Shown here one piece after another: positions 1-13,932 of a DNA stretch of 13,932 bases (positions are counted from its first letter, which is position 1; the number at the start of each line of letters is the position of its first letter). The position numbers were made by a program, and so were the translations under genes. Location of the stretch: the UHGV virus genome UHGV-0136738; one strand, written 5' to 3'. The notes beneath the pieces were generated by a model. That model searched no databases. It saw only the letters and a list, made by a program, of their open reading frames with translations, and was not told the origin of the DNA. The DNA is from a virus.

Positions 1-186
1 AATACTTCGGGGGTTGTAGGCGTACATTTTAACCGTTCGAGAGGTAAATGGGTCGCCGTTATCTACGACAATCGTAAGCTCGTTTTCTTAGGGCACTTTT
101 CGGATTTCGAAGACGCTGTTGCCGTCAGGAAAGCGGCGGAAATAAGATATAATTACCACGAAAACCACGGATCAGAAAAACCATGA
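1..186 (+). CDS. HNH homing endonuclease, C-terminal AP2-type DNA-binding domain (5'-truncated by window edge)
   Basis: Frame 1 is open from base 1 to TGA at 184..186. Translation NTSGVVGVHFNRSRGKWVAVIYDNRKLVFLGHFSDFEDAVAVRKAAEIRYNYHENHG matches the AP2 pattern recalled from phage HNH endonucleases (G-V-x-[FW]-x-[RK]-x-x-GKW-x-A-x-I, then LG-x-F-x-x-x-E-x-A-x-x-[AR]-[KR]). The N-terminal HNH part lies outside the window. Confidence 0.65.
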   Translation, partial: NTSGVVGVHFNRSRGKWVAVIYDNRKLVFLGHFSDFEDAVAVRKAAEIRYNYHENHGSEKP

Positions 187-320
187 ACATCGTAGCCCCA
201 ATCCCCGCTTTACAGAAACGTATCAAGGAACTCGAAGAGGAAGTGTTAAGACTACGCCAGCAAAGAGACGCCGCTAACGCGCAACTGGCGTTTATACTGG
301 AGAAATTATCAGAAGAGTAG
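183..320 (+). CDS. hypothetical small protein (45 aa, predicted coiled-coil)
   Basis: ATG at 183 overlaps the upstream TGA as ATGA; stop TAG at 318..320. Translation MNIVAPIPALQKRIKELEEEVLRLRQQRDAANAQLAFILEKLSEE is heptad-like and charged. Below the 60-aa cutoff of the ORF track and followed directly by a terminator hairpin. Confidence 0.35.
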   Translation: MNIVAPIPALQKRIKELEEEVLRLRQQRDAANAQLAFILEKLSEE

Positions 321-324
321 AGAA

Positions 325-344
325 AAGGCCCCGTTTGGGGCCTT
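325..344. terminator. Rho-independent terminator hairpin, probably bidirectional
   Basis: Perfect 8-bp GC-rich stem aaggcccc / ggggcctt with loop gttt, followed by atgttttatg on the plus strand and by a T-run on the minus strand (complement of agagaaaa). Sits between the plus-strand ORF ending at 320 and the minus-strand tailspike gene ending at 350. Confidence 0.6.
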
Positions 345-349
345 ATGTT

Positions 350-2242
350 TTATGTCATACGGTAGTGCACCCAAGAAGATATAGCAACACCAACCGGAGT
401 TGGGCGTGTAACGTTTATATTGCTACCTGAAATATACGCTCTGTCAGCGCTAGCAGCGGAATCGTTGGCATACGCGGTGCATATATATGTCTCAGGACCC
501 TTATTAGATATAGTGACTGTCCCACTCCCTCCGCCGGATGCAATAGGAACCTCTATAATTCCGTCTGTATTAACACCGGTATTGCCGACGTAGGTATTCA
601 CCGCAGATTTAATAGCATCTGTTATTGACGTTAGCGTGTTATTACGTATAGTCAGATTGCCGCTAGATTGCAGGTAAAGCGCGGCCCCTAAGATACACCC
701 ACTAACTACACTCCCCGAGGTATTGCTGTAAAAAGCAATAGCGAAGGTATTAACGCCGCCACCAGTCGCTATAGTGCAATCCTTAATCGCCATCTTACCA
801 GCACCTGGCCCTATATTTATCCCGATGTTATTGTTGGTTGCATTTGAGTTCTCCGCGTTTATGTGGAGGCCTTGTAGCAGTTTATGCTGTTGCGCGGACG
901 ACATATTCGGGAACGTGACACCGAAGAATTGGTTAGTACCACTACCATCAGCGGCTATCCATGAGTTTACTAAGCTAAATCCACCATTTACGTTTTGAAC
1001 AACAACACCAGAATCCTGGCAATAATCCAGGTCCAAATTTGATAGATGGATATCGAGGCCGTCGTCGATGTACACCCCGTGTTGGAAGCGTATACACATC
1101 GTTTCGCCATTTACAATAATGGCTTCTGAGCGCACTGGGTTCGACCCATTCCACGTGTAGGTAGTTGGTTGAATACGAATGCCGAAACTATTAGAAACAG
1201 GGCCGCCGTCTCTACTAAAATGACAGCCACTAACCAATACACTGACACATTGGCCGAGTAAATGCAGCCCGATTCGACATGTACCCGCCTGACATGCTAT
1301 AAACTGGGAGTGCCACAAGCCTTGCATAAGATACGCCGTGTCTACCTCATTAACAGAAACGTGGTCAAACTTCCAACCGTACACTTGACGAATTACAGAG
1401 TCGGTAGAAGACAGATTAGTGTCAATACCGTTACATGAGTTATTGCCGGTGATTGATATGTCTTTTAAGTACCTGCCTATAGTATTTGAATCGTAGGCCA
1501 GGCGGAGTACCGCCCCCGTAAGAGTACTTTTTGCTCTAATTTGGGACCCTCTTCCATCCCCGCGGATATTAACTCCAGACGGAACCGTAACGGTGCTTCC
1601 GACATAGTAACCAACAGCATATTTACTAGCAGGTATGTAAACCTCCACACCATTAGGAAACGCCGCAGATACGGCATCGAAGCACGCCTGAAACGCGGCT
1701 GAGTTATCTGTGACCCCGTCGTCCACAACACCAAAATCAAGAACGCTTATGATGTCAGCGTTCTTTTCGTGCTGGCTTCTCGGTGACGAGTCGGTGATGT
1801 CCAGTTTAACCGCAACAAGGGCGTCCCCCATTAGTATGTCAGAGCTATCAGCCAAATTTTCCCGTAAATCCGGGTCAGTTTGCGGCTTCCAGTCGGCGCT
1901 GCCAACCGGATTAAAACTGGCAGGGACCACAACTGGCAGCGTACCAGCGTATGAGTACCACGTCTGGCTAACCGGGTCGTAAACCACTTTGTCGCGGTCA
2001 TTAACTGTCAACGTACCGCCGGTGGAAAAGTCCCATGACACCGGAGAAAAACCTGCGTCGCGTAACACCGCCGGAAGCGTCTTCTGTGTCTGGCCCGTAA
2101 CAGCGTTGGTCGCATAATCGATATCTGCACCGCCAGCGACGCCACCGGACTTACCAGTAATAACCTCGGCTTCAAAAATCTGGTGTTTCTTGGCGGTCTG
2201 TAAATCCGCCAGGCTTAAAACGTCACCACATCCGCTTGACAT
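350..2242 (-). CDS. tailspike / tail fibre protein with pectate-lyase-like right-handed beta-helix (putative polysaccharide depolymerase)
   Basis: 630-aa ORF with ATG at 2242 and SD AAGAGGA about 7 nt upstream. Residues about 165-190, ISVLDFGVVDDGVTDNSAAFQACFDAV, match the signature recalled for pectate-lyase-superfamily beta-helix tailspikes (DFGAxGDGxTDDTxAxQxA). The rest is rich in G/N/S/T-x-V/I repeats typical of beta-helix rungs. It is the last gene of the tail module. Confidence 0.8.
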   Translation of the reverse strand: MSSGCGDVLSLADLQTAKKHQIFEAEVITGKSGGVAGGADIDYATNAVTGQTQKTLPAVLRDAGFSPVSWDFSTGGTLTVNDRDKVVYDPVSQTWYSYAGTLPVVVPASFNPVGSADWKPQTDPDLRENLADSSDILMGDALVAVKLDITDSSPRSQHEKNADIISVLDFGVVDDGVTDNSAAFQACFDAVSAAFPNGVEVYIPASKYAVGYYVGSTVTVPSGVNIRGDGRGSQIRAKSTLTGAVLRLAYDSNTIGRYLKDISITGNNSCNGIDTNLSSTDSVIRQVYGWKFDHVSVNEVDTAYLMQGLWHSQFIACQAGTCRIGLHLLGQCVSVLVSGCHFSRDGGPVSNSFGIRIQPTTYTWNGSNPVRSEAIIVNGETMCIRFQHGVYIDDGLDIHLSNLDLDYCQDSGVVVQNVNGGFSLVNSWIAADGSGTNQFFGVTFPNMSSAQQHKLLQGLHINAENSNATNNNIGINIGPGAGKMAIKDCTIATGGGVNTFAIAFYSNTSGSVVSGCILGAALYLQSSGNLTIRNNTLTSITDAIKSAVNTYVGNTGVNTDGIIEVPIASGGGSGTVTISNKGPETYICTAYANDSAASADRAYISGSNINVTRPTPVGVAISSWVHYRMT

Positions 2243-2254
2243 ATAGAGTCCTCT

Positions 2255-4810
2255 TTAATAAAAACCGTTGCTGAATCCGTCGGAGAAACCGCGACCGAAA
2301 GGCGCGACGCCGTCGTATTTATAGAAACCTTCATCATAGTTGTAGCCCGTAATCTTAACCGTGCGGTCGTCGCCTGGGTCGATTGAAGAGACAACTATCC
2401 TCTGAGCATTATGCCTTGCTTCGTTGCCGAATGAAAACTCAGTTTTTAGTGCACTATTCCCGGTGTAAATGGCTTCCTCTGGTGCGGATAGCATAACCAC
2501 CTCGCGGTCGTGGCCTCCTTTGATAACAGAAATACTCTGTACCGAGCCGTCGCGCTTCTTGAGGATGATTGAGTGGTCGTCCCCTGGGGTGAACGTAACA
2601 GGCTGTGACAGAGTTAGCGTAAGCCCATTAACGGCAACAACATAACCATCCTGAGGCGCGATACGTGAACCTTTAACCACGCTGATTACACCACCCGGTG
2701 TAGCGAGTGCACCCTCTTCGGTAGCTTCGAACTCTACGACAACTTTACTTAACGCGTTGCGCTGGTAGCGACGCCACGCCAGCCAATATGCCTGCTGATA
2801 GTTACGTACGCCCTTCGATTCATATTCCTCGGTGTTTGCTCCGAGTTCTTCCGGGATATAAATCGTTTCCTGTACGTTAGTATCCGGGTCGATGTATGAG
2901 AACGACAGGCTATCATAGGTTGTCGAATCGTTGAACGTGCGCGTCCATTTCTCTGTACCAGTAGTTTTGCTGCGGTGAGTGAACACCATCTCAGGCCCTG
3001 CGACCGGGCGGTCGAAGCGCAGCATAATATCCGCACCTTTACGGTACGCAGTACAGAACACGGCTTCCGCTATGGTCTGAACGATGTCCTGCATGGTTGT
3101 GTCGTAATCGTCGAACGTGTAACAGAATTGCCCGGCTAACTCACTGCCGAAATAGGATTCAATCTCTTCCTGCACAGCGAGTAACTTGTCCATGTTTGCC
3201 GTCGTCAGTTGCAGATTGCCTACTGCGGGGTCGCGGGATAGTCTGATTAGCGACTGAACCGCCTGTGTATTAGGCGTCATTACTGTATCGAATACCCCAT
3301 TGCCGAGGTATTTGTAACACATCTCTGTCGCAATCATGCGTAGTTCCGGGTTGTCGATACTGGCGGCACGCGGCGTCTGTTTGCGGGCACAATGTACGGT
3401 AGTTCGGTTTCCGTAGTGCGGGGTGGTGTCCAGTGACTGACCGTACAGGTTGATGAATGTTATCTCGTCGCTTACCGTTCCGTCGTAGTCCTTATCGAAA
3501 TTCGTTATGCGGCGCATACGGGCGCGGAAACGGGACGCGGTCGGCAATTGCCCGTAAATAGATGTGCCAGCGTAATCGGTGCTATTGCCCGTAATTGTAG
3601 CCCGTACCGTGTAAATGTCGCTCAAAGGGTTGCGTTGAGAGTCAATCATCTGGTACTGGAGTTCTACGGTTACGCTGGTGCGGTTATATCCTCCGTCGTA
3701 TTTGTAGAGGCCGTTCTGCCCAGCTACGTTAACTAGCACACGGTCAACTTCTCCGCGTACCATGTAATACCAGTCGGTCAGGGATACATCATAGGTGTTG
3801 CTAGGGCCGATAAACGTATCTGAACGCTCTGTTAACGTGTACGTCTGCCCGCTAGTCAACGCCGCCCAGTTAGAAGCTCCGTTTACCGCTAATCTTACTT
3901 CGAAGTCGTCAACGTATAAAACCTCAAACGAGCCATTCAGGTTAGTGACATCAGCGACGTCAAAGTTGCTCAGCACCGCGACATCACCAACGCTAAGAAA
4001 TTCAGAAAAAGCAGAGTCACCTGACGGGTCATAGATGTAGCCGGTGTTTGAAATACGTTTAGCTGTACCGTCGGCGCTTGGGTTAGCTCCGATGTCGTTT
4101 GGCGCTTTCAGTACAATACCGTCAACGTCGTCGTTGGAGTATGTAACGTAGAGTTTCTGGTCAATGACGTCGCCGATTTGTAGTTGCGGTGAAGCGGTGT
4201 TGTTCGGAGAAGTATACGGCGCATACACGGCAACAGAGGAACCGGTGATGTCGCTTATCAGGGTGTCCCCCTCCGTGACACCATCAGCCTCGATATGCAG
4301 ATGCCCGCGACCAGCGTCATAGTATGAATACTCCAGCAAAGCACCAGTGGAGTTGAACGCTTTATACGTCTGCATCAGGTCGTTAGGGATTGTCTGCACA
4401 GTCCCGCAGATGTCGTAAGAGCGCTCGTACGGGCGAGGCTTGTTTGAGCGGTCTGTGAGGCTGTTATTCGGAGATGTTGTCTGGTTATTTGTTGCCGTGT
4501 AGTTGGCGTTAGCAGACATGTTAAGACCGAACAGTTTGGCGATAGGCTTGAGGATAAAGCCAAATACCTTACTAACCGCGCTAAGCGCGCCACTACCGGC
4601 GCCCTCAATAATATGGTAAACAGCTTCTTCATCTTTAAGTGCGTCGAAGTCGTCTGTTACGTCAGTATCATCGCCGATTTCACCGAGGTAGACGCGCACG
4701 GGCACACCGTCCGGGATACGGTTAACGACAAACTCCATCGGCATCCCGACGTGTTTTGTACGGTCGAAAGCGCCTTCAGCGTTTCGCGTGTAATGCAGGA
4801 TTATCGCCAA
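2255..4810 (-). CDS. large tail-tip / host-specificity protein (gpJ-like position), putative
   Basis: 851-aa ORF directly upstream of the tailspike and downstream of the NlpC/P60-like gene, the position held by the central fibre/host-specificity protein in lambda- and GTA-like tail modules. Start is ambiguous: TTG at 4810 with GGAG 8 nt upstream, or the first ATG at 4744. No catalytic motif recognised. Confidence 0.5.
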   Translation of the reverse strand: MAIILHYTRNAEGAFDRTKHVGMPMEFVVNRIPDGVPVRVYLGEIGDDTDVTDDFDALKDEEAVYHIIEGAGSGALSAVSKVFGFILKPIAKLFGLNMSANANYTATNNQTTSPNNSLTDRSNKPRPYERSYDICGTVQTIPNDLMQTYKAFNSTGALLEYSYYDAGRGHLHIEADGVTEGDTLISDITGSSVAVYAPYTSPNNTASPQLQIGDVIDQKLYVTYSNDDVDGIVLKAPNDIGANPSADGTAKRISNTGYIYDPSGDSAFSEFLSVGDVAVLSNFDVADVTNLNGSFEVLYVDDFEVRLAVNGASNWAALTSGQTYTLTERSDTFIGPSNTYDVSLTDWYYMVRGEVDRVLVNVAGQNGLYKYDGGYNRTSVTVELQYQMIDSQRNPLSDIYTVRATITGNSTDYAGTSIYGQLPTASRFRARMRRITNFDKDYDGTVSDEITFINLYGQSLDTTPHYGNRTTVHCARKQTPRAASIDNPELRMIATEMCYKYLGNGVFDTVMTPNTQAVQSLIRLSRDPAVGNLQLTTANMDKLLAVQEEIESYFGSELAGQFCYTFDDYDTTMQDIVQTIAEAVFCTAYRKGADIMLRFDRPVAGPEMVFTHRSKTTGTEKWTRTFNDSTTYDSLSFSYIDPDTNVQETIYIPEELGANTEEYESKGVRNYQQAYWLAWRRYQRNALSKVVVEFEATEEGALATPGGVISVVKGSRIAPQDGYVVAVNGLTLTLSQPVTFTPGDDHSIILKKRDGSVQSISVIKGGHDREVVMLSAPEEAIYTGNSALKTEFSFGNEARHNAQRIVVSSIDPGDDRTVKITGYNYDEGFYKYDGVAPFGRGFSDGFSNGFY

Positions 4811-5166
4811 AATTCAATCTCCGTGTACGTGTCTCTGAGGTCCGAAAGGCGGTCAAGACGCACCTGACGCGACGCCATCTCGCAATGACTTACCATACCA
4901 TCGAAATATACCCCTGCGTGCCACACGATACGCCCGCTACGACGATACCCGAGTAGCACAGCGCACATGTTTTCAGGCTTATCAATCTTCGTTAACCCTT
5001 TTGGGTCACTGTGGCCCTGCTCGAATGCTGCGTCTATCGCTGTTGGGCTGGTTACGTCGAAAGCGGGGGTTTCAAGCCCTGCGTCTGCGCGAACCATGCG
5101 GACATGCTGCCAGCAATTACGCTTACGGAAATCATACGGCAGCCCGGTATAATAGTTGATATTCAT
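4801..5166 (-). CDS. NlpC/P60-like small tail protein (gpK / GTA g14-like position), putative
   Basis: 121-aa ORF whose ATG overlaps the upstream stop as ATGA. It has a Cys near the N-terminus (RNCWQHV) and a downstream His-containing segment (VWHAGVYFDGMVSHC) resembling the Cys/His pattern of NlpC/P60 papain-like domains. Position matches the small peptidase gene of GTA-like tail tips. Confidence 0.45.
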   Translation of the reverse strand: MNINYYTGLPYDFRKRNCWQHVRMVRADAGLETPAFDVTSPTAIDAAFEQGHSDPKGLTKIDKPENMCAVLLGYRRSGRIVWHAGVYFDGMVSHCEMASRQVRLDRLSDLRDTYTEIEFWR

Positions 5167-5678
5167 GTTGTCAGAAGACCGCGAAGTAGTGGTATCTCTT
5201 TAGGTGTCATCAGTATACCAGTGCTTCGTTGGTTCAGCATAGGTGTACCTACATCCGCGGAGAACTCGCCCTTCTCCTGGTTGATTGCCTGCAACTCATA
5301 CACTACCGGACCATCTGCGGGGTACGACAGGTCGGTGCTGACGTAGCGCCGGGAGATGAACTTCGGCGACTCGGTATTACTCATCGGAATTTTGTCCATC
5401 TCATCATCCAGTTGATTGAGGATATCCGGGAGAGTAAACGTCGTCGTCTGGTCCATATCACTGTTGTTAGCAGCCCCCGACGCTTCCATCGGGGTAGGTT
5501 CAAACGTAATTGTTTCACCTGTCTCCAGTGTTGCCGTTAGTTCCTGTAGCCCGCGCACGAGATAATACGTCTTTGACAGCAACGGGTGGCTGATTTGCAG
5601 CGTGATGTAGTCCATTTCGCCGTCTGGGTTAGAGGCCAACTTACGGCGATAGGCTGCTTCTACTGATTCCTGGCTCAT
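5163..5678 (-). CDS. tail-tip protein, function unknown
   Basis: 171-aa ORF packed between the 466-aa and 121-aa tail genes with a 3-nt gap upstream and a 4-nt overlap downstream. Acidic protein; assignment is by synteny only. Confidence 0.45.
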   Translation of the reverse strand: MSQESVEAAYRRKLASNPDGEMDYITLQISHPLLSKTYYLVRGLQELTATLETGETITFEPTPMEASGAANNSDMDQTTTFTLPDILNQLDDEMDKIPMSNTESPKFISRRYVSTDLSYPADGPVVYELQAINQEKGEFSADVGTPMLNQRSTGILMTPKEIPLLRGLLTT

Positions 5679-5681
5679 AAG

Positions 5682-7082
5682 TTAACCGTCCACATTAAAG
5701 TCGATACGAGTGATATATTTACTACCCCACGCGGAGTCCGCCTGCGGGATAATGGCGTAGTTATCTACGGCGGGTACGTTTACGGTAGACCCATCGGAAT
5801 AGGTAATGTCGATACTTGTCGCGCCGTTCATGGTTACTTTTGCGGATGCCGTGGTCCGGGTCACAGATGAAGAACCAGTTACTATCGGGGACGTGGCATG
5901 GCCTGATGGTTCCATTTGTATCAACGCGATATTGAACCCGCTGACACCATCCCCCGTGAAGGTGAGGGAGTTAGACGACGACAACATGTTTATCTGCGAA
6001 TAAATCAATCCGCCAGAGTCGTTAGTGTCCGCGGACATTGAAACGTGATACCACCCACCACCGAGATTACTTACAAACGACCTTGAGGTGTCGCCTGATA
6101 TCAAATCACCAGAGGCTAAGTCAACATAGGCATACTGGAAATTATCTAAAGCGGCTGGGTTGCCGATGGTTACCGCTGCTGACTGGTACTCATCTGCTTT
6201 CATAATAGCACTAATAGAGTATCTTGTTTCTTGTTCTGGGGCCTCTGGCTGGTTTATATAGTGGCTCCCTGATACCGACGTTGCGGCTAATTTAGCGGCG
6301 TAAGTTTCTTGGAATAACATCAAAGAACTCGCCGTGGTTGTTGTTCTGGTGCGTGAAAATGATGTAGATAGTAAGTTGTTAGAGTGTTCTACCACGTTGG
6401 TTGAAGCGCTTTCCGGCGGCACACGCCCAACAGCAACCCCATCGATAAACGTAAGGGGCCATTCATCGGCAGCGGACGGCACAAGATTGCCGTTTCGGTT
6501 GATGTAGTAAACCTGCGGCCCGTCATACACAATGCGGTTATCTAGTGTAGACGCCAGAAGGTTAATCGGTGGATAACCCGCGGGACCTTCGTTACTCCAG
6601 ATGCGGGGGAACGTAGTTTCGTAGTTCGCGTATATCTTAAGGAAACTGCCCAGACAGTCGCCGTAGCAACCATACAAATCCGGCAGATTGTTAATCAGGC
6701 ACTGGTTCTCAAGGTCCTGGAACGGCGATTTCTCAGCGGTTGCCGTGAAAGTAATCGTCCAGTTAATGCCATCTTCGGTGGACTCCGCGATGGTTGACGT
6801 AATGGTTACCTGGTAATCCTCGATACCCATGCCGAAGTCGTGCGCCATCCAGAAACTGGACGCGCCGCCGTCTACTTTCTCAAGAAACGCGAGGAAAGTC
6901 TGTCGTCCAAGCGCGGAGGTGATAAGCGTCACACTGACAGGGAACACGTCATAATAGGTGTCACGCCCCTGACGGACGCCACCACCCGCTAAATCAACAC
7001 TCCAGACGTTGTTACGTCTGGTCATCGAGTAGCCTTTCGACACAATAGGCTTAAGGCTACGTGGAAAAAATAAGTCACCCAT
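5682..7082 (-). CDS. minor tail protein (distal tail protein position), putative
   Basis: 466-aa ORF whose ATG at 7082..7080 overlaps the TMP stop codon as TAATG, indicating translational coupling. It is the first gene after the tape measure, where the distal tail or minor tail protein usually sits. Confidence 0.5.
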   Translation of the reverse strand: MGDLFFPRSLKPIVSKGYSMTRRNNVWSVDLAGGGVRQGRDTYYDVFPVSVTLITSALGRQTFLAFLEKVDGGASSFWMAHDFGMGIEDYQVTITSTIAESTEDGINWTITFTATAEKSPFQDLENQCLINNLPDLYGCYGDCLGSFLKIYANYETTFPRIWSNEGPAGYPPINLLASTLDNRIVYDGPQVYYINRNGNLVPSAADEWPLTFIDGVAVGRVPPESASTNVVEHSNNLLSTSFSRTRTTTTASSLMLFQETYAAKLAATSVSGSHYINQPEAPEQETRYSISAIMKADEYQSAAVTIGNPAALDNFQYAYVDLASGDLISGDTSRSFVSNLGGGWYHVSMSADTNDSGGLIYSQINMLSSSNSLTFTGDGVSGFNIALIQMEPSGHATSPIVTGSSSVTRTTASAKVTMNGATSIDITYSDGSTVNVPAVDNYAIIPQADSAWGSKYITRIDFNVDG

Positions 7083-9355
7083 TATTTGAACCCCGGCGCG
7101 TTTCTTGTGGCCTTGCGGGCCTTGCTAATCTTACTGTTACTGTTCTGCAAAGAGGCGGCGACCTGTTCCTCGATGATGATGCGCAGACGCCCTTCATCAT
7201 CCTGCTCGGTGGACACGTTGCCGATTTGCGAACTCGTGTTGTTTACGATGGTAACATTAGATGGGCCGGAAGAAGACCCGTTTTGGCCCATAATCTCTTT
7301 CATTTGTTGCGCGGTGCGTACTCGCGACGCCCCCGCGGGCATAATTACCTCAGGTTTACCGCGTTCGGCGATGGTGGAAGCCTGCCCCGCGGATAACTGG
7401 CCCCCCTGTTCACGCGCGGACCTGATAGCGGAAACCTGCGCCATACCGGCCCCAACAGCAGCGGCAGCGGCTACTGGTGCAAGGAATGGCCCAACAACCG
7501 GGATAGCAGCTGTTGACTTATACGCTTCAATAGCTGCAGTATACGTAGCGATAGTGGCCTGCACAATCGCGAACGCCTTATAAGCGCCGGATGCTTCACC
7601 TAACGCGGATCCAATGTTAGAAGCCATGTTACCAAAAGCTGTTGCCGTTGCGTCAGCACGCTTGGTTGCGTACTGCTCGTTGATGGCGCTAAGCGCAGCC
7701 TGATATTGCTTCTCGCTAATAAGACCTTGTTCTCGGTACTTATCGGCTACCGCCAGTTTCTGCTGTTCCTGAATATCCAGAAGCTCAAGCTCGGTGGCGT
7801 TCTGGCCCATAATCTGAGCCATGAAATCCTCACCTTTCTGTTGCTTATCCTGGGCTTCTTTCTGGCGTTTATCCAGTTCATCCTGCCGTTTTTGCCCTGC
7901 TTCAAGAACAATGGCGGTTTTAGCCTGTTCGTACTCTTTTAACGATAGCGCACCCTGACTGTAGAACTCTTTTGCTTTAGCCAGTTTCTGCTGCTCCTGG
8001 GCGTCAATAGCCTTTAACTCGTCATTGTTCTGACGGGCCAAAGTGTCGAGGTAATCTTGTGCCTGATTACGCAATTGTTCTGCTTTCTTAGCGGCTGCTT
8101 TTGCTGCTTTATCGTCGGTTTTCCCCGTCCCACCAGTCCCGCCTTTTTTATCAACAAGGCTGGCTAAGTCGATTTCTTGCTTCTTGCGCTCGTCATACTG
8201 CTTGCGCTGTTCCTCAATTTCTTTCTTACGCTGCTTAGACCTGTCGGTAATGGCCTGGGACTCCGCCTCTGCGCGTTTTATGCTGGCGGCATATGCGGCG
8301 TCGGCCTCCGCAGTCAGGTTTTTAAATGTGAGCGCTGCCGTTTTGCTCGGGTCAAACACGTCAGCAAGAGTCTGGCCTAACGCTACGGCATAATCATCAA
8401 TGCGCTGAAACCATGCAATAACCTCGTGGAATGTCTGCTGAATGTCAGGCAACCACTCACGGATAGCGTCAGGGATTGTGCCAAGCGAATCTGACATGTT
8501 CGCCGATTTGTCTTCTGTGTCGTACGCCAAATCATTCAAGGCGTCAGAAATAAACTTGAACGACTCATTGAACAGCGTCGCCCAATCCTGGAGTGTGGAT
8601 GCTATCTCATTAGACGCAATGGCATCGGTGAGCGCAGTTACTGCGTCTTCGGCCGCCGCGGCTTGCTCACCTACGGCGTCGCCAAAACCAGACTGCGCTA
8701 CCGCAAGAACAAGACCGTCAAATGAGTCAGCAAGGCTCGACAACTGCCCGTCAAGGGTCTTCGAGCGCGTCTCCATCGCTCCGGCGAAATCAGTATTGCC
8801 GATGTTTAGCAGGTATTTCTGAATCTCTTCGGAGTTCTTCTTGACCGTGGTCGTTACGCCACGGAACGTGAACGAAACTGTGTCCGCCTGTTGGGAAGAC
8901 TTGATGCCGAACTCTTTTAAGCGCTCGAATTCAAATGTACTGGCGTCAGCAACTGCCTCAATCATCTGGTTAAGGTCTTTACCCATCGCAGCCGCAGTGT
9001 TGCCGTAGGAGATTAACGCCTCTTTGCTGGGGTTAAGCCCGAGCGCCACGAGCTTGGTAAATCCCTCTACAGCCTGGTTAAGCCCGTATGGTGTTTCTTT
9101 AGCAAACTGTTGCAGGACGCTGAAAGCCTTTGCCGCGTTCTCGGCGCTTCCGGTCATTGTGATGAGTCCGGAGTTCAGCTTATCGAAGTTGCGCTGAGAG
9201 TCCACCAGCGCGCTGAACACCTGTTTAGCGGTTTCCAGACTGACAACGGCAGCTGCCGCCGCCCCCGCCGCCTTGGTAAGCCCGTTCAGTTGAGATGTTG
9301 TTTTATCGACGCCGGTCGAAGATACTCGTACTATCAAACTAGCGGTATCAGCCAT
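7082..9355 (-). CDS. tail tape measure protein
   Basis: Long ORF, 757 aa from ATG at 9355 (AAGGT SD about 8 nt upstream; the ORF track extends to TTG at 9370). Ala-rich N-terminus, a long charged coiled-coil centre with two internal repeats (residues about 449-484 and 526-560), a hydrophobic Ala/Gly/Val-rich segment near residues 595-650, and location directly after two chaperone ORFs. Confidence 0.85.
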   Translation of the reverse strand: MADTASLIVRVSSTGVDKTTSQLNGLTKAAGAAAAAVVSLETAKQVFSALVDSQRNFDKLNSGLITMTGSAENAAKAFSVLQQFAKETPYGLNQAVEGFTKLVALGLNPSKEALISYGNTAAAMGKDLNQMIEAVADASTFEFERLKEFGIKSSQQADTVSFTFRGVTTTVKKNSEEIQKYLLNIGNTDFAGAMETRSKTLDGQLSSLADSFDGLVLAVAQSGFGDAVGEQAAAAEDAVTALTDAIASNEIASTLQDWATLFNESFKFISDALNDLAYDTEDKSANMSDSLGTIPDAIREWLPDIQQTFHEVIAWFQRIDDYAVALGQTLADVFDPSKTAALTFKNLTAEADAAYAASIKRAEAESQAITDRSKQRKKEIEEQRKQYDERKKQEIDLASLVDKKGGTGGTGKTDDKAAKAAAKKAEQLRNQAQDYLDTLARQNNDELKAIDAQEQQKLAKAKEFYSQGALSLKEYEQAKTAIVLEAGQKRQDELDKRQKEAQDKQQKGEDFMAQIMGQNATELELLDIQEQQKLAVADKYREQGLISEKQYQAALSAINEQYATKRADATATAFGNMASNIGSALGEASGAYKAFAIVQATIATYTAAIEAYKSTAAIPVVGPFLAPVAAAAAVGAGMAQVSAIRSAREQGGQLSAGQASTIAERGKPEVIMPAGASRVRTAQQMKEIMGQNGSSSGPSNVTIVNNTSSQIGNVSTEQDDEGRLRIIIEEQVAASLQNSNSKISKARKATRNAPGFK
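7691..8026 (-). repeat. internal duplication within the tape measure gene
   Basis: Peptides ELKAIDAQEQQKLAKAKEFYSQGALSLKEYEQAK and ELELLDIQEQQKLAVADKYREQGLISEKQYQAAL lie 76 codons apart. Their DNA cores gccagtttctgctgctcctg (7980..7999) and gccagtttctgctgttcctg (7752..7771) are 19/20 identical. Confidence 0.6.
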
Positions 9356-9680
9356 GATTTCTACCTTCAAAGATTGCTTCTAGGCCCATGATAATGTCTA
9401 TCTCAAACAGGCTAAGCTGTTTCTGTGTGACGTCGAGATAGGCTTTCAGGTCTTGCCACGTTACGGATTCTCTTGCAAACAATACTACCGCGTCATCGCG
9501 CACGTGTCGCGTAAACTTAATGTCGCAATACGTTTCAAAGGTGGATATGAAAAGGGGCGGGCATTCTGGCCCACCCCGTCGCGCTGCACGTTTTTTCTTA
9601 TCGATTACACCCATTGCGATAAGCGCCTGTTCGTGACCGTCGGCTATAGAATCAAATTCTCTGATTTTATGCTTATCCAC
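9348..9680 (-). CDS. tail assembly chaperone, T-like distal ORF (possibly made as a G-T fusion by -1 frameshift)
   Basis: 110-aa ORF from GTG at 9680 with no convincing SD. The same frame is open upstream to 9731 and overlaps the end of the 139-aa ORF in the -1 frame. Its TGA at 9350..9348 lies just inside the TMP start (ATGGCTGA). Confidence 0.5.
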   Translation of the reverse strand: MDKHKIREFDSIADGHEQALIAMGVIDKKKRAARRGGPECPPLFISTFETYCDIKFTRHVRDDAVVLFARESVTWQDLKAYLDVTQKQLSLFEIDIIMGLEAIFEGRNHG

Positions 9681-9712
9681 GAACTCATAGGTGGCGAACC
9701 TGTACAGCGCGT

Positions 9713-10132
9713 CTACTTTTCCTGCAATGCTTTACGCTCAGCATTATGGAACGCTGCCACCTGAGTACCAAGCCCCTTGAACTGGTCTAGAAGCTTATTA
9801 AACGCCTCTTTGGAGAACGGTTCATCATCAAAGCTCCAGCCGTTGACGACTTCCGCAGCGAGTTGGCGGTTCAGGTCTTCTGCCAGTTCATTAATCGCCA
9901 GGTTATATTCAGTATAGTCGCCGGATTCTTTGGCGGCTTTTTCGAGTTCTTCAAAACGTGCAAGCCCGCGACGGTACGCAATAATGAAAGCGCGACCCGC
10001 TTTAACGGCGACATCGGCATCAGGGCTTACTACGTTAAGCCACTCCCCCGAGTCTTCACCGTTCGGCAGGAGAATCGGCATCTTCTTGCCTACCATCGCT
10101 TTCTCTTCAAAATAAAAATCAGAAAGTTTCAT
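9713..10132 (-). CDS. tail assembly chaperone (G-like)
   Basis: 139-aa acidic ORF immediately upstream of the T-like ORF and the tape measure gene. ATG at 10132 has SD AAAGGA about 8 nt upstream. Confidence 0.6.
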   Translation of the reverse strand: MKLSDFYFEEKAMVGKKMPILLPNGEDSGEWLNVVSPDADVAVKAGRAFIIAYRRGLARFEELEKAAKESGDYTEYNLAINELAEDLNRQLAAEVVNGWSFDDEPFSKEAFNKLLDQFKGLGTQVAAFHNAERKALQEK

Positions 10133-10239
10133 TCTTTAATCCTTTGGTTAAGAGGTTACTGGTTAAAGGAAATGCGCCAGACGGGAACCACCCGCTTTTC
10201 GTGTGCGACACTAGGCGCAAAATTATTCTAACACACTAC

Positions 10240-10268
10240 TTGCACACCCCAATATAATAGCGTACTAT
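10240..10268 (+). promoter_or_regulatory. candidate sigma70-like promoter for the plus-strand cassette
   Basis: TTGCAC (10240..10245), 17-bp spacer, TACTAT (10263..10268), about 30 nt upstream of ATG 10300. A perfect TATAAT at 10253..10258 overlaps but lacks a properly spaced -35. Weak matches only. Confidence 0.2.
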
Positions 10269-10299
10269 TCACTTACACCAACAATGAAGGGGTTTTAAA

Positions 10300-10491
10300 A
10301 TGTCCAGTTTACCAATTTCCTTAATCCTGTTTGCACTGCTCGCGTACTTTGCGCCTTTTTTAGTCGCCTATTTCCGTAACCATAAAGCAAAGCTGGCGAT
10401 ATTTATGGCTAACTTATTTCTCGGGTGGGTTCTGTTGCCGTGGGTATTCATTTTAATCTGGGCTTGCAACTCGAACGTGAAAGAGAAGTAG
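10300..10491 (+). CDS. small membrane protein resembling the superinfection-immunity (Imm_superinfect) family
   Basis: 63-aa ORF with SD GAAGGGG 7 nt upstream of ATG. Two predicted transmembrane helices. Sequence YFAPFLVAYFRNHKAKLAIFMANLFLGWVLLPWVFILIWAC fits the pattern recalled for that family (YF-P, A-x-R-x-H, IF-x-NL-x-LGW, W, LIWA). Confidence 0.5.
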   Translation: MSSLPISLILFALLAYFAPFLVAYFRNHKAKLAIFMANLFLGWVLLPWVFILIWACNSNVKEK

Positions 10492-10529
10492 GCTACTATA
10501 AGACAAATCCTAAACACGAGGAAGTAAGC

Positions 10530-11270
10530 ATGGCCCAGAAGAAAATAACCGACGAGCAGTTACAGGAAGAATTGAACGCCGGGGTGAAGAACGTAGATAT
10601 CGCCCGTAAATACGGCATCTCAGACCGCGTTATCCGAATCCGTAAAGCGAAGCTGGCTAAGAAAGGCGTAGGCCACGGGCGTGACGTAAGCCACCTTGTA
10701 CCAGACGGCTACAAGATTAAGGGTACGTCGTCTCTGGTGGACGAGTTCGGTAACACTAAGTTGCAGTGGGTTAAGACAGACACCGATGCCGAACGTCAGG
10801 TTGAGTTGATGAAAGCCGTAGTCGAAGGCATGAAGTCGGAGATTACTCCCGTTCCGCCAGTTAAGGCCGCCCGGGCTAAACGTGACGACAAGCTGCTTAA
10901 CCTGTACACCGTGTCTGATTTCCATCTCGGTATGTTAGCCTGGGCTGACGAGAGCGGCGACGACTGGGATATGAAAATCGCGGAGGACTTATTTTCACGA
11001 TGGTTTGATGCCGCGTTTCAGAAAGCACCGGATGCAGGTACGGGGGTTATTAATCTTCTTGGCGACTTAGCGCACTTCGATAGTCTTGATGCCGTTACAC
11101 CAGCAAGCGGTCATGTCCTTGACGCCGACACGCGTTACCAGAAACTTGTTCGCTATATGATTCGCATGGTACGCCGTGTTGTCGATATGGCACTGGTTAA
11201 ACATAAAACTGTTCGCTTGCTTATCGTGCAAGGGAACCACGACGAATCCGGGATGATTTGGCTGGCGTAG
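10530..11270 (+). CDS. HTH domain fused to N-terminal half of a calcineurin-like (SbcD/Mre11-type) metallophosphoesterase, ending at an in-frame TAG
   Basis: ATG at 10530 with strong SD GAGGAAG 5 nt upstream; the ORF-track GTG at 10425 overlaps the preceding gene. Residues about 17-42 (GVKNVDIARKYGISDRVIRIRKAKLA) look like a helix-turn-helix. Phosphoesterase motifs I (VSDFHLG), II (GDLAHFD) and III (GNHDE) follow. TAG at 11268..11270. Confidence 0.7.
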   Translation: MAQKKITDEQLQEELNAGVKNVDIARKYGISDRVIRIRKAKLAKKGVGHGRDVSHLVPDGYKIKGTSSLVDEFGNTKLQWVKTDTDAERQVELMKAVVEGMKSEITPVPPVKAARAKRDDKLLNLYTVSDFHLGMLAWADESGDDWDMKIAEDLFSRWFDAAFQKAPDAGTGVINLLGDLAHFDSLDAVTPASGHVLDADTRYQKLVRYMIRMVRRVVDMALVKHKTVRLLIVQGNHDESGMIWLA

Positions 11271-11660
11271 ATGTTCAGCACACTGTACGACAACGAGCCT
11301 CGTGTGTTCGTCGATACGTCGCCGGATGTGTATAAGATGGTGCAACACGGCAAAACGACGCTGTTCTTTCATCACGGGCATAAGGCACGCTTCGACGCAA
11401 TCGAGCCTGTTATGATTGCCAAGTTCCGCAAAGCGTTCGGCGAGAGCGTCTACAGCTACGCGCATGTAGGCCACCTCCACCACCAGAAGATTGTCGAAAG
11501 CCGTAACATGATTGTCGAACAACACCGCACCTTAGCCGCTAAAGACGCATACGCCTCCCGTGGCGGATGGATGTCAGGCCGCGGGGCAAATGTAATTACT
11601 TATAGCGCAGAATATGGCGAGGTCGCACGTTTAACTATTTCACCGGAGATGCTGGGATGA
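11271..11660 (+). CDS. C-terminal half of the same metallophosphoesterase (motifs IV-VI), same frame as the upstream ORF
   Basis: ATG at 11271 directly follows the TAG and is in the same frame (11271 minus 10425 is divisible by 3). Contains FFHHGH and AHVGHLHH, matching the downstream His and GHxH motifs of the fold. Ends with ATGA overlap into the next ORF. Confidence 0.65.
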   Translation: MFSTLYDNEPRVFVDTSPDVYKMVQHGKTTLFFHHGHKARFDAIEPVMIAKFRKAFGESVYSYAHVGHLHHQKIVESRNMIVEQHRTLAAKDAYASRGGWMSGRGANVITYSAEYGEVARLTISPEMLG

Positions 11661-11887
11661 CTTCAAAATACGACAGAACTATGACAAATATACACGGCAG
11701 CACGATGACTGTTGATGTCTATGATGTCCTCCGCGCTTTCGACATCCGAGACCCGGCGCTGCAGCACGCATTGAAAAAGTTGCTGTGTATGGGTCTACGC
11801 GGGCACAAAGACACAGGCACGGACTTAGAAGAGGCAATAGAAAGTCTGGAGAAGTTACGAGAGTACCGGAGTAATATTGATGAGTGA
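11657..11887 (+). CDS. hypothetical protein (76 aa)
   Basis: ORF whose start overlaps the upstream stop as ATGA, consistent with translational coupling inside the cassette. No motif recognised. Confidence 0.45.
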   Translation: MTSKYDRTMTNIHGSTMTVDVYDVLRAFDIRDPALQHALKKLLCMGLRGHKDTGTDLEEAIESLEKLREYRSNIDE

Positions 11888-11894
11888 AAGTATT

Positions 11895-12056
11895 ATGAAA
11901 ACAATATATGTAATCAGAATATACGATGAAGAATGGGATGAGTGGGTAGACATTTACGCCGTTGGAAGTAAGGAAGAGGCGTCAAAAGAAATGACAGAAA
12001 GAAGTGACCGAGGCCAGTTAACTAACTTCTATGAAATGCCATTCAAAAGTGAATAA
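11895..12056 (+). CDS. hypothetical small protein (53 aa), AT-rich
   Basis: ATG 11895 to TAA 12054..12056, translation MKTIYVIRIYDEEWDEWVDIYAVGSKEEASKEMTERSDRGQLTNFYEMPFKSE. Uses A/T-rich codons (ata, aga, aaa) unlike neighbouring genes and has a weak SD. Ends 4 nt before the terminator hairpin. Confidence 0.3.
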   Translation: MKTIYVIRIYDEEWDEWVDIYAVGSKEEASKEMTERSDRGQLTNFYEMPFKSE

Positions 12057-12060
12057 GAAA

Positions 12061-12080
12061 AAGGCCCCTTTCGGGGCCTT
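12061..12080. terminator. Rho-independent terminator hairpin, probably bidirectional
   Basis: Perfect 8-bp stem aaggcccc / ggggcctt with loop tttc, followed by agttttatg on the plus strand and preceded by gaaaaa (a T-run for the minus strand). Lies between the plus-strand cassette and the minus-strand major tail gene ending at 12085. Confidence 0.65.
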
Positions 12081-12084
12081 AGTT

Positions 12085-13269
12085 TTATGCGTAGGTGATA
12101 CGCTGAATAACGATAGACGACTGATATTGGTTGCCCGTAGCCTGGCCTTCAATAGACTGAGTGATAGACTCTGGGCCGCCAATCTCTGGTGTAACTGCGG
12201 TCAACTCCGCACGTTTCAAACTGAAAGACATAGCCCCGTTTACCCCCGCCAGAATAGAGTTAATCTCTACCTGTTGCTCGTTGATAAACTTCTGAATCAT
12301 AGCCATGTCGTACAGTTTGCCCGCGATGGAAAAGGTGTTAGCCGCACGGCCTCGTTCAACGAACGCTACGTTACTGTTGCCGAGTTCGAACTGGGCGGAA
12401 GCACCGTTATCGTTGGTGATGGTCAGCGTGTCGCAACGCAACGGCGACGTACCATCGAACACTGACACATCTACAGATGAGAACGGCTCATCGGTAAACG
12501 TCACCTGAGAGAAATCAGAGCCAGCCGGAGGTGCAGTAAGAATCTCCTGGCTCAGGCCGATGAACGGGAAGCTGCCGGTTACCATCGCGTTAACCGCCTG
12601 CTCGATAGTGAAGCCGGAAATCTCAACTCCTTTGGTAAGCATGTACGCGTCAGGGTTTCCGCACTGGCCTTTGAACCAGGTCAGGATAGAGAACGTTTTA
12701 CACGCGTTACCGGTTTCCAGCTTGTCGCCGGTTTCCAGCTTGTCGCCGGTTTTAGCGTCAGTCGTTACAGTTTCTGTGGTAAGCGTGTGCTGAATACCTG
12801 CGCCTGTTACGACAAGAGCGGAAACTTCGGTAACGATGAATGGCTTCGCGTTATCGCCTGTCAGACCGGTGAACGCGATAAGGTCGCCAACTTCAACGCC
12901 GTCGGTAATGAAGCTACCGGTTGCGCGGGTGAACGTTTTACCAACCGGCGCAACCGTAATTTCCGCGCCAGTAATCTCGACGCCAGCCTGCCACGTAGAT
13001 GTCATCGCACCTGCGAGGAAATCATCCTGACTTTTTGAGCTAAGCTCGATGGCGTATTCCCCGGTTACCTGTTTGTTACCTGTGCGGATAGACGTGGTTT
13101 CACGGCTGCCGTCCAGTTCGTTTGACGTCAGTGCGTCACGTGTTACCGCGGGAACACCGCCAGTATTGCGCAACGGCGACCATACCGGGGAAGTCGGTGT
13201 TACGCCCGGGGTAGTTTCCGCCACATAGAATTGCGCGGTATTCGCGCCCTTAAAAGGAGTTGTAGCCAT
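12085..13269 (-). CDS. major tail (tube) protein, putative
   Basis: About 394 aa from ATG at 13269 (SD AGAGG 8 nt upstream; the ORF track starts at GTG 13275). Ser/Thr/Gly/Val-rich beta-type composition. Lies after a tail-terminator-like gene, is followed by a terminator, and precedes the chaperone/TMP genes. Confidence 0.5.
   Translation of the reverse strand: MATTPFKGANTAQFYVAETTPGVTPTSPVWSPLRNTGGVPAVTRDALTSNELDGSRETTSIRTGNKQVTGEYAIELSSKSQDDFLAGAMTSTWQAGVEITGAEITVAPVGKTFTRATGSFITDGVEVGDLIAFTGLTGDNAKPFIVTEVSALVVTGAGIQHTLTTETVTTDAKTGDKLETGDKLETGNACKTFSILTWFKGQCGNPDAYMLTKGVEISGFTIEQAVNAMVTGSFPFIGLSQEILTAPPAGSDFSQVTFTDEPFSSVDVSVFDGTSPLRCDTLTITNDNGASAQFELGNSNVAFVERGRAANTFSIAGKLYDMAMIQKFINEQQVEINSILAGVNGAMSFSLKRAELTAVTPEIGGPESITQSIEGQATGNQYQSSIVIQRITYA
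12710..12753 (-). repeat. perfect 18-bp tandem duplication inside the major tail gene
   Basis: Plus-strand unit ggtttccagcttgtcgcc occurs twice in tandem (12712..12729 and 12730..12747), followed by a partial third copy ggtttt. It encodes the in-frame peptide repeat TGDKLETGDKLETG. Confidence 0.9.
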
Positions 13270-13271
13270 AT

Positions 13272-13688
13272 TCACAGCCTCTTGGTGAATGCAATAAAGT
13301 TAATCGACAATGGTCTTTTGGCCCATCCATTTTCTACAATCAGCGGCCCCAGGCTAACCGATTGCACTTCGGCGCAGATGTCGTTACGTGAAAATGACTT
13401 ACCTGCTTTGAATGCCGTGTTAAGTAAGTCTGCCATTTTATTGATTGGCGCGCTACCTTTCACCGATGCGTAGTTAATGTCTACCTGATAAACACCGGCG
13501 CGTTGCTCGGTGAAGAATAAGTCGGCCTGCTCTGTATCCGCCAGCAGCATGTAGCTAGCCAGATACGGCGTATCAGTTGACGTTGGGGCGTCGATATTTT
13601 CAAGCGCAACTTTGATGCCGTTGGTGTTTCCGAAGGCTACCAGCGGCACGTCAAACGCTTTTGTTAAATCCTCAAAGTAGCCCATCAT
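13272..13688 (-). CDS. tail terminator / tail completion protein-like, putative
   Basis: 138-aa ORF with SD AAGGTG just upstream of tandem ATG codons; its stop lies 2 nt before the major tail gene ATG. Size and position match a tail terminator; no motif recognised. Confidence 0.4.
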   Translation of the reverse strand: MMGYFEDLTKAFDVPLVAFGNTNGIKVALENIDAPTSTDTPYLASYMLLADTEQADLFFTEQRAGVYQVDINYASVKGSAPINKMADLLNTAFKAGKSFSRNDICAEVQSVSLGPLIVENGWAKRPLSINFIAFTKRL

Positions 13689-13689
13689 T

Positions 13690-13932
13690 TCACCTTGTTG
13701 GCTTCTTCATTAATAAGTTGCTGGAAGCGTGACACGTTAGTTCTGACCATACCTTGTGGGGCCTGTTGCGACCAACCATATTCCAGTCGTTGCGCGTACG
13801 GCAGGTTATTAGTTAGCGTGAACTCGTGCCAGTCCGCAGTTTTCAGCACGAAACTAGTGGCGTTTCCGGTTGCGGTGTTGCCGGGCTTGTCTGTAGCATC
13901 TGTAGTTCCGGTGGCGGGAGTTCCGCCAGATG
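13690..13932 (-). CDS. 3' end of an upstream structural gene (partial, start outside window)
   Basis: The only minus-strand frame free of stops from 13932 down to TGA at 13692..13690 (C-terminus ...VWSELTCHASSNLLMKKPTR). The stop overlaps the SD of the next gene (TGAAATG), consistent with operon packing. Confidence 0.4.

Follow-up and report, generated by a model that had tools for sequence, protein, structure and literature searches.

A putative HNH-AP2 homing endonuclease gene in a variable slot close to, and apparently unlinked from, the tailspike of a Kagunavirus-like siphophage

The window analysed here is an entire metagenomic contig of 13,932 bp (NODE_1538, ENA ERZ1749178, 2.9x coverage) from a Kagunavirus-like phage of the Guernseyvirinae, showing 87-90% nucleotide identity over approximately 80% of its length to NRG857CP3, K1ind phages and Bas74. 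At its left-hand end lies the last part of a gene related to HNH endonucleases, followed by a 45-residue ORF (ORF45), a terminator and a convergently transcribed tailspike gene (Table 1), a layout that had been recognised in the initial annotation and that is correct by reading frames, a terminator scan and Pfam and PHROG searches. Frame 1 of the plus strand is open from the first base and encodes NTSGVVGVHFNRSRGKWVAVIYDNRKLVFLGHFSDFEDAVAVRKAAEIRYNYHENHGSEKP followed by a stop, and both other plus-strand frames hold stops; the TGA (184-186) overlaps the ATG of ORF45 in the form ATGA. This fragment corresponds to residues 105-165 of a 165-residue protein found in relatives. Because the window spans the whole contig, the truncation of the gene at base 1 is the end of the assembly and is not biological; the contig breaks off at residue 105, and the catalytic HNH half is absent from the window.

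Table 1. Features at the endonuclease-tailspike end of the window.
Feature	Position	Strand	Evidence or remark
3' end of putative free-standing HNH-AP2 homing endonuclease gene	1..186	+	61 codons + TGA; 5' part cut off at contig end
AP2-type DNA-binding domain, three beta-strands then helix	7..153	+	fragment residues 3-51; Pfam, profile-PDB, AlphaFold2 model
45-aa coiled-coil ORF (ORF45), function unassigned	183..320	+	phrog_5915, E=4e-27
GC-rich hairpin terminator AAGGCCCC-GTTT-GGGGCCTT, then T-rich run	325..344	.	terminator scan; common to two convergent units
Tailspike gene, 630 aa	350-2242	-	Tailspike_C, pectate-lyase fold; phrog_28781, E=9e-186
Tailspike receptor-binding/catalytic part, residues ~130-630, putative exchangeable cassette	350..1852	-	Megablast breaks; Pfam
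Tailspike conserved N-terminal anchor, putative other homology arm	1853..2242	-	phrog_29731 on residues 1-114
J-like central tail fibre / tip attachment protein	2255..4810	-	phrog_469, E=8e-253; synteny with Jersey, Schulenburg and others

DNA matching ORF45 is present in 561 phage records, and this ORF is 84-92% identical at the nucleotide level to its counterparts in Kagunavirus relatives with an occupied and with an unoccupied endonuclease slot alike; together with the terminator it constitutes a conserved block between this slot and the tailspike cassette. In the record of phage Schulenburg a terminator is annotated on both strands at the hairpin site. Among the 22 loci compared (the window, L001-L004, L007, L008, L014, L015 and L022-L034) the stem is GGCCCC/GGGGCC in 21 and AGCCCC/GGGGCT in L028, and the 4-nt loop varies. 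The loops form reverse-complement pairs (GTTT/AAAC and TTTC/GAAA), as if recombination inside its stem had turned the palindromic hairpin round. Across these loci conservation breaks off precisely where the tailspike stop codon lies.

Elsewhere in the window, a DNA repair exonuclease gene (phrog_704, 10425-11660, plus strand) is split into two ORFs by an in-frame amber codon at 11268-11270, where Bas74 has GAG instead of TAG; an ATG follows directly, and the Bas74 gene is a single ORF of 376 codons. At 2.9x coverage, this amber codon could reflect either an error of sequencing or a genuine nonsense mutation. Beside the exonuclease gene, and on the opposite strand within the tail-gene region, is located a gene encoding a 63-residue superinfection-immunity-like protein (10300-10491, plus strand; Pfam Imm_superinfect; phrog_1039, E=1.5e-22), an arrangement that is identical in Bas74.

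The C-terminal AP2-type domain that had been proposed for the truncated ORF is confirmed by Pfam, by PHROG, by comparison of profiles with the PDB and by an AlphaFold2 model. The Pfam AP2 model (PF00847) matches the fragment with E=7e-5 and 23.5 bits, which is significant for a search with a single protein, and scores relatives at 16.8-23.5 bits, in all cases short of the gathering score of 33.3 bits. The similarity held up when a profile built from 10 homologous C-terminal domains was compared with the PDB, the top four matches being AP2/ERF structures (WRI1 with E=4.5e-4, followed by TEM1, PfAP2 and AP2IX-6). The AlphaFold2 model of the fragment (pLDDT 82) has the beta-beta-beta-alpha topology of AP2, and its best Foldseek matches in the PDB are AP2 domains, headed by 7et4 (Arabidopsis TEM1; probability 0.99, TM 0.62), with E-values that are weak for a domain of this small size. 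We accept the domain as AP2-like by fold and by profile, representing a divergent phage branch that falls under Pfam's own cut-off. In the PHROG search, phrog_99 (HNH endonuclease) matches the fragment with E=3e-19 at profile positions 211-269 of 383, and other PHROG families annotated as HNH endonuclease also match strongly, far above the level of the Pfam AP2 match.

Full-length relatives of the fragment were located in IMG/VR contigs L007 (at 4689-5186) and L008, which were found with patterns back-translated from the fragment and show 97% amino acid identity to it. Including these two, the same allele is present in 15 other loci, drawn from IMG/VR, ENA and Logan contigs, with 93-95% nucleotide identity over the part contained in the window, and each of these loci codes for an intact protein of 165 residues with HNH_3 and AP2. 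Metagenomic loci were used for the allele comparisons because isolated phages offer no close DNA match: 50,697 phage records yielded just 13 partial matches, at 73-90%. The ORF in L007 and L008 encodes 165 residues (MTYWNELFNYDPNTG...EIDHINHIRDDNRILNLRKVVKIDNNRN...NTSGVVGV...), of which the N-terminal 104 (312 nt; MTYWNE...EIDHINHIRDDNRILNLRKV) precede the part corresponding to the window. HNH_3 scores 35.1 bits in the full-length allele against a Pfam cut-off of 24.8 bits, with AP2 C-terminal to it; the HNH_3 motif is EIDHINHIRDDNRILNLRKVVKIDNNRN, and the pattern EIDHINH..DNR..NLR...N..N occurs in every full-length copy. A search of 5.8 billion proteins returned only one weak match when the 61-residue fragment alone served as query; with a full-length relative the allele was recovered as one cluster of 31 members (P0002), which shows 97% identity in the 61 residues covered by the window and occurs in the same context in Kagunavirus-like contigs of 40-44 kb. 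Identity drops to 58% in the next cluster, and none was found between 58% and approximately 97%. Members of P0002 carry names such as 'HNH endonuclease [Escherichia coli]' (EKD3228045.1) and 'MAG: zinc-binding loop region of homing endonuclease' (UVM95104.1); a PDB sequence search with a full-length relative gave no match, and no NCBIfam model matches. The presence of an HNH motif upstream, anticipated in the initial annotation, is thus borne out by proxy, in that near-identical relatives carry HNH_3 while the upstream part of the present copy lies outside the contig. These comparisons support the assignment of the fragment to a free-standing HNH-AP2 homing endonuclease, the catalytic half of which is seen only in near-identical relatives.

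In every allele-carrying locus the gene is located between a gene encoding an SNF2-type helicase and ORF45, with ATGA overlaps at both ends. The occupancy of this slot varies, and presence and absence of the endonuclease among related phages are sporadic at exactly the helicase/ORF45 junction, in keeping with the synteny that the initial annotation had suggested comparing. BUCT789 and hz69 have nothing in the slot, and their helicase stop codon overlaps the ATG of ORF45. A second HNH-AP2 gene, the Jersey type, fills it in Jersey (gp35, AGP24923.1), with orthologues in Schulenburg, fEg-Eco19, vB_Eco_ORH_001 and f18SE, and is followed by the small coiled-coil ORF, the terminator and the convergent tailspike; in Jersey, Schulenburg and ORH_001 it is labelled an HNH or homing endonuclease. 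This gene resembles the window allele in combining HNH_3 with AP2 and in size (161-163 versus 165 residues), but shares only 49-55% amino acid identity with the fragment and 43-47% with the full-length protein, and the DNA similarity is confined to the last 80-95 nt or so; it would appear to be a distinct allele at the same site. In 22664BS2 the slot is filled by an unrelated Toprim-like gene encoding 171 residues (L001:2489-3004), and in AV104 and K1H by a 61-residue ORF of unassigned function. Some records label the 171-residue product 'DNA primase' or 'toprim domain-containing protein', and demigod, SS5 and GE_vB_HIL are judged to have the same Toprim-like content from insert size only. Both flanks were matched in 37 records of an evenly spaced sample, with inserts of approximately 0, +15, +66, +180-250, +480-555 and +510; a full-size HNH insert (+480-555) is present in 5 of the 37. 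Taken from these comparisons, the helicase/ORF45 junction appears to be a general insertion hot spot with multiple states and is not reserved for endonucleases. The helicase upstream of the slot is annotated as intein-containing in the Kagunavirus relatives Shashou (MK931440.1) and Sciku (MK931439.1); such an intein would be a selfish element of a second type close to this site.

The Jersey-type allele has also left a remnant. In Salmonella phage SE124_2FR an in-frame deletion joins its residues 1-14 to the final 45, and many other Salmonella phages match over the identical span, which suggests that this remnant is common among them. The resulting 58-residue ORF (L020:1950-2126) is annotated 'HNH endonuclease' though it contains neither an HNH domain nor the first AP2 strands, and the taxonomy given in this record (Rountreeviridae; Minhovirus) is at odds with its Jerseyvirus-like genome.

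The existence of such AP2-retaining remnants of a related allele at the same site raises the possibility that the present copy is not a nuclease, but either a degenerate remnant or a domesticated DNA-binding protein consisting of AP2 only, for example a repressor, as with CasPR and the plant AP2 factors that descend from endonucleases. The HNH half lies unseen beyond the contig end and could be truncated or disrupted, so that we can only infer the integrity of this copy. The 2.9x coverage and the amber codon in the exonuclease gene add to this reservation. Moreover, AP2 domains have been recruited to silence transcription, and CasPR are AP2 DNA-binding anti-CRISPR proteins in which a CapR zinc-binding domain is joined to AP2 and a nuclease is lacking (bioRxiv 10.64898/2026.02.23.707548). 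However, the frame in the window is open to base 1 and holds residues 105-120 (NTSGVVGVHFNRSRGK), which are missing in the known remnant. All 14 full-length members read from the 31-member cluster are intact at 165 residues and carry HNH_3 (one further member is a fragment of 127 residues), and the window differs from them at just 2 of its 61 residues (E for K at residue 42 and R for K at residue 53). Pfam searches of the window and its relatives detected neither CapR nor any other partner domain. It is therefore very unlikely that the present copy has become a non-nuclease protein.

HNH proteins act as packaging cofactors in some siphophages or exclude competing phages, and homing itself brings marker exclusion as a by-product. 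That the protein encoded here serves its phage in one of these ways, either as a terminase-associated cofactor resembling HK97 gp74 or as a nuclease directed against competitors, is exceedingly improbable: the gene is situated at the end of the replication module beside the helicase and not beside the terminase gene, and its combination of HNH_3 and AP2 is typical of homing endonucleases. Neither the adjacency to terminase or portal genes nor the conservation in all relatives that characterises HK97 gp74-like proteins was observed; the endonuclease gene is absent from most close relatives and hence dispensable.

At third codon positions, the 15 loci compared that have the window's allele are 70% identical in the body of the helicase gene; the figure rises to 79-82% over the final 220 nt of that gene and to 90-91% in the endonuclease gene, and stands at 85-87% in ORF45. 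These loci were collected through similarity to the endonuclease, a bias that the use of third positions and the lack of intermediate clusters lessen but do not remove. Since 90-91% contrasts with 70%, the endonuclease gene appears to be much younger than the adjacent helicase gene, with an apparent gradient of identity on either side. For the final 340 nt of the L007 helicase gene, the best matches (85-87%) come from eight records of both genera, seven of which show an annotated HNH gene behind the helicase, the exception being fBC-Eco01; the other 617 records all reach 80% or less. The 3' end of the helicase gene is the sole flanking tract common to the window allele and to other endonuclease carriers across both genera. 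A universal 'immune' variant of the helicase 3' end in all carriers was considered and rejected, as it holds in a subset of Jersey-type carriers, and many others (the S100 series, f18SE and L13) are at approximately 77% there, as are endonuclease-free phages. Co-segregation of ORF45 with the endonuclease was likewise rejected, given that ORF45 sequences group by phage genus. This combination of sporadic occurrence, exact insertion, a decayed derivative and little synonymous divergence is what classically marks a free-standing homing endonuclease gene.

The free-standing homing endonucleases Seg and Mob of T4, which offer a mechanistic model for the present gene, are located in intergenic positions between conserved genes, are sporadic in distribution, co-convert short flanks and are subject to decay and loss. 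They differ from the window allele in belonging to other nuclease families (GIY-YIG, or HNH with other DNA-binding modules) and to a different phage group. The combination of an N-terminal HNH domain with a C-terminal AP2 domain constitutes a described family of homing endonucleases, which PMC10448857 (citing Magnani et al. 2004) portrays, together with the 'IPA-HNH' proteins of ICP1, as free-standing and encoded near essential genes. The HNH domains of ICP1 covered there are too divergent for Pfam HNH_3, whereas the window's allele exceeds the HNH_3 cut-off. The element is accordingly of a known kind: the slot occupant was annotated in Jersey (2013) and in many later genomes, and the allele itself is already in NCBI nr. 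Papers on Jerseyvirus name homing endonucleases as mobile elements tied to mosaicism (PMC8425127).

On the other side of the terminator, Megablast similarity to relatives crosses ORF45 and the hairpin, ends at approximately 353, at the tailspike stop codon, and restarts at approximately 1851-2048; because of these breaks the exchangeable receptor-binding cassette can be placed roughly at 354-1850. From about 1851/1863 onwards the N-terminal anchor is 74-88% identical in nucleotide sequence to Kagunavirus relatives, and the cassette has no DNA match in 50,697 phage records. Along 99% of its length, the receptor-binding part shares 55% amino acid identity with the endorhamnosidase tailspike of Shigella phage Sf6, a P22-like podovirus. 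No relative above this level was found for it, in 50,697 phage records or among the prophage-like contigs of IMG/VR, nor a second genome with the same cassette; with the closest relative at only 55%, a test of linkage from the tailspike side had no second genome to draw on. The tailspike of this siphovirus is a mosaic across morphotypes, built on a Kagunavirus N-terminal anchor, and the resemblance suggests an O-antigen of the Shigella flexneri type as its receptor.

The stop codon of the tailspike gene is only about 165 bp from the endonuclease gene, and in the initial annotation the endonuclease was suggested to promote exchange of receptor-binding genes. The comparison of loci does not support this suggestion. 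When clustered at 70% identity or more, the receptor-binding regions next to the allele in its 16 loci fall into 12 groups, and one identical 165-residue protein (P0080) adjoins at least eight types of tailspike, with lengths of 626, 675, 721, 776, 778, 782, 837 and 984 residues and with endosialidase, BNR sialidase, GDSL esterase, Phage_spike_2 and Peptidase_S74 among the Pfam domains; the tailspike of the window was not seen with any other member of the allele. The endonuclease and the receptor-binding region appear to be unlinked because one allele, and even one identical protein, stands beside so many of these regions. The boundaries of the cassette, namely the tailspike stop codon with the terminator at one end and the N-terminal anchor at the other, are the same in the endonuclease-free BUCT789, hz69, AV104 and 22664BS2, the tailspikes of which are equally unrelated. 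In the simplest reading of these sequences, the endonuclease would have homed into genomes with many different tailspikes, and co-conversion tracts would stop before the tailspike. Elevated identity around the endonuclease gene ends at the terminator. The interpretation offered in the initial annotation is thus sustained in part, in that HNH_3 in the relatives and synteny favour an HNH-AP2 homing endonuclease, whereas promotion of receptor-gene exchange is not supported, the allele occurring beside 12 unrelated regions.

Endonuclease-driven exchange of the tailspike cassette deserves consideration nonetheless, since nuclease genes are reported at the boundaries of genetic exchange between phages (PMC10448857). 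A break at the slot might be resected through the non-homologous tailspike gene and repaired from the donor with co-conversion of host range, or might simply raise recombination locally; the proximity of the two genes, the abrupt end of homology at the 3' end of the tailspike gene so close to the endonuclease, and the extension of the identity gradient into ORF45 would all fit such a process. Linkage is nevertheless absent, endonuclease-free Kagunaviruses have the same cassette boundaries, ORF45 tracks genus while the tract that carriers share is on the helicase side, and tailspike mosaicism is the rule across the subfamily although only about 5 of the 37 relatives sampled have the full HNH gene at this site. 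The lack of linkage speaks against co-conversion of host range with the endonuclease; a general stimulation of recombination by the break may still occur. On balance we consider it improbable that the endonuclease drives exchange of the cassette. A particular version, to which we likewise give little credence, is that, in Kagunaviruses that lack the endonuclease and share the infected cell, breaks made by it at the helicase/ORF45 junction lead to more recombination over the conserved block of 170 bp and so speed up tailspike swaps. If it were true, one protein beside at least eight tailspikes would reflect rapid break-stimulated shuffling and not independent homing into diverse backgrounds, and a selfish nuclease would be an accelerator of host-range change.

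Our preferred reading, in which we have considerable confidence, is that positions 1-186 encode the AP2 half of a 165-residue HNH-AP2 homing endonuclease, present as a precise cassette in a Kagunavirus-like siphophage, and that the tailspike exchanges independently of it. The gene would sit after the last replication gene, that of the SNF2-type helicase, and before ORF45, and would be transcribed towards the terminator that it has in common with the convergent tailspike gene. In a mixed infection, the AP2 domain may guide the HNH (beta-beta-alpha-metal) nuclease to an endonuclease-free junction; the putative cleavage activity and target site are both deduced from sequence comparison. Repair of the break from the endonuclease-carrying genome would then copy in the gene together with short flanks. 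The tailspike cassette, for its part, appears to be exchanged separately, with the ORF45/terminator block and the N-terminal anchor of the tailspike as its arms.

The proximity of the endonuclease gene to the tailspike would be of biological note only if break-stimulated exchange were true. The helicase/ORF45 junction of the Guernseyvirinae can be viewed as an insertion slot with multiple states, and as such provides a marker for comparative genomics. The homology arms of the tailspike, that is the 45-residue ORF with the terminator on one side and the N-terminal anchor on the other, are sharply defined and could serve in host-range engineering of small siphophages.

Follow-up and report, generated by a model that had tools for sequence, protein, structure and literature searches.

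The window is the whole stretch of DNA that was analyzed, 13,932 nucleotides in length. It comes from a metagenomic contig with a coverage of only ~2.9x, so single residues of the tailspike could be errors; the catalytic residues were identical in independent contigs. An apparent in-frame TAG is located at window 11268–11270. The interval from 350 to 2242 coincides exactly with a single ORF (630 aa and the stop codon) on the minus strand, a point on which an earlier note on this DNA had been silent. The plus strand of the interval has stop codons throughout; its ORFs of 57–90 aa, which lie opposite a strongly conserved gene, were treated as spurious. The gene, its local signals, and its upstream neighbor are as follows:

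350..2242, minus strand: tailspike coding sequence, 630 aa, with its TAA stop at 350–352 (ORF list, translation, PHROG)
2249..2254, minus strand: Shine-Dalgarno sequence AGAGGA, 6 nt upstream of the tailspike ATG (sequence read)
2255..4810, minus strand: gene for an 851-aa J-like tail-tip protein, directly upstream of the tailspike gene (PHROG 469, weak Pfam)
325..344, no strand assigned: GC-rich hairpin AAGGCCCCGTTTGGGGCCTT (terminator scan)

The start codon is an ATG at 2242–2240 on the minus strand, and the upstream gene ends in a TAA (2255–2257) that adjoins the Shine-Dalgarno sequence. Just past the tailspike stop, the hairpin separates the tailspike gene from a 45-aa ORF on the plus strand (183–320) that converges on it. 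On the minus strand its stem is followed by TTTTCT (sequence read), and the hairpin is probably a bidirectional terminator. The protein matched PHROG 28781, 'tail spike', at 8.8e-186. Because dN/dS relative to a 97%-identical metagenomic homologue was 0.05–0.15, we conclude that the gene is under purifying selection.

On sequence grounds, the window is the tail module of a Kagunavirus (a Guernseyvirinae siphovirus). Its nucleotide identity to K1G, K1ind, and NRG857CP3 was 87–90% except at the spike body, and its gene content included tape measure, DUF1833, J-like, chaperone, tube, and terminator genes (Pfam, PHROG). The backbone was closest to those of E. coli phages, not Shigella phages. The 851-aa J-like protein matched PHROG 469, 'tail protein', at 8e-253 and had weak Pfam matches to GpJ FNIII-A and Phage-tail_3. 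Both the gene order in the window and synteny with K1ind3 place the tailspike gene directly downstream of the J-like gene. In Kagunaviruses, the tailspike gene follows immediately after the gene for the J-like central fibre, and these phages in general rely on surface glycans via the tailspike at that same locus (PMC11990801). The protein serves a small tailed phage of the E. coli/Shigella type as its host-recognition spike.

Comparison with other spikes divided the protein into parts of different descent; as read from these alignments, it is a natural two-module chimera of a Kagunavirus anchor and an Sf6-type body. The parts are as follows:

1883..2242, minus strand: N-terminal Kagunavirus-type anchor, aa 1–120 (amino acid and nucleotide identity to Kagunavirus spikes)
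1751..1882, minus strand: junction motif QTDPDLRENLA and neck before the beta-helix, aa 121–164 (homology ends)
566..1750, minus strand: right-handed parallel beta-helix, the predicted catalytic and receptor-binding body, aa 165–559 (PF12708, AF2/Foldseek)
1688..1738, minus strand: motif DFGVVDDGVTDNSAAFQ, aa 169–185, at the N-terminal end of the beta-helix (regex match)
353..565, minus strand: C-terminal beta-sandwich (Tailspike_C), aa 560–630 (PF21519, Sf6 identity)

Many Kagunavirus spikes whose C-termini are unrelated share 76–89% amino acid identity with the anchor at their N-termini, the likeness reaching ~aa 125–170, and the anchor DNA was ~86–90% identical to that of the compared Kagunavirus genomes. 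The AF2 model shows a helix at aa 11–27, a low-confidence linker, and a small beta domain at ~aa 60–120, with pLDDT values of 80–91 for aa 60–120 and <50 for aa 1–52. Single-sequence AF2 of aa 1–165 gave a pLDDT of only 33.6, too low for identification of the anchor fold. PF18668 (Tail_spike_N, the CBA120 TSP1/gp66-type N-terminal domain) matched weakly (19.8 bits vs. a cut-off of 25). In a homologue whose anchor is 70–78% identical (P0004), PF18668 was above the cut-off, at 33 bits. Weak PDB sequence matches (9LNA, 9D84, and 8X8M) covered YxWxGxLPxVVPA, the anchor segment matched by PF18668.

For the body, the earlier note had proposed a pectate-lyase-type right-handed beta-helix from the signature DFGxxxDGxTDxxxAxQ and a repetitive beta-rung composition. 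The signature occurs once in the tailspike, and Sf6 gp14 has the same motif at aa 165–181; with ten fixed residues, a chance origin in 630 aa does not seem plausible. The rungs were also found: the AF2 monomer model (mean pLDDT 85.9) has short strands throughout aa 199–552. PF12708 (Pect-lyase_RHGA_epim) matched aa 165–265 at 3.9e-8 (33.8 bits vs. a cut-off of 27), and PF21519 (Tailspike_C) matched aa 560–627 at 5.1e-16 (58.9 bits vs. a cut-off of 27). In a Foldseek search of the PDB, 4URR, 2VBE, and 2VBK had target-normalised TM scores of 0.95–0.96, rmsd of 1.5–1.6 Å, and 54% identity. Structure prediction, which the earlier note had named as a possible refutation, thus found a beta-helix, and one that superposes on the Sf6 tailspike.

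Sequence comparison led to the same relative. A phmmer search of the PDB found the Sf6 tailspike (7SG7, 2VBE, 4URR) with E values of ~1e-168 to 3e-168 over aa 121–627. Identity to Sf6 was 54.8% over aa 121–627 as a whole, 65–68% over aa 161–460 (the catalytic core), ~26% (13–27%) over the distal helix rungs at aa 461–560, and 49% over the C-terminal aa 560–630. The homology begins at tailspike aa 121, which is Sf6 113. The tailspike of Sf6, gp14 of a Lederbergvirus podovirus (PDB 2VBK, 2VBE, 2VBM, 4URR, 7SG7), has the same neck, the same 13-rung-type right-handed beta-helix, and the same C-terminal beta-sandwich as the present body, and both have PF21519, PF12708, the DFG..DG.TD motif, and the catalytic Glu/Asp. 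However, Sf6 gp14 begins with the P22-type head-binding domain PF09008 (aa 1–113, 6.4e-64), whereas the present spike has the Kagunavirus anchor instead, and the Pfam search gave no PF09008 (Head_binding) match in it at E <= 0.01. Because PF09008 is absent and aa 1–120 are 18–26% identical to Sf6, the tailspike belongs to the Sf6 body family only and is not a whole-protein orthologue. The Lederbergvirus PF09008 domain docks on a podovirus tail hub; the chassis here is a siphovirus, whereas that of Sf6 is a podovirus.

Two codons in the beta-helix correspond to the Sf6 catalytic residues:

1124..1126, minus strand: Glu373 codon, equivalent to Sf6 catalytic Glu366 (alignment and codon check)
1025..1027, minus strand: Asp406 codon, equivalent to Sf6 catalytic Asp399 (alignment and codon check)

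Glu366 and Asp399 are the catalytic residues in Sf6 (PMC9728967, PMC7463171). Their contexts were intact in the tailspike (E373 in VRSEAII and D406 in LDLDYC); a one-residue offset in the Sf6 numbering was validated via T315, N340, and Y400. Seven more homologues, down to ~31–54% body identity to the tailspike, kept both carboxylates. Conservation of residues in or near the sugar-binding groove was judged at seven positions named in the main texts of the cited papers; five were conserved (Sf6 V204, D245, S246, T315, and Y400) and two were changed (N340 to G and T443 to A). The loop that contains N340 in Sf6 was replaced, from GNYSADE to DGGPVSN. Three sites of Sf6 host-range mutations (N455, N508, and N556) fall within the divergent stretch aa 461–560; two more, A426 and T443, closely precede that stretch, in a region still ~57% identical. 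Because aa 461–560 diverges and holds three Sf6 host-range sites, specificity could differ substantially from that of Sf6.

From these results we consider it probable that the tailspike is the sole spike and receptor-binding protein of a Kagunavirus-type siphovirus, built from an anchor and an Sf6-type hydrolase, with an S. flexneri-type O-antigen as its substrate. Given the Sf6 homology, the fold match, and the conserved carboxylates and groove residues, the likeliest reading is that it hydrolyses O-antigen as a trimer and is not a lyase. The anchor, residues 1 to ~125, would attach the spike, presumably a trimer, to the tail tip beside the J-like hub protein, which is probably its docking partner. 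From QTDPDLRENLA onward, the body would form the Sf6-type neck, the right-handed parallel beta-helix, and the C-terminal beta-sandwich. By homology, it would act as a retaining or inverting glycoside hydrolase (endorhamnosidase) using the two carboxylates Glu373 and Asp406, whose Sf6 equivalents face each other across the two-subunit interface of the trimer. O-antigen chains would bind in the inter-subunit groove and be cleaved to oligosaccharides, so that the virion could make its way to the outer membrane. An Sf6-type endorhamnosidase would be expected to cut S. flexneri O-antigen at its alpha-(1->3) Rha-Rha linkages, with octasaccharides as products. The substrate here is most likely a rhamnose-rich O-antigen of the S. 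flexneri type (Rha-Rha-Rha-GlcNAc backbone), possibly with a tolerance of serotype decorations different from that of Sf6. The expected chemistry is glycoside hydrolysis (endorhamnosidase), not beta-elimination, because the closest relative is the Sf6 endorhamnosidase. The type of protein that the earlier note had proposed, a receptor-binding protein that degrades capsule or O-antigen, therefore stands, given 55% identity to the Sf6 endorhamnosidase with both carboxylates present; of its two targets, O-antigen is much the likelier.

The substrate is where the most serious alternative lies. The same fold and the same two-carboxylate hydrolase might be aimed at a different E. coli O-antigen or capsule, with the similarity to Sf6 reflecting ancestry and not substrate. 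In keeping with this, identity to Sf6 is only 55%, falls to 13–27% over aa 461–560, and is interrupted at the replaced N340 loop; the nearest backbones are those of E. coli Kagunaviruses; and Kagunavirus spikes are known for many glycan targets, K1 and O16 among them. However, when aa 310–630 were compared by tblastn with 50,697 phage records, only eight records, from four phages, contained the homologous half. All four (Sf6, SFN6B, Buco/HRP29, and Moonfish) were isolated on S. flexneri, so that 8/8 cultured-phage records with this half, at 41–50% identity and on four chassis, infect that host. That five of the seven positions examined in and around the groove are conserved also argues against a different glycan. 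We regard a different substrate as unlikely, though it is the strongest of the alternatives. A pure adhesin, which would bind without catalysis, has nothing specific in its favor beyond the fact that some tailspike homologues are inactive; both catalytic residues and their VRSEAII and LDLDYC contexts are intact here and recur in every homologue examined, strong purifying selection acts across the whole body, and we judge this reading very improbable. Still less probable is a polysaccharide lyase acting by beta-elimination on a uronic-acid-containing capsule, which is suggested by the name 'pectate lyase-like' of PF12708 and by a distant match to the AlgE4 mannuronan epimerase 2PYG (2e-6 in the PDB sequence search), since the Sf6 endorhamnosidase structures are nearest by far (E of 1e-168 vs. 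1e-6), the hydrolase carboxylates of Sf6 are conserved, PF12708 extends no further than the N-terminal cap and the initial rungs (aa 165–265), and no lyase family or structure was among the significant matches (Pfam, PDB phmmer, Foldseek), so that the shared name reflects fold only.

The cultured relatives of the body differ from the present spike in their chassis. SFN6B (Drulisvirus), Buco/HRP29 (Bucovirus), and Moonfish (Schitoviridae) have an Sf6-type body with 41–44% identity over aa 310–630; they are more distant than Sf6, have different anchors, and are all podoviruses. Among the 50,697 phage records, no cultured Kagunavirus had the present spike body. Spikes of other Kagunaviruses (the K1G/K1ind endosialidase, the O16-specific BASEL Bas70–76, and vB_EcoS-22664BS2) are encoded at the same locus after the J-like gene and share the anchor, downstream flank, and terminator with the present phage, whereas their bodies are unrelated in DNA and often in fold or family as well (endosialidase, other beta-helices). 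The Salmonella phage P22 tailspike follows the same general logic, being an O-antigen endorhamnosidase beta-helix spike, but its binding site is intra-subunit and that of Sf6 is inter-subunit (PMC10408124). The P22 tailspike was not among the sequence matches or the top structural matches (PDB phmmer, Foldseek).

The same chimera was found in metagenomic contigs. Two Kagunavirus contigs (P0001 and P0002; 97% and 89% amino acid identity) carry it on the same chassis. Drexlerviridae/T1-like contigs (P0003) have 81% amino acid identity over aa 126–629 and share the body and terminator (84% nucleotide identity over window 318–1749), but they have an unrelated 175-aa N-terminus, with the junction at aa ~165 and not ~125. 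Unlike the present gene, that of P0003 is located between a primase-like gene and an Erf/exonuclease block. Window 318–352 is common to Kagunavirus backbones and the Drexlerviridae-type cassette (DNA alignment). An engineered origin was considered, Kagunaviruses being used in synthetic biology, and was rejected because independent contigs share the architecture (97% and 89% amino acid identity) with abundant synonymous divergence.

The breakpoints were set from the ends of DNA HSPs and from the anchor alignment, because the BLASTP end-points of 120 homologues were smeared by weak beta-helix similarity. In the anchor alignment, conservation reached QTDPxLRxxL (aa 121–130), a motif present in all 55 sampled anchors, and collapsed beyond it. 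DNA homology to other Kagunaviruses resumes at window 1851–1879, which corresponds to aa 121–130, with its end at 1879 for NRG857CP3 and at 1851 for 22664BS2. Homology to the Drexlerviridae-type contig ends at window 1749, or aa ~165. Judging from these ends, aa 121–164 is a zone of natural recombination breakpoints. The N-terminal adaptor of ~130 aa proposed earlier is indeed conserved among Kagunavirus spikes, with its boundary at aa 121–130 rather than at a round 130, and the second natural breakpoint, at aa ~165, must be added. The proposal that the remainder is the most exchangeable part held: none of the 151 phage records matching window 1–2300 covered the beta-helix DNA, whereas the flanks of the spike body were ~84–94% identical across these records and 86–90% identical in three directly aligned Kagunavirus genomes.

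When the spike-body DNA was compared with 5,426 complete E. coli genomes by distant blastn, no donor prophage emerged; the sole match was a weak one, 65% over 650 nt, to a prophage tailspike of CFSAN061762. Body peptides found no relative among one-genome-per-species bacterial contigs, and IMG/VR held only four Sf6-like loci, with 49–54% identity.

It is textbook knowledge that phage genera exchange receptor-binding modules, and the locus is a clear but ordinary instance of such a swap, with a practical value that is modest but real. We propose only tentatively that this is the first Sf6-type endorhamnosidase module on a siphovirus chassis (Kagunavirus, and T1-like in metagenomes), and that it is mobile as a body-plus-terminator cassette with two fixed junctions, which appear to be the QTDPxLRxxL hinge at aa 121–130 and the cap boundary at aa ~165. 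In that case, there are virulent small siphoviruses that attack S. flexneri-type O-antigens (of Shigella, or of E. coli O13/O129/O135), and Kagunavirus or T1-like phages could be retargeted at a graft point that nature has already validated. Kagunaviruses are a small, virulent, and engineerable chassis, and the Sf6 tailspike is among the best-characterised tailspike enzymes; at this locus, nature has already shown where a Kagunavirus anchor can be joined to an Sf6-type O-antigen hydrolase. The locus also shows that Sf6-type modules are not confined to podoviruses, the group in which they have been studied. Should the S. flexneri backbone prove to be the substrate, the protein could add to the available Shigella-specific probes, depolymerases, and therapeutic phages, and the tolerance of different serotypes might be better understood from its divergent distal rungs.

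The earlier note had placed a tailspike gene at 350–2242. That interval was found to contain exactly one ORF, of 630 codons plus a stop, and the placement stands with the correction that the ORF lies on the minus strand; translation of the plus strand of 350–2242 ran into many stops. The signals of this gene and the order of its neighbors are as follows:

2242, minus strand: ATG start codon of the spike gene, with AGAGGA (2249–2254) 6 nt ahead of it and the stop codon (TAA) of the upstream gene 12 nt ahead of it
325–344: GC-rich hairpin, twenty-five bases past the spike stop codon, with T-runs on both sides
Minus strand, gene order: tail terminator, tail tube, two tail-assembly-chaperone ORFs, tape measure, 466-aa protein, DUF1833, 121-aa minor tail protein, 851-aa J-like tip protein, spike

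A terminator scan and reading of the sequence located the hairpin in the stretch that separates the spike gene from a convergent 45-aa ORF. Two GC-rich hairpins that differ by 2 mismatches (AAAGGCCCCGTTTGGGGCCTT and AAAGGCCCCTTTCGGGGCCTT; no such pair would be expected by chance) occur at 324–344, after the spike gene, and at 12060–12080, after the tail tube gene; the former also lies within a cassette common to the window and a T1-like phage.

The signature motif on which a beta-helix had been proposed occurs once, as DFGVVDDGVTDNSAAFQ (aa 169–185, window 1688–1738). Pfam searches gave PF12708 over aa 165–265 (33.8 bits, above the cut-off of 27) and PF21519 (Tailspike_C) over aa 560–627 (5e-16), and the PHROGs match was 'tail spike' (9e-186). 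The only strong sequence matches in the PDB were entries for the tailspike of Shigella phage Sf6, gp14 (7SG7, 2VBE, and 4URR; E ~3e-168, aa 121–627). Identity to gp14 was 54.8% over aa 121–627, ranging from 65–68% in aa 161–460 to 13–27% in aa 461–560 and 49% in the C-terminal sandwich. An AlphaFold2 model built from 35 homologues (mean pLDDT 85.9) bore out the beta-helix: it superposed on 4URR, 2VBE, and 2VBK with target-normalised TM of 0.95–0.96 and rmsd of 1.5–1.6 Å, with the runner-up folds, CBA120 TSP3 and HK620, far below at TM ~0.45.

The catalytic residues of the Sf6 tailspike are Glu366 and Asp399, located at the subunit interface; the inactive variant in standard use is E366A/D399A (PMC9728967; PMC7463171; PMC6116271). 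Because the Sf6 literature numbering leaves out Met1, the offset was checked with T315, N340, and Y400. The equivalents in the spike are Glu373 (VRSEAII) and Asp406 (LDLDYC), in identical sequence contexts, and both carboxylates are kept in seven further homologues, down to ~31–54% identity to the spike over the body. With its fold, catalytic residues, and C-terminal domain all agreeing with those of the Sf6 tailspike body family, the spike body is a true member. Also compared were seven Sf6 positions reported to lie within or beside the octasaccharide-binding groove. Five (V204, D245, S246, T315, and Y400) are conserved; N340 is replaced by Gly346, in a replaced loop, and T443 by Ala450. Among the Sf6 host-range sites (A426, T443, N455, N508, and N556; PMC9400499), N455, N508, and N556 map to distal rungs of low conservation, and A426 and T443 to positions shortly before those rungs. 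Fine specificity aside, assignment to the two-carboxylate endoglycosidases of Sf6 type is well supported by these sequence comparisons, and the analogy supports a hydrolase rather than a lyase. The Sf6 enzyme cuts alpha-(1→3) Rha-Rha bonds in S. flexneri O-antigen to yield octasaccharides (PMC6116271). The capsule- or O-antigen-degrading spike originally suggested can be refined to a Kagunavirus anchor that carries a probable O-antigen endorhamnosidase body of the Sf6 type.

Residues 1–120, the N-terminal anchor, are unrelated to Sf6 (18–26% identity), and the P22/Sf6 head-binding domain PF09008 was absent from the spike in the Pfam search; because this domain fails to match, the spike as a whole is no gp14 orthologue. 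Prediction confidence was low for aa 1–52, except in a helix (aa 11–27), and aa 60–120 form a small beta domain (pLDDT 80–91 in the AlphaFold2 model). The segment YSYAGTLPVVVPASFNP weakly resembles the Tail_spike_N signature (PF18668, aa 77–112, sub-threshold), which scored above threshold in a homologue with an anchor 70–78% identical, and also weakly matches N-terminal regions of three solved tail fibre/spike chains (9LNA, 9D84, and 8X8M). Both the anchor and its locus are standard for Kagunavirus spikes. Gene order and the literature on these spikes (PMC11990801) point to the J-like tip protein as the probable docking site of the anchor.

By sequence, the window is assigned to the tail module of a Kagunavirus (a Guernseyvirinae siphovirus), with nucleotide identity of 87–90% over ~80% of its length to K1G, K1ind1-3, NRG857CP3, BASEL Bas74, and others. 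The window makes up the whole of one metagenomic contig (ENA ERZ1749178 NODE_1538, 13,932 bp, ~2.9x coverage). An in-frame TAG at 11268–11270 (plus strand), where K1ind3 ORF20 has GAG (Glu), divides a metallophosphoesterase gene into ORFs …10530..11270 and 11271..11660; the counterpart is otherwise ~97% identical to ORF20, a 376-aa calcineurin-like protein. Given the coverage, an error in sequencing or assembly could account for this TAG; it could also be a genuine nonsense variant. An AP2-domain ORF (Pfam AP2 7e-5, below cut-off) has its 3' end in positions 1–186 (plus strand), where it overlaps the following ORF at an ATGA; a related contig, L016, carries at this site a complete 161-aa HNH_3+AP2 homing-endonuclease gene, and the ORF is missing from most Kagunavirus relatives, whose homology begins at 183. 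Two mosaic patches, 5851–6450 (in the 466-aa ORF, 5682..7082, minus strand) and 7200–7950 (tape measure), are 34–58% identical in nucleotides to Kagunavirus contig L002, which is elsewhere ~90% identical. The 466-aa variant is common to BASEL Bas70-76 and phage 590B at ~87%. Encoded at the Dit position, right after the tape measure, and variable in its C-terminal part, this protein is a possible second host-interaction module. The tail tube gene (12085..13275, minus strand) contains a perfect 18-bp tandem repeat (2.4 copies, 12710–12752) encoding TGDKLE-TGDKLE. The chaperone ORFs (9348..9680 and 9713..10132, minus strand; PF08748-like, then PF23812) correspond to what is annotated in K1ind3 as a joined 'ORF22A/22B'; this implies that the usual programmed frameshift would operate between them.

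Among 151 phage records matching window 1–2300, none covered the body; homology was limited to the 3' flank (183/225–352) and the 5' part of the spike gene. In pairwise blastn the outer breakpoint always fell within 1–2 nt of the stop codon, and the inner breakpoints were at 1879 with NRG857CP3 (aa 121), 1851 with 22664BS2 (aa 130), and 2067 with K1ind3 (aa 58). Alignment of 55 distinct Kagunavirus-type anchors showed WKPQTDPxLRxxL (aa 118–130) to be conserved, with similarity beyond it lost by body type. The onset of Sf6 homology coincides, aa 121 corresponding to Sf6 113, where the Sf6 head-binding domain ends. The boundary of about 130 residues first proposed was essentially right. A second natural junction, at about aa 165, lies in two metagenomic contigs of T1-like (Drexlerviridae, BEK6-like) phage that match 318–1749 (aa 165–630 plus the terminator) at 84% nucleotide identity; there an unrelated 175-aa N-terminus is fused to the body at another genomic position. 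The reading of the body as an exchangeable module is supported. In both T1-like contigs (L003 8001–10061; L004 429–2489), the homologous spike gene is not next to the tail-tip genes; it is flanked on one side by a Zn-ribbon primase-like gene and on the other by an Erf/exonuclease block, with the shared terminator at its 3' end.

At 0.472, the G+C content of the body is lower than in the anchor-coding part (0.543) and elsewhere in the window (0.51); Sf6 gene 14 has 0.44. Relative to P0001, a 97% identical Kagunavirus homologue (ERZ28634836), synonymous divergence was 0.875 for the anchor and only 0.20–0.26 for the body, indicating more recent sharing of the body than of the chassis. The dN/dS ratio was 0.05–0.15, which shows a functional gene. 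The low G+C, the gap in divergence, and the dN/dS are in keeping with the body having been acquired as a cassette.

A tblastn search of 50,697 phage records with the catalytic/C-terminal half (aa 310–630) found only 8 records, representing four phages: Sf6 (Lederbergvirus), SFN6B (Drulisvirus), Buco/HRP29 (Bucovirus), and Moonfish (Schitoviridae). All are podoviruses isolated on S. flexneri. This host pattern, the best available indirect argument, points to an S. flexneri-type O-antigen as the probable substrate. Because related O-antigens are reported for E. coli O13, O129, and O135 (Perepelov et al. 2010, as cited in PMC7685785; PMC12243508) and the backbone is E. coli-like, the host could equally well be E. 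coli. Blastn of 5,426 complete E. coli genomes found no close DNA relative of the spike body.

It is well documented, for Kagunavirus too, that receptor-binding domains are exchanged horizontally while the genus-specific anchors are kept (PMC10408124; PMC11990801). What is new is the presence of the Sf6-type body family on Kagunavirus and T1-like chassis in metagenomes; among deposited phages it had so far been seen only on podoviruses. The metagenomic homologues concerned are P0001 and P0002 (97% and 89%; Kagunavirus) and P0003 (81%; T1-like). Remoter Sf6-like bodies, ~31–54% identical over the body, also occur on Kagunavirus anchors (P0004, P0005, P0007, and P0008), which suggests a long-standing and diversified presence rather than one recent transfer. 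The novelty lies in the members, not in the kind, of a known exchange of receptor-binding modules.

Follow-up and report, generated by a model that had tools for sequence, protein, structure and literature searches.

A probable −1 translational frameshift at A_AAG, directly against the stop codon, between the tail assembly chaperone genes of a Kagunavirus

In the DNA analysed here, a stretch of 13,932 nucleotides (UHGV virus genome UHGV-0136738; hereafter the window), two overlapping genes, G-like and T-like (hereafter G and T), code for tail assembly chaperones, and we conclude, with a probability of about 85%, that a −1 translational shift at the tetramer A_AAG joins their products into a G-T fusion of 261 aa and 29.7 kDa. 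A programmed −1 shift joining the two ORFs had been proposed in a preliminary description of this DNA, and the proposal gains support both from comparative data and from fusions deposited for orthologous genes. The same description had presented the slip signal as a near-λ heptamer; this suits the GGAAAAG of the window, but it does not extend to the family, in which the A_AAG tetramer and the adjoining stop codon of G, and not the heptamer, make up the conserved part of the predicted signal. As an annotation, a predicted chaperone frameshift is already known in this phage group. What is added here is the anatomy of the slip site: the element is real and of an ordinary kind, with a mildly unusual site.

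The window is a Kagunavirus (Guernseyvirinae), 98.8% identical to NRG857CP3. For the stretch from 9300 to 10200, the closest record is OZ035734.1, which is unannotated (98.8% identity), and identity to phage K1G is about 91.6%. The features discussed below are collected in Table 1. G and T overlap and sit immediately upstream of the tape measure gene, which is the synteny expected of chaperone genes of the gpG/gpGT type; at the far end of T, the ATG of the tape measure gene (9355..9353) shares bases with the T stop codon within ATGGCTGA. Genes for minor tail proteins and the tailspike follow the tape measure gene; on the upstream side of the chaperone pair come an immunity/exonuclease module in divergent orientation and, beyond it, the genes of the tail tube and the terminator.

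Table 1. Coordinates of the chaperone genes, the predicted shift site and neighbouring features in the window.
Feature	Position	Strand	Remarks
G-like tail assembly chaperone ORF	10132..9713	minus	ATG start; 139 aa, 15.6 kDa; zero-frame product
T-like part of the predicted fusion	9348..9716	minus	−1 frame, from GTA 9716..9714 to TGA 9350..9348; 122 aa
Predicted G-T fusion	9348..10132	minus	join(10132..9716, 9716..9348); 261 aa, 29.7 kDa
Predicted shift site G_GAA_AAG	9716..9722	minus	family-invariant core A_AAG at 9719..9716
G stop codon TAG	9713..9715	minus	directly 3' of the shift codon; candidate 'shifty stop' stimulator
Conserved 3' element GCGCTGTA	9703..9710	minus	+5..+12, counted from the first base of the stop
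GTG taken as T start by the ORF finder	9678..9680	minus	yields 110 aa; not conserved as a start
Tape measure protein gene	7082..9355	minus	phrog_1538, E 2.7e-193

The assignment of the pair as chaperones is based on the Pfam families Phage_TAC_4 and Phage_TAC_18 and on phrog_15027 and phrog_313. G has a weak match to Phage_TAC_4 (21.9 bits at a cut-off of 21.1, E 2e-4) and matches positions 1-138 of the 259 in the profile of phrog_15027, 'tail assembly chaperone', with an E value of 7.5e-69; the T frame matches Phage_TAC_18 (E 8.3e-19) and covers positions 136-259 of the same phrog_15027 profile. Since G and T match opposite halves of phrog_15027, this profile is built from proteins of fusion length. 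The tape measure protein also has a match to Pfam TMP_3, a weak one at 39 bits, below the gathering cut-off of 41 bits. Among solved structures the only match, to 7uek over 28 residues (E 0.0013), was dismissed as spurious.

Coordinates and codons agree with the overlap described beforehand, in which the T-like frame is open from 9731 and shares 16 nt with G in the −1 frame. The last stop upstream in the T frame is TAA at 9734..9732, and the overlap spans 16 nt (9731..9716) if only sense codons are counted and 19 nt if the stop is included. Read from the sequence, the 3' end of G is GCA TTG CAG GAA AAG TAG; the G-frame codons GAA, AAG and TAG begin at 9721, 9718 and 9715, and the T-frame codons GGA, AAA and GTA, −1 with respect to G, at 9722, 9719 and 9716. 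The predicted junction of the fusion reads ...ALQEK/VDALYRF..., with the slash at the point of the shift. Of the window's ten structural genes, none but G ends in TAG.

The mechanism that we propose runs as follows. Most ribosomes would translate G and terminate at its TAG, while in a minority the tRNA-Lys on AAG (9718..9716) would re-pair with the overlapping AAA (9719..9717), GUA (Val) would be decoded in place of the stop, and translation would go on in the −1 frame, GTA GAC GCG CTG and onward, as far as the TGA of T. With AAG in the P site and the A site awaiting a release factor, this slow step would leave time for the −1 slip, in the manner of a 'shifty stop'. In the G_GAA_AAG of the window the tRNA-Glu may also re-pair in part, on GGA, so that a tandem slip is possible; the single slip of tRNA-Lys and the tandem slip give an identical protein. 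By analogy with gpG and gpGT of λ, the tape measure protein would be covered by G and GT, tail tube protein would be brought in through the T domain, and the finished virion would contain neither G nor GT. The tetramer is a plausible place for such a slip: in E. coli no tetramer is more prone to shifting than A_AAG (PMC4066793), a single tRNA-Lys reads both AAA and AAG there and pairs more weakly with AAG (PMC5009743, PMC4066793), and sites of the form NNA_AAG are used in IS1222 and present in B. subtilis cdd (PMC5009743).

The support for the shift is comparative. Our sample consisted of 9 loci from GenBank, 80 from IMG/VR and several metagenome contigs, with T domains 37-98% identical to that of the window; motifs were counted in the 83 loci retaining both ORFs or in 70 distinct sequence contexts, and entropy was computed on 32 lineages differing by >8%. 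(i) The −1 arrangement is kept in every one of the approximately 90 loci retaining both ORFs, down to 37% identity of the T domain. (ii) When the overlap is compared with that of related phages, G is found to terminate in NNA_AAG_TAR in 82 of 83 loci, and the stop adjoins AAG in 69 of the 70 contexts, the exception being a locus (L055) that reads GCA AAG TTA TAG, with the stop shifted one codon further. (iii) The codon before AAG is GAA in 64 of the 83 loci, GCA in 12 (L055 included), TCA, GTA and AAA in 2 each and GGA in 1, that is, its first two bases vary and its third base is always A, and this A is kept although Glu, Ala, Ser, Val and Gly all have further synonymous codons. (iv) Across the 32 lineages, entropy is zero at positions −4..+1 (A AAG TA). 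(v) Upstream of the site the most variable bases are the third positions of the G frame, and from +13 onward they are those of the T frame; the coding constraint changes frame exactly at the slip site. (vi) In tblastn searches, the homology in 494 phage records begins at residues 1-5 of the T frame, which argues that this frame is translated from the overlap itself, and in a protein alignment of eight sequences K5, V6, A8 and L9 of the T frame are invariant.

Some relatives carry canonical heptamers at the same place. Raoultella phage RP180, also a Kagunavirus, has G_GGA_AAG, the exact heptamer of λ, in the same position; two loci have A_AAA_AAG; and the most distant relative (L091, 37% identity) has A_AAA_AAA_TAG, with the stop again adjacent. 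By itself, the heptamer GGAAAAG is within chance, as it occurs 3 times in the window with 1.66 occurrences expected, so the signal of the slip site is its position plus its conservation across relatives and not the occurrence of the heptamer. A scan of bacterial genomes returned one locus, Jerseyvirus-like and located inside a Taishania assembly (57% identity, with CAG GAA AAG TAG), and added no distant relatives beyond it.

A second conserved element follows the stop. GCGCTGTA has near-zero entropy, synonymous third positions included, with GCG in 31/31 and CTG or TTG in 32/32, and it is relaxed to GCC TTG in the distant L091, whose site is the canonical A7. Of 38 conserved four- or sixfold degenerate codons in the G-T fusion, 34 have a third-position entropy of 1.2-1.96 bits and four have none: Val140 (GTA), which overlaps the stop, Ala142 (GCG), Leu143 (CTG/TTG) and the last Gly (GGC), the final codon of T, which is invariant because it overlaps the ATG of the tape measure gene. 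The constraint on GCG and CTG is not accounted for by protein coding. The element could be part of the frameshift signal, lying as it would inside the mRNA channel while AAG occupies the P or the A site, and its conservation could also reflect, in part, an NTG restart codon.

Other stimulators were sought around the site. RNAalifold, applied to the 32 lineages in spans from +3 to +150, found only a 3-bp helix of −0.47 kcal/mol as conserved downstream structure, and folds specific to the window (−7 to −27 kcal/mol) were set aside as stimulators because they are not conserved in relatives. Between −30 and −8 there is no conservation at the nucleotide level that would point to an upstream stimulator resembling a Shine-Dalgarno (SD) sequence, variation there following the coding period, and Rfam gave no match in 9300..10200 at E values up to 1. 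Three further candidates were rejected: a CAGGCGC at about +86, as a long-range partner of GCGCUG, which on inspection is not conserved in relatives; a terminator-like hairpin within T (9577..9554), which is separated from the slip site, on its 3' side, by about 139 nt; and stimulation by ribosome collision, for which the slip site must sit 8-10 codons before the stop (PMC6815119), a misfit here. In reporters that lack a stimulator, A_AAG shifts at 0.147% against a background of 0.112% (PMC4066793). With shifting that close to background and no conserved stimulator found, a useful efficiency would depend on the putative effect of the stop codon or on the 3' element.

Could T be made on its own? 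It had been stated beforehand that T has only a GTG start without an SD, and that its independent translation is unlikely, and both statements hold up. The first ATG, GTG or TTG of the T frame is GTG 9680, and no ATG occurs before 9614. Pairing with the anti-SD is just −2.2 kcal/mol at GTG 9680, compared with −5.4 at the ATG of G, which is preceded by AAGGA, and −5.0 at the tape measure ATG 9355, whose SD is GAAGG; it is poor or badly spaced at CTG 9707, GTG 9680 and ATG 9614 alike. GTG 9680 is not a conserved start, since relatives have GTN or ATC in its place, and the third-position entropy at +37 is 1.68 bits; homology and periodicity in the T frame, for their part, reach the slip site. Nowhere in about 90 loci does a conserved candidate start for T have an SD ahead of it, and homologues with a clear independent start and SD for T, named beforehand as the case that would speak against a fusion, were not found.

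The only conserved candidate for a start is the Leu codon at 9707..9705 (+8..+10, 8 nt past the stop), which is CTG in 29 of the 32 lineages and TTG in the other 3. We regard it as improbable that T arises as a separate protein from this codon or from GTG 9680, by restart after TAG or by new initiation, with no fusion being formed. The restriction of this Leu codon to CTG or TTG, to the exclusion of other Leu codons, would suit an NTG start, and several annotators do begin T there; however, CTG initiates translation very poorly in E. coli, and ATG or GTG stands at +8..+10 in none of the lineages. An AGGA ends 11-12 nt upstream of the CTG in the window, but it is missing in the variants with GCA, TCA or GTA. 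Moreover, separate synthesis leaves unaccounted for the codon ending in A before AAG, the stop abutting AAG and the GCG that is invariant at a fourfold site, and the product counts as a fusion both in PHROG and in curated records.

If a fusion is made, as we conclude it probably is, the question becomes how the ribosome would slip. One answer is a plain tandem slip of the λ type on G_GAA_AAG, with the stop and the 3' GCGCTG idle and conserved for the protein only. In its favour, tRNA-Glu can form two Watson-Crick pairs and one G:U pair when it re-pairs on GGA, N_GAA_AAG is present in 64 of the 83 loci, nearly all of them with G in front, RP180 carries the exact heptamer of λ, and λ itself works without an adjoining stop. 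Nevertheless, in 18 loci (~22%), belonging to several lineages, the codon before AAG is GCA, TCA or GTA, preceded by C, A or G, and re-pairing in the P site is essentially impossible on these codons, yet A_AAG and the stop are retained. Because GCA, TCA and GTA block re-pairing of the P-site tRNA, the tetramer, and not the heptamer, is the family-wide invariant. Nor does a plain tandem slip explain the choice of stop, which is TAG in 53 contexts, TAA in 17 and TGA in none, although TGA would equally preserve Val (as GTG) across the stop, or the GCG and CTG that are invariant at synonymous sites, unlike the 34 other conserved codons. We consider this answer doubtful, if a serious one.

The stop codon itself may take part. 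In the 70 contexts it is followed by A 54 times, by C 15 times and by T once, and never by G. Given the effects of the fourth base on termination, A or C behind UAG or UAA may make for a weak context, which the preference observed here would fit. We infer that the adjoining stop stimulates the slip, at roughly even odds against a plain slip on the heptamer. The zero spacing between the predicted slip site and the stop is in any case atypical, and by its conservation under selection; it is atypical because λ has five sense codons in between and because in two surveyed sets of phages the slip site averages 26 nt and 36 nt ahead of the stop (PMC10885494). Going further, the family may possess a distinct, structure-free −1 cassette, A_AAG_UAR_NNGCGYUGUA, in which tRNA-Lys would slip in the P site against a weak-context stop in the A site, GCGCUG would be a new stimulator and the hairpin at 9577..9554 would perhaps tune the output of T and the tape measure protein; taken as a whole we find this proposal unlikely and put it forward as speculation.

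The shift would be translational. The alternative is that in the A run RNA polymerase leaves out one A or inserts two extra and the ribosome stays in frame, which we judge extremely improbable. RNA polymerase slippage is known from runs of about 7 or more, and the window and most relatives, with four A's (GGAAAAG), and others with three (GCAAAG, TCAAAG), are far short of that length. A published study likewise treats runs of 7 or more (PMC3711429). Longer runs exist in a few relatives, with A6 in L070 and L071 and A7 in L091, and slippage of this sort might contribute there. Furthermore, it gives no role to the invariant G after the A's or to the adjoining stop.

The comparison with λ shows clear similarities: in both phages an overlapping pair of ORFs immediately precedes the tape measure gene, the second ORF is −1 and has no start of its own, no RNA structure has been detected, and the predicted outcome is a short chaperone made in abundance and a fusion that is less frequent. 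In spite of these similarities, the two systems differ in several respects: (i) there is no detectable similarity in sequence between the G proteins, BLASTP giving no alignment of the window's G with that of λ, and the Pfam families differ, those of the window being Phage_TAC_4 and Phage_TAC_18. (ii) GGAAAAG is indeed one substitution away from the λ site (GCG GGA AAG in NC_001416), as stated in the preliminary description, but the heptamer of the window is not of the form X_XXY_YYZ and only its A_AAG half is canonical. (iii) The five sense codons of λ lie between the slip site and a TGA (NC_001416), and the window has none. (iv) The chaperone genes of the window open their own transcription unit after the divergent immunity/exonuclease module, and do not directly follow the major tail gene. 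Functionally, the pair is, on our prediction, a chaperone frameshift of the gpG/gpGT type, in agreement with its synteny, its frame, the lack of a start for T and its conservation; the window has no canonical heptamer.

Parallels to the site itself are found outside the phages' chaperone genes. In G_CGA_AAG of IS1222, A_CGA_AAG of B. subtilis cdd and A_AAG of IS3, as in the window, only the A_AAG part re-pairs cognately, and NNA_AAG sites have in common with the window a 5' NNA codon read by a U34 tRNA and bacterial hosts with a single tRNA-Lys (PMC5009743, PMC4066793). The IS elements, however, depend on a downstream pseudoknot or hairpin (PMC6815119, PMC4066793), whereas the window has the adjoining stop and no conserved stimulator that we could find. 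With the 'shifty stop' of prfB (CUU_UGA) the window shares a shift-prone codon in the P site, a slowly decoded stop in the A site and the strict conservation of that stop beside the shift codon (PMC5009743, PMC10885494); it differs from prfB in that the predicted shift is −1 and not +1, no upstream SD acts as a stimulator, the pair is not known to regulate itself, and the contribution of the stop is putative.

Several records already carry the fusion. A two-piece joined CDS is annotated on the orthologous pair in RefSeq K1G (ORF22B), in fFiEco03 (as 'frameshift product') and in Pantoea phage AH01. The orthologues of the window's pair are ORF22A/22B of K1G (YP_009168805/YP_009168804), FE3_024/025 of fFiEco03 and gp42/43 of AH01; they share with it the motif CAG GAA AAG TAG and the fusion junction, the T domain of K1G is 98.4% identical to the window's, and their G has 138 aa compared with 139 in the window. 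We built fusions in silico for a −1 shift at AAG and looked up their exact sequences among deposited proteins: the junction ..QEK/VDAL.. is present in ADA82267.1/YP_009168804.1 (K1G), QNO11663.1 (fFiEco03) and QZA71161.1 (AH01), and the alternative junction ..QGKV.. is absent from the protein collection. It is because near-identical orthologues bear the same joined annotation that we treat the frameshift as already known. Many other related records annotate T by itself, under the name 'hypothetical protein' or 'tail assembly chaperone' and with a length of 87, 110, 113, 119 or 121 aa, so that gene callers disagree on its start from genome to genome; many GenBank records begin it at the codon equivalent to CTG 9707, which yields a protein of 119 aa. 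In the literature, our search found no experimental work on the chaperone frameshift in Guernseyvirinae or Kagunavirus, and a genome note on a Guernseyvirinae relative did not call a frameshift, for 'no canonical slippery sequence' (PMC6776780).

For annotation, these results call for two minus-strand entries for the pair, G itself and a joined CDS for G-T, join(10132..9716, 9716..9348). The family represents a natural and well-sampled case of a predicted chaperone frameshift on a minimal A_AAG set against a stop codon, and its wider interest is modest. Should the stop or the 3' GCGCUG prove to be a stimulator, this would explain reports of 'no canonical slippery sequence' and would improve the predictors of frameshifting.

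The octamer GCGCTGTA, which lies a short way 3' of the stop codon of G (the first of the two tail assembly chaperone ORFs), shows no variation over 32 diverged lineages (related G/T loci more than 8% apart), and this invariance includes the synonymous third positions of its GCG and CTG codons, unlike 34 other conserved degenerate codons, which vary freely. A pairing partner for the octamer was looked for and none was found. At the other end of T, the -1 frame, the last codon is GGC in all lineages because the T stop overlaps the start of the tape measure gene (see the table).

Positions of the features discussed
Feature	Position	Strand	Detail
Invariant element 3' of G stop	9703..9710	minus	GCGCTGTA
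Hairpin within T (whole)	9544..9577	minus	stem-loop 9577..9554, T-run to ~9544
T stop and tape measure start overlap	9348..9355	minus	ATGGCTGA
Exonuclease gene (phrog_704), two pieces	10425..11270 and 11271..11660	plus	cut by in-frame TAG
Amber codon in exonuclease gene	11268..11270	plus	TAG
Exonuclease-to-tail-tube interval	11657..12085	plus	76-aa ORF only

One related G/T pair, reading CAG GAA AAG TAG and with a T-domain identity of 57%, is found on NZ_JACVEL010000023.1, a 13-kb scaffold of the Taishania pollutisoli (Bacteroidota) assembly. This scaffold resembles a Jerseyvirus in its reading, and probably represents contaminating phage DNA in the assembly, not a prophage.

Two observations concern the neighbouring plus-strand genes. 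(i) The DNA repair exonuclease gene is interrupted by an amber codon, the window having ...IWLA*MFST... vs ...IWLAEMFST... in K1G, an annotated Escherichia phage relative; the change may stem from a nonsense mutation or a sequencing error, or the codon may be suppressed. (ii) The ORF that follows it matches the C-terminal part (positions 150-220 of 235) of the ATPase-like family phrog_2452, while the same interval in K1G has genes for polynucleotide kinase and for a full-length ATP-binding protein. Across 10140..12100 the best full-length DNA matches are just ~87% identical, and the window's module between the exonuclease and tail tube genes appears to be shortened or mosaic.

Within the T coding region lies a terminator-like hairpin, GGGGTGGGC-CAGAAT-GCCCGCCCC followed by TTTTCATATC, with a stem of 9 base pairs, all but one of which are G-C. 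The stretch encodes the peptide ..GGPECPPLF.., and the GGGC/GCCC core is largely imposed by the G-P-x-C-P codons; even so, Gly is encoded in nearly every case by GGG, a rare codon. In several lineages both sides of the outer pairs differ in step (AAG/CTT, GAG/CTC, ACG/CGT), with a T-rich run after them; the covariation score was 0.213 vs 0.103 for shuffled data (none of 500 as high), but a control slid by +3 scored 0.230. The extension is absent from Jerseyviruses. The hairpin, positioned between G and the tape measure gene, may act as a leaky attenuator.

Follow-up and report, generated by a model that had tools for sequence, protein, structure and literature searches.

The plus-strand block in the tail operon of this phage is best explained as the local version of an old, subfamily-wide and hypervariable accessory slot, which coincides with a natural boundary between transcription units in the Guernseyvirinae tail operon (probability roughly 70%). 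At this boundary, the tube transcript would end and the chaperone-tape-measure unit would start. The four genes imm, MPE (an HTH-metallophosphoesterase), orf76 and orf58 are probably transcribed rightwards as one operon from a conserved promoter in a 167-bp region, and the cassette transcript, like the tube transcript, would end at a bidirectional terminator. The chaperone/tape-measure transcript probably begins at a leftward promoter placed back to back with that of the cassette, and it would carry a conserved three-stem RNA leader. Read in this way, a one-off oddity becomes a defined subfamily-wide accessory locus, composed of terminator, slot, promoter and RNA leader, with a small catalogue of interchangeable modules. 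Current understanding is not overturned by the results on the slot, the MPE or the RNA.

Layout of the block and its neighbours

The window, which is the whole stretch of 13,932 nucleotides analysed here, contains the tail module of a Kagunavirus (Guernseyvirinae) and showed DNA identity of 87-90% to K1G, ZCEC5 and Bas74. The Guernseyvirinae involved here are E. coli/Salmonella phages. The tail genes are located on the minus strand, and the stop and start codons of most of them overlap. The ORF layout confirmed that a plus-strand block at 10133-12084 lies between the minus-strand tube and chaperone genes, as a sequence-only reading of this DNA had claimed.

On one side of the block, the ORF layout placed the tail terminator gene (13272-13688, minus strand), which is followed by the major tail (tube) gene (12085-13275, minus strand; PF18906 Phage_tube_2, 9e-36). 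Homologs of the tube protein with 67-95% identity were present in 80 IMG/VR loci. On the other side were the tail assembly chaperone gene (9713-10132, minus strand; PF08748), the chaperone extension (9348-9680, minus strand; PF23812) and the tape measure gene (7082-9370, minus strand), followed by the distal tail genes. The chaperone gene and the ORF downstream of it are annotated as a frameshift pair in K1G.

The block encodes, on the plus strand, imm (10300-10491; 63 aa, PF14373), the MPE gene (10530-11660; 376 codons, amber-interrupted), ORF76 (11657-11887; 76 aa, phrog_2452) and ORF58 (11880-12056; a small acidic protein of 58 aa). The MPE gene and ORF76 share an ATGA overlap and ORF76 and ORF58 overlap by 8 nt; therefore, the cassette genes are translationally coupled. 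The divergent intergenic region at 10133-10299 measured exactly 167 bp, in agreement with the earlier description. The content described at that time, an Imm-like membrane protein, an HTH-metallophosphoesterase and two small ORFs, was also recovered, except that the MPE reading frame is interrupted by a TAG codon.

Cassette proteins and the amber codon

Imm matched PF14373 with 48.6 bits, above the gathering score (cutoff 27.9; E 7.5e-13), and phrog_1039, 'immunity to superinfection', at 1.5e-22. Its hydrophobic segments were located at about residues 3-25 and 32-57, with two 19-residue Kyte-Doolittle windows above 2.0, and in length (63 aa) and hydropathy it corresponds to a small integral membrane protein. 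T4 Imm is likewise a small membrane protein with two hydrophobic segments. The window's Imm differs from it in being a 63-aa, siphovirus-encoded protein whose gene sits inside the tail module, and no direct BLAST similarity to T-even phages was detected in the phage database. By analogy with T4 Imm, the protein would insert into the inner membrane and exclude the DNA of superinfecting phages. Membership of the first gene in the T4-Imm family fits the earlier suggestion of a superinfection-exclusion role, and Imm can be regarded as a candidate superinfection exclusion protein. PF14373 also includes many uncharacterised small membrane proteins.

T5 Llp and the Cor proteins of T1, phi80 and N15 are receptor- or entry-blocking exclusion proteins encoded beside siphovirus tail genes. 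The window resembles these systems in that a gene for a small envelope-targeted protein lies within or beside the tail genes, and its relatives have a signal-peptide protein or a lipoprotein at the Imm position. It differs from them in that its Imm has no sequence similarity to Llp or Cor, and in that the receptors of Guernseyvirinae are glycans. In the RNA-seq of K1B4, which is the only Kagunavirus RNA-seq and is of low resolution, the imm homolog was assigned to the 'late' class (PMC12645636). This class was unexpected for an exclusion gene.

The MPE family is large, with 2040 phage records and 4603 representatives of 50% clusters. The five catalytic motifs of calcineurin-like metallophosphoesterases (DxH, GD, GNH(D/E), H and GHxH) were all present, and residues D130, H132, G178, D179, N236, H237, H282, G314 and H317 were invariant in 80 homologs with 31-51% identity. 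Identity at the three codon positions was 0.94/0.98/0.66, and purifying selection was stronger than on the tube gene. Scores against Pfam stayed below the gathering scores (Metallophos_2, 21.7 against 27; Metallophos, 18.8 against 21.5), so the fold assignment rests on a confident structure model instead. The best structural matches of this model were of the nuclease type and its fold appeared closest to Mre11, SbcD and DP1, and Rv0805, a cyclic-nucleotide phosphodiesterase, was also among the Foldseek matches.

Sequence identity of the MPE to Mre11, SbcD and archaeal PolD DP1 was 12-17%, and PDB sequence searches with the single MPE and with an 80-sequence profile gave marginal matches only (GerE HTH, 0.07; Mre11, 0.16). 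Unlike these three proteins, the MPE has an extra N-terminal LuxR/GerE-type HTH, is without a Rad50/SbcC partner or a polymerase subunit, and is encoded in the window by a broken gene. No gene for a Rad50/SbcC-type ATPase was found in the cassette or in the surveyed slots. The MPE would normally be a metal-dependent enzyme acting on DNA. The MPE gene of sister phages precedes genes for a HAD phosphatase and a dNMP kinase, which suggests DNA/nucleotide turnover rather than defence. Literature searches turned up no functional study of either the cassette or the MPE family.

In the window, codon 247 of the MPE gene is an in-frame TAG (11268-11270, plus strand), where K1G and Bas74 have GAG (Glu247). 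This codon had not been noticed in the sequence-only reading. It splits the frame into ORFs of 246 aa and 129 aa between catalytic motifs III and IV, and leaves motifs I-III apart from motifs IV-V; an uninterrupted frame with all motifs on one polypeptide was not present. The native ATG of Met248 directly follows the TAG. Three assemblies with 100% identity to the window contain the TAG as well. At the same codon, IMG/VR contigs had GAG in 25 cases and TAG in 0, and the best 120 database homologs were all intact. The amber change is private to the window's phage population. An alternative genetic code was rejected, since imm and the chaperone gene in the window both end in TAG.

Since the protein is cut after codon 246, the MPE is most likely inactive here, unless the amber codon is suppressed or the fragments reassemble. 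The TAG might instead be a consensus error, a minority allele or an efficiently suppressed codon, with the MPE made at full length, which we consider improbable. The three TAG-bearing contigs all derive from a single sample or read set, strong purifying selection acts on the family and every other source lacks the TAG, and residue 247 is unconserved in the family, so any inserted amino acid would be tolerated. However, the independent assemblers (ENA, Logan and the window's source) agree on the TAG base, substitution errors are rare in a deep consensus, and TAG is a genuine stop of two other genes within the window. A natural amber knockout suggests that the widespread and conserved MPE is dispensable, at least in one gut population, and it offers a ready-made starting point for studying MPE function.

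ORF76, a small protein or domain conserved in phages, matched phrog_2452 at 3.9e-36, and its 774 phage records include stand-alone proteins and C-terminal domains of larger proteins. It showed no similarity to the P-loop protein of K1G, which is dNMP-kinase-like in the sister phages. Nor did it resemble the genes that follow the MPE in HK578 and Vibrio K121; therefore, the MPE-ORF76 pairing is not conserved outside Guernseyvirinae. A Pfam search with ORF76, ORF58 and a 255-aa fusion relative returned no matches, an NCBIfam scan of the cassette proteins returned no informative matches, and ORF58 could be assigned to no family of Pfam, PHROG, NCBIfam or PADLOC. Both small genes are exchangeable, and ORF58 is an optional module.

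The sequence-only reading had also suggested an abortive-infection or anti-defence module. On such a reading, the MPE would degrade an immune signal of the host or repair damaged nucleic acid, and ORF76 and ORF58 would act as small inhibitor proteins. We consider this unlikely as the main role of the block. Counter-defence islands typically have variable and exchangeable content like that of the slot, ORF76 recurs as a small, promiscuous domain in unrelated phages, within their early or accessory regions, and metallophosphoesterases include cyclic-nucleotide phosphodiesterases, of which Rv0805 is an example. The sister phages also have a PNKP-type phosphatase, and T4 Pnkp counters anticodon nucleases. 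However, the partner of this phosphatase is a dNMP-kinase family protein and not an RNA ligase, and DNA nucleases were the best structural matches of the MPE. A PADLOC search with 7 proteins (E <= 0.01) gave no match for any cassette protein. BASEL Kagunaviruses with Imm-MPE-ORF76 are highly sensitive to restriction-modification and variably sensitive to Old (PMC11990801). Moreover, the window's phage persists in nature despite the MPE knockout. The suggestion was therefore not borne out, and an accessory slot remains the preferred explanation.

The slot among related phages

The major tail and chaperone genes had been proposed for comparison with related genomes, and adjacency without the cassette was indeed found. 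In Pseudomonas PMBT14 and Vibrio 1.132.O, outgroups with a homologous tube protein, the tube and chaperone genes are adjacent on one strand. Among the related IMG/VR contigs, the slot was empty in 7 of 75, with a tube-chaperone gap of 99-184 bp, and a single small gene was present in 11 of 75 loci. The gap ranged from 99 to 3141 bp over these 75 loci, and the gene number of occupied slots, which are built of exchangeable modules, ranged from one to more than five. Across Kagunavirus and Jerseyvirus, the same site was occupied in 279-497 GenBank records.

In the Kagunavirus clade (n = 29), the slot was filled in every locus and only the module content was sporadic. The MPE was present in 29/29 loci. 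Imm was found in 19 loci and in one more in divergent form, and a signal-peptide protein in 9; the two never occurred together. ORF76 (16 loci) and the pair of phosphatase and dNMP kinase (PNK+kinase; 13 loci) were mutually exclusive, and ORF58 was present in 4/29. The sister-phage modules were identified as a HAD_PNKP phosphatase and a phrog_139 dNMP kinase. Where the chaperone-proximal gene could be identified, its product was an envelope protein: Imm, a member of the signal-peptide family phrog_14165, or a lipoprotein whose lipobox reads LAGC. HNH and Rha/KilAC genes were occasional extra members of the slot. The universal presence of the MPE in this clade and the strong constraint on it fit a near-core gene better than the term 'accessory'.

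ORF18-21 of K1G (NC_027993) correspond to the window in position, orientation, imm and MPE genes, regulatory region and terminator. K1G differs in that a PNKP-type phosphatase and a dNMP-kinase-like protein replace ORF76 and ORF58, and its MPE is intact. The slot offers a natural landing pad when Kagunavirus and Jerseyvirus phages, which serve in therapy and biocontrol, are to be engineered.

Judged by these sequence comparisons, the slot is old and subfamily-wide, so the block is not a recent insertion. A recent, phage-specific moron insertion would account for the block having its own terminator, a likely promoter and an orientation opposite to its neighbours, and also for the low GC content of the intergenic region (0.42), imm (0.43) and ORF58 (0.36) compared with 0.506 for the window. 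This explanation is already contradicted and has very little probability left. Hundreds of Kagunavirus and Jerseyvirus genomes are occupied at the same site, the identical four-gene order imm-MPE-orf76-orf58 is present in ZCEC5 and in IMG/VR locus L019 with a divergence equal to that of the flanks, and the regulatory region is better conserved (90%) than the flanking genes (79%).

The block nevertheless shares features with morons of the HK97/HK022 type: it adds non-structural genes between two genes that adjoin each other in related phages, ends in a terminator of its own, probably also has a promoter of its own, and deviates in GC content in imm and ORF58. It differs from them in occupying an ancient slot with recombining modules instead of being a single insertion. 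The largest gene, encoding the MPE, has a genome-like composition and is near-universal in the clade. Moreover, the phages that carry the slot are virulent, which leaves no room for expression from a prophage. Being widespread in phages, strongly constrained and of genome-like GC content (0.52; ORF76, 0.48), the MPE does not qualify as a typical moron. Thus, the earlier label of a moron-type insertion holds for the accessory nature of the block and for the adjacency of its flanks elsewhere, but not for phage specificity or for the MPE. PHROG places morons in the category 'moron, auxiliary metabolic gene and host takeover'.

That the block is a conserved core part of the tail module, with a role in structure or assembly, also has very little probability. 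In its favour, no locus of the Kagunavirus clade has the site empty, and K1B4 RNA-seq puts the imm homolog late and the chaperone gene (046) in the structural-gene co-expression group (PMC12645636). Against it, the cassette proteins had no matches to structural families, seven empty and eleven single-gene slots were found in relatives with the same tube and chaperone, MPE homologs in Drexlerviridae, Dhillonvirus and Vibrio phages have lysis or replication genes as neighbours, and the modules are exchangeable. The absence of structural families and the high variability of the modules agree with the non-structural content that had been proposed.

Terminator, predicted promoters and the structured RNA element

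A hairpin at 12061-12080, AAGGCCCC-TTTC-GGGGCCTT, was called on both strands as an intrinsic terminator, in accordance with the bidirectional terminator reported before. Its 8-bp stem includes 6 GC pairs, the loop has 4 nt, and T-runs are present on both strands. Across 43 related loci, the hairpin was retained with 97% coverage and 87% identity. The predicted terminator would be common to the tube transcript on the minus strand and the cassette on the plus strand.

In the regulatory region, a putative -10 element (TATAAT) of the cassette was read at 10253-10258 on the plus strand, and it was invariant in 16 distinct related sequences. An alternative predicted cassette promoter consists of TTGCAC (10240-10245), a spacer of 17 nt and TACTAT (10263-10268), also on the plus strand. 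For the chaperone/tape-measure transcript, an extended -10 element (TGnTAGAAT) was predicted at 10225-10233 on the minus strand. Most sequences with the RNA element have TAGAAT at a constant spacing upstream of it, and the Jerseyvirus-like group has TATTCT at this position. A consensus promoter scan listed neither proposed promoter, that of the cassette because its -35 is weak.

Cassette-less relatives have, between tube and chaperone, either a terminator and a promoter-like element or a structured RNA element. The proposal that the cassette uncouples chaperone/TMP transcription from the major tail gene is therefore contradicted, as these elements are already in place when the cassette is absent.

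A three-stem RNA was located at 10157-10222 on the minus strand, in the leader of the chaperone gene, by Rfam and by covariation. It matched RF02996 with 36.6 bits (gathering score 35.8; E 1.5e-4). Compensatory changes were present in 15/17 pairs, a result that 0/500 shuffles matched, and the covariation score was 0.431 compared with 0.143 for shuffles and 0.05-0.13 for slid controls. The covariation held on 37 distinct sequences. Single-sequence folding of the leader was not significant (z = -1.2) and alone would have dismissed the element; the covariation analysis overturned that outcome.

Our own model (R1) scored 75 bits at 10168-10222 and gave one match per locus in 64/95 sources, and the element was also found in cassette-less relatives. 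At the gathering threshold, Rfam returned no matches in 14 related loci; the relatives' elements scored just below it, with 26.7-31.9 bits against RF02996. A model built from the phage sequences recovered 45 bacterial instances, two of which (L110 and L176) lie directly 3' of an integrase. A BLASTN search of the element against complete E. coli genomes gave no match. On the predicted chaperone/tape-measure transcript, the element lies at the 5' end.

RF02996, the int-alpA RNA motif, was described as a candidate sRNA (Weinberg et al. 2017, PMC5737381). Like the window's RNA, int-alpA has an outer stem around two hairpins, and both carry the conserved segments CUAG, CGAAAAGCGGG and CCCGCCUG. The two differ in position, as the window's RNA lies between imm and the chaperone gene, which it precedes, whereas int-alpA lies between the integrase and alpA. 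They also differ in the loop of hairpin 2, which has 5 nt in the window's RNA and about 9 nt in int-alpA. The window thus provides a second, experimentally tractable genetic context for an orphan Rfam motif.

A tentative possibility, to which we give less than even odds, is that the int-alpA-type RNA is a cis-acting boundary element rather than a free sRNA. It would directly follow one gene and precede the next transcription unit, the downstream message would depend on it for its expression or stability, and the junction that it marks would be a recombination-permissive site at which cassettes are swapped in Guernseyvirinae. The preceding gene would be the integrase in genomic islands and the tube gene in cassette-less phages. 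In the window, the downstream message would be the chaperone/tape-measure mRNA, and the junction would be the one between terminator and promoter.

Genomic context and organization of the tail module

Megablast searches with the region and with the whole window matched 279–497 phage records. All belonged to Guernseyvirinae and comprised Kagunavirus phages of E. coli and Jerseyvirus phages of Salmonella. Because the matches were confined to this group and the closest records (NRG857CP3, K1G/K1ind, ZCEC5, and Bas74) showed 86–92% identity, sequence comparison identifies the window as the tail module of a new phage at the Kagunavirus level. Its metagenomic origin was traced by an exact-protein look-up to ENA scaffold OBRE15-1_SAMN03283289 and a Logan contig of SRR1761716, both 100% identical to the window.

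The ORF map bore out the proposed antisense block within the minus-strand tail operon. The tail terminator, tube (PF18906), tape measure, and distal tail genes lie on the minus strand, as do two chaperone ORFs at 9348–10132 (PF08748 and PF23812). The two encode 139 aa and, in another frame, 110 aa; the K1G RefSeq record annotates the corresponding pair as a joined two-piece chaperone. A 167-bp intergenic region (10133–10299) separates them from four plus-strand cassette genes at 10300–12056, followed by a hairpin at 12061–12080 that scored as a terminator on each strand. The cassette genes carry Shine-Dalgarno sequences and overlapping stop and start codons, which fits a single operon. The tube gene contains a perfect 18-nt in-frame tandem duplication at 12712–12747 on the minus strand (two copies of GGCGACAAGCTGGAAACC). 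It yields GDKLET twice and accounts for six of the residues by which the tube protein exceeds the 388 aa of K1G.

A variable slot between the tube and chaperone genes

The tube and chaperone genes are adjacent and on the same strand in Pseudomonas PMBT14 and Vibrio 1.132.O, whose tube protein is a distant homolog. Furthermore, 80 IMG/VR loci with tube proteins 67–95% identical were surveyed, and the distance between the two genes was measured in the 75 loci containing both. The gap was empty (<200 bp) in seven loci, held a single small antisense gene (200–700 bp) in 11, spanned 700–1700 bp in 14, and reached at least 1700 bp in 43. The single slot gene in more distant relatives was Imm-like, a member of the signal-peptide family, a lipoprotein with an LAGC lipobox, or of unknown type.

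In the Kagunavirus clade, the slot was occupied and the HTH-metallophosphoesterase (MPE) gene was intact in all 29 loci. The chaperone-proximal gene encoded Imm in 19 loci (plus one divergent copy) and the phrog_14165 signal-peptide protein in nine, never both. The distal position was filled either by ORF76 (16/29) or by a PNKP-type HAD phosphatase together with a dNMP-kinase-like P-loop protein (13/29), again never both, and ORF58 was present in four loci. The two either-or positions were seen in all four combinations, so the modules are shuffled by recombination.

HNH endonucleases and a Rha/KilAC protein were occasional extras in this clade, and they may drive module exchange. HNH genes (PF13392) adjoin the MPE gene or ORF76 in L020, L021, L025, L026, L030, L049, L050, and L087, and the Rha/KilAC antirepressor-like gene (PF09669 and PF03374) does so in L032, L049, L051, L062, L065, L077, and L078. 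The slot of L044 (UViG_3300023291_000095) carries a 613-aa ORF at about 7277–9119 on the plus strand, the strand of the tail genes there; therefore, the slot can take up large genes too.

The MPE protein shares 99% identity with its counterpart in phage Golestan and 96–99% with hundreds of metagenomic copies. The DNA around the gene reaches only about 87% identity with any known phage. The imm gene occurs as two alleles, at about 72% and 95–100% identity. A near-identical MPE in diverged surroundings and two imm alleles point to mosaic exchange inside the slot.

The sequence-only reading had proposed a moron-type insertion. The accessory-slot part of that proposal stands, since empty sites occur in relatives and the cassette has no structural homologues. 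An insertion specific to this phage was not upheld, as the block is conserved in its relatives. Functionally, the block resembles a moron or accessory islet, as well as the exclusion genes located beside tail genes in other siphoviruses. GenBank records have carried annotations of this arrangement since K1G, and no discussion of it as a variable slot was found in the literature searched. The feature is real but ordinary. Worth recording are a private amber that probably knocks out a strongly conserved enzyme, the MPE, and a covariation-supported int-alpA-type RNA at the slot boundary.

Cassette proteins and an amber codon in the MPE gene

Imm (63 aa, 10300–10491, plus strand) matched Pfam Imm_superinfect above threshold and phrog_1039, and has two hydrophobic segments. 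The MPE (10530–11660, plus strand) matched phrog_704 over its full length, and its family comprises 2040 phage records and 4603 representatives of 50%-identity clusters. The residues of all five calcineurin-type motifs were invariant across 80 homologs of 31–51% identity. An AlphaFold model built from this alignment was confident (pLDDT 93.5), with an N-terminal three-helix domain giving weak GerE/LuxR HTH matches, a beta-hairpin, and the MPE core. By profile, motif, and modelled fold, the two proteins are assigned to the Imm and metallophosphoesterase families, respectively. Membership of the MPE in Mre11/SbcD is not established because a partner ATPase is absent and the structural similarity is generic. 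Two further families, phrog_20703 and phrog_20762, match only its N-terminal (aa 1–195) or C-terminal (aa 260–374) part; therefore, split or truncated versions are annotated in other phage genomes. ORF76 (11657–11887) belongs to phrog_2452, whose small domain occurs in 774 phage records, at times fused to larger proteins. ORF58 (11880–12056) gave no family match, and PADLOC models gave no match to the cassette proteins.

By analogy with T4 Imm, the Imm protein in the inner membrane would exclude the incoming DNA of related phages. Relatives carry signal-peptide and lipoprotein genes at this position, which supports a role there in exclusion at the envelope. In K1B4, the only Kagunavirus transcriptome, a coarse study placed the imm homolog among the late-peaking genes (PMC12645636), which does not fit well with an early exclusion function. 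The MPE is probably a nuclease acting on DNA. In sister phages, the phosphatase and dNMP kinase encoded after it suggest a part in DNA or nucleotide turnover and not in immunity. In other phage groups, the MPE gene adjoins lysis or replication genes outside the tail module. Across 43 related loci, identity at the three codon positions was 0.94/0.98/0.66 for the MPE gene and 0.89/0.92/0.57 for the tube gene; the MPE is thus more constrained than the tube.

The MPE frame spans 376 codons, equal to K1G and Bas74, and contains an in-frame TAG at 11268–11270 (plus strand) where both of these phages have GAG. This codon had been overlooked in the sequence-only reading. It lies between motif III (GNHD, residues 235–238) and motif IV (H282), and the native Met248 codon follows directly 3'. 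Three assemblies, all from one sample, reproduce the TAG. It was not found in the best 120 database homologs or in 40 MPE-bearing IMG/VR loci, two of which are truncated or frameshifted elsewhere. Among IMG/VR copies, L051 looks frameshifted and L049 truncated. A degenerate pattern scan at the site returned 0 contigs with TAG versus 25 with GAG. On these sequence comparisons, the amber is judged private to this phage population.

The amber is most simply explained by a recent loss-of-function mutation in a natural population, and the MPE is probably inactive in this phage. A possible alternative is suppression of the amber, or translation re-initiating at the adjacent ATG to give two MPE fragments that reassemble; residue 247 varies across the family. 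Recoding of TAG is unlikely because it is the normal stop of imm and the chaperone gene in the same window.

Transcription boundaries and a proposed structured RNA leader

The cassette had been proposed to uncouple chaperone and tape measure transcription from the tube gene. However, the empty relatives L064, L079, and L093 have a GC hairpin with a T-run downstream of the tube stop, then a promoter-like -10 ahead of the chaperone gene. Therefore, a transcription boundary exists there without the cassette, so the cassette did not create the uncoupling.

The 167-bp intergenic region is 90% identical across relatives, compared with 79% for the flanking chaperone and imm genes. It contains a predicted plus-strand -10 (TATAAT, 10253–10258), invariant across relatives, and a predicted, conserved extended -10 on the minus strand (TGnTAGAAT, 10233–10225). 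A consensus promoter scan of the window returned neither. Beyond the observed anatomy, conservation, and variability, we infer that host RNA polymerase would initiate at these two back-to-back promoters. The rightward transcript would carry imm-MPE-orf76-orf58 and end at the bidirectional terminator, which would end the tube transcript too. The leftward transcript would begin with a three-stem leader and continue through the chaperone, tape measure, and distal tail genes.

An Rfam scan gave a single above-gathering match, int-alpA (RF02996), at 10157–10221 on the chaperone strand (36.6 vs. 35.8 bits). The working label of this family in Rfam is candidate sRNA. The three-stem element (10157–10222) starts about 7 nt past the predicted minus-strand -10, and the equivalent place in K1G, ZCEC5, Bas74, a Jerseyvirus, and a cassette-less contig scored 26.7–31.9 bits. 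Plain compensatory changes were seen upstream of the chaperone gene among 68 distinct loci. In a MAFFT alignment of 24 of the 68 sequences, with an outer stem enclosing two hairpins, 84% of cells were paired versus 67% in shuffles. Double changes occurred in 15 of 17 pairs (shuffles 8.8 ± 1.3; 15 reached by 0/500), and the covariation score was 0.431 versus 0.05–0.13 in slid controls. Covariation was strong across 37 distinct phage sequences, and frequent G-U pairs fit an RNA in the chaperone sense. Minimum-free-energy folding by itself was not significant for the chaperone leader.

A covariance model derived from the 24-sequence alignment matched 64 of 95 sources, each locus exactly once and each time upstream of the chaperone gene; it found none in Vibrio 1.132.O, PMBT14, Otaku, or the most divergent contigs. 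The element occurs with the cassette and without it, as in L066–68 and L082, where it directly follows the tube stop codon. The model also detected 45 bacterial instances in a pattern-selected set. Two of them were inspected, one from Pluralibacter (L110) and one from a proteobacterial MAG (L176). Each has the motif just 3' of a same-strand tyrosine integrase gene and ahead of the following genes of the island. These instances share the layout of gene stop, motif, and next gene with the cassette-less phages. The element may act in cis as a leader or boundary.

In this phage (10133–10160, minus strand) and its relatives, a conserved, unstructured segment separates the RNA element from the start codon of the chaperone gene. 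It contains repeated AACC motifs (AACCAGUAACCUCUUAACCAAAGGA) and ends in a Shine-Dalgarno sequence. This segment could serve in ribosome standby or bind a protein.

Follow-up and report, generated by a model that had tools for sequence, protein, structure and literature searches.

The 63-aa protein encoded by the first plus-strand gene beyond a divergent spacer in the tail region of UHGV virus genome UHGV-0136738 almost certainly belongs, on profile scores and direct alignment, to the PF14373 / T4 Imm family of superinfection-immunity proteins. From its homology to T4 Imm, we hold with moderate confidence that this protein (hereafter Imm) would keep the genomes of superinfecting relatives from entering the cell. 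It would probably do so by binding the tape measure protein (TMP) of these phages, as is reported for T4 Imm and gp29. The stretch of DNA analysed, here called the window, is 13,932 nucleotides long and comes from a virulent phage of the genus Kagunavirus. The features on which the argument draws are collected in the Table.

Table. Features of the window that bear on imm and its surroundings (positions count from the first letter of the window).
Feature	Position	Strand	Remarks
TMP gene, 762 aa	7082..9370	-	Putative target class of Imm in superinfecting relatives
int-alpA-like structured RNA motif	10157..10221	-	Rfam RF02996; in the divergent spacer, not part of imm
Candidate weak sigma-70-type promoter for the imm cassette, TTGCAC-N17-TACTAT	10240..10268	+	Putative; 7 of 12 consensus positions
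Shine-Dalgarno sequence AAGGGG	10287..10292	+	7 nt 5' of the imm ATG; read off the sequence
imm	10300..10491	+	ATG start, 63 codons, coordinates include the stop codon; from the ORF list and translation
DNA repair exonuclease / metallophosphoesterase (PHROG 704), second cassette gene	10530..11660	+	In-frame TAG at 11268-11270
76-aa ORF, third cassette gene	11657..11887	+	Overlaps the exonuclease stop; same 76-aa ORF in Bas74
G+C-rich hairpin	12061..12080	.	8 pairs (6 G-C), T-runs on both strands; from a terminator scan of both strands

The family assignment rests on several comparisons of the product, MSSLPISLILFALLAYFAPFLVAYFRNHKAKLAIFMANLFLGWVLLPWVFILIWACNSNVKEK. Against Pfam PF14373 (Imm_superinfect) it scored 48.6 bits (E=7.5e-13; curated gathering cutoff 27.9), with residues 16-56 aligned to positions 2-42 of a profile that is 42 positions long, and against PHROG 1039, 'immunity to superinfection', the E-value was 1.5e-22. 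T4 Imm, with its gene taken from NC_000866, scores 58.2 bits on the same Pfam profile, and BLASTP aligns the two proteins directly over 54 aa without a gap, at 28% identity (E=2e-10, calculated for a single comparison). This alignment pairs R33 and W50 of T4 Imm with R26 and W43 of the Kagunavirus protein, at positions that are 96-98% conserved in 150 family representatives. An exhaustive HMMER search, cut at E<=0.001, retrieved 7,659 clusters built at 50% identity, and it is by this search that the size of the family was seen, a word-indexed homologue search having returned just 9 close relatives. In the best 150 of the 7,659 clusters, the residues Y16, F17, P19, A23, R26, H28, I34, N38, G42, W43, W48 and W54 are 92-100% conserved, and every one of them is present in Imm. 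The sole departure from the signature is at position 47, which is Pro in Imm and Gly in 91% of the family (150 representatives). Look-ups of the clusters of distant PF14373 members yielded hardly any names or genomic context. Imm had no match in NCBIfam, and PADLOC gave no match for any protein of the cassette.

Hydropathy analysis (Kyte-Doolittle, 19-aa windows above 1.6) reveals two hydrophobic stretches in Imm (approximately aa 4-25 and 32-57), with the basic loop R26-N-H-K-A-K31 between them. A confident AlphaFold2 model built from a 71-sequence alignment (pLDDT 96, pTM 0.78) has helices at residues 4-16, 18-25 (with a kink at P19), 31-41 and 45-55 and a break at G42-W43; from a shallow 10-sequence alignment AlphaFold2 predicted a simple hairpin of two helices (pLDDT 76). 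Going by the model from the deeper alignment, the second hydrophobic stretch is probably a helix-break-helix unit, and W43 sits at the predicted break, as the counterpart of the W50 loop of T4 Imm. Overall, Imm is predicted to be a small membrane protein composed of an N-terminal transmembrane helix and a hydrophobic helical core. The fold of the model is matched best (TM-scores of about 0.7) by other phage proteins annotated for 'superinfection immunity', and one fold match is a protein of Mycobacterium phage U2, i.e. a PF14373 member in a temperate phage. The PDB holds neither a sequence match to the Imm profile nor a Foldseek match to the model, and no solved structure of the family was found there. 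An earlier reading made from the sequence alone (the sequence-only reading) had marked exactly this ORF of 63 codons, as the ORF list and translation confirm, and had guessed the superinfection-immunity family, a guess borne out by the PF14373 score over the full domain. It had also picked out a set of motifs, all of which we found in the protein (Y16-F17-x-P19, R26-N27-H28, N38-L-F-L-G-W43, W48 and L52-I-W-A55). The two hydrophobic helices that it described hold at the level of hydropathy, but the second of them is probably split in two, going by the AlphaFold2 model.

Judging from its pattern of substitution, imm is a real gene under strong purifying selection. Across 17 distinct type-A orthologous coding sequences dN/dS is 0.04 (dS 0.35, dN 0.014), and the conserved C-terminal two-thirds of the gene give values of 0.03-0.07 in all comparisons. 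Each of the 37 related loci retrieved, from Jerseyviruses as well as Kagunaviruses, carries the ORF in intact form; in the Jerseyvirus comparisons the synonymous sites of imm are near saturation (pS 0.74). One may also consider an alternative explanation, namely a chance ORF that lies within a regulatory spacer and is no gene, as 63 codons is short and hydrophobic AT-rich codons can arise randomly. This pattern of conservation and selection refutes it, however, and the Pfam E-value and the good Shine-Dalgarno sequence before imm also speak against it, so that we give it next to no probability. As to the start site, a 1-nt indel near the Shine-Dalgarno sequence shifts an upstream ATG into or out of frame among relatives, which are annotated with either a 68-aa or a 63-aa product. 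The 5' stretch that contains this indel thus behaves as non-coding, and the start of the 63-aa form is the conserved one. We therefore rejected the upstream ATG used for the 68-aa product in some annotations, since the indel breaks its frame in the window and in three other loci. A terminator-like hairpin within imm, at 10342-10354, was judged to be due to chance, being a 5-bp stem in coding sequence.

The window derives from a Kagunavirus (Guernseyvirinae), a K1G-like small siphovirus, with approximately 88-90% nucleotide identity to K1G-like phages. Its closest genome is that of Kagunavirus NRG857CP3 (OZ035734), at about 90% nucleotide identity, and about 100 Escherichia phages fall at 87-90%. 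NRG857CP3 encodes an identical 63-aa Imm, and in many others the protein is 94-98% identical. At the level of annotation imm is already known, and as a gene call it adds nothing: orthologues carry the names 'superinfection immunity protein' or 'immunity to superinfection' in Bas74 (Bas74_0023), K1G, K1ind2, fTaEco03, LPSE1 and many Salmonella Jerseyviruses.

These phages are virulent. The BASEL study treats them as lytic, glycan-dependent siphoviruses (PMC11990801), and they are described as lytic elsewhere too (PMC12919940). Bas74, a fully annotated relative with a complete genome, encodes no integrase and no repressor and carries its own polymerase and helicase-primase. No match to the imm cassette was found across 5,426 complete E. 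coli genomes. When 185,579 species-representative genomes were searched with the single protein, the sole match was a 13-kb Jerseyvirus-like scaffold with the same tail genes in a Taishania assembly, which is most likely contaminating phage DNA and not an integrated element. The phage of the window is thus virulent and not a prophage, and expression of imm would occur during lytic infection, as for T4 Imm. The sequence-only reading had instead proposed an exclusion factor that is expressed from a prophage and located on an insert in the tail module. Such a scenario would imply a temperate phage with a moron-like insert, whose product guards the lysogen. In its favour, some PF14373 members do occur in temperate phages, as the Mycobacterium phage U2 fold match illustrates, and PHROG files the 1039 family under 'moron, auxiliary metabolic gene and host takeover'. 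Nevertheless, the expression from a prophage finds no support, given the Kagunavirus identity of the window, the absence of matches in the 5,426 complete E. coli genomes and the lack of an integrase in Bas74. Nor does the idea of an insert stand: at all 37 Kagunavirus and Jerseyvirus loci examined, imm has the tail assembly chaperone genes on one side and the exonuclease on the other, and the cassette is a fixed feature of the subfamily and not a recent acquisition. We consider the prophage scenario highly improbable.

What did survive from that reading is the place of imm at the head of the cassette, a conserved operon of three plus-strand genes (imm, the exonuclease and the 76-aa ORF) flanked by minus-strand tail genes. 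Within a siphovirus genome of 44 kb, imm is located about 170-300 bp from the chaperone genes and about 900 bp from the tape measure gene. Only the distal end of the cassette varies, with a polynucleotide kinase and an ATPase there in some relatives. The exonuclease of the window is split by an amber TAG codon, at a position where Bas74 has GAG and an intact gene of 1131 bp; the two halves match positions 1-260 and 262-389 of the 390 in PHROG 704. The 76-aa ORF matches just the C-terminal ~70 residues of PHROG profiles of 235-246 positions (phrog_2452, and phrog_17613, 'ATPase'). The hairpin at the distal end is likely to be a bidirectional terminator, serving the imm cassette on one strand and the convergent major tail gene on the other. 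As for the promoter of its own that had been attributed to imm, a consensus scan upstream of the gene yields nothing usable, as its sole match, CTTACA-18-TAAAAT (10272-10301), runs into the start codon. What remains is the weak candidate listed in the Table, which falls below the threshold of the consensus scan but keeps its hexamers and spacing across Kagunavirus and appears at the same position in Jerseyvirus as TTGCAT-N17-TATTAT. We also discounted a perfect TATAAT (10253-10258) as a -10 element, since it has no acceptable -35 element 16-18 nt upstream and is not conserved in Jerseyvirus.

The divergent control region is shared by imm and the int-alpA-like RNA motif, which is encoded on the opposite strand. 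The motif matches RF02996 over the full model (1-71) at 36.6 bits, a small margin over the gathering score of 35.8, and among six related loci the threshold was also passed by one, a locus identical across the region. Its three-helix structure is kept in Kagunavirus and Jerseyvirus, where 99.5% of the cells at its 14 pairs are paired; 3 pairs show compensatory changes (from essentially two clades), and slid controls give 33-62%. The G-U pairs of the motif are legal on the minus strand only, and 25 nt lie between its end and the start codon of the tail assembly chaperone downstream. Motif and spacer are 94% identical among Kagunaviruses, whereas the flanks are about 50% identical in type-B phages and the synonymous sites of imm differ by 28-58%. 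The strong conservation of the spacer appears to be due to the RNA element on the minus strand.

In T4-infected cells the genome of a superinfecting T-even phage is stopped at the cytoplasmic membrane by Imm, a small protein of the inner membrane. In a 2026 preprint (10.64898/2026.03.06.709160) T4 Imm co-purifies with a fragment of the T4 TMP, gp29, the W50-containing loop between its helices is turned towards a hydrophobic patch of the TMP, and the mutants R33A and W50A show reduced exclusion, while the N-terminal helix is reported to make no contact with the TMP; AF3 failed for the Imm-TMP pair of T4 (same preprint). Both of these residues, on which T4 Imm reportedly depends, are kept in the Kagunavirus protein, as R26 and W43. 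On the side of the putative target, the TMP of the window has one strongly hydrophobic segment (aa ~619-645, Kyte-Doolittle values up to 1.95), which falls inside the most conserved stretch of the protein, aa 571-690. There, identity to the window is 88-99% across Kagunavirus types and 74-90% in Jerseyvirus, and in the N-terminal two-thirds it drops to 20-50%. The conservation of the hydrophobic segment parallels that of the Imm core, in which residues 28-59 are nearly invariant across Kagunavirus and about six positions differ in Jerseyvirus, a parallel that is compatible with exclusion and does not prove it.

We propose that Imm would be made during lytic infection and inserted into the cytoplasmic membrane via its N-terminal helix, and that its conserved core (helix 31-41, the G42-W43 break and helix 45-55) would be presented to the TMP of a superinfecting Guernseyvirinae phage. 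A TMP bound in this way would fail to open an inner-membrane channel, and the incoming genome would be kept out of the cytoplasm, which is how T4 Imm is reported to act on gp29. Since residues 28-59 hardly vary across Kagunavirus, and only about six positions are changed in Jerseyvirus, one would expect such exclusion to be subfamily-wide and not strain-specific. Membership of PF14373 together with the direct alignment to T4 Imm makes a block of DNA entry the best-supported interpretation. The Imm orthologue K1B4_045, which adjoins the chaperone gene K1B4_046, is transcribed during infection according to an RNA-seq time course of a Kagunavirus and is classed as 'late' (PMC12645636), a timing class that constitutes weak evidence because sampling extended to 120 min, with a latent period of about 30 min. 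The literature searched contains no report of an exclusion phenotype in the Kagunavirus/Jerseyvirus clade, and its mentions of PF14373 and Kagunavirus are at the level of annotation. Several points weigh against exclusion. The function is carried over from T4 Imm at 28% identity, and from a myovirus to a siphovirus, and the TMP-binding mechanism comes from one preprint (10.64898/2026.03.06.709160). Membership of PF14373 is in itself no guarantee of function, as the family comprises 7,659 clusters and T4 Imm is the sole member found with functional data. Imm also has Pro at position 47, where 91% of the family has Gly, and neither PADLOC nor NCBIfam recognises it.

For a PF14373 membrane protein one may also consider some other job in infection, such as modulation of a host inner-membrane protein, protection of the envelope or timing of lysis, with no exclusion involved. 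Thousands of family members have no tested function, T4 Imm alone having a reported phenotype, and Imm is small and hydrophobic, like class II holins. One paper loosely speaks of the orthologue in a Kagunavirus as 'involved in cell lysis' and counts it among the late genes (PMC12645636), although the statement cites the T4 imm paper alone, without data. Pfam gave no holin match for Imm, nor anything else beyond PF14373 and a sub-threshold DUF3302, and the holins, endolysin and spanins of Bas74 are encoded elsewhere, in a separate lysis cassette, with the holins and endolysin about 26 kb from imm. Moreover, the residues reported as needed for exclusion by T4 Imm are conserved. Another membrane role therefore appears possible but rather unlikely. 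The specific candidate of a class II holin or pinholin was rejected, with no holin match in Pfam or PHROG and the lysis genes of Bas74 lying so far away.

A further alternative keeps exclusion but makes it specific to type, and arises from the allelic variation on either side of the divergent spacer. Codons 1-21 of imm, which encode the N-terminal helix, exist as two alleles, MSSLPxSLILFALLAYFAP and MTGITMFFLIIIVLVYFIP, and the N-terminal two-thirds of the TMP together with both chaperones also exist among Kagunaviruses as two alleles, about 55% identical in protein; taken over both islands, the alleles are ~50-60% identical. The two variable islands flank a 170-bp spacer with 90-100% identity in both types, and downstream of imm codon 21 conservation resumes throughout. 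In IMG/VR the Imm and the tape-measure/chaperone alleles match in 24 of 26 loci (the exceptions are L004 and L023), and in a spread sample of GenBank (60 of the 117 matching records) we observed 21 A/A and 36 nonA/nonA combinations and 3 recombinants. Such co-occurrence could mean that Imm helix types A and B are paired with TMP/chaperone types A and B, so that a phage would exclude only phages of a particular TMP type, in the manner of colicin immunity. However, with the islands only about 170 bp apart linkage alone explains the association, and recombinants of both kinds are viable, three of them being isolated GenBank phages. While tight physical linkage is the simplest explanation, there are other points against functional matching of helix and TMP: the N-terminal helix of T4 Imm is reported not to touch the TMP (preprint 10.64898/2026.03.06.709160), the likely interface, i.e. 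the Imm core and the hydrophobic segment of the TMP, is conserved in both types, and many of the loci come from one metagenome and are non-independent. We thus regard allele-specific immunity as distinctly improbable. If true, the pairing of alleles would define type-specific exclusion groups among Kagunaviruses and would offer a natural siphovirus system in which to map how Imm-family proteins recognise tape measure proteins.

Subfamily-wide exclusion by a TMP-directed Imm, which remains our preferred explanation, would also have some practical bearing. Kagunaviruses are isolated for phage therapy and are used as small chassis in synthetic biology. An active Imm would restrict co-infection and recombination between members of a cocktail that belong to the same subfamily, although the practical relevance of this is modest. 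If T4 Imm does act via TMP binding, the 63-aa homologue would be close to the minimal core of the family, and the Kagunavirus protein would be a convenient second system in which to see whether the mechanism extends from myoviruses to siphoviruses.

Among known systems, the 'superinfection immunity protein' of other Kagunaviruses and Jerseyviruses is the same-locus orthologue, with no difference of substance, some records giving the 68-aa form from the upstream ATG that is out of frame in the window. Gp15 of HK97 is a functional analogue of Imm which, to our knowledge, is not a member of PF14373. HK97 is temperate, and its gp15 is expressed from the prophage. Cumby et al. reportedly found in 2012 that HK97 gp15 mediates superinfection exclusion by acting through the tape measure protein. 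The preprint likewise presents gp15 as a siphovirus protein, small and located in the inner membrane, whose block of genome entry depends on the TMP (10.64898/2026.03.06.709160). The other superinfection-exclusion factor of T4, Spackle (Sp), likewise comes from a virulent phage; it acts in the periplasm, where it inhibits the tail lysozyme gp5 (PMC7677548), and differs from Imm in fold, location and mechanism, with no similarity expected.

The closest comparison is with T4 Imm itself. Although both proteins score above the gathering threshold of PF14373, the Kagunavirus Imm is 20 residues shorter than the 83-aa T4 protein, lacking its polar C-terminal tail, and the two are only 28% identical. 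The Kagunavirus protein is also nearer to the family consensus, with H28, N38 and G42 where T4 Imm has S, S and N. The T4 gene has its place between genes 42 and 43, in a group of early genes for DNA metabolism, whereas the Kagunavirus gene is found in the tail module beside the chaperone and TMP genes, in a siphovirus with a different tape measure protein. In contrast to these differences, the two are arranged alike, starting with a hydrophobic helix at the N-terminus and continuing into a conserved hydrophobic core whose helix is broken at an invariant Trp, and both are encoded by virulent phages.

The N-terminal two-thirds of the tape measure protein (TMP) and both tail assembly chaperones exist among Kagunaviruses as two allelic types, A and B, that share about 55% amino acid identity, type A and type B proteins being as far apart as type A and Jerseyvirus proteins. 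Codons 1-21 of imm likewise fall into types A and B, and these are linked with the TMP/chaperone types across a nearly invariant 170-bp spacer. Recombinants between the Imm and TMP/chaperone types are rare and occur in both directions (the related loci L004 and L023, and fEg-Eco19, EcoPhCCP1 and UTEC10 in GenBank). Identity within the spacer is 94%, and drops to about 50% in the flanks on either side. We attribute this conservation, despite the diverged flanks, to the int-alpA-like RNA motif that sits there, with the start codon of a tail assembly chaperone gene 25 nt downstream of it; all three helices of the motif are retained in Kagunavirus and Jerseyvirus, with compensatory changes.

Features and their positions in the window
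Feature	Position	Strand	Evidence or remark
Distal three-quarters of 630-aa tailspike gene	350-1880	minus	gap in best genome match
Mosaic allele region	7082-10365		loci L004, L018-L026 (related loci)
int-alpA RNA match	10157-10221	minus	Rfam RF02996, score just above gathering score
In-frame TAG within DNA repair exonuclease gene	11268-11270	plus	sequence; compared with Bas74
76-aa ORF	11657-11887	plus	PHROG profile matches, C-terminal part only
Perfect 8-bp G+C-rich hairpin, AAGGCCCC-TTTC-GGGGCCTT	12061-12080	both	read as terminator

The hairpin separates the major tail gene from the convergent cassette and, since we interpret it as terminating transcription on either strand, the chaperone and tape-measure genes downstream probably need a promoter of their own, which probably lies within the spacer (10133-10299). 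An extended -10-like element, TGTTAGAAT (the reverse complement of 10225-10233), is a candidate that could possibly place the transcription start close to the 5' end of the RF02996 motif. In the Bas74 genome, at 36139-36321, the gene Bas74_0052 encodes a 60-aa product labelled "excisionase and transcriptional regulator"; that genome is without an integrase, yet carries this annotated excisionase. We take small proteins of this kind to be AlpA/Xis-like, and AlpA is able to serve as a transcription antiterminator. Conceivably, Bas74_0052 is tied to the int-alpA-like motif that heads the tail operon.

In numerous GenBank entries Imm is annotated as a 68-aa protein that begins at an upstream ATG (MKGFK...). 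In the window and in three other loci this ATG is out of frame, owing to a 1-nt indel in a G-run (window 10285-10299; positions 3982-3996 of related locus L001), and therefore the conserved product is the 63-aa form, for which the upstream ATGAAGGGG serves as ribosome-binding region. Residue P47 (10438-10440), shortly after a Trp implicated in function, is fixed in Kagunavirus and Jerseyvirus, whereas the family has Gly in 91% and Pro in just 2%.

Further along the cassette, the TAG breaks the exonuclease into ORFs of 246 and 129 aa, at a position where Bas74, with an intact 376-aa protein, has GAG (Glu). It could be a real nonsense mutation, a sequencing error, or an amber codon tolerated by the isolation host. 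The 76-aa ORF aligns solely with the last ~70 residues of PHROG profiles 235-246 positions long, one of which is labelled ATPase, and in relatives such as K1G, RP180 and phiWAO78-1 the exonuclease and the major tail gene are separated by genes for an ATPase and a polynucleotide kinase-phosphatase. The cassette looks variable and prone to deletion at this end.

Jerseyvirus-type tape measure, chaperone, imm, exonuclease and major tail genes were also found on a 13-kb scaffold (NZ_JACVEL010000023.1) of the Taishania pollutisoli (Bacteroidota) assembly, most likely as phage contamination of that assembly rather than as a prophage.

On the tailspike side of the window, the alignment to NRG857CP3 begins at 1879 and that to Bas74 at 2055, so that the distal three-quarters of the tailspike gene are not covered by NRG857CP3, the best-matching genome. 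This suggests that the receptor-binding domain has been swapped, and such swaps are usual in glycan-targeting phages of this type.

Follow-up and report, generated by a model that had tools for sequence, protein, structure and literature searches.

The phosphoesterase locus and its reading frame

The window analyzed here is a single stretch of 13,932 nucleotides (UHGV virus genome UHGV-0136738; ENA ERZ1749178 contig NODE_1538_length_13932_cov_2.907833, with a k-mer coverage of 2.9x) that originates from an uncultured Kagunavirus (Guernseyvirinae, the E. coli siphophage group) and is, along most of the stretch, approximately 86-90% identical at the DNA level to previously described E. coli phages. 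On its plus strand, two open reading frames follow one another within one frame; the first extends from ATG 10530 through 246 sense codons to a TAG at 11268-11270, and the second from ATG 11271 through 128 further sense codons to a TGA at 11658-11660 (the two starts are 741 nt, or 3 x 247, apart). A preliminary description of this DNA, made from the letters alone, had reported that only the TAG lies between the two frames, and this was confirmed from the sequence and its translation. A longer frame could be opened from a GTG at 10425; the homologues and the Shine-Dalgarno sequence GAGGAAG at 10518-10524 (plus strand), with a predicted anti-Shine-Dalgarno pairing of -6.5 kcal/mol that is typical for genes of the window, support ATG 10530 as the probable true start.

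The first 246 codons (10530-11267, plus strand) encode an N-terminal helix-turn-helix (HTH) at approximately residues 8-44 with weak similarity to the GerE/FixJ type, a beta-hairpin linker domain, and the first half of a calcineurin-like metallophosphoesterase domain, as assigned from the translation, the AlphaFold2 (AF2) secondary structure, and weak HTH matches. Codon 247 is the amber stop, and codons 248-376 with the terminal TGA (11271-11660, plus strand) encode the second metallophosphoesterase half, which starts at the internal Met248 according to the translation and the family alignment. The five ordered motifs of the domain (DxH, GD(x)nD, GNH[D/E], H, and GHxH) are all present in the window and are split between the two frames: motif I (D130-x-H132, 10917-10925), motif II (G178-D179...D184, 11061-11081), and motif III (G235-N236-H237-D238, 11232-11243) precede the stop, and motif IV (H282-G283-H284, 11373-11381) and motif V (G314-H315-x-H317-H318, 11469-11483) follow it on the same strand. 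In a family alignment of 64 sequences with approximately 40-98% identity, residues D130, H132, G178, D179, H182, D184, G235, N236, H237, and D238 are invariant, as are those of motifs IV and V. The earlier domain call, with motifs I-III before the stop, the His and GHxH motifs behind it, and neither half carrying a complete active site, was correct in both the domain and the placement of its motifs. Enzymes of the metallophosphoesterase superfamily draw the ligands for both of their metal ions from motifs that lie on the two sides of such a break; therefore, neither fragment is expected to be active alone.

When the stop is read through, the resulting protein aligns with PHROG 704 over its full length (residues 3-375 against profile positions 1-389 of 390, E=3.6e-166). 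Because this match spans the stop, the two frames represent one interrupted gene and not a chance juxtaposition. PHROG 704, which carries the putative annotation label 'DNA repair exonuclease' (Golestan ATS93245.1 and K1H YP_009168851.1; Kagunavirus/Jerseyvirus), is the same gene with the same five motifs. It also lies at the same genome position, where the tail-assembly-chaperone and tail-tube genes flank a plus-strand cassette that includes an Imm gene. All members described so far consist of one 376-aa chain, whereas the window copy is cut by TAG at codon 247. Relatives are encoded by approximately 1977 of 50,697 phage records at E<=1e-5.

Compared with the calcineurin-like superfamily (PF00149/PF12850; Rv0805, Mre11, GpdQ, PolD DP1, YfcE), the window protein shares the five motifs in canonical order, has marginal sequence similarity, and carries the HTH and beta-hairpin module as an N-terminal addition. 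With the read-through protein, the Pfam scores stayed below the gathering thresholds (21.7 vs. 27 bits for PF12850 and 18.8 vs. 21.5 for PF00149), and either fragment alone gave no phosphoesterase match in Pfam; a precomputed PF12850 match exists for one 97%-identical relative (P0089). For a full-length relative with 98% identity, the AF2 model (pLDDT 77.6) predicts the two-sheet beta-sandwich fold, and Foldseek returned 93 PDB matches at E<=0.001, led by Rv0805, Mre11, and GpdQ. The predicted fold resembles Rv0805, archaeal Mre11, GpdQ, PolD DP1, YfcE, and Vps29 at E-values of 2e-8 to 1e-5 with 11-17% identity. A sequence search of the PDB with the single sequence and with the family profile gave no match at E<0.1, PADLOC gave no match, NCBIfam returned only a sub-threshold HTH match, and a literature search for Kagunavirus together with phosphoesterase found nothing. 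An assignment as the repair nuclease Mre11/SbcD, and with it the usual exonuclease label, is not established, given no significant sequence relation, a fold similarity equal to that with non-nuclease phosphoesterases, and no SbcC/Rad50 neighbor. An accessory role in nucleic-acid end-processing or phosphodiester hydrolysis is tentatively proposed for this protein.

The gene belongs to a plus-strand cassette embedded between minus-strand tail genes, with Imm, small ORFs, or a HAD-PNKP as its neighbors. Upstream lies a gene for a superinfection-immunity protein (Imm; 10300-10491, plus strand; PF14373, phrog_1039 E=1.5e-22), and downstream, at 11657-12056 on the same strand, gene calling placed two small genes, one of 76 aa (11657-11887; phrog_2452 E=3.9e-36) and one of 58 aa (11880-12056). 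The TGA of the phosphoesterase gene overlaps the ATG of the 76-aa gene (ATGA, 11657-11660), such that the downstream genes are translationally coupled to the phosphoesterase gene and a premature stop may be polar on them. The match of the 76-aa product to phrog_2452 is confined to the C-terminal third of that family. The downstream part of the cassette differs from relative to relative: the 76-aa and 58-aa ORFs occur in the window, JSSK01, and ZCEC5, a HAD-type polynucleotide kinase/phosphatase (162 aa) and a 184-aa ORF in Golestan and the relative L233, and the 76-aa ORF and a pRha/ANT antirepressor-like protein in the relative L234.

Origin of the amber codon

The homologous region was extracted from 79 loci covering the site, comprising four GenBank phages and 75 IMG/VR contigs. 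In all 79, the gene is one uninterrupted ORF of approximately 376 aa that was recovered as one tblastn segment with no internal stop; a conserved split gene was consequently rejected. At the position of the TAG, 55 loci have GAG, 15 have GAA, nine have another sense codon, and none has a stop. The nine loci with other codons (CAG, GCN, AAR, or CAC) are the most distant ones, and across the family residue 247 varies between E, Q, A, K, and H. The protein databases agree with the nucleotide comparison; the best 120 of 3583 homologues are 376 aa long, or 406/411 aa where the start was called further upstream, and a second search from a 42%-identical relative yielded thousands more proteins, of which the best 120 listed have 368-412 aa and none is split. 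In the GenBank phages Golestan, XY2, ZCEC5, and GZMU_E2010, the gene is a single CDS of 1131 nt, and in JSSK01 it has 1203 nt owing to an earlier start. The possibility raised in the preliminary description that homologues might consistently be two genes with this boundary was thus contradicted, as none of the 79 loci is split there, and the check it proposed, whether they are single proteins of approximately 376 aa, gave a positive answer.

The closest relative is Golestan, with 95% nucleotide identity in the gene and, if Glu is placed at the stop, 99% amino acid identity; the top-ranking database proteins (P0001 and P0002) come from contigs that are 92-95% identical in the gene and are no nearer than Golestan. 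A comparison of TGGCTGGCGGAGATGTTC in Golestan with TGGCTGGCGTAGATGTTC in the window places the TAG one G>T step from GAG, and the flanking letters are the same on both sides (TGGCTGGCG-GAG-ATGTTC in Golestan and TGGCTGGCG-TAG-ATGTTC in the window), leaving one G>T transversion. Base 11268 is T in the window and G in 42 of 42 close homologues, and the alignment to relatives gives GAG (Glu247) as the ancestral codon. The stop is therefore one base from the sense codon of the relatives, and both the frame and the conservation continue downstream of it. The ATG that follows the stop is the ancestral codon of Met248, which is nearly invariant across the family, and for this reason ATG 11271 is not a start that was acquired for a second chain.

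Four causes had been offered for the interruption in the preliminary description, with no choice made among them: a nonsense mutation, a suppressor-dependent or readthrough gene, a two-chain enzyme made by termination and reinitiation, and a sequencing error. The second and third of these would leave the TAG allele functionally expressed, through an amber-suppressing host, efficient readthrough, or a restart at UAG-AUG that gives an active enzyme of two chains. Several properties of the site are compatible with such expression. The stop and the start are directly adjacent, and an adjacent stop and start favors restart of the ribosome, which is the classic behavior of nonsense-restart sites in bacteria. 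Suppression is reported to be efficient where UAG is followed by A, residue 247 is variable enough that an inserted amino acid would probably be tolerated, and the downstream half of the gene is fully intact. Against this stands the comparison with the relatives, none of which has a stop at codon 247, any other in-frame stop in the gene (0 of 79), or a split at the boundary. Additionally, the restart codon is the ancestral Met248, and the predicted anti-Shine-Dalgarno pairing before it is weak (-3.3 kcal/mol, compared with -5 to -7.4 for most genes of the window). The break is predicted to fall between the fold halves and away from any domain boundary, with residue 247 inside a helix at 239-252 directly past the GNHD strand in the AlphaFold model described above. 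An evolved two-chain enzyme via TAGATG was rejected on these grounds, and programmed readthrough on the count of relatives.

The decoding environment also argues against expression through the stop. TAG terminates both the minus-strand gene at 9713-10132 and the Imm gene, in agreement with the earlier remark that TAG serves as a true stop elsewhere in the window, so that suppression would lengthen those two proteins, and no other gene of the window is interrupted. A search with ARAGORN found no tRNA in the window and none in the complete 44.8-kb genome of Golestan, providing no suppressor in either. The sample also appears to be a gut metagenome and not a laboratory supE or supF host. Reassignment of the stop codon and a suppressor-dependent gene were rejected from these observations. 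Overall, functional expression of the TAG allele is considered very improbable; some residual function through restart or near-cognate readthrough may exist, with no sign of an evolved mode. An Rfam search of 10530-11660 detected no RNA element at the stop. The minus-strand ORFs at 11067-11525, 10620-10925, and 11153-11353 had no PHROG match, and an antisense gene accounting for the region was rejected accordingly.

Support for the base and constraint on the gene

The exact 246-aa and 129-aa products also occur on a Logan contig, SRR1761716_17214, whose sequence is identical to positions 9760-13922 of the window, and the protein cluster table places both exact fragments on these two contigs only. 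Logan drops k-mers that are seen only once (PMC12424806). Since the TAG is kept in this assembly, the T at 11268 was read at least two times, and two different assemblers both kept it; a random read error is therefore very unlikely. A single sequencing run appears to lie behind both TAG-carrying assemblies, so that their agreement supports the base only indirectly. The runs SRR1761703 and SRR1761761 represent human fecal samples from Peru of the Obregon-Tito 2015 study (PMC10635906), and by its accession range SRR1761716 probably belongs to the same study, whose libraries were Illumina Nextera shotgun libraries (BioProject PRJNA268964; PMC4386023). A literature search for SRR1761716 itself gave no result.

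An alternative to a mutation in the phage is that the TAG is an artifact of the library, the sequencing, or the assembly, with GAG in the phage DNA and a damaged or mis-copied template dominating the few reads at 11268. The k-mer coverage of 2.9x and the apparent single run behind both assemblies, one being an exact substring of the other, leave room for such a template, and G>T is the typical signature of oxidized guanine. The altered base is invariant among the 42 close homologues in a gene under strong purifying selection, and split database copies can be artifacts, as in the GenBank phage M01 discussed below. However, the retention of the T by Logan requires at least two reads, and as two assemblers chose it, the T was no minority path. 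It is very improbable that two random errors arose independently at one site (approximately 1e-7 per site by our own estimate), and the probable source study used enzymatic Nextera libraries and not acoustic shearing (PMC4386023, given that the run belongs to that study). The rest of the gene and window likewise has no excess of private or disruptive changes. Only six nucleotides of the gene are private to the window in comparison with the 42 close homologues, a number within the range of other genomes. Besides the T at 11268, they comprise three synonymous changes at third positions and a pair in codon 352 that replaces Ser by Gly. The remaining complete genes of the window are all intact and of their usual lengths. 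Taken together, an artifact is considered unlikely, and we infer that the T is genuinely present in the phage DNA.

The age of the change was approached through dN/dS, calculated from Nei-Gojobori counts between the window and its relatives for codons 1-246 and 248-376 separately. The ratio is 0.01-0.03 on both sides of the stop. Relative to Golestan, the counts of synonymous and non-synonymous differences are 25 and 2 before the stop, and 24.5 and 1.5 after it (dN/dS 0.014 for the latter part). Selection is not relaxed downstream; therefore, the stop must have arisen very recently if it is real at all. Within the gene, dS relative to Golestan rises from 0.17 in codons 1-246 to 0.37 in codons 248-376. 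Mosaicism at the level of domains was also observed, in that two IMG/VR contigs (L061 and L064) share the first approximately 100 residues (HTH and linker) almost exactly with the window, and their phosphoesterase domain is far more diverged, with 56-61% identity overall.

Further copies of the amber allele were sought in two collections. The IUPAC pattern TGGYTNGCNTAGATGTTY gave 26 matches in IMG/VR, with none in homologues of the phosphoesterase gene, and an exact 29-mer gave no matches against the GTDB genomes. The occurrence of the allele nowhere else in these scans counts against its reading as a nonsense allele, as does the strong purifying selection on the gene across the family, which argues that a null allele would be costly in nature.

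Nature of the allele and other disrupted copies

Considering the homologues, the decoding environment, and the support for the base, the locus probably carries a recent amber loss-of-function allele of a known phage gene whose product is normally a single chain. Among the causes listed at the outset, the nonsense mutation is thus the one that stands, readthrough or suppression and the two-chain enzyme are dropped given the absence of stops in relatives, the lack of a tRNA, the genuine use of TAG, the ancestral ATG in GAG-ATG without a proper Shine-Dalgarno sequence, and the single-chain homologues, and a sequencing or assembly error retains a lower weight. In the proposed sequence of events, a single G>T transversion at 11268 would recently have turned Glu247 (GAG) into an amber stop in a wild Kagunavirus. 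Ribosomes would stop at UAG247 and release a fragment of 246 residues that keeps the HTH and motifs I-III, and without motifs IV-V this fragment would form no two-metal active site. At most a few ribosomes would read through by near-cognate decoding or restart at AUG248, and their products would be incidental. The allele would then be a null or a strong hypomorph for phosphoesterase activity, which the phage may tolerate because the gene appears to be accessory and dispensable. This would be an ordinary mutation of the knock-out type and neither a new kind of feature nor a new way to make the enzyme. The classical amber mutants of T4 and lambda (am) likewise have one base change to UAG in an otherwise intact gene, where an AUG after the stop could allow low-level restart; in contrast to them, the window allele comes from a gut metagenome assembly and was not selected in the laboratory on a suppressor host.

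Disrupted copies of this gene exist elsewhere but are rare, and some are clearly artifacts. A +1 frameshift allele (P0243) is found on 19 contigs of up to 40.9 kb and falls in the same 90% cluster as the N-terminal fragment of the window. Its tail KKCPLAYRAREPRRKRNDLVS corresponds to the normal gene read in the shifted frame past the A-run in CATAAAAATG, with the frameshift located at the A-run after VKHK (approximately codon 227), about 20 codons upstream of the amber codon. This product ends at a TGA inside GCTGAG, and its length of 246 aa equals that of the window fragment by coincidence. In GenBank OR061069.1 (Escherichia phage M01; L084 880-2013), three single-base insertions lie within 27 nt of the homologous gene, owing to which it is annotated as two CDSs, a 'hypothetical protein' and a 'transcriptional regulator'; this split copy is probably a sequencing error, in a record that is labeled a partial genome and has 104 features on 45 kb. 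The phage CR01 (OR061068.1, the accession adjacent to M01) matches the N-terminal fragment query in three separate pieces. PHROGs also contains separate families for N-terminal and C-terminal fragments (phrog_20703 and phrog_20762).

The independence of the amber codon 247 from the +1 frameshift on 19 contigs is the basis for a different reading, according to which loss of the phosphoesterase half is selected and not accidental, with wild Kagunaviruses repeatedly shedding catalysis and keeping the HTH fragment, or, as a variant, using an enzyme split at UAG-AUG. Such selection could reflect, for example, escape from a host defense that senses or depends on the enzyme. This reading is regarded as very improbable. 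The interruption itself carries little biological weight, being one more premature stop in an accessory phage gene on a low-coverage metagenome contig. Its value is mainly for annotation, in that the 246-aa and 129-aa ORFs should be treated as one disrupted gene and not as two proteins; such fragments have already seeded spurious database families, namely the two PHROG fragment families above. If the allele is real, it also lends weak support to the view that Guernseyvirinae phages can propagate without their widespread HTH-metallophosphoesterase.

Several other features of the window were noted in the course of the analysis. A match to the int-alpA RNA motif RF02996 lies on the minus strand at 10157-10221 (Rfam score of 36.6 vs. 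a gathering threshold of 35.8 bits), within the intergenic region between divergent genes that precedes the tail-assembly-chaperone gene; the motif is also found in Golestan (L002 1290-1354) and L234 (1368-1432) and is not found in JSSK01, XY2, or ZCEC5. In the tail-assembly-chaperone pair (9348-10132, minus strand), the downstream frame runs open from 9731 in the -1 register of the upstream gene and overlaps the last six codons of the latter (AGCATTGCAGGAAAAGTAG), which fits the usual G/GT programmed frameshift with no canonical XXXYYYZ heptamer. The tailspike gene (350-2242, minus strand) encodes a pectate-lyase type protein (PF12708, PF21519) where K1-specific relatives carry an endosialidase instead, and several relatives (e.g., NRG857CP3, Bas74) resemble it only from about 1850-2055 onward; the difference in the tailspike suggests a different host receptor specificity. 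The gene for an 851-aa tail protein (2255-4810, minus strand) appears to start with TTG and overlaps the end of the upstream gene.

Follow-up and report, generated by a model that had tools for sequence, protein, structure and literature searches.

The gene at 10530..11660 on the plus strand of the window, which is the entire 13,932-nt stretch of DNA that was analyzed, belongs to a phage family that fuses an N-terminal helix-turn-helix (HTH) to a metallophosphoesterase (MPE) of the nuclease branch, and the copy carried here is split by an in-frame amber codon. The reading that we favor, with a probability of roughly 0.6, is that the family performs HTH-tethered, Rad50-independent cleavage of DNA and that the window holds an amber-inactivated copy. 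The locus itself is ordinary, as it is a near-identical, knocked-out version of a protein named in thousands of phage genomes. The interest lies in the family, which joins a DNA-binding domain to an Mre11-like active site that would work independently of Rad50. Few accessory enzymes are as widespread in T1-like, Dhillonvirus, Jersey/K1G-like and many Klebsiella and Vibrio phages, and the family is a concrete candidate for the T1-type host-DNA nuclease.

The window covers the tail genes of a Kagunavirus-type siphophage (Guernseyvirinae, K1G/Golestan-like), with relatives at 87–90% identity in a megablast search using the whole window. The region of interest is matched by 238 phage records, at up to 93% identity. 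The minus-strand genes of the window are those for tailspike, tail-tip, tape-measure, chaperone, tube and terminator.

An amber codon divides the gene

A Shine-Dalgarno-like sequence, GAGGAAG, can be read at 10518..10524 (+), 5 nt upstream of the ATG at 10530, and the same ATG is annotated in relatives, where the proteins are 376 aa long. The sequence-only reading had treated the gene as intact and had described a single 376-aa product. That product is absent here, because a premature TAG in frame at 11268..11270 (+; codon 247), between MPE motifs III and IV, leaves two ORFs in its place. The N-terminal ORF (10530..11270, +; 246 codons plus the TAG) encodes the HTH, a beta-hairpin/helix and MPE motifs I–III, and its exact product is P0285. 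The C-terminal ORF (11271..11660, +; 129 codons) encodes motifs IV and V, and its exact product is P0271, from 3 contigs. The codon is GAG (Glu) in relatives, including Bas74, Golestan and two metagenomic relatives, which makes the lesion a single G-to-T change. The ATG immediately after the TAG is ancestral, with relatives reading Glu-Met at this point. The window copy is a null allele in which a single base converts Glu247 to amber.

When compared to three intact relatives, the gene shows 48–100 synonymous and 4–10 non-synonymous codon differences, and just one of the non-synonymous changes lies 3’ of the stop. Ten codons, the stop included, differ between the window copy and the Bas74 orthologue. 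Judged from these codon patterns the amber mutation is recent, because the sequence 3’ of the stop still bears the signature of purifying selection. An internal stop was found in none of the 65 related IMG/VR loci, so an uninterrupted gene is the usual state and purifying selection acts on it. The 246-aa product retains the HTH, the beta-hairpin and motifs I–III, and is without the histidines of motifs IV and V and roughly one third of the fold. Because these histidines bind metal, and because so much of the fold is lost with them, the truncated product should be catalytically dead. Re-initiation at the ATG following the TAG could give rise to a C-terminal fragment.

Whether the stop reflects biology was also considered, and it is unlikely to be a sequencing or assembly error, a minority variant, or an amber codon that is read through to give full-length protein. 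One base differs from all relatives, and the exact 27-mer of the amber allele is absent from IMG/VR. The exact 246-aa and 129-aa products are recorded from three contigs, one of them a separately assembled ENA scaffold (ERZ28620746 scaffold_1404, SAMN03283289), and the three contigs may share one sample. Because family members differ at position 247, a residue inserted by a suppressor would probably be tolerated. However, the identical TAG occurs in a Logan contig (13,932 nt) and an ENA scaffold (11,932 nt) that were differently assembled, and an independent null in another Kagunavirus lineage likewise speaks against error. Read-through is opposed by the TAG acting as the true stop of the neighboring Imm and chaperone genes, and by the lack of a suppressor tRNA in the window. 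Recoding or suppression of TAG in the window genome was rejected on the same grounds, as no tRNA gene of any kind was found within the window.

The independent null is a +1 frameshift, caused by one additional A within an A5 run (CATAAAAA(A)TG) close to codon 226, in a Kagunavirus of ~40.9 kb (L009:3641-3747, Logan ERR4407115 contig). It was seen in at least 24 contigs from one run series. This separate lesion demonstrates that loss of the HTH-MPE gene does occur. Its 246-aa product, P0287 (at least 24 contigs), was considered as a further record of the amber allele and rejected, since the lesion is the +1 A and the equal length is coincidental. The frameshifted gene copy is followed closely by an inserted HNH_3 homing endonuclease. 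PHROGs 20703, 20762 and 21891 look like families of N- or C-terminal pieces, and in the T1-like phage Jk06 the gene is annotated as two parts.

The N-terminus is a helix-turn-helix followed by a conserved hairpin

Profiles and structural models place a three-helix HTH of the LuxR/FixJ and resolvase type at 10551..10661 (+; residues 8–44). With only the window sequence as query the evidence is marginal: Pfam GerE gives E = 0.0055 and does not reach its gathering score, NCBIfam FixJ gives E = 0.003, and a single-sequence search of the PDB gave a marginal FixJ match only (E = 1.5). A family alignment of 84 diverse members, at 32–49% identity, and profiles were therefore built. Individual relatives in this alignment match Sigma70_r4_2 (1.5e-9), GerE (2.4e-8), HTH_8 (2.6e-7) and HTH_1 (4e-6), and the profile of residues 1–118 matches the LuxR-type DNA-binding domains of RhlR (7.8e-5), NarL (4e-4) and GerE (9e-4) in the PDB. 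An AlphaFold2 model of the full-length protein (pLDDT 93.4, pTM 0.82) has helices at residues 8–16, 21–28 and 32–44, and a separate model of residues 1–118 has the same three helices. The modeled three-helix bundle has helix-turn-helix geometry. The relatives’ Pfam matches, the PDB profile matches and the AlphaFold2 helices bear out the proposal, made from a peptide that corresponds to residues 18–43 of the ORF starting at the ATG at 10530, that the protein begins with an HTH of the “Hin/sigma region 4 type”. The sequence-only reading had suggested examining both ends of the protein by profile and structure, and these approaches return an HTH at the N-terminus and an MPE fold at the C-terminus.

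The recognition helix (residues 32–44; DRVIRIRKAKLAK) is basic and differs among relatives, which argues against a single conserved target sequence. We infer that the HTH binds DNA and would hold the enzyme on the duplex.

The two domains are separated by a family-specific beta-hairpin and helix at 10710..10838 (+; hairpin at residues 61–85, helix at 87–103), delimited by conservation and the model. Residues G74 and W80 of the hairpin are near-invariant in the family, and both elements are modeled at a pLDDT of ~90 or more. Low model confidence is confined to residues ~45–60, a short flexible linker. An “about 80-residue linker” had been described here; a linker does exist at residues ~45–60, but the remainder of that span is the conserved and confidently modeled hairpin and helix.

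The C-terminus is a divergent metallophosphoesterase of the nuclease branch

The MPE domain extends over 10884..11654 (+; residues 119–375) and is interrupted by the stop. All five phosphoesterase motifs are encoded in the window, divided by the stop codon, and their key residues are invariant in the 84 relatives. Motif I, D130-F-H132 (10917..10925, +), falls in invariant alignment columns, and motif II is G178-D179-L-A-H182-F-D184 (11061..11081, +). Motif III, G235-N236-H237-D238 (11232..11243, +), was placed by alignment of relatives, and is followed beyond the stop by motif IV, H281-H282-G283-H284 (11370..11381, +), and motif V, G314-H315-L-H317-H318 (11469..11483, +). Nine residues (D130, H132, G178, D179, N236, H237, H282, G314 and H317) are invariant in 84/84 relatives, and a further five (H182, D184, D238, H284 and H315) are conserved in at least 90%. 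The invariance of the nine metal/phosphate ligands among relatives at 35–50% identity indicates that catalysis is under selection. A loop of the protein with the pattern TPxSGHxLDxDxR is likewise conserved.

A histidine in motif II is characteristic of Mre11. Motif II of the phage protein is of this Mre11-like “GDxxH” form and aligns with GDLLH of T. maritima Mre11, so that the active site is of the nuclease type (GDLFH-like) with the histidine supplied by H182. The family is a divergent branch of MPEs, as neither Pfam gathering score is reached by the window protein, which scores 21.7 vs 27 bits with Metallophos_2 (PF12850) and 18.3 vs 21.5 bits with Metallophos (PF00149). Only 15–18 of the 84 relatives reach an E-value of 0.01 or better with the Pfam Metallophos models. 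The solved MPEs that could be reached by sequence profile were only Mre11/SbcD and a P. putida nuclease MPE, at non-significant E-values of 0.2–3 (0.2–0.9 for Mre11); the profile alignment with these nucleases is nevertheless good over motifs I–II, which it renders as DxHLG...GDLLH.

The domain has a beta-sandwich MPE fold. Foldseek gives Mre11 (8e-9), Rv0805 (5e-8) and DP1 (7e-8) as best matches, and the closest folds to the predicted structure are the DNA nucleases PolD-DP1, Mre11 and SbcD. The domain is an MPE of the nuclease branch, although its margin over non-nuclease MPEs is modest. Sequence identity to Mre11/SbcD is only 13–18% (T. maritima Mre11, 3qg5; S. aureus SbcD, 7dog; E. coli SbcD, 6s6v). 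Unlike these enzymes, the phage protein has an N-terminal HTH and beta-hairpin/helix and no Rad50/SbcC partner, and an Mre11-type C-terminal capping domain is absent beside the MPE core. The small subunit DP1 of archaeal PolD (5ihe), a 3’-5’ proofreading exonuclease, is 11% identical. DP1 acts within the PolD heterodimer, whereas the phage has a family-A polymerase and no DP2.

The fold ranking also contains enzymes of other kinds. The third Foldseek match is the cNMP phosphodiesterase Rv0805 (4.9e-8), and GpdQ is among the top matches. Together with the position of the gene in an accessory island, where it adjoins a superinfection-immunity gene, this would fit a phosphodiesterase of small nucleotide signals (CBASS, Pycsar, type III CRISPR or cAMP), that is, an anti-defense “sponge-by-hydrolysis” rather than a DNA nuclease. 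We consider this improbable. The proteins were also searched for known defense and anti-defense families, and PADLOC returned no matches.

A second enzymatic alternative concerns lambda NinI (lambda protein phosphatase, or lambda-PP, of the PPP family), which is also a phage-encoded MPE. A distant member of the family here (35% identity; L004:6001-7487, Logan ERR15878784 contig) is found in the nin-type region of a lambdoid contig, immediately before the antiterminator gene Q, a position that in lambda is occupied by NinI, an MPE of an unrelated branch. This placement could suggest a Ser/Thr (or Tyr) protein phosphatase like NinI that is directed by its HTH to DNA-bound proteins. Such an activity is hardly credible for this protein, in which neither the PPP signature (GDxVDRG, GNHE) nor a close PPP fold of the NinI type was found. 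Another distant member is located at the end of the structural module of a 41-kb contig.

The HTH-MPE family is widespread among phages

The sequence-only reading had implied that a fusion of an HTH to a phosphoesterase is unusual. It is instead a known arrangement that annotation pipelines have already named. With the intact Bas74 orthologue as query, residues 3–375 match PHROG 704 (“DNA repair exonuclease”) over profile 1–389/390 at E = 1.1e-166. An exhaustive search using an intact, 98%-identical homologue returned 4,603 representative clusters (50% identity), 1,143 of them at E ≤ 1e-30, with members nearly all 370–420 aa long and aligned end to end. A tblastn search of 50,697 phage records finds the protein in 2,042, with at least 80% of its length covered in 1,958 of the matches. 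The hosts of the matched phages include Escherichia, Klebsiella, Salmonella, Vibrio, Campylobacter, Flavobacterium and Rhodobacter. Database names for family members include “winged helix-turn-helix domain-containing protein”, “metallophosphoesterase”, “DNA repair exonuclease”, “sigma-70 region 4 domain-containing protein” and “DNA polymerase II small subunit”. No experimental characterization of the family was found in the full-text literature, and the BASEL paper that describes Bas74 does not discuss the gene.

Many Kagunavirus genomes encode an intact 376-aa protein at 98–99% identity. The nearest relatives are Kagunavirus proteins of PHROG 704 (Escherichia phage VB_EcoS-Golestan E1_21, ATS93245.1; K1H, ADA82313.1; Bas74_0022), which have the same locus, start codon and length. 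They are 88–93% identical to the window at the DNA level and 97–99% identical at the protein level, and are likewise placed after Imm, between the chaperone and tube genes. They are named “DNA repair exonuclease / calcineurin-like phosphoesterase”, and their copies are intact (GAG) whereas that of the window is split. Coliphage T1 gp16 (YP_003929.1, “DNA repair exonuclease”) is 46% identical over 376–377 residues and shares the HTH, the beta-hairpin and the MPE motifs. Its context differs, with gp16 following dam and preceding an HNH gene and lysis genes. A further likeness, drawn from the published description, is to Gp48 of mycobacteriophage A10ZJ24 (Cluster A), a stand-alone phage MPE with five motifs. 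Motif I of Gp48 begins at residue 10 (D10G mutant), which leaves it, unlike the family here, with no N-terminal HTH.

The gene stays constant within a variable cassette

Four genes on the plus strand interrupt the minus-strand tail genes, between a chaperone gene (9713..10132, -) on one side and the tail-tube gene (12085..13275, -) on the other. The first, Imm (10300..10491, +), encodes a 63-aa superinfection immunity membrane protein (Pfam Imm_superinfect, E = 7.5e-13; PHROG 1039). The HTH-MPE gene comes next, and is followed at 11657..12056 (+) by two small genes of 76 aa (PHROG 2452) and 59 aa that are replaced by other genes in relatives. A bidirectional, GC-rich hairpin terminator at 12061..12080 lies between the cassette and the convergent tail-tube gene; it is a perfect 8-bp hairpin (AAGGCCCC-TTTC-GGGGCCTT) with T-runs on both strands. 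Among 73 related loci examined, 47 have flanking Guernseyvirinae tail genes, and in these the MPE gene is always present in the island. The variable genes of the island are Imm, the 76-aa ORF, the 59-aa ORF, a split PNKP and an HNH homing endonuclease. From the window and loci L013-L085, the cassette at 10300-12056 is a hypervariable accessory island of which the MPE is the constant member.

Because it is divergent from the tail genes and closed by the terminator, the cassette is probably expressed separately, with its transcription apart from that of the late tail genes. Early expression is suggested by gene order and a weak promoter-like site only.

The split PNKP (polynucleotide kinase/phosphatase) consists of a HAD_PNKP phosphatase (162 aa) and a 184-aa protein whose match to a P-loop is no more than weak. 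The phosphatase (Pfam E = 5.6e-20) directly follows the MPE gene in 17 of the 73 loci, the 184-aa protein is also present in 16 of these 17, and a PNK is encoded by T1 as well. The association raises the idea of end healing, in which the MPE would act as a 2’,3’-cyclic phosphodiesterase or 3’-phosphatase alongside the PNKP genes, like the MPE domain of bacterial Pnkp, in the repair of RNA or DNA cut by host nucleases. However, the window and about half of the relatives retain the MPE but have no PNKP genes, and in T1 the PNK gene is ~35 kb from gp16. The HTH suggests duplex DNA rather than RNA ends, and the Bas74 annotation includes neither an RNA nor a DNA ligase. A role in end healing therefore seems a poor prospect.

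Regulation was weighed in the same setting, as the intergenic region upstream of the cassette is near-invariant among relatives. An HTH of the LuxR/sigma-r4 type is typical of transcription factors, and one homologue is named “transcriptional regulator” in the database. The protein could on this basis be chiefly a transcription regulator with a vestigial or sensory enzyme domain, or an enzyme that represses its own operon. Both versions are very improbable given the selection on catalysis that the invariant ligands imply. In addition, a search for inverted-repeat operators around the promoter region and in the gap separating Imm from the gene found none, and the conserved intergenic block is better explained by an int-alpA-like RNA motif on the other strand. 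The earlier suggestion of a “self-regulating enzyme” is likewise unsupported, with no palindromic operator near the gene or in the conserved upstream region.

The RNA motif is a match to Rfam int-alpA (RF02996) at 10157-10221 on the minus strand of the window. It covers the full length of the model and scores 36.6 bits against a gathering score of 35.8. The block that contains it is near-invariant in five Kagunaviruses and sits just 5’ of the tail assembly chaperone gene.

A candidate DNA nuclease that would act without Rad50

In the favored reading, the HTH would hold the protein on duplex DNA while the di-metal site cuts phosphodiester bonds. The enzyme would act alone, without a Rad50/SbcC ATPase, and would be made from its own small operon, probably early in infection. 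Neither in the window nor among the 81 genes annotated in Bas74, a relative with a complete genome, was a Rad50/SbcC-like gene found. For recombination, Bas74 encodes a PD-(D/E)XK-type exonuclease of its own (PHROG 69) together with an annealing protein resembling Gp2.5. The 413-aa “exonuclease” of Bas74 was considered as a second MPE paralogue and rejected, as it belongs to PHROG 69 and is unrelated. Set against the conserved HTH, the fold ranking or the motif pattern, each alternative reading of the protein, as another enzyme or as a regulator, fits less well than DNA cleavage.

Such an enzyme could plausibly attack or process host DNA, whether to salvage nucleotides, to shut off the host or to counter its defenses, and by analogy with characterized phages the family possibly degrades host DNA. 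Gp48 of A10ZJ24 is an early mycobacteriophage phosphodiesterase that damages host genomic DNA, serves in counter-defense and is dispensable on one host (PMC12287305). Phages T1 and TLS degrade the host chromosome, and re-annotation of TLS/T1 could not name the gene responsible (PMC11447400). Phages T4 and T6 escape the Metis defense by inactivating a host-DNA endonuclease, as denA mutants (bioRxiv 10.1101/2025.11.05.686725). A more specific proposal is that the HTH-MPE family (T1 gp16 and Kagunavirus gp21-like proteins) constitutes the T1-like host-chromosome nuclease, and that null alleles are selected because they evade defenses that sense genome breakdown. Selected nulls of this kind would parallel the denA mutants of T4 and T6 that escape Metis. 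We regard this combined proposal as speculative and doubtful.

The occurrence of natural null alleles indicates that the gene is dispensable for propagation, and knockouts should therefore be feasible.

Tail assembly chaperone genes beside the cassette

A pair of tail assembly chaperone genes is located at 9348-9680 and 9713-10132 on the minus strand of the window. The downstream chaperone ORF and the tape-measure gene (7082..9370) overlap where the latter begins, and in relatives two chaperone CDSs, of 417 and 360 nt, are annotated at this place.

Follow-up and report, generated by a model that had tools for sequence, protein, structure and literature searches.

Two near-identical hairpins in a K1G-like coliphage of Kagunavirus (Guernseyvirinae) are best explained as bidirectional Rho-independent terminators, both copies of a reused module of about 35 nt that marks a gene-cassette boundary and is probably also a crossover point. 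We put the probability of this reading at roughly 0.8. The window, by which we mean the whole 13,932-nucleotide stretch of the virus genome UHGV-0136738 that was analysed, contains both copies together with the genes that they separate. An earlier note on this DNA had drawn attention to the pair, and its coordinates and the identity of the stems (16 of 16 bases) were confirmed. The features are as follows.

183..320, plus strand: small conserved ORF (45 aa), stopping 4 nt ahead of hairpin 1
318..352, unstranded: stop-to-stop module 1, TAG-AGAAAA-hairpin-ATGTT-TTA
325..344, unstranded: hairpin 1, AAGGCCCC GTTT GGGGCCTT, then ATGTTTTATG; the loop is AAAC when read along the tailspike gene
350..2242, minus strand: tailspike gene (630 aa), stopping 5 nt from hairpin 1
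10240..10275, plus strand: putative repeated sigma-70-type promoter module (TTGCAC, 17-nt spacer, TACTAT, AATAG..CTATT palindrome)
11877..12056, plus strand: last small ORF of the plus-strand cassette (59 aa), stopping 4 nt ahead of hairpin 2
12054..12087, unstranded: stop-to-stop module 2, TAA-GAAAAA-hairpin-TTAGTT-TTA, the outer triplets being the stop codons of the convergent genes
12061..12080, unstranded: hairpin 2, AAGGCCCC TTTC GGGGCCTT, then AGTTTTATG; the loop is GAAA when read along the tail tube gene
12085..13275, minus strand: tail tube (major tail) gene (396 aa), whose orthologues carry tail tube or major tail protein annotations

Each hairpin consists of a perfect 8-bp stem with six G-C pairs closed by a 4-nt loop, and the loops of the two copies differ at three of four positions. 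A repeat search of the window recovered the two sites as a 28-nt ungapped match of 86% identity (D7, I12), and AAGGCCCC-N4-GGGGCCTT occurred exactly twice when up to 3 mismatches were allowed (a mean of 0.06 matches in shuffled windows, with two matches reached in 1 of 200 shuffles). The hairpin alone has a predicted stability of about -15.5 kcal/mol; in the 56-nt contexts the values range from -15.5 to -19 kcal/mol (z-scores -2.7 to -3.8). These values lie within the usual description of a Rho-independent terminator, a stable G+C-rich stem of some 5-14 bp with a loop of 3-8 nt. An Rfam scan of the window returned no match at either hairpin, its sole hit being int-alpA at 10157-10221.

The gaps between the convergent genes measure 28-29 nt, almost all of it taken up by the hairpin with its short A-rich and T-rich arms, and these flanks include the stop codons of both genes (plus strand, TAG at 318-320 and TAA at 12054-12056; minus strand, 350-352 and 12085-12087). 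The TTA within the TTTTATG tail common to both copies is the reverse-complemented TAA stop of the minus-strand gene. Stop codons lie 4-5 nt from either stem end at both sites, and likewise in 111 related copies, which agrees with the earlier placement of each hairpin a few nucleotides past a minus-strand structural gene and facing a small plus-strand ORF. Both hairpins follow closely on a stop codon where a transcription unit ends.

The tail tube gene is the final gene of the late head-neck-tail-tube block. The small ORF facing it (11877..12056) has a homologue annotated ECPH5_40 in phage Ivi and forms an end of the plus-strand cassette that varies among relatives. At the other site, the ORF at 183..320 lies downstream of the helicase block, convergent with the tailspike gene, and has counterparts in Bas74_0033 and in ECPH5_54 of Ivi; the end of an AP2-type endonuclease-like ORF is seen at window positions 1-186. 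The tailspike gene is composite: its conserved N-terminal anchor is encoded at about 1863-2242, and about 355-1862 encodes a receptor-binding part of the Sf6-like endorhamnosidase type that matches no relative at the nucleotide level. The hairpins had been described as following the two most abundant tail components, a description that suits the tail tube protein; the other protein is this tailspike, and nothing indicates that it is made in high copy.

Termination in both directions is what we infer from the sequence around the stems. In the late direction, RNA would form the GC-rich 8-bp hairpin and then reach a U-run, GGGGCC-UUUUUCUUA after the tail tube gene (site 2) and GGGGCC-UUUUCUCUA after the tailspike gene (site 1). 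Transcripts from the opposite direction would form the same palindromic stem followed by UUAGUUUUA or UUAUGUUUUA, U-runs that are interrupted and therefore weaker. At both sites a U-rich tract thus lies directly 3' of the stem, and the whole arrangement (a symmetric hairpin between convergent genes, preceded by an A-tract and followed by a T-tract) is that of a bidirectional terminator. A terminator consensus scan picked up both strands of site 2 but, for site 1, the plus strand alone. The orthologous sites of Salmonella phage Ent1 are annotated as paired plus- and minus-strand rho-independent terminators, which is in keeping with the bidirectional terminators proposed in the earlier note; such sites were already predicted as terminators in 2012-era records, and the kind of terminator is known. 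A literature search for transcript 3' ends or a prior description of the module turned up no more than routine ARNold terminator counts and a single Kagunavirus RNA-seq study, which gives gene-level values only. The stem is invariant among the collected copies, the large set having been retrieved by patterns that require AAGGCCCC/GGGGCCTT, and so these copies carry no covariation evidence for an RNA structure.

As terminators, the hairpins would each serve two gene blocks. Hairpin 2 would close the tail-tube block on the minus strand and an accessory cassette on the plus strand; hairpin 1 would close the minus-strand block finishing with the tailspike gene and the helicase-side block on the plus strand. 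Each would also stop polymerases from entering the facing genes in antisense.

The earlier note had further suggested that hairpin 2 sets the stoichiometry of major tail to tape measure protein, that is, that it acts as a partial attenuator passing a set fraction of late transcripts. Phages in general offer well-established examples of terminators that follow major structural genes and set expression ratios. In the window the tail tube gene directly precedes hairpin 2, the chaperone/tape-measure genes follow farther downstream on the same strand (7082-10132), and the hairpin after the capsid gene in relatives looks like a terminator of this ratio-setting kind. However, the tail tube and tape-measure genes are not adjacent. 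Between them lies a 1.8-kb cassette on the opposite strand, so that read-through past hairpin 2 would run antisense to this cassette, and collide with its transcription, rather than pass straight into the tape-measure genes. The cassette (plus-strand unit 10240-12080, which includes a superinfection-immunity gene labelled 'moron' in the Bas74 record) is headed by the conserved module at 10240..10275, present in 2-3 copies per related genome at 89-97% identity, which probably acts as a promoter. The chaperone gene moreover has its own 166-nt intergenic region upstream, the late-direction U-run (UUUUUCUUA) is the stronger of the two and suggests a full stop, and the same module also follows the tailspike gene, directly before convergent plus-strand genes. 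We therefore consider a ratio-setting role improbable. A separate hairpin at 9554-9577, upstream of the tape-measure gene, was considered as an attenuator; it is kept in Kagunavirus, degenerate in Jerseyvirus and located inside coding sequence.

Comparison with relatives supported the proposal of a reused terminator module. The module spans about 30-37 bp across the subfamily, and each of the nine complete relatives carries it 2-5 times, for the most part at junctions of convergent genes (three of the four such junctions in Ivi carry this stem). Unidirectional terminators in relatives, such as that after the capsid gene, have other, site-specific stems. The bare core AAGGCCCC-N4-GGGGCCTT is less informative: it was found at 120 or more IMG/VR loci, on contigs of 30-67% G+C that belong mostly to unrelated phages. 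Identity of this common 20-nt core alone is thus no proof of common descent, and arm-specific patterns were used for further IMG/VR searches because the core is not diagnostic. The extended arm TAAAACTAAGGCCCC was found at 81 IMG/VR loci, nearly all on contigs of 40-45 kb, and a search with the extended arm pattern in 185,579 bacterial and archaeal species, each represented by one genome, gave two matches, one of them really Jerseyvirus-like DNA. By this distribution, the extended arm is lineage-specific and not a host repeat.

The same searches bear on an origin in the host, as a REP/BIME-like or MITE-like repeat that landed in a phage genome. The module is short, palindromic, intergenic and multi-copy, as such repeats are. 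A BLAST search with the 40-nt module, which detects only copies with a TTTC or GAAA loop, nevertheless found it in just one of 5,426 complete E. coli genomes, inside a P22-like prophage. Together with the near absence of the arm pattern from the species genomes, this largely refutes a generic host element, the outcome that the earlier note had named as fatal to its proposal, and we regard a host origin as extremely improbable.

The arms of the module have a history of their own. One arm, TAAAACTAA, is common to the tail-tube and tailspike sites within the same genomes; it alternates with TAAGAAAAA, and all four possible pairings of these two arm types are found flanking the stem. At the tail-tube site, Jerseyvirus carries the module in the opposite orientation to Kagunavirus, and the 34 nt of module 2 are 100% identical in Salmonella phage skrot, again inverted relative to the tail tube gene, which is itself only about 70% identical to that of the window.

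We weighed these data against independent convergence, in which a favoured A(n)-GGCCCC-tetraloop-GGGGCC-T(n) design would have produced look-alike terminators that are not copies of one another and have no part in recombination. The breadth of the exact core is what convergence would give, with most of its loci on contigs unrelated to the window phage. The two window copies also differ in loop and arm details, and the loops of the two sites do not match within a genome, with no sign of concerted evolution between them. The resemblance, however, runs beyond the functional stem into lineage-specific arms such as TAAAACTAA, these arms reassort around the stem, and other terminators of the same genomes keep different stems across genera. 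In addition, a 45-54-nt stretch that includes non-functional flank is present in Bas81, a member of a different siphophage group, and in the P22-like E. coli prophage, the matches across module 1 measuring 51-54 nt. Convergence is therefore an unlikely account, and we return to the reading of the hairpins as copies of one module.

The copies coincide with mosaic boundaries in relatives, a check proposed in the earlier note: breakpoints fall at both sites in nearly every comparison. In BLAST comparisons with 11 relatives, the match ended at window positions 344-354 in 8 and resumed only at 1863-2079 in all 11. At the other site a long match began at 12050-12061 in 9 of 11, after the preceding match had ended at 11660 or 11885-11887. 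Hairpin 1 thus borders the unique Sf6-like receptor-binding part of the tailspike, and hairpin 2 the variable end of the plus-strand cassette. Dozens of different tailspike gene ends all join the module at ...TAAAACTAA-GGCCCC. A breakpoint within a 28-29-nt gap that the hairpin nearly fills must fall on the hairpin almost by necessity, and the coincidence is for this reason no proof that the hairpin causes recombination; a causal role is something we infer. In the model that we favour, the module (stop codon, A-rich arm, GGCCCC, loop, GGGGCC, T-rich arm, stop codon) is a short sequence kept at the ends of gene blocks and for this reason provides the distal boundary of exchangeable cassettes, probably with a further part as a crossover point. 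These cassettes are the receptor-binding domain of the tailspike and, at the other site, the tail end of the accessory cassette.

The matches outside the subfamily raise the possibility of wider movement. Bas81 and the Kagunavirus phage Bas74 have in common the terminator and 1.8 kb of receptor-binding domain (81.6% identity), a match that leaves out the SSB gene and the N-terminal anchor. The tailspike proteins of the window, Bas81 and the prophage showed no similarity when compared, so that these three share only the module and its upstream flank. The module could conceivably be a portable recombination joint of about 35-50 nt that travels with and recruits receptor-binding cassettes across at least three lineages (Guernseyvirinae, the Bas77-82 siphophage group and the P22-like prophage), its perfect palindrome being a hotspot for template-switch loop flips and for crossovers inside the stem. 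We consider this extension possible, and on balance doubtful. If correct, the module would be the 3' counterpart of the N-terminal anchor and would help to drive host-range switching. Separately, the idea that the Sf6-like receptor-binding domain brought its own terminator was rejected, as the hairpin downstream of the Sf6 tailspike is GGGGCC ATAT GGCCCC.

Between near-identical genomes, the loops of the module are often exact reverse complements of each other with the stem and flanks unchanged; GAAA, TTTC, AAAC and GTTT are among the loop variants. Such flips recur at the same sites and are also seen in an unrelated phage pair (L117/L037). They are as template switching would produce, and we favour this mechanism on the pattern of changes. 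Loop inversion by intrastrand template switching, a quasipalindrome-type mutation, has been described for rRNA hairpins, and template switching at any perfect inverted repeat yields loop flips without a protein (Monttinen and Loytynoja 2022, PMC8794818). As in that case, only the loop changes, to its exact reverse complement, with stem and flanks preserved; unlike the rRNA hairpins, those considered here are terminator hairpins in phage DNA, in which particular sites have flipped more than once.

From the loop flips and the reassortment of the arms it is evident that the DNA palindrome is active in recombination or replication, as expected were it mainly a DNA-level element, either a cruciform or a site for a phage nuclease, homing endonuclease or recombinase, with recombination as its job and termination incidental. 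Homing endonuclease, exonuclease and SSB genes are present in these phages, as is the AP2-type endonuclease-like ORF end at the window's edge. Against this, each copy has A- and T-tracts and a position immediately after a stop codon, as is typical of a terminator; the flips need no protein (PMC8794818) and occur in L117/L037 as well; and no candidate binding protein was identified. A primary function at the DNA level thus appears very improbable, and the bidirectional terminator remains the preferred reading.

As terminators the sites matter little, since the orthologous sites were already predicted, and the module is overall an ordinary element with a modestly interesting evolutionary side. 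The comparative pattern provides a precise, conserved 3' boundary for tailspike receptor-binding-domain cassettes, which is of modest use in a phage group that is widely isolated with a view to treating E. coli K1 and Salmonella. This boundary would be a natural point for host-range engineering, in which all sequence between the N-terminal anchor and the terminator module is swapped. The comparison also shows that flips of the hairpin loops outpace the divergence of the neighbouring sequence.

The closest known counterpart is Salmonella phage vB_SenS-Ent1 (HE775250), in which sites after the major tail and tailspike genes have the same stem, AAGGCCCC/GGGGCCTT, with A- and T-tracts, and are annotated on both strands as putative rho-independent terminators, annotations that are predictions and not experiments. 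The tail-tube site of Ent1 differs from that of the window in having asymmetric arms in the opposite orientation relative to the genes. Loops and neighbouring plus-strand genes differ as well.

The plus-strand unit ended by hairpin 2 invites comparison with morons, the self-contained accessory cassettes that are an established concept for phage late regions (Juhala et al. 2000). By its sequence, the unit at 10240-12080 resembles a moron in having a promoter-like module, accessory genes and a terminator and in lying between tail genes. Unlike a moron, it is multi-gene, runs opposite to the late genes and shares its terminator with the late operon.

PeSL cassettes (promoter-early stem-loops) of T4-type phages are short, conserved regulatory elements with a terminator stem-loop that recur within a genome, at the edges of genes that have been inserted, deleted or replaced; they have been proposed as exchange points between otherwise unrelated sequences (Arbiol et al. 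2010, PMC2839356; Comeau et al. 2014, PMC4122927). Like PeSLs, the module is present in several conserved copies per genome at the boundaries of gene replacements and indels. In a PeSL, however, a strong sigma-70-like promoter is joined directly to the stem-loop, whereas the hairpins described here have no adjoining promoter, the promoter module being a separate element 1.8 kb away. PeSLs also cluster among same-strand genes in hyperplastic regions, in contrast to module copies, which lie mostly at convergent junctions. The module therefore resembles PeSLs in one respect but is not a member of that class, and it adds a non-T4-like example of repeated regulatory sequences at module boundaries.

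By megablast of the 13.9 kb, the window was assigned to the genus Kagunavirus (Guernseyvirinae, K1G-like siphophages of E. coli), with NRG857CP3, K1G, the K1ind phages and Bas74 showing ~87-90% identity over ~80% of its length. The gene order was taken from the ORF list and annotated relatives.

Gene order in the window
183-320, plus strand: small ORF
350-2242, minus strand: tailspike gene
2255-7082, minus strand: tail tip and minor tail genes
7082-9370, minus strand: tape measure gene
9348-10132, minus strand: chaperone genes
10300-12056, plus strand: accessory cassette (superinfection-immunity gene, phosphoesterase/exonuclease gene, three small ORFs)
12085-13275, minus strand: tail tube gene
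beyond the tail tube gene, minus strand: tail terminator protein gene and neck genes

The tail tube gene carries an exact 18-nt tandem duplication at 12710-12745 (CCGGTTTCCAGCTTGTCG twice), in frame and adding six codons. At 1-186 (plus strand, frame 1) lies the C-terminal end of an ORF reading ...GVHFNRSRGKWVAVIYDNRKLVFLGHFSDFEDAVAVRKAAEIRY..., which we take to resemble an AP2-type DNA-binding domain such as occurs in HNH homing endonucleases. Nothing in the phage collection matched this ORF end at the nucleotide level, and relatives lack it at that position; it probably belongs to an inserted homing-endonuclease gene.

The two hairpins described in the earlier note are real, at 325-344 (hairpin 1, past the tailspike gene) and 12061-12080 (hairpin 2, past the tail tube gene). 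They share the same 8-bp stem (AAGGCCCC/GGGGCCTT) and similar flanking A-runs and T-runs, with a TTTC loop in hairpin 2 versus GTTT in hairpin 1. The stem-loop pattern, with up to three mismatches permitted, matched twice in the window compared to an average of 0.06 in shuffled sequence, and the isolated hairpin has a fold energy of ~-15.5 kcal/mol. At both sites the 28-29-nt gap between convergent stop codons is nearly all hairpin. The resemblance of the tails is partly forced, because the TTTTATG common to both copies includes the TAA stop of the minus-strand gene, reverse-complemented.

Both hairpins have the anatomy of a bidirectional intrinsic terminator: between convergent genes, a perfect GC-rich stem with a tetraloop is bordered on opposite sides by an A-tract and a T-tract. 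The U-runs are good in the late-gene (minus-strand) direction (UUUUUCUUA, UUUUCUCUA) and interrupted in the plus direction (UUAGUUUUA, UUAUGUUUUA). The annotation of Salmonella phage Ent1 has paired plus/minus rho-independent terminators at the orthologous sites past the major tail and tailspike genes and at two more convergent junctions, and this kind of element was therefore already known in Guernseyvirinae; ARNold-predicted terminators are routinely listed in Kagunavirus genome papers. No 3'-end mapping was found in the Kagunavirus literature, where the single RNA-seq study gives gene-level values only. We infer that transcription terminates at both hairpins, and the element itself appears to be an ordinary bidirectional terminator of the kind annotated in relatives.

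The earlier note had further proposed that the hairpins follow the two most abundant tail components and that hairpin 2 sets the stoichiometry of major tail to tape measure protein. Ranking the tailspike among the most abundant tail components is unsupported, and the stoichiometry proposal does not match the layout, since 1.8 kb of opposite-strand genes separate the tail tube and tape-measure blocks and any transcription continuing beyond hairpin 2 would run antisense to the plus-strand cassette. These genes are headed at 10240-10275 (plus strand) by a conserved, repeated module that is promoter-like by sequence and of sigma-70 type (TTGCAC, 17-nt spacer, TACTAT, with an embedded AATAG..CTATT palindrome). 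It occurs in 2-3 copies per related genome at 89-97% identity, each ahead of a gene block, and is similar to the PHIRE consensus described for phage fBC-Eco01. A likelier arrangement is that hairpin 2 stops both converging units completely, with the chaperone/tape-measure block starting from a 166-nt upstream region of its own.

The 5' region of that operon contains, at 10157-10221 (minus strand), a match to the Rfam int-alpA RNA (RF02996) that covers the full model with a marginal score (36.6 bits; gathering score 35.8). NRG857CP3 has the hit too at its orthologous site, but Ivi and Ent1 do not; a structured leader before such an operon may be of interest, marginal as the score is. Ahead of the tape-measure gene and inside the second tail-chaperone reading frame, 9554-9577 (minus strand) forms a strong 9-bp GC hairpin (GGGGTGGGC CAGAAT GCCCGCCCC, -22.6 kcal/mol, followed by TTTTCATATC) that is conserved in Kagunaviruses and degenerate in Jerseyviruses. 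This hairpin may act as an internal attenuator or simply result from coding constraint.

Comparison among relatives gave good support to the proposal that the terminator is a reused module. GGCCCC-N3-5-GGGGCC with A/T arms was found in 2-5 copies in all nine complete Guernseyvirinae genomes examined, at the ends of the portal, Ig-like head-decoration, tail tube and tailspike genes and also inside the accessory cassette. A scan gave ~5-10 perfect-stem terminators per genome; in Ivi, three of four convergent junctions carry the GGCCCC/GGGGCC stem, and unidirectional terminators, such as that past the capsid gene, have their own stems, conserved across genera. The bare 20-nt core is not special, occurring at no fewer than 120 IMG/VR loci on mostly unrelated contigs of 30-67% G+C. 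Unlike this core, the extended arm TAAAACTAAGGCCCC is specific to the Guernseyvirinae lineage: its 81 IMG/VR loci lie nearly all on 40-45-kb contigs, often 2-3 per contig, and 185,579 bacterial and archaeal species (one genome each) yielded only two matches, one of which, labelled Taishania, is Jerseyvirus-like DNA. The 40-nt module matched one of 5,426 complete E. coli genomes, within a P22-like prophage. A generic host REP-like element, the alternative raised with the original observation, is contradicted by this near-absence from the bacterial genomes searched. The 13-kb 'bacterial' contig NZ_JACVEL010000023.1 (labelled Taishania pollutisoli) has two module copies, flanked by tail tube and DNA-binding gene sequence of Jerseyvirus type, and most likely reflects contaminating phage DNA in the assembly.

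A BLAST comparison of the window to 11 relatives likewise supported the placement of the module at recombination boundaries. At hairpin 1, homology stops at 344-354 in 8 of 11 relatives and returns only at 1863-2079 in all 11. The intervening sequence, which encodes the receptor-binding part of the tailspike, had no nucleotide match among 50,697 phage records; its protein product is ~50% identical to the endorhamnosidase tailspike of Sf6. At hairpin 2, 9 of 11 relatives have a long match beginning at 12050-12061; the preceding match stops at 11660 or 11885-11887, which shows that the plus-strand cassette varies in its last genes. Among 111 non-redundant related copies, dozens of distinct tailspike gene ends join one ...TAAAACTAA-GGCCCC-loop-GGGGCC-TTTTCTCTA, and the arm types (TAA)AACTAA and (TAA)GAAAAA occur around the stem in all four combinations. 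The tail-tube module of Jerseyvirus is that of Kagunavirus turned around with respect to the genes, which accounts for a 34-nt, 100% match of the window to phage skrot on the 'wrong' strand, beside a tail tube gene of only ~70% identity. Crossovers within or beside the palindrome would give rise to such patterns. Since a breakpoint within a 28-nt gap necessarily falls on the hairpin, coincidence is not in itself proof of a causal role for the hairpin in recombination.

A 466-aa ORF at 5682-7082 (minus strand), between the tape-measure and minor tail genes, matches relatives only partially, with BLAST gaps at ~5678-6597, and its counterpart is 166 aa in K1G versus 466 aa in Bas74; it is a further variable slot of the tail module.

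Loops at one site, within identical asymmetric flanks, form exact reverse-complement pairs (GAAA/TTTC, AAAC/GTTT, GGAA/TTCC, GAAC/GTTC, ATGAC/GTCAT). Flipped loops were found in 22 locus pairs despite 91-100% identical 150-nt flanks, with one pair from an unrelated low-GC phage. In that pair, the IMG/VR contigs L117 and L037 (37% G+C) share the core hairpin and 98.7% identical flanks with TTAC versus GTAA loops, so flipping is not peculiar to Guernseyvirinae. Assembly error is unlikely, because reads spanning the 20-nt hairpin and its asymmetric flanks fix loop orientation. Such flips are characteristic of template switching at a perfect inverted repeat, which is an established route of mutation (PMC8794818).

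The E. coli prophage match consists of an SSB gene 3' fragment, the module and then an unrelated tailspike gene, adjoining intS. In this prophage (NZ_OW968111.1, locus positions 5896-6030) the SSB fragment is frameshifted, and fragment plus module are 93% identical to Bas81; the segment looks like the scar of a tailspike-cassette exchange between phage families. The same SSB end and module are present in siphophages Bas77-81 (46-48 kb) and Bas82 (58.5 kb). Bas81 and the Kagunavirus Bas74 have 1,854 nt in common at 81.6% identity, starting just past the Bas81 SSB stop codon, spanning the module and receptor-binding domain and ending short of the N-terminal anchor, and the Bas81 copy retains ~16 nt resembling the 3' end of the Kagunavirus small ORF. 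Receptor-binding domain and terminator have thus moved between phage groups as one cassette. The interest of the module lies more in its evolutionary behaviour than in its function. Among published concepts, the nearest is the PeSL cassette of T4-like phages (PMC2839356, PMC4122927), which the module resembles in behaviour; however, it lacks the promoter half that defines PeSLs and is therefore not a member of that family.

Follow-up and report, generated by a model that had tools for sequence, protein, structure and literature searches.

A probable slippage duplication at a domain hinge of the tail tube protein in a gut-metagenome relative of Kagunavirus phages

In the virus genome UHGV-0136738, the gene for the tail tube (major tail) protein carries an 18-bp unit twice in direct succession. 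This arrangement raises the questions of whether the second copy is really present in the phage, how it arose, and whether it has any consequence for the tail. We analyzed the whole stretch of 13,932 nucleotides in which the gene lies (hereafter the window, whose numbering is used throughout) together with homologous genes of related phages.

Tandem Repeats Finder placed the array at positions 12710–12752, with a period of 18, 2.4 copies, 100% matches, and no indels. A self-match scan detected 25 perfect bases at period 18 from position 12710, the longest such match in the window; 30 shuffles of the window gave no tandem self-match longer than 10, and analytically ~7e-10 such matches would be expected per window. 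Read on the minus strand, the repeat is AA-ACCGGCGACAAGCTGGAA-ACCGGCGACAAGCTGGAA-ACCGG. The two copies of the unit are identical and lie head-to-tail without a spacer, copy 1 at 12733–12750 (minus strand; T174–E179) and copy 2 at 12715–12732 (minus strand; T180–E185). They are in frame within the open reading frame at 12085–13269, which is intact, and code for T174-G-D-K-L-E / T180-G-D-K-L-E / T186-G in the protein context ...T-T-D-A-K / TGDKLE / TGDKLE / T-G-N-A-C-K.... The perfect 18-bp in-frame tandem duplication that a preliminary description had reported in this tail gene was thus borne out. Position 12753, named there as the end, already breaks the repeat, whose last base is 12752; the unit given there, DKLETG, is the same duplication read in another register. 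A second, weak tandem repeat was also detected by Tandem Repeats Finder at 4572–4590 (9-bp unit CTAACCGCG, 2.1 copies, 90% matches), inside the large J-like tail protein gene (2255–4810).

The gene that contains the duplication (12085–13269, minus strand) has 394 codons from its ATG, with the stop codon at 12085–12087. Its product matches the Pfam family PF18906 (Phage_tube_2) with 124.2 bits against a cut-off of 27 (residues 8–377 on positions 1–266 of the 266-position profile), PHROG 290 with an E value of 7e-79, and the solved "major tail structural protein" 8xan with an E value of 3e-20 (phmmer). It contains two tube-fold beta-sandwich domains in tandem, which can be superposed on solved tube proteins; the product is of the fused double-domain type and has an insertion domain inside it. 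Fused two-domain tube proteins build trimeric, pseudo-hexameric rings; on the basis of its fold similarity, the protein examined here would likewise be the ring-forming major tube subunit. By profile and fold it belongs with the fused double-domain tube proteins such as T5 pb6, P74-26 gp93, and the major tail protein of Acinetobacter phage SH-Ab15497 (PF18906).

The tube gene is part of a tail module. Immediately upstream of it is the tail terminator gene (13272–13688, minus strand; Pfam PF13554, E value 9.5e-14), and the tube gene itself lies upstream of the genes for the tail assembly chaperone (9713–10132, minus strand), the tape measure protein (7082–9370, minus strand), the distal tail protein, and the tailspike, an order shared with phage K1ind3. 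The tube gene and the chaperone genes are separated by a block of plus-strand genes (10300–12056), which includes a superinfection immunity protein (PF14373, 10300–10491); K1ind3 and other relatives have this arrangement as well. The whole window is 87–90% identical to coliphages of the genus Kagunavirus (Guernseyvirinae), and it is a gut-metagenome relative of these Escherichia coli K1 phages. Only one GenBank record matches some part of the window at 99% or more, and that match is outside the first 2.4 kb. The tube gene DNA is at most 87.4% identical to any relative retrieved.

Two other features of the genome were observed. The tailspike gene (350–2242, minus strand) encodes a pectate-lyase-like central domain and a Tailspike_C domain, and a near match in GenBank phages was found for only ~29% of positions 1–2400; given this low coverage, the receptor-binding part appears to be new with respect to cultured Kagunavirus. 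In addition, the metallophosphoesterase or "DNA repair exonuclease" gene (10530–11660, plus strand, 376 codons; K1ind3 ORF20, Bas76_0022) has an in-frame amber codon TAG at 11268–11270, where K1ind3 has GAG and Bas76 has GAA (Glu247). Apart from this codon, both halves of the gene are intact and highly conserved; the next codon, at 11271, is an ATG. The amber codon could be a very recent nonsense mutation, the mark of a split gene, or a consensus error.

To place the duplication in the protein, we used the alignment with 8xan and a structural model. In the alignment, nothing in 8xan corresponds to query residues ~96–181: its TWNA continues straight into DALVNGVTRRSFSIL, which aligns with DKLETGNACKTFSIL of the window protein. 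Residues ~96–173 (12751–12984, minus strand), located between an outer helix (82–89) and the next strand of the core, were therefore assigned to an insertion domain. This domain is well predicted (pLDDT 85–95), and a search of residues 96–191 gave no Pfam match at E values up to 10. In canonical tube folds, the helix that corresponds to residues 82–89 is on the outer face; since the insertion domain follows this helix, it presumably decorates the outside of the tail.

The strand of the tube core that comes after the insertion domain starts with the motif T-G-D-K-L-E-T-G-N-x-C (residues 180–190; 12700–12732, minus strand). T186, G187, and C190 do not vary among 138 homologues, 136 of which also have D182. 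In the same set, the motif in its general form, T-G/A-D-K-L/I-E/G-T-G-N/S-x-C, has a mean entropy of 0.70 bits, compared with ~1.0–1.1 elsewhere in the protein. Copy 2 of the unit occupies the position of this conserved motif adjoining the tube core and aligns with the single copy of all homologues, and copy 1 is the extra copy in the model. An AlphaFold model built on 139 homologues (50–95% identity) had a mean pLDDT of 89.9 and a pTM of 0.87, with a dip confined to the extra copy: the block of residues 171–180, which includes a strand at 178–180, had the lowest internal value (74), and the block 181–190, with a strand at 182–185, had 93. A first AlphaFold run on 86 close homologues was too poor to be used (mean pLDDT 55.6, with values below 50 for residues 171–186). 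In the model, copy 2 is predicted to take the native position of the motif, and copy 1 is drawn, at lower confidence, as an additional element forming a hairpin partner. As the two copies are in tandem, a complete hinge motif (GDKLETGNxC) is preserved next to the core. The other copy would simply lengthen the linker, and was modeled as a short beta-hairpin partner (strands 178–180 and 182–185).

These data do not agree with the idea of a variable loop. The preliminary description had assigned the repeat to a probably surface-exposed loop; mapping onto the predicted structure did show lower confidence, although for the extra copy only, and the sequence affected is a conserved motif at the junction of insertion domain and core. 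A length-tolerant domain hinge is a better description.

Cysteine residues are also conserved in this part of the protein. C190 and C203 (12661–12702, minus strand; CKTFSILTWFKGQC), 13 residues apart, do not vary in any of the 138 homologues, which extend down to 50% identity, and close relatives show hardly any variation at C279. The conservation of the C190/C203 pair suggests a disulfide or another conserved role. Disulfides between rings of tail tubes have been described for another family of tube proteins, PF08813 (PMC13576161). Our literature search retrieved no paper on the 8xan structure or on the tail structure of Kagunavirus.

Comparison with known tube proteins showed in which respects the window protein differs. 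In its first tube domain, the outer helix is followed by an extra domain of ~80 residues, which 8xan lacks; T5 pb6 has a C-terminal Ig-like domain instead. The insertion domain would resemble the decoration domains of lambda gpV (Ig-like), SPP1 gp17.1* (FN3), and T5 pb6 (Ig-like) in being accessory, presumably outside the tail, and attached through a length-tolerant hinge. It differs from them in being internal rather than C-terminal, and is not recognizably Ig-like by sequence; the Pfam search of residues 96–191 did not connect it with the Ig-like or any other known decoration family.

We then examined whether the duplication occurs in other phages. A single copy was found in all eight GenBank relatives that were aligned, at both the protein and the DNA level, and in the ~80 of 117 GenBank relatives that were inspected, judged by the span of the gene (1173 or 1176 bp vs. 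1191 bp in the window). Among 61 IMG/VR loci, none had an 18-bp excess of length, and all 33 genes with a readable hinge had one copy. An exact degenerate pattern for the 18-bp duplication had no match in IMG/VR. A looser pattern for doubled DKLET matched 137 times across JGI metagenomes, GTDB genomes, and IMG/VR, but none of these sequences was a tube homologue by tblastn, and all were rejected as chance matches. The 18-bp allele is thus new, being absent from every GenBank record and IMG/VR gene examined, and the duplication is the derived state relative to these relatives.

The DNA of the single-copy genes also suggested how it was formed. In ST20, K1ind3, and the reconstructed ancestor, the heptamer AAACCGG brackets the unit, with an interval of 18 bp (...AAAACCGGCGACAAxCTGGAAACCGGT...). 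Three occurrences of this 7-bp microhomology (CCGGTTT on the plus strand) are kept on the minus strand of the window, at 12746–12752, 12728–12734, and 12710–12716. A short bracketing direct repeat is a classic substrate for slipped-strand duplication, and the arrangement of AAACCGG around the unit in single-copy genes is what one would expect of slippage, or of any template switch between short direct repeats. Starting from an ancestral single-copy gene of the form ...GCT AAA ACC GGC GAC AAG CTG GAA ACC GGT AAC..., the nascent strand may have slipped during replication from the second AAACCGG back to the first, 18 bp upstream, and would then have copied the 18-bp interval again. The product would remain in frame and be six residues (TGDKLE) longer. 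It is the anatomy of the junction that argues for slippage; unequal recombination between co-infecting genomes would look the same.

The duplication shares with the class of slipped-strand or microhomology-mediated tandem duplications the identical head-to-tail copies, the bracketing 7-bp repeat kept at the junction, and the derived state. Its mechanism is not different from that of the class, and what is unusual is the location only, a single hinge hit five times independently (see below). A recent slippage event had been proposed for the repeat. The slippage part of this proposal is supported by the derived state and by the 7-bp direct repeat in the single-copy genes, whereas "recent" is supported mainly by the absence from relatives: with a divergence of 12.6% from the nearest gene, the perfect match between two 18-bp copies is only weakly informative (P ~0.1 if the duplication were as old as the split).

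To see how the length of the protein varies, we inspected the 120 cluster representatives that ranked best in the homologue search. Four of them, from metagenomic relatives, have an abnormal length, and all four carry tandem duplications within the same ~20 codons. In P0001 (locus L009), a 33-bp unit coding for AKTGDKLETGN is present in perfect copies, with the microhomology ACGC. P0002 (L010) has a 33-bp duplication of AKTGDKLETGN with the same boundaries as in L009, one mismatch between the copies, and the microhomology ACGCA. A 33-bp unit in a different register, SKAKTGDKLET, was found in perfect copies in P0004 (L011), with a microhomology of ~10 bp (AAACCAGTAA). The last, P0062 (L012), has perfect copies of a 9-bp unit coding for TCK, with the microhomology ACGT; this duplication adds a third Cys beside C190 and C203.

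Identities to the closest genes, computed with gap columns masked, showed that each of the five duplicated genes, including that of the window, is closest to a single-copy gene: L009 to Bas76 (99.2%), L010 to an IMG/VR gene (99.1%), L012 to K1ind3/K1H (96.3%), L011 to a single-copy gene at 93.3%, and the window gene to one at 87.4%. Among themselves, the duplicated genes are 82–92.5% identical, and the copies in L009 and L010 carry the synonymous states of their own backgrounds. The single-copy nearest genes, the low mutual identity, and these synonymous states together indicate that the hinge was duplicated independently at least four more times in related phages, which would make five events in all. 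In L009 (1005–2732, compared with locus L001), the tube gene is 99.2% identical to that of Bas76, whereas the flanking genes are only ~90–91% identical; this contrast indicates mosaicism, the tube gene having recently been exchanged between genomes.

No other indel of three or more residues was found anywhere in the protein among 236 cluster representatives in two sets. We considered whether the hinge is a uniquely good substrate for slippage. The reconstructed single-copy gene contains six direct repeats of at least 7 bp with in-frame spacing within 60 bp, of which AAACCGG is one, and none of the five others has a surviving duplication. The idea of a unique substrate was therefore rejected, and the concentration of duplications at the hinge is better explained by structural tolerance.

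Taken with these results, two explanations that would change the meaning of the repeat can be weighed. The extra copy might be an artefact of assembly or sequencing, the phage being really single-copy. The sequence is known from metagenome assemblies only, and the amber codon in a conserved gene of the same genome could hint at consensus errors. However, identical DNA was found both in ENA ERZ28620746 (a human-gut metagenome assembly; scaffold OBRE15-1_SAMN03283289) and in a Logan contig of run SRR1761716, with 100% identity to the window across 4.8 and 4.2 kb, respectively. Although the two probably derive from the same sample, two different assembly pipelines thus agree completely, repeat included. 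The repeated stretch is just 25 nt long, far below read length and also below the k-mers of such assemblers (31 or more), so that no cycle in the assembly graph can make a copy. Moreover, the junction bears the microhomology signature of a biological event, and analogous duplications are present in four unrelated samples; an artefact is therefore very unlikely. If the copy is real, it might belong to a contingency (phase-variable) locus, in which the copy number changes often and reversibly to switch properties of the tail. Related phages do differ in length at the hinge, and tandem duplications are intrinsically prone to revert. On the other hand, there are never more than two copies, and the lineages do not share one expandable array, since each has a unit of its own kind (9, 18, or 33 bp, in three registers overall). 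The unit length is a multiple of three, which does not allow on/off switching, and more than 95% of the genes are single-copy. Variation of the same unit with at least three alleles among close relatives was not observed, and pattern scans of three collections added no doubled motif in tube genes. We give this explanation hardly any credence. The suggestion that the copy number can vary between isolates holds for length variation at the site, but not for the 18-bp unit itself, which occurs in one or two copies only, the other variants being made of 9- or 33-bp units.

A further possibility is that the duplications are adaptive. The hinge and the insertion domain on the outer tail tube might be under episodic positive selection in gut phages, the hinge duplications and the substitutions E98K and T167K serving to reshape the exterior of the tail. 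The pressures involved may be a changed adherence to glycans of the cell surface or of mucus, or evasion of a host factor that recognizes the tube protein. Five independent duplications within ~20 codons, with one 33-bp register used twice at only 4–5 bp of microhomology, are consistent with this. So are the amino-acid changes in two pairs of genes that are at least 99% identical: L009 differs from Bas76 by 6 nonsynonymous and 3 synonymous changes, and L010 from L017 by 9 and 1 (the tube gene being at 1501–2700 in both L009 and L010), which gives 15:4 compared with 8:127 in five control pairs (Fisher's test, P = 6e-12). Eleven of the 15 changes fall in residues 96–173, the insertion domain (binomial, P = 1e-5), which is normally under strong purifying selection (pN/pS 0.02–0.05). 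Systematic sequencing error is an unlikely source of the changes in L009 and L010, as the substitution types are varied and the contexts are not homopolymers. E98K (in L009 and L010) and T167K (in L009 and L012) are charge-changing substitutions, and their parallel occurrence favors selection. However, a ratio of 15:4 equals the neutral expectation of ~3:1, and relaxed constraint or new mutations that have not yet been purged fit as well as positive selection. The insertion domain has no Pfam match. All five alleles are singletons, without spread within a clade and absent from the cultured isolates inspected. In the window tube gene, pN/pS relative to the nearest relative is 0.03, the same as background, although this relative is too distant for a recent burst to show. 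We consider the adaptive explanation improbable on the whole, though likelier than the two above.

The most reasonable reading, to which we assign a probability of about 80%, is that the repeat is a real tandem duplication, mediated by microhomology and young in evolutionary terms, at a length-tolerant hinge. All five duplication alleles are singletons at the tips, and none was found in cultured isolates (~80 of 117 GenBank records inspected); together with the absence from the pattern scans, this fits short-lived, neutral-to-slightly-deleterious, reversible variants. Under this slippage reading, the allele would persist because the hinge is the one place that tolerates extra length in a protein that has no indels elsewhere. 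For the virion, the duplication is probably neutral or slightly deleterious, and it may alter the reach or flexibility of the decoration domain rather than the tube lumen or the ring contacts. Neutrality is an assumption here; the five recurrences, the shared 33-bp boundaries, and the bursts of amino-acid changes in two lineages could indicate selection.

Taken alone, the 18-bp duplication is an ordinary, textbook slippage allele, a kind of feature that is already known, and means little beyond a tube-protein hinge that is six residues longer in an uncultured Kagunavirus lineage. The useful part is the comparative result, five in-frame duplications in one hinge of ~20 codons in a protein otherwise free of indels. 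It marks the hinge as a site of a siphophage tail tube at which insertions are naturally tolerated and which might be used, for example, for peptide display or for tagging of therapeutic Kagunavirus phages, and it makes the adjacent insertion domain a candidate for lineage-specific adaptive change and a possible hotspot.
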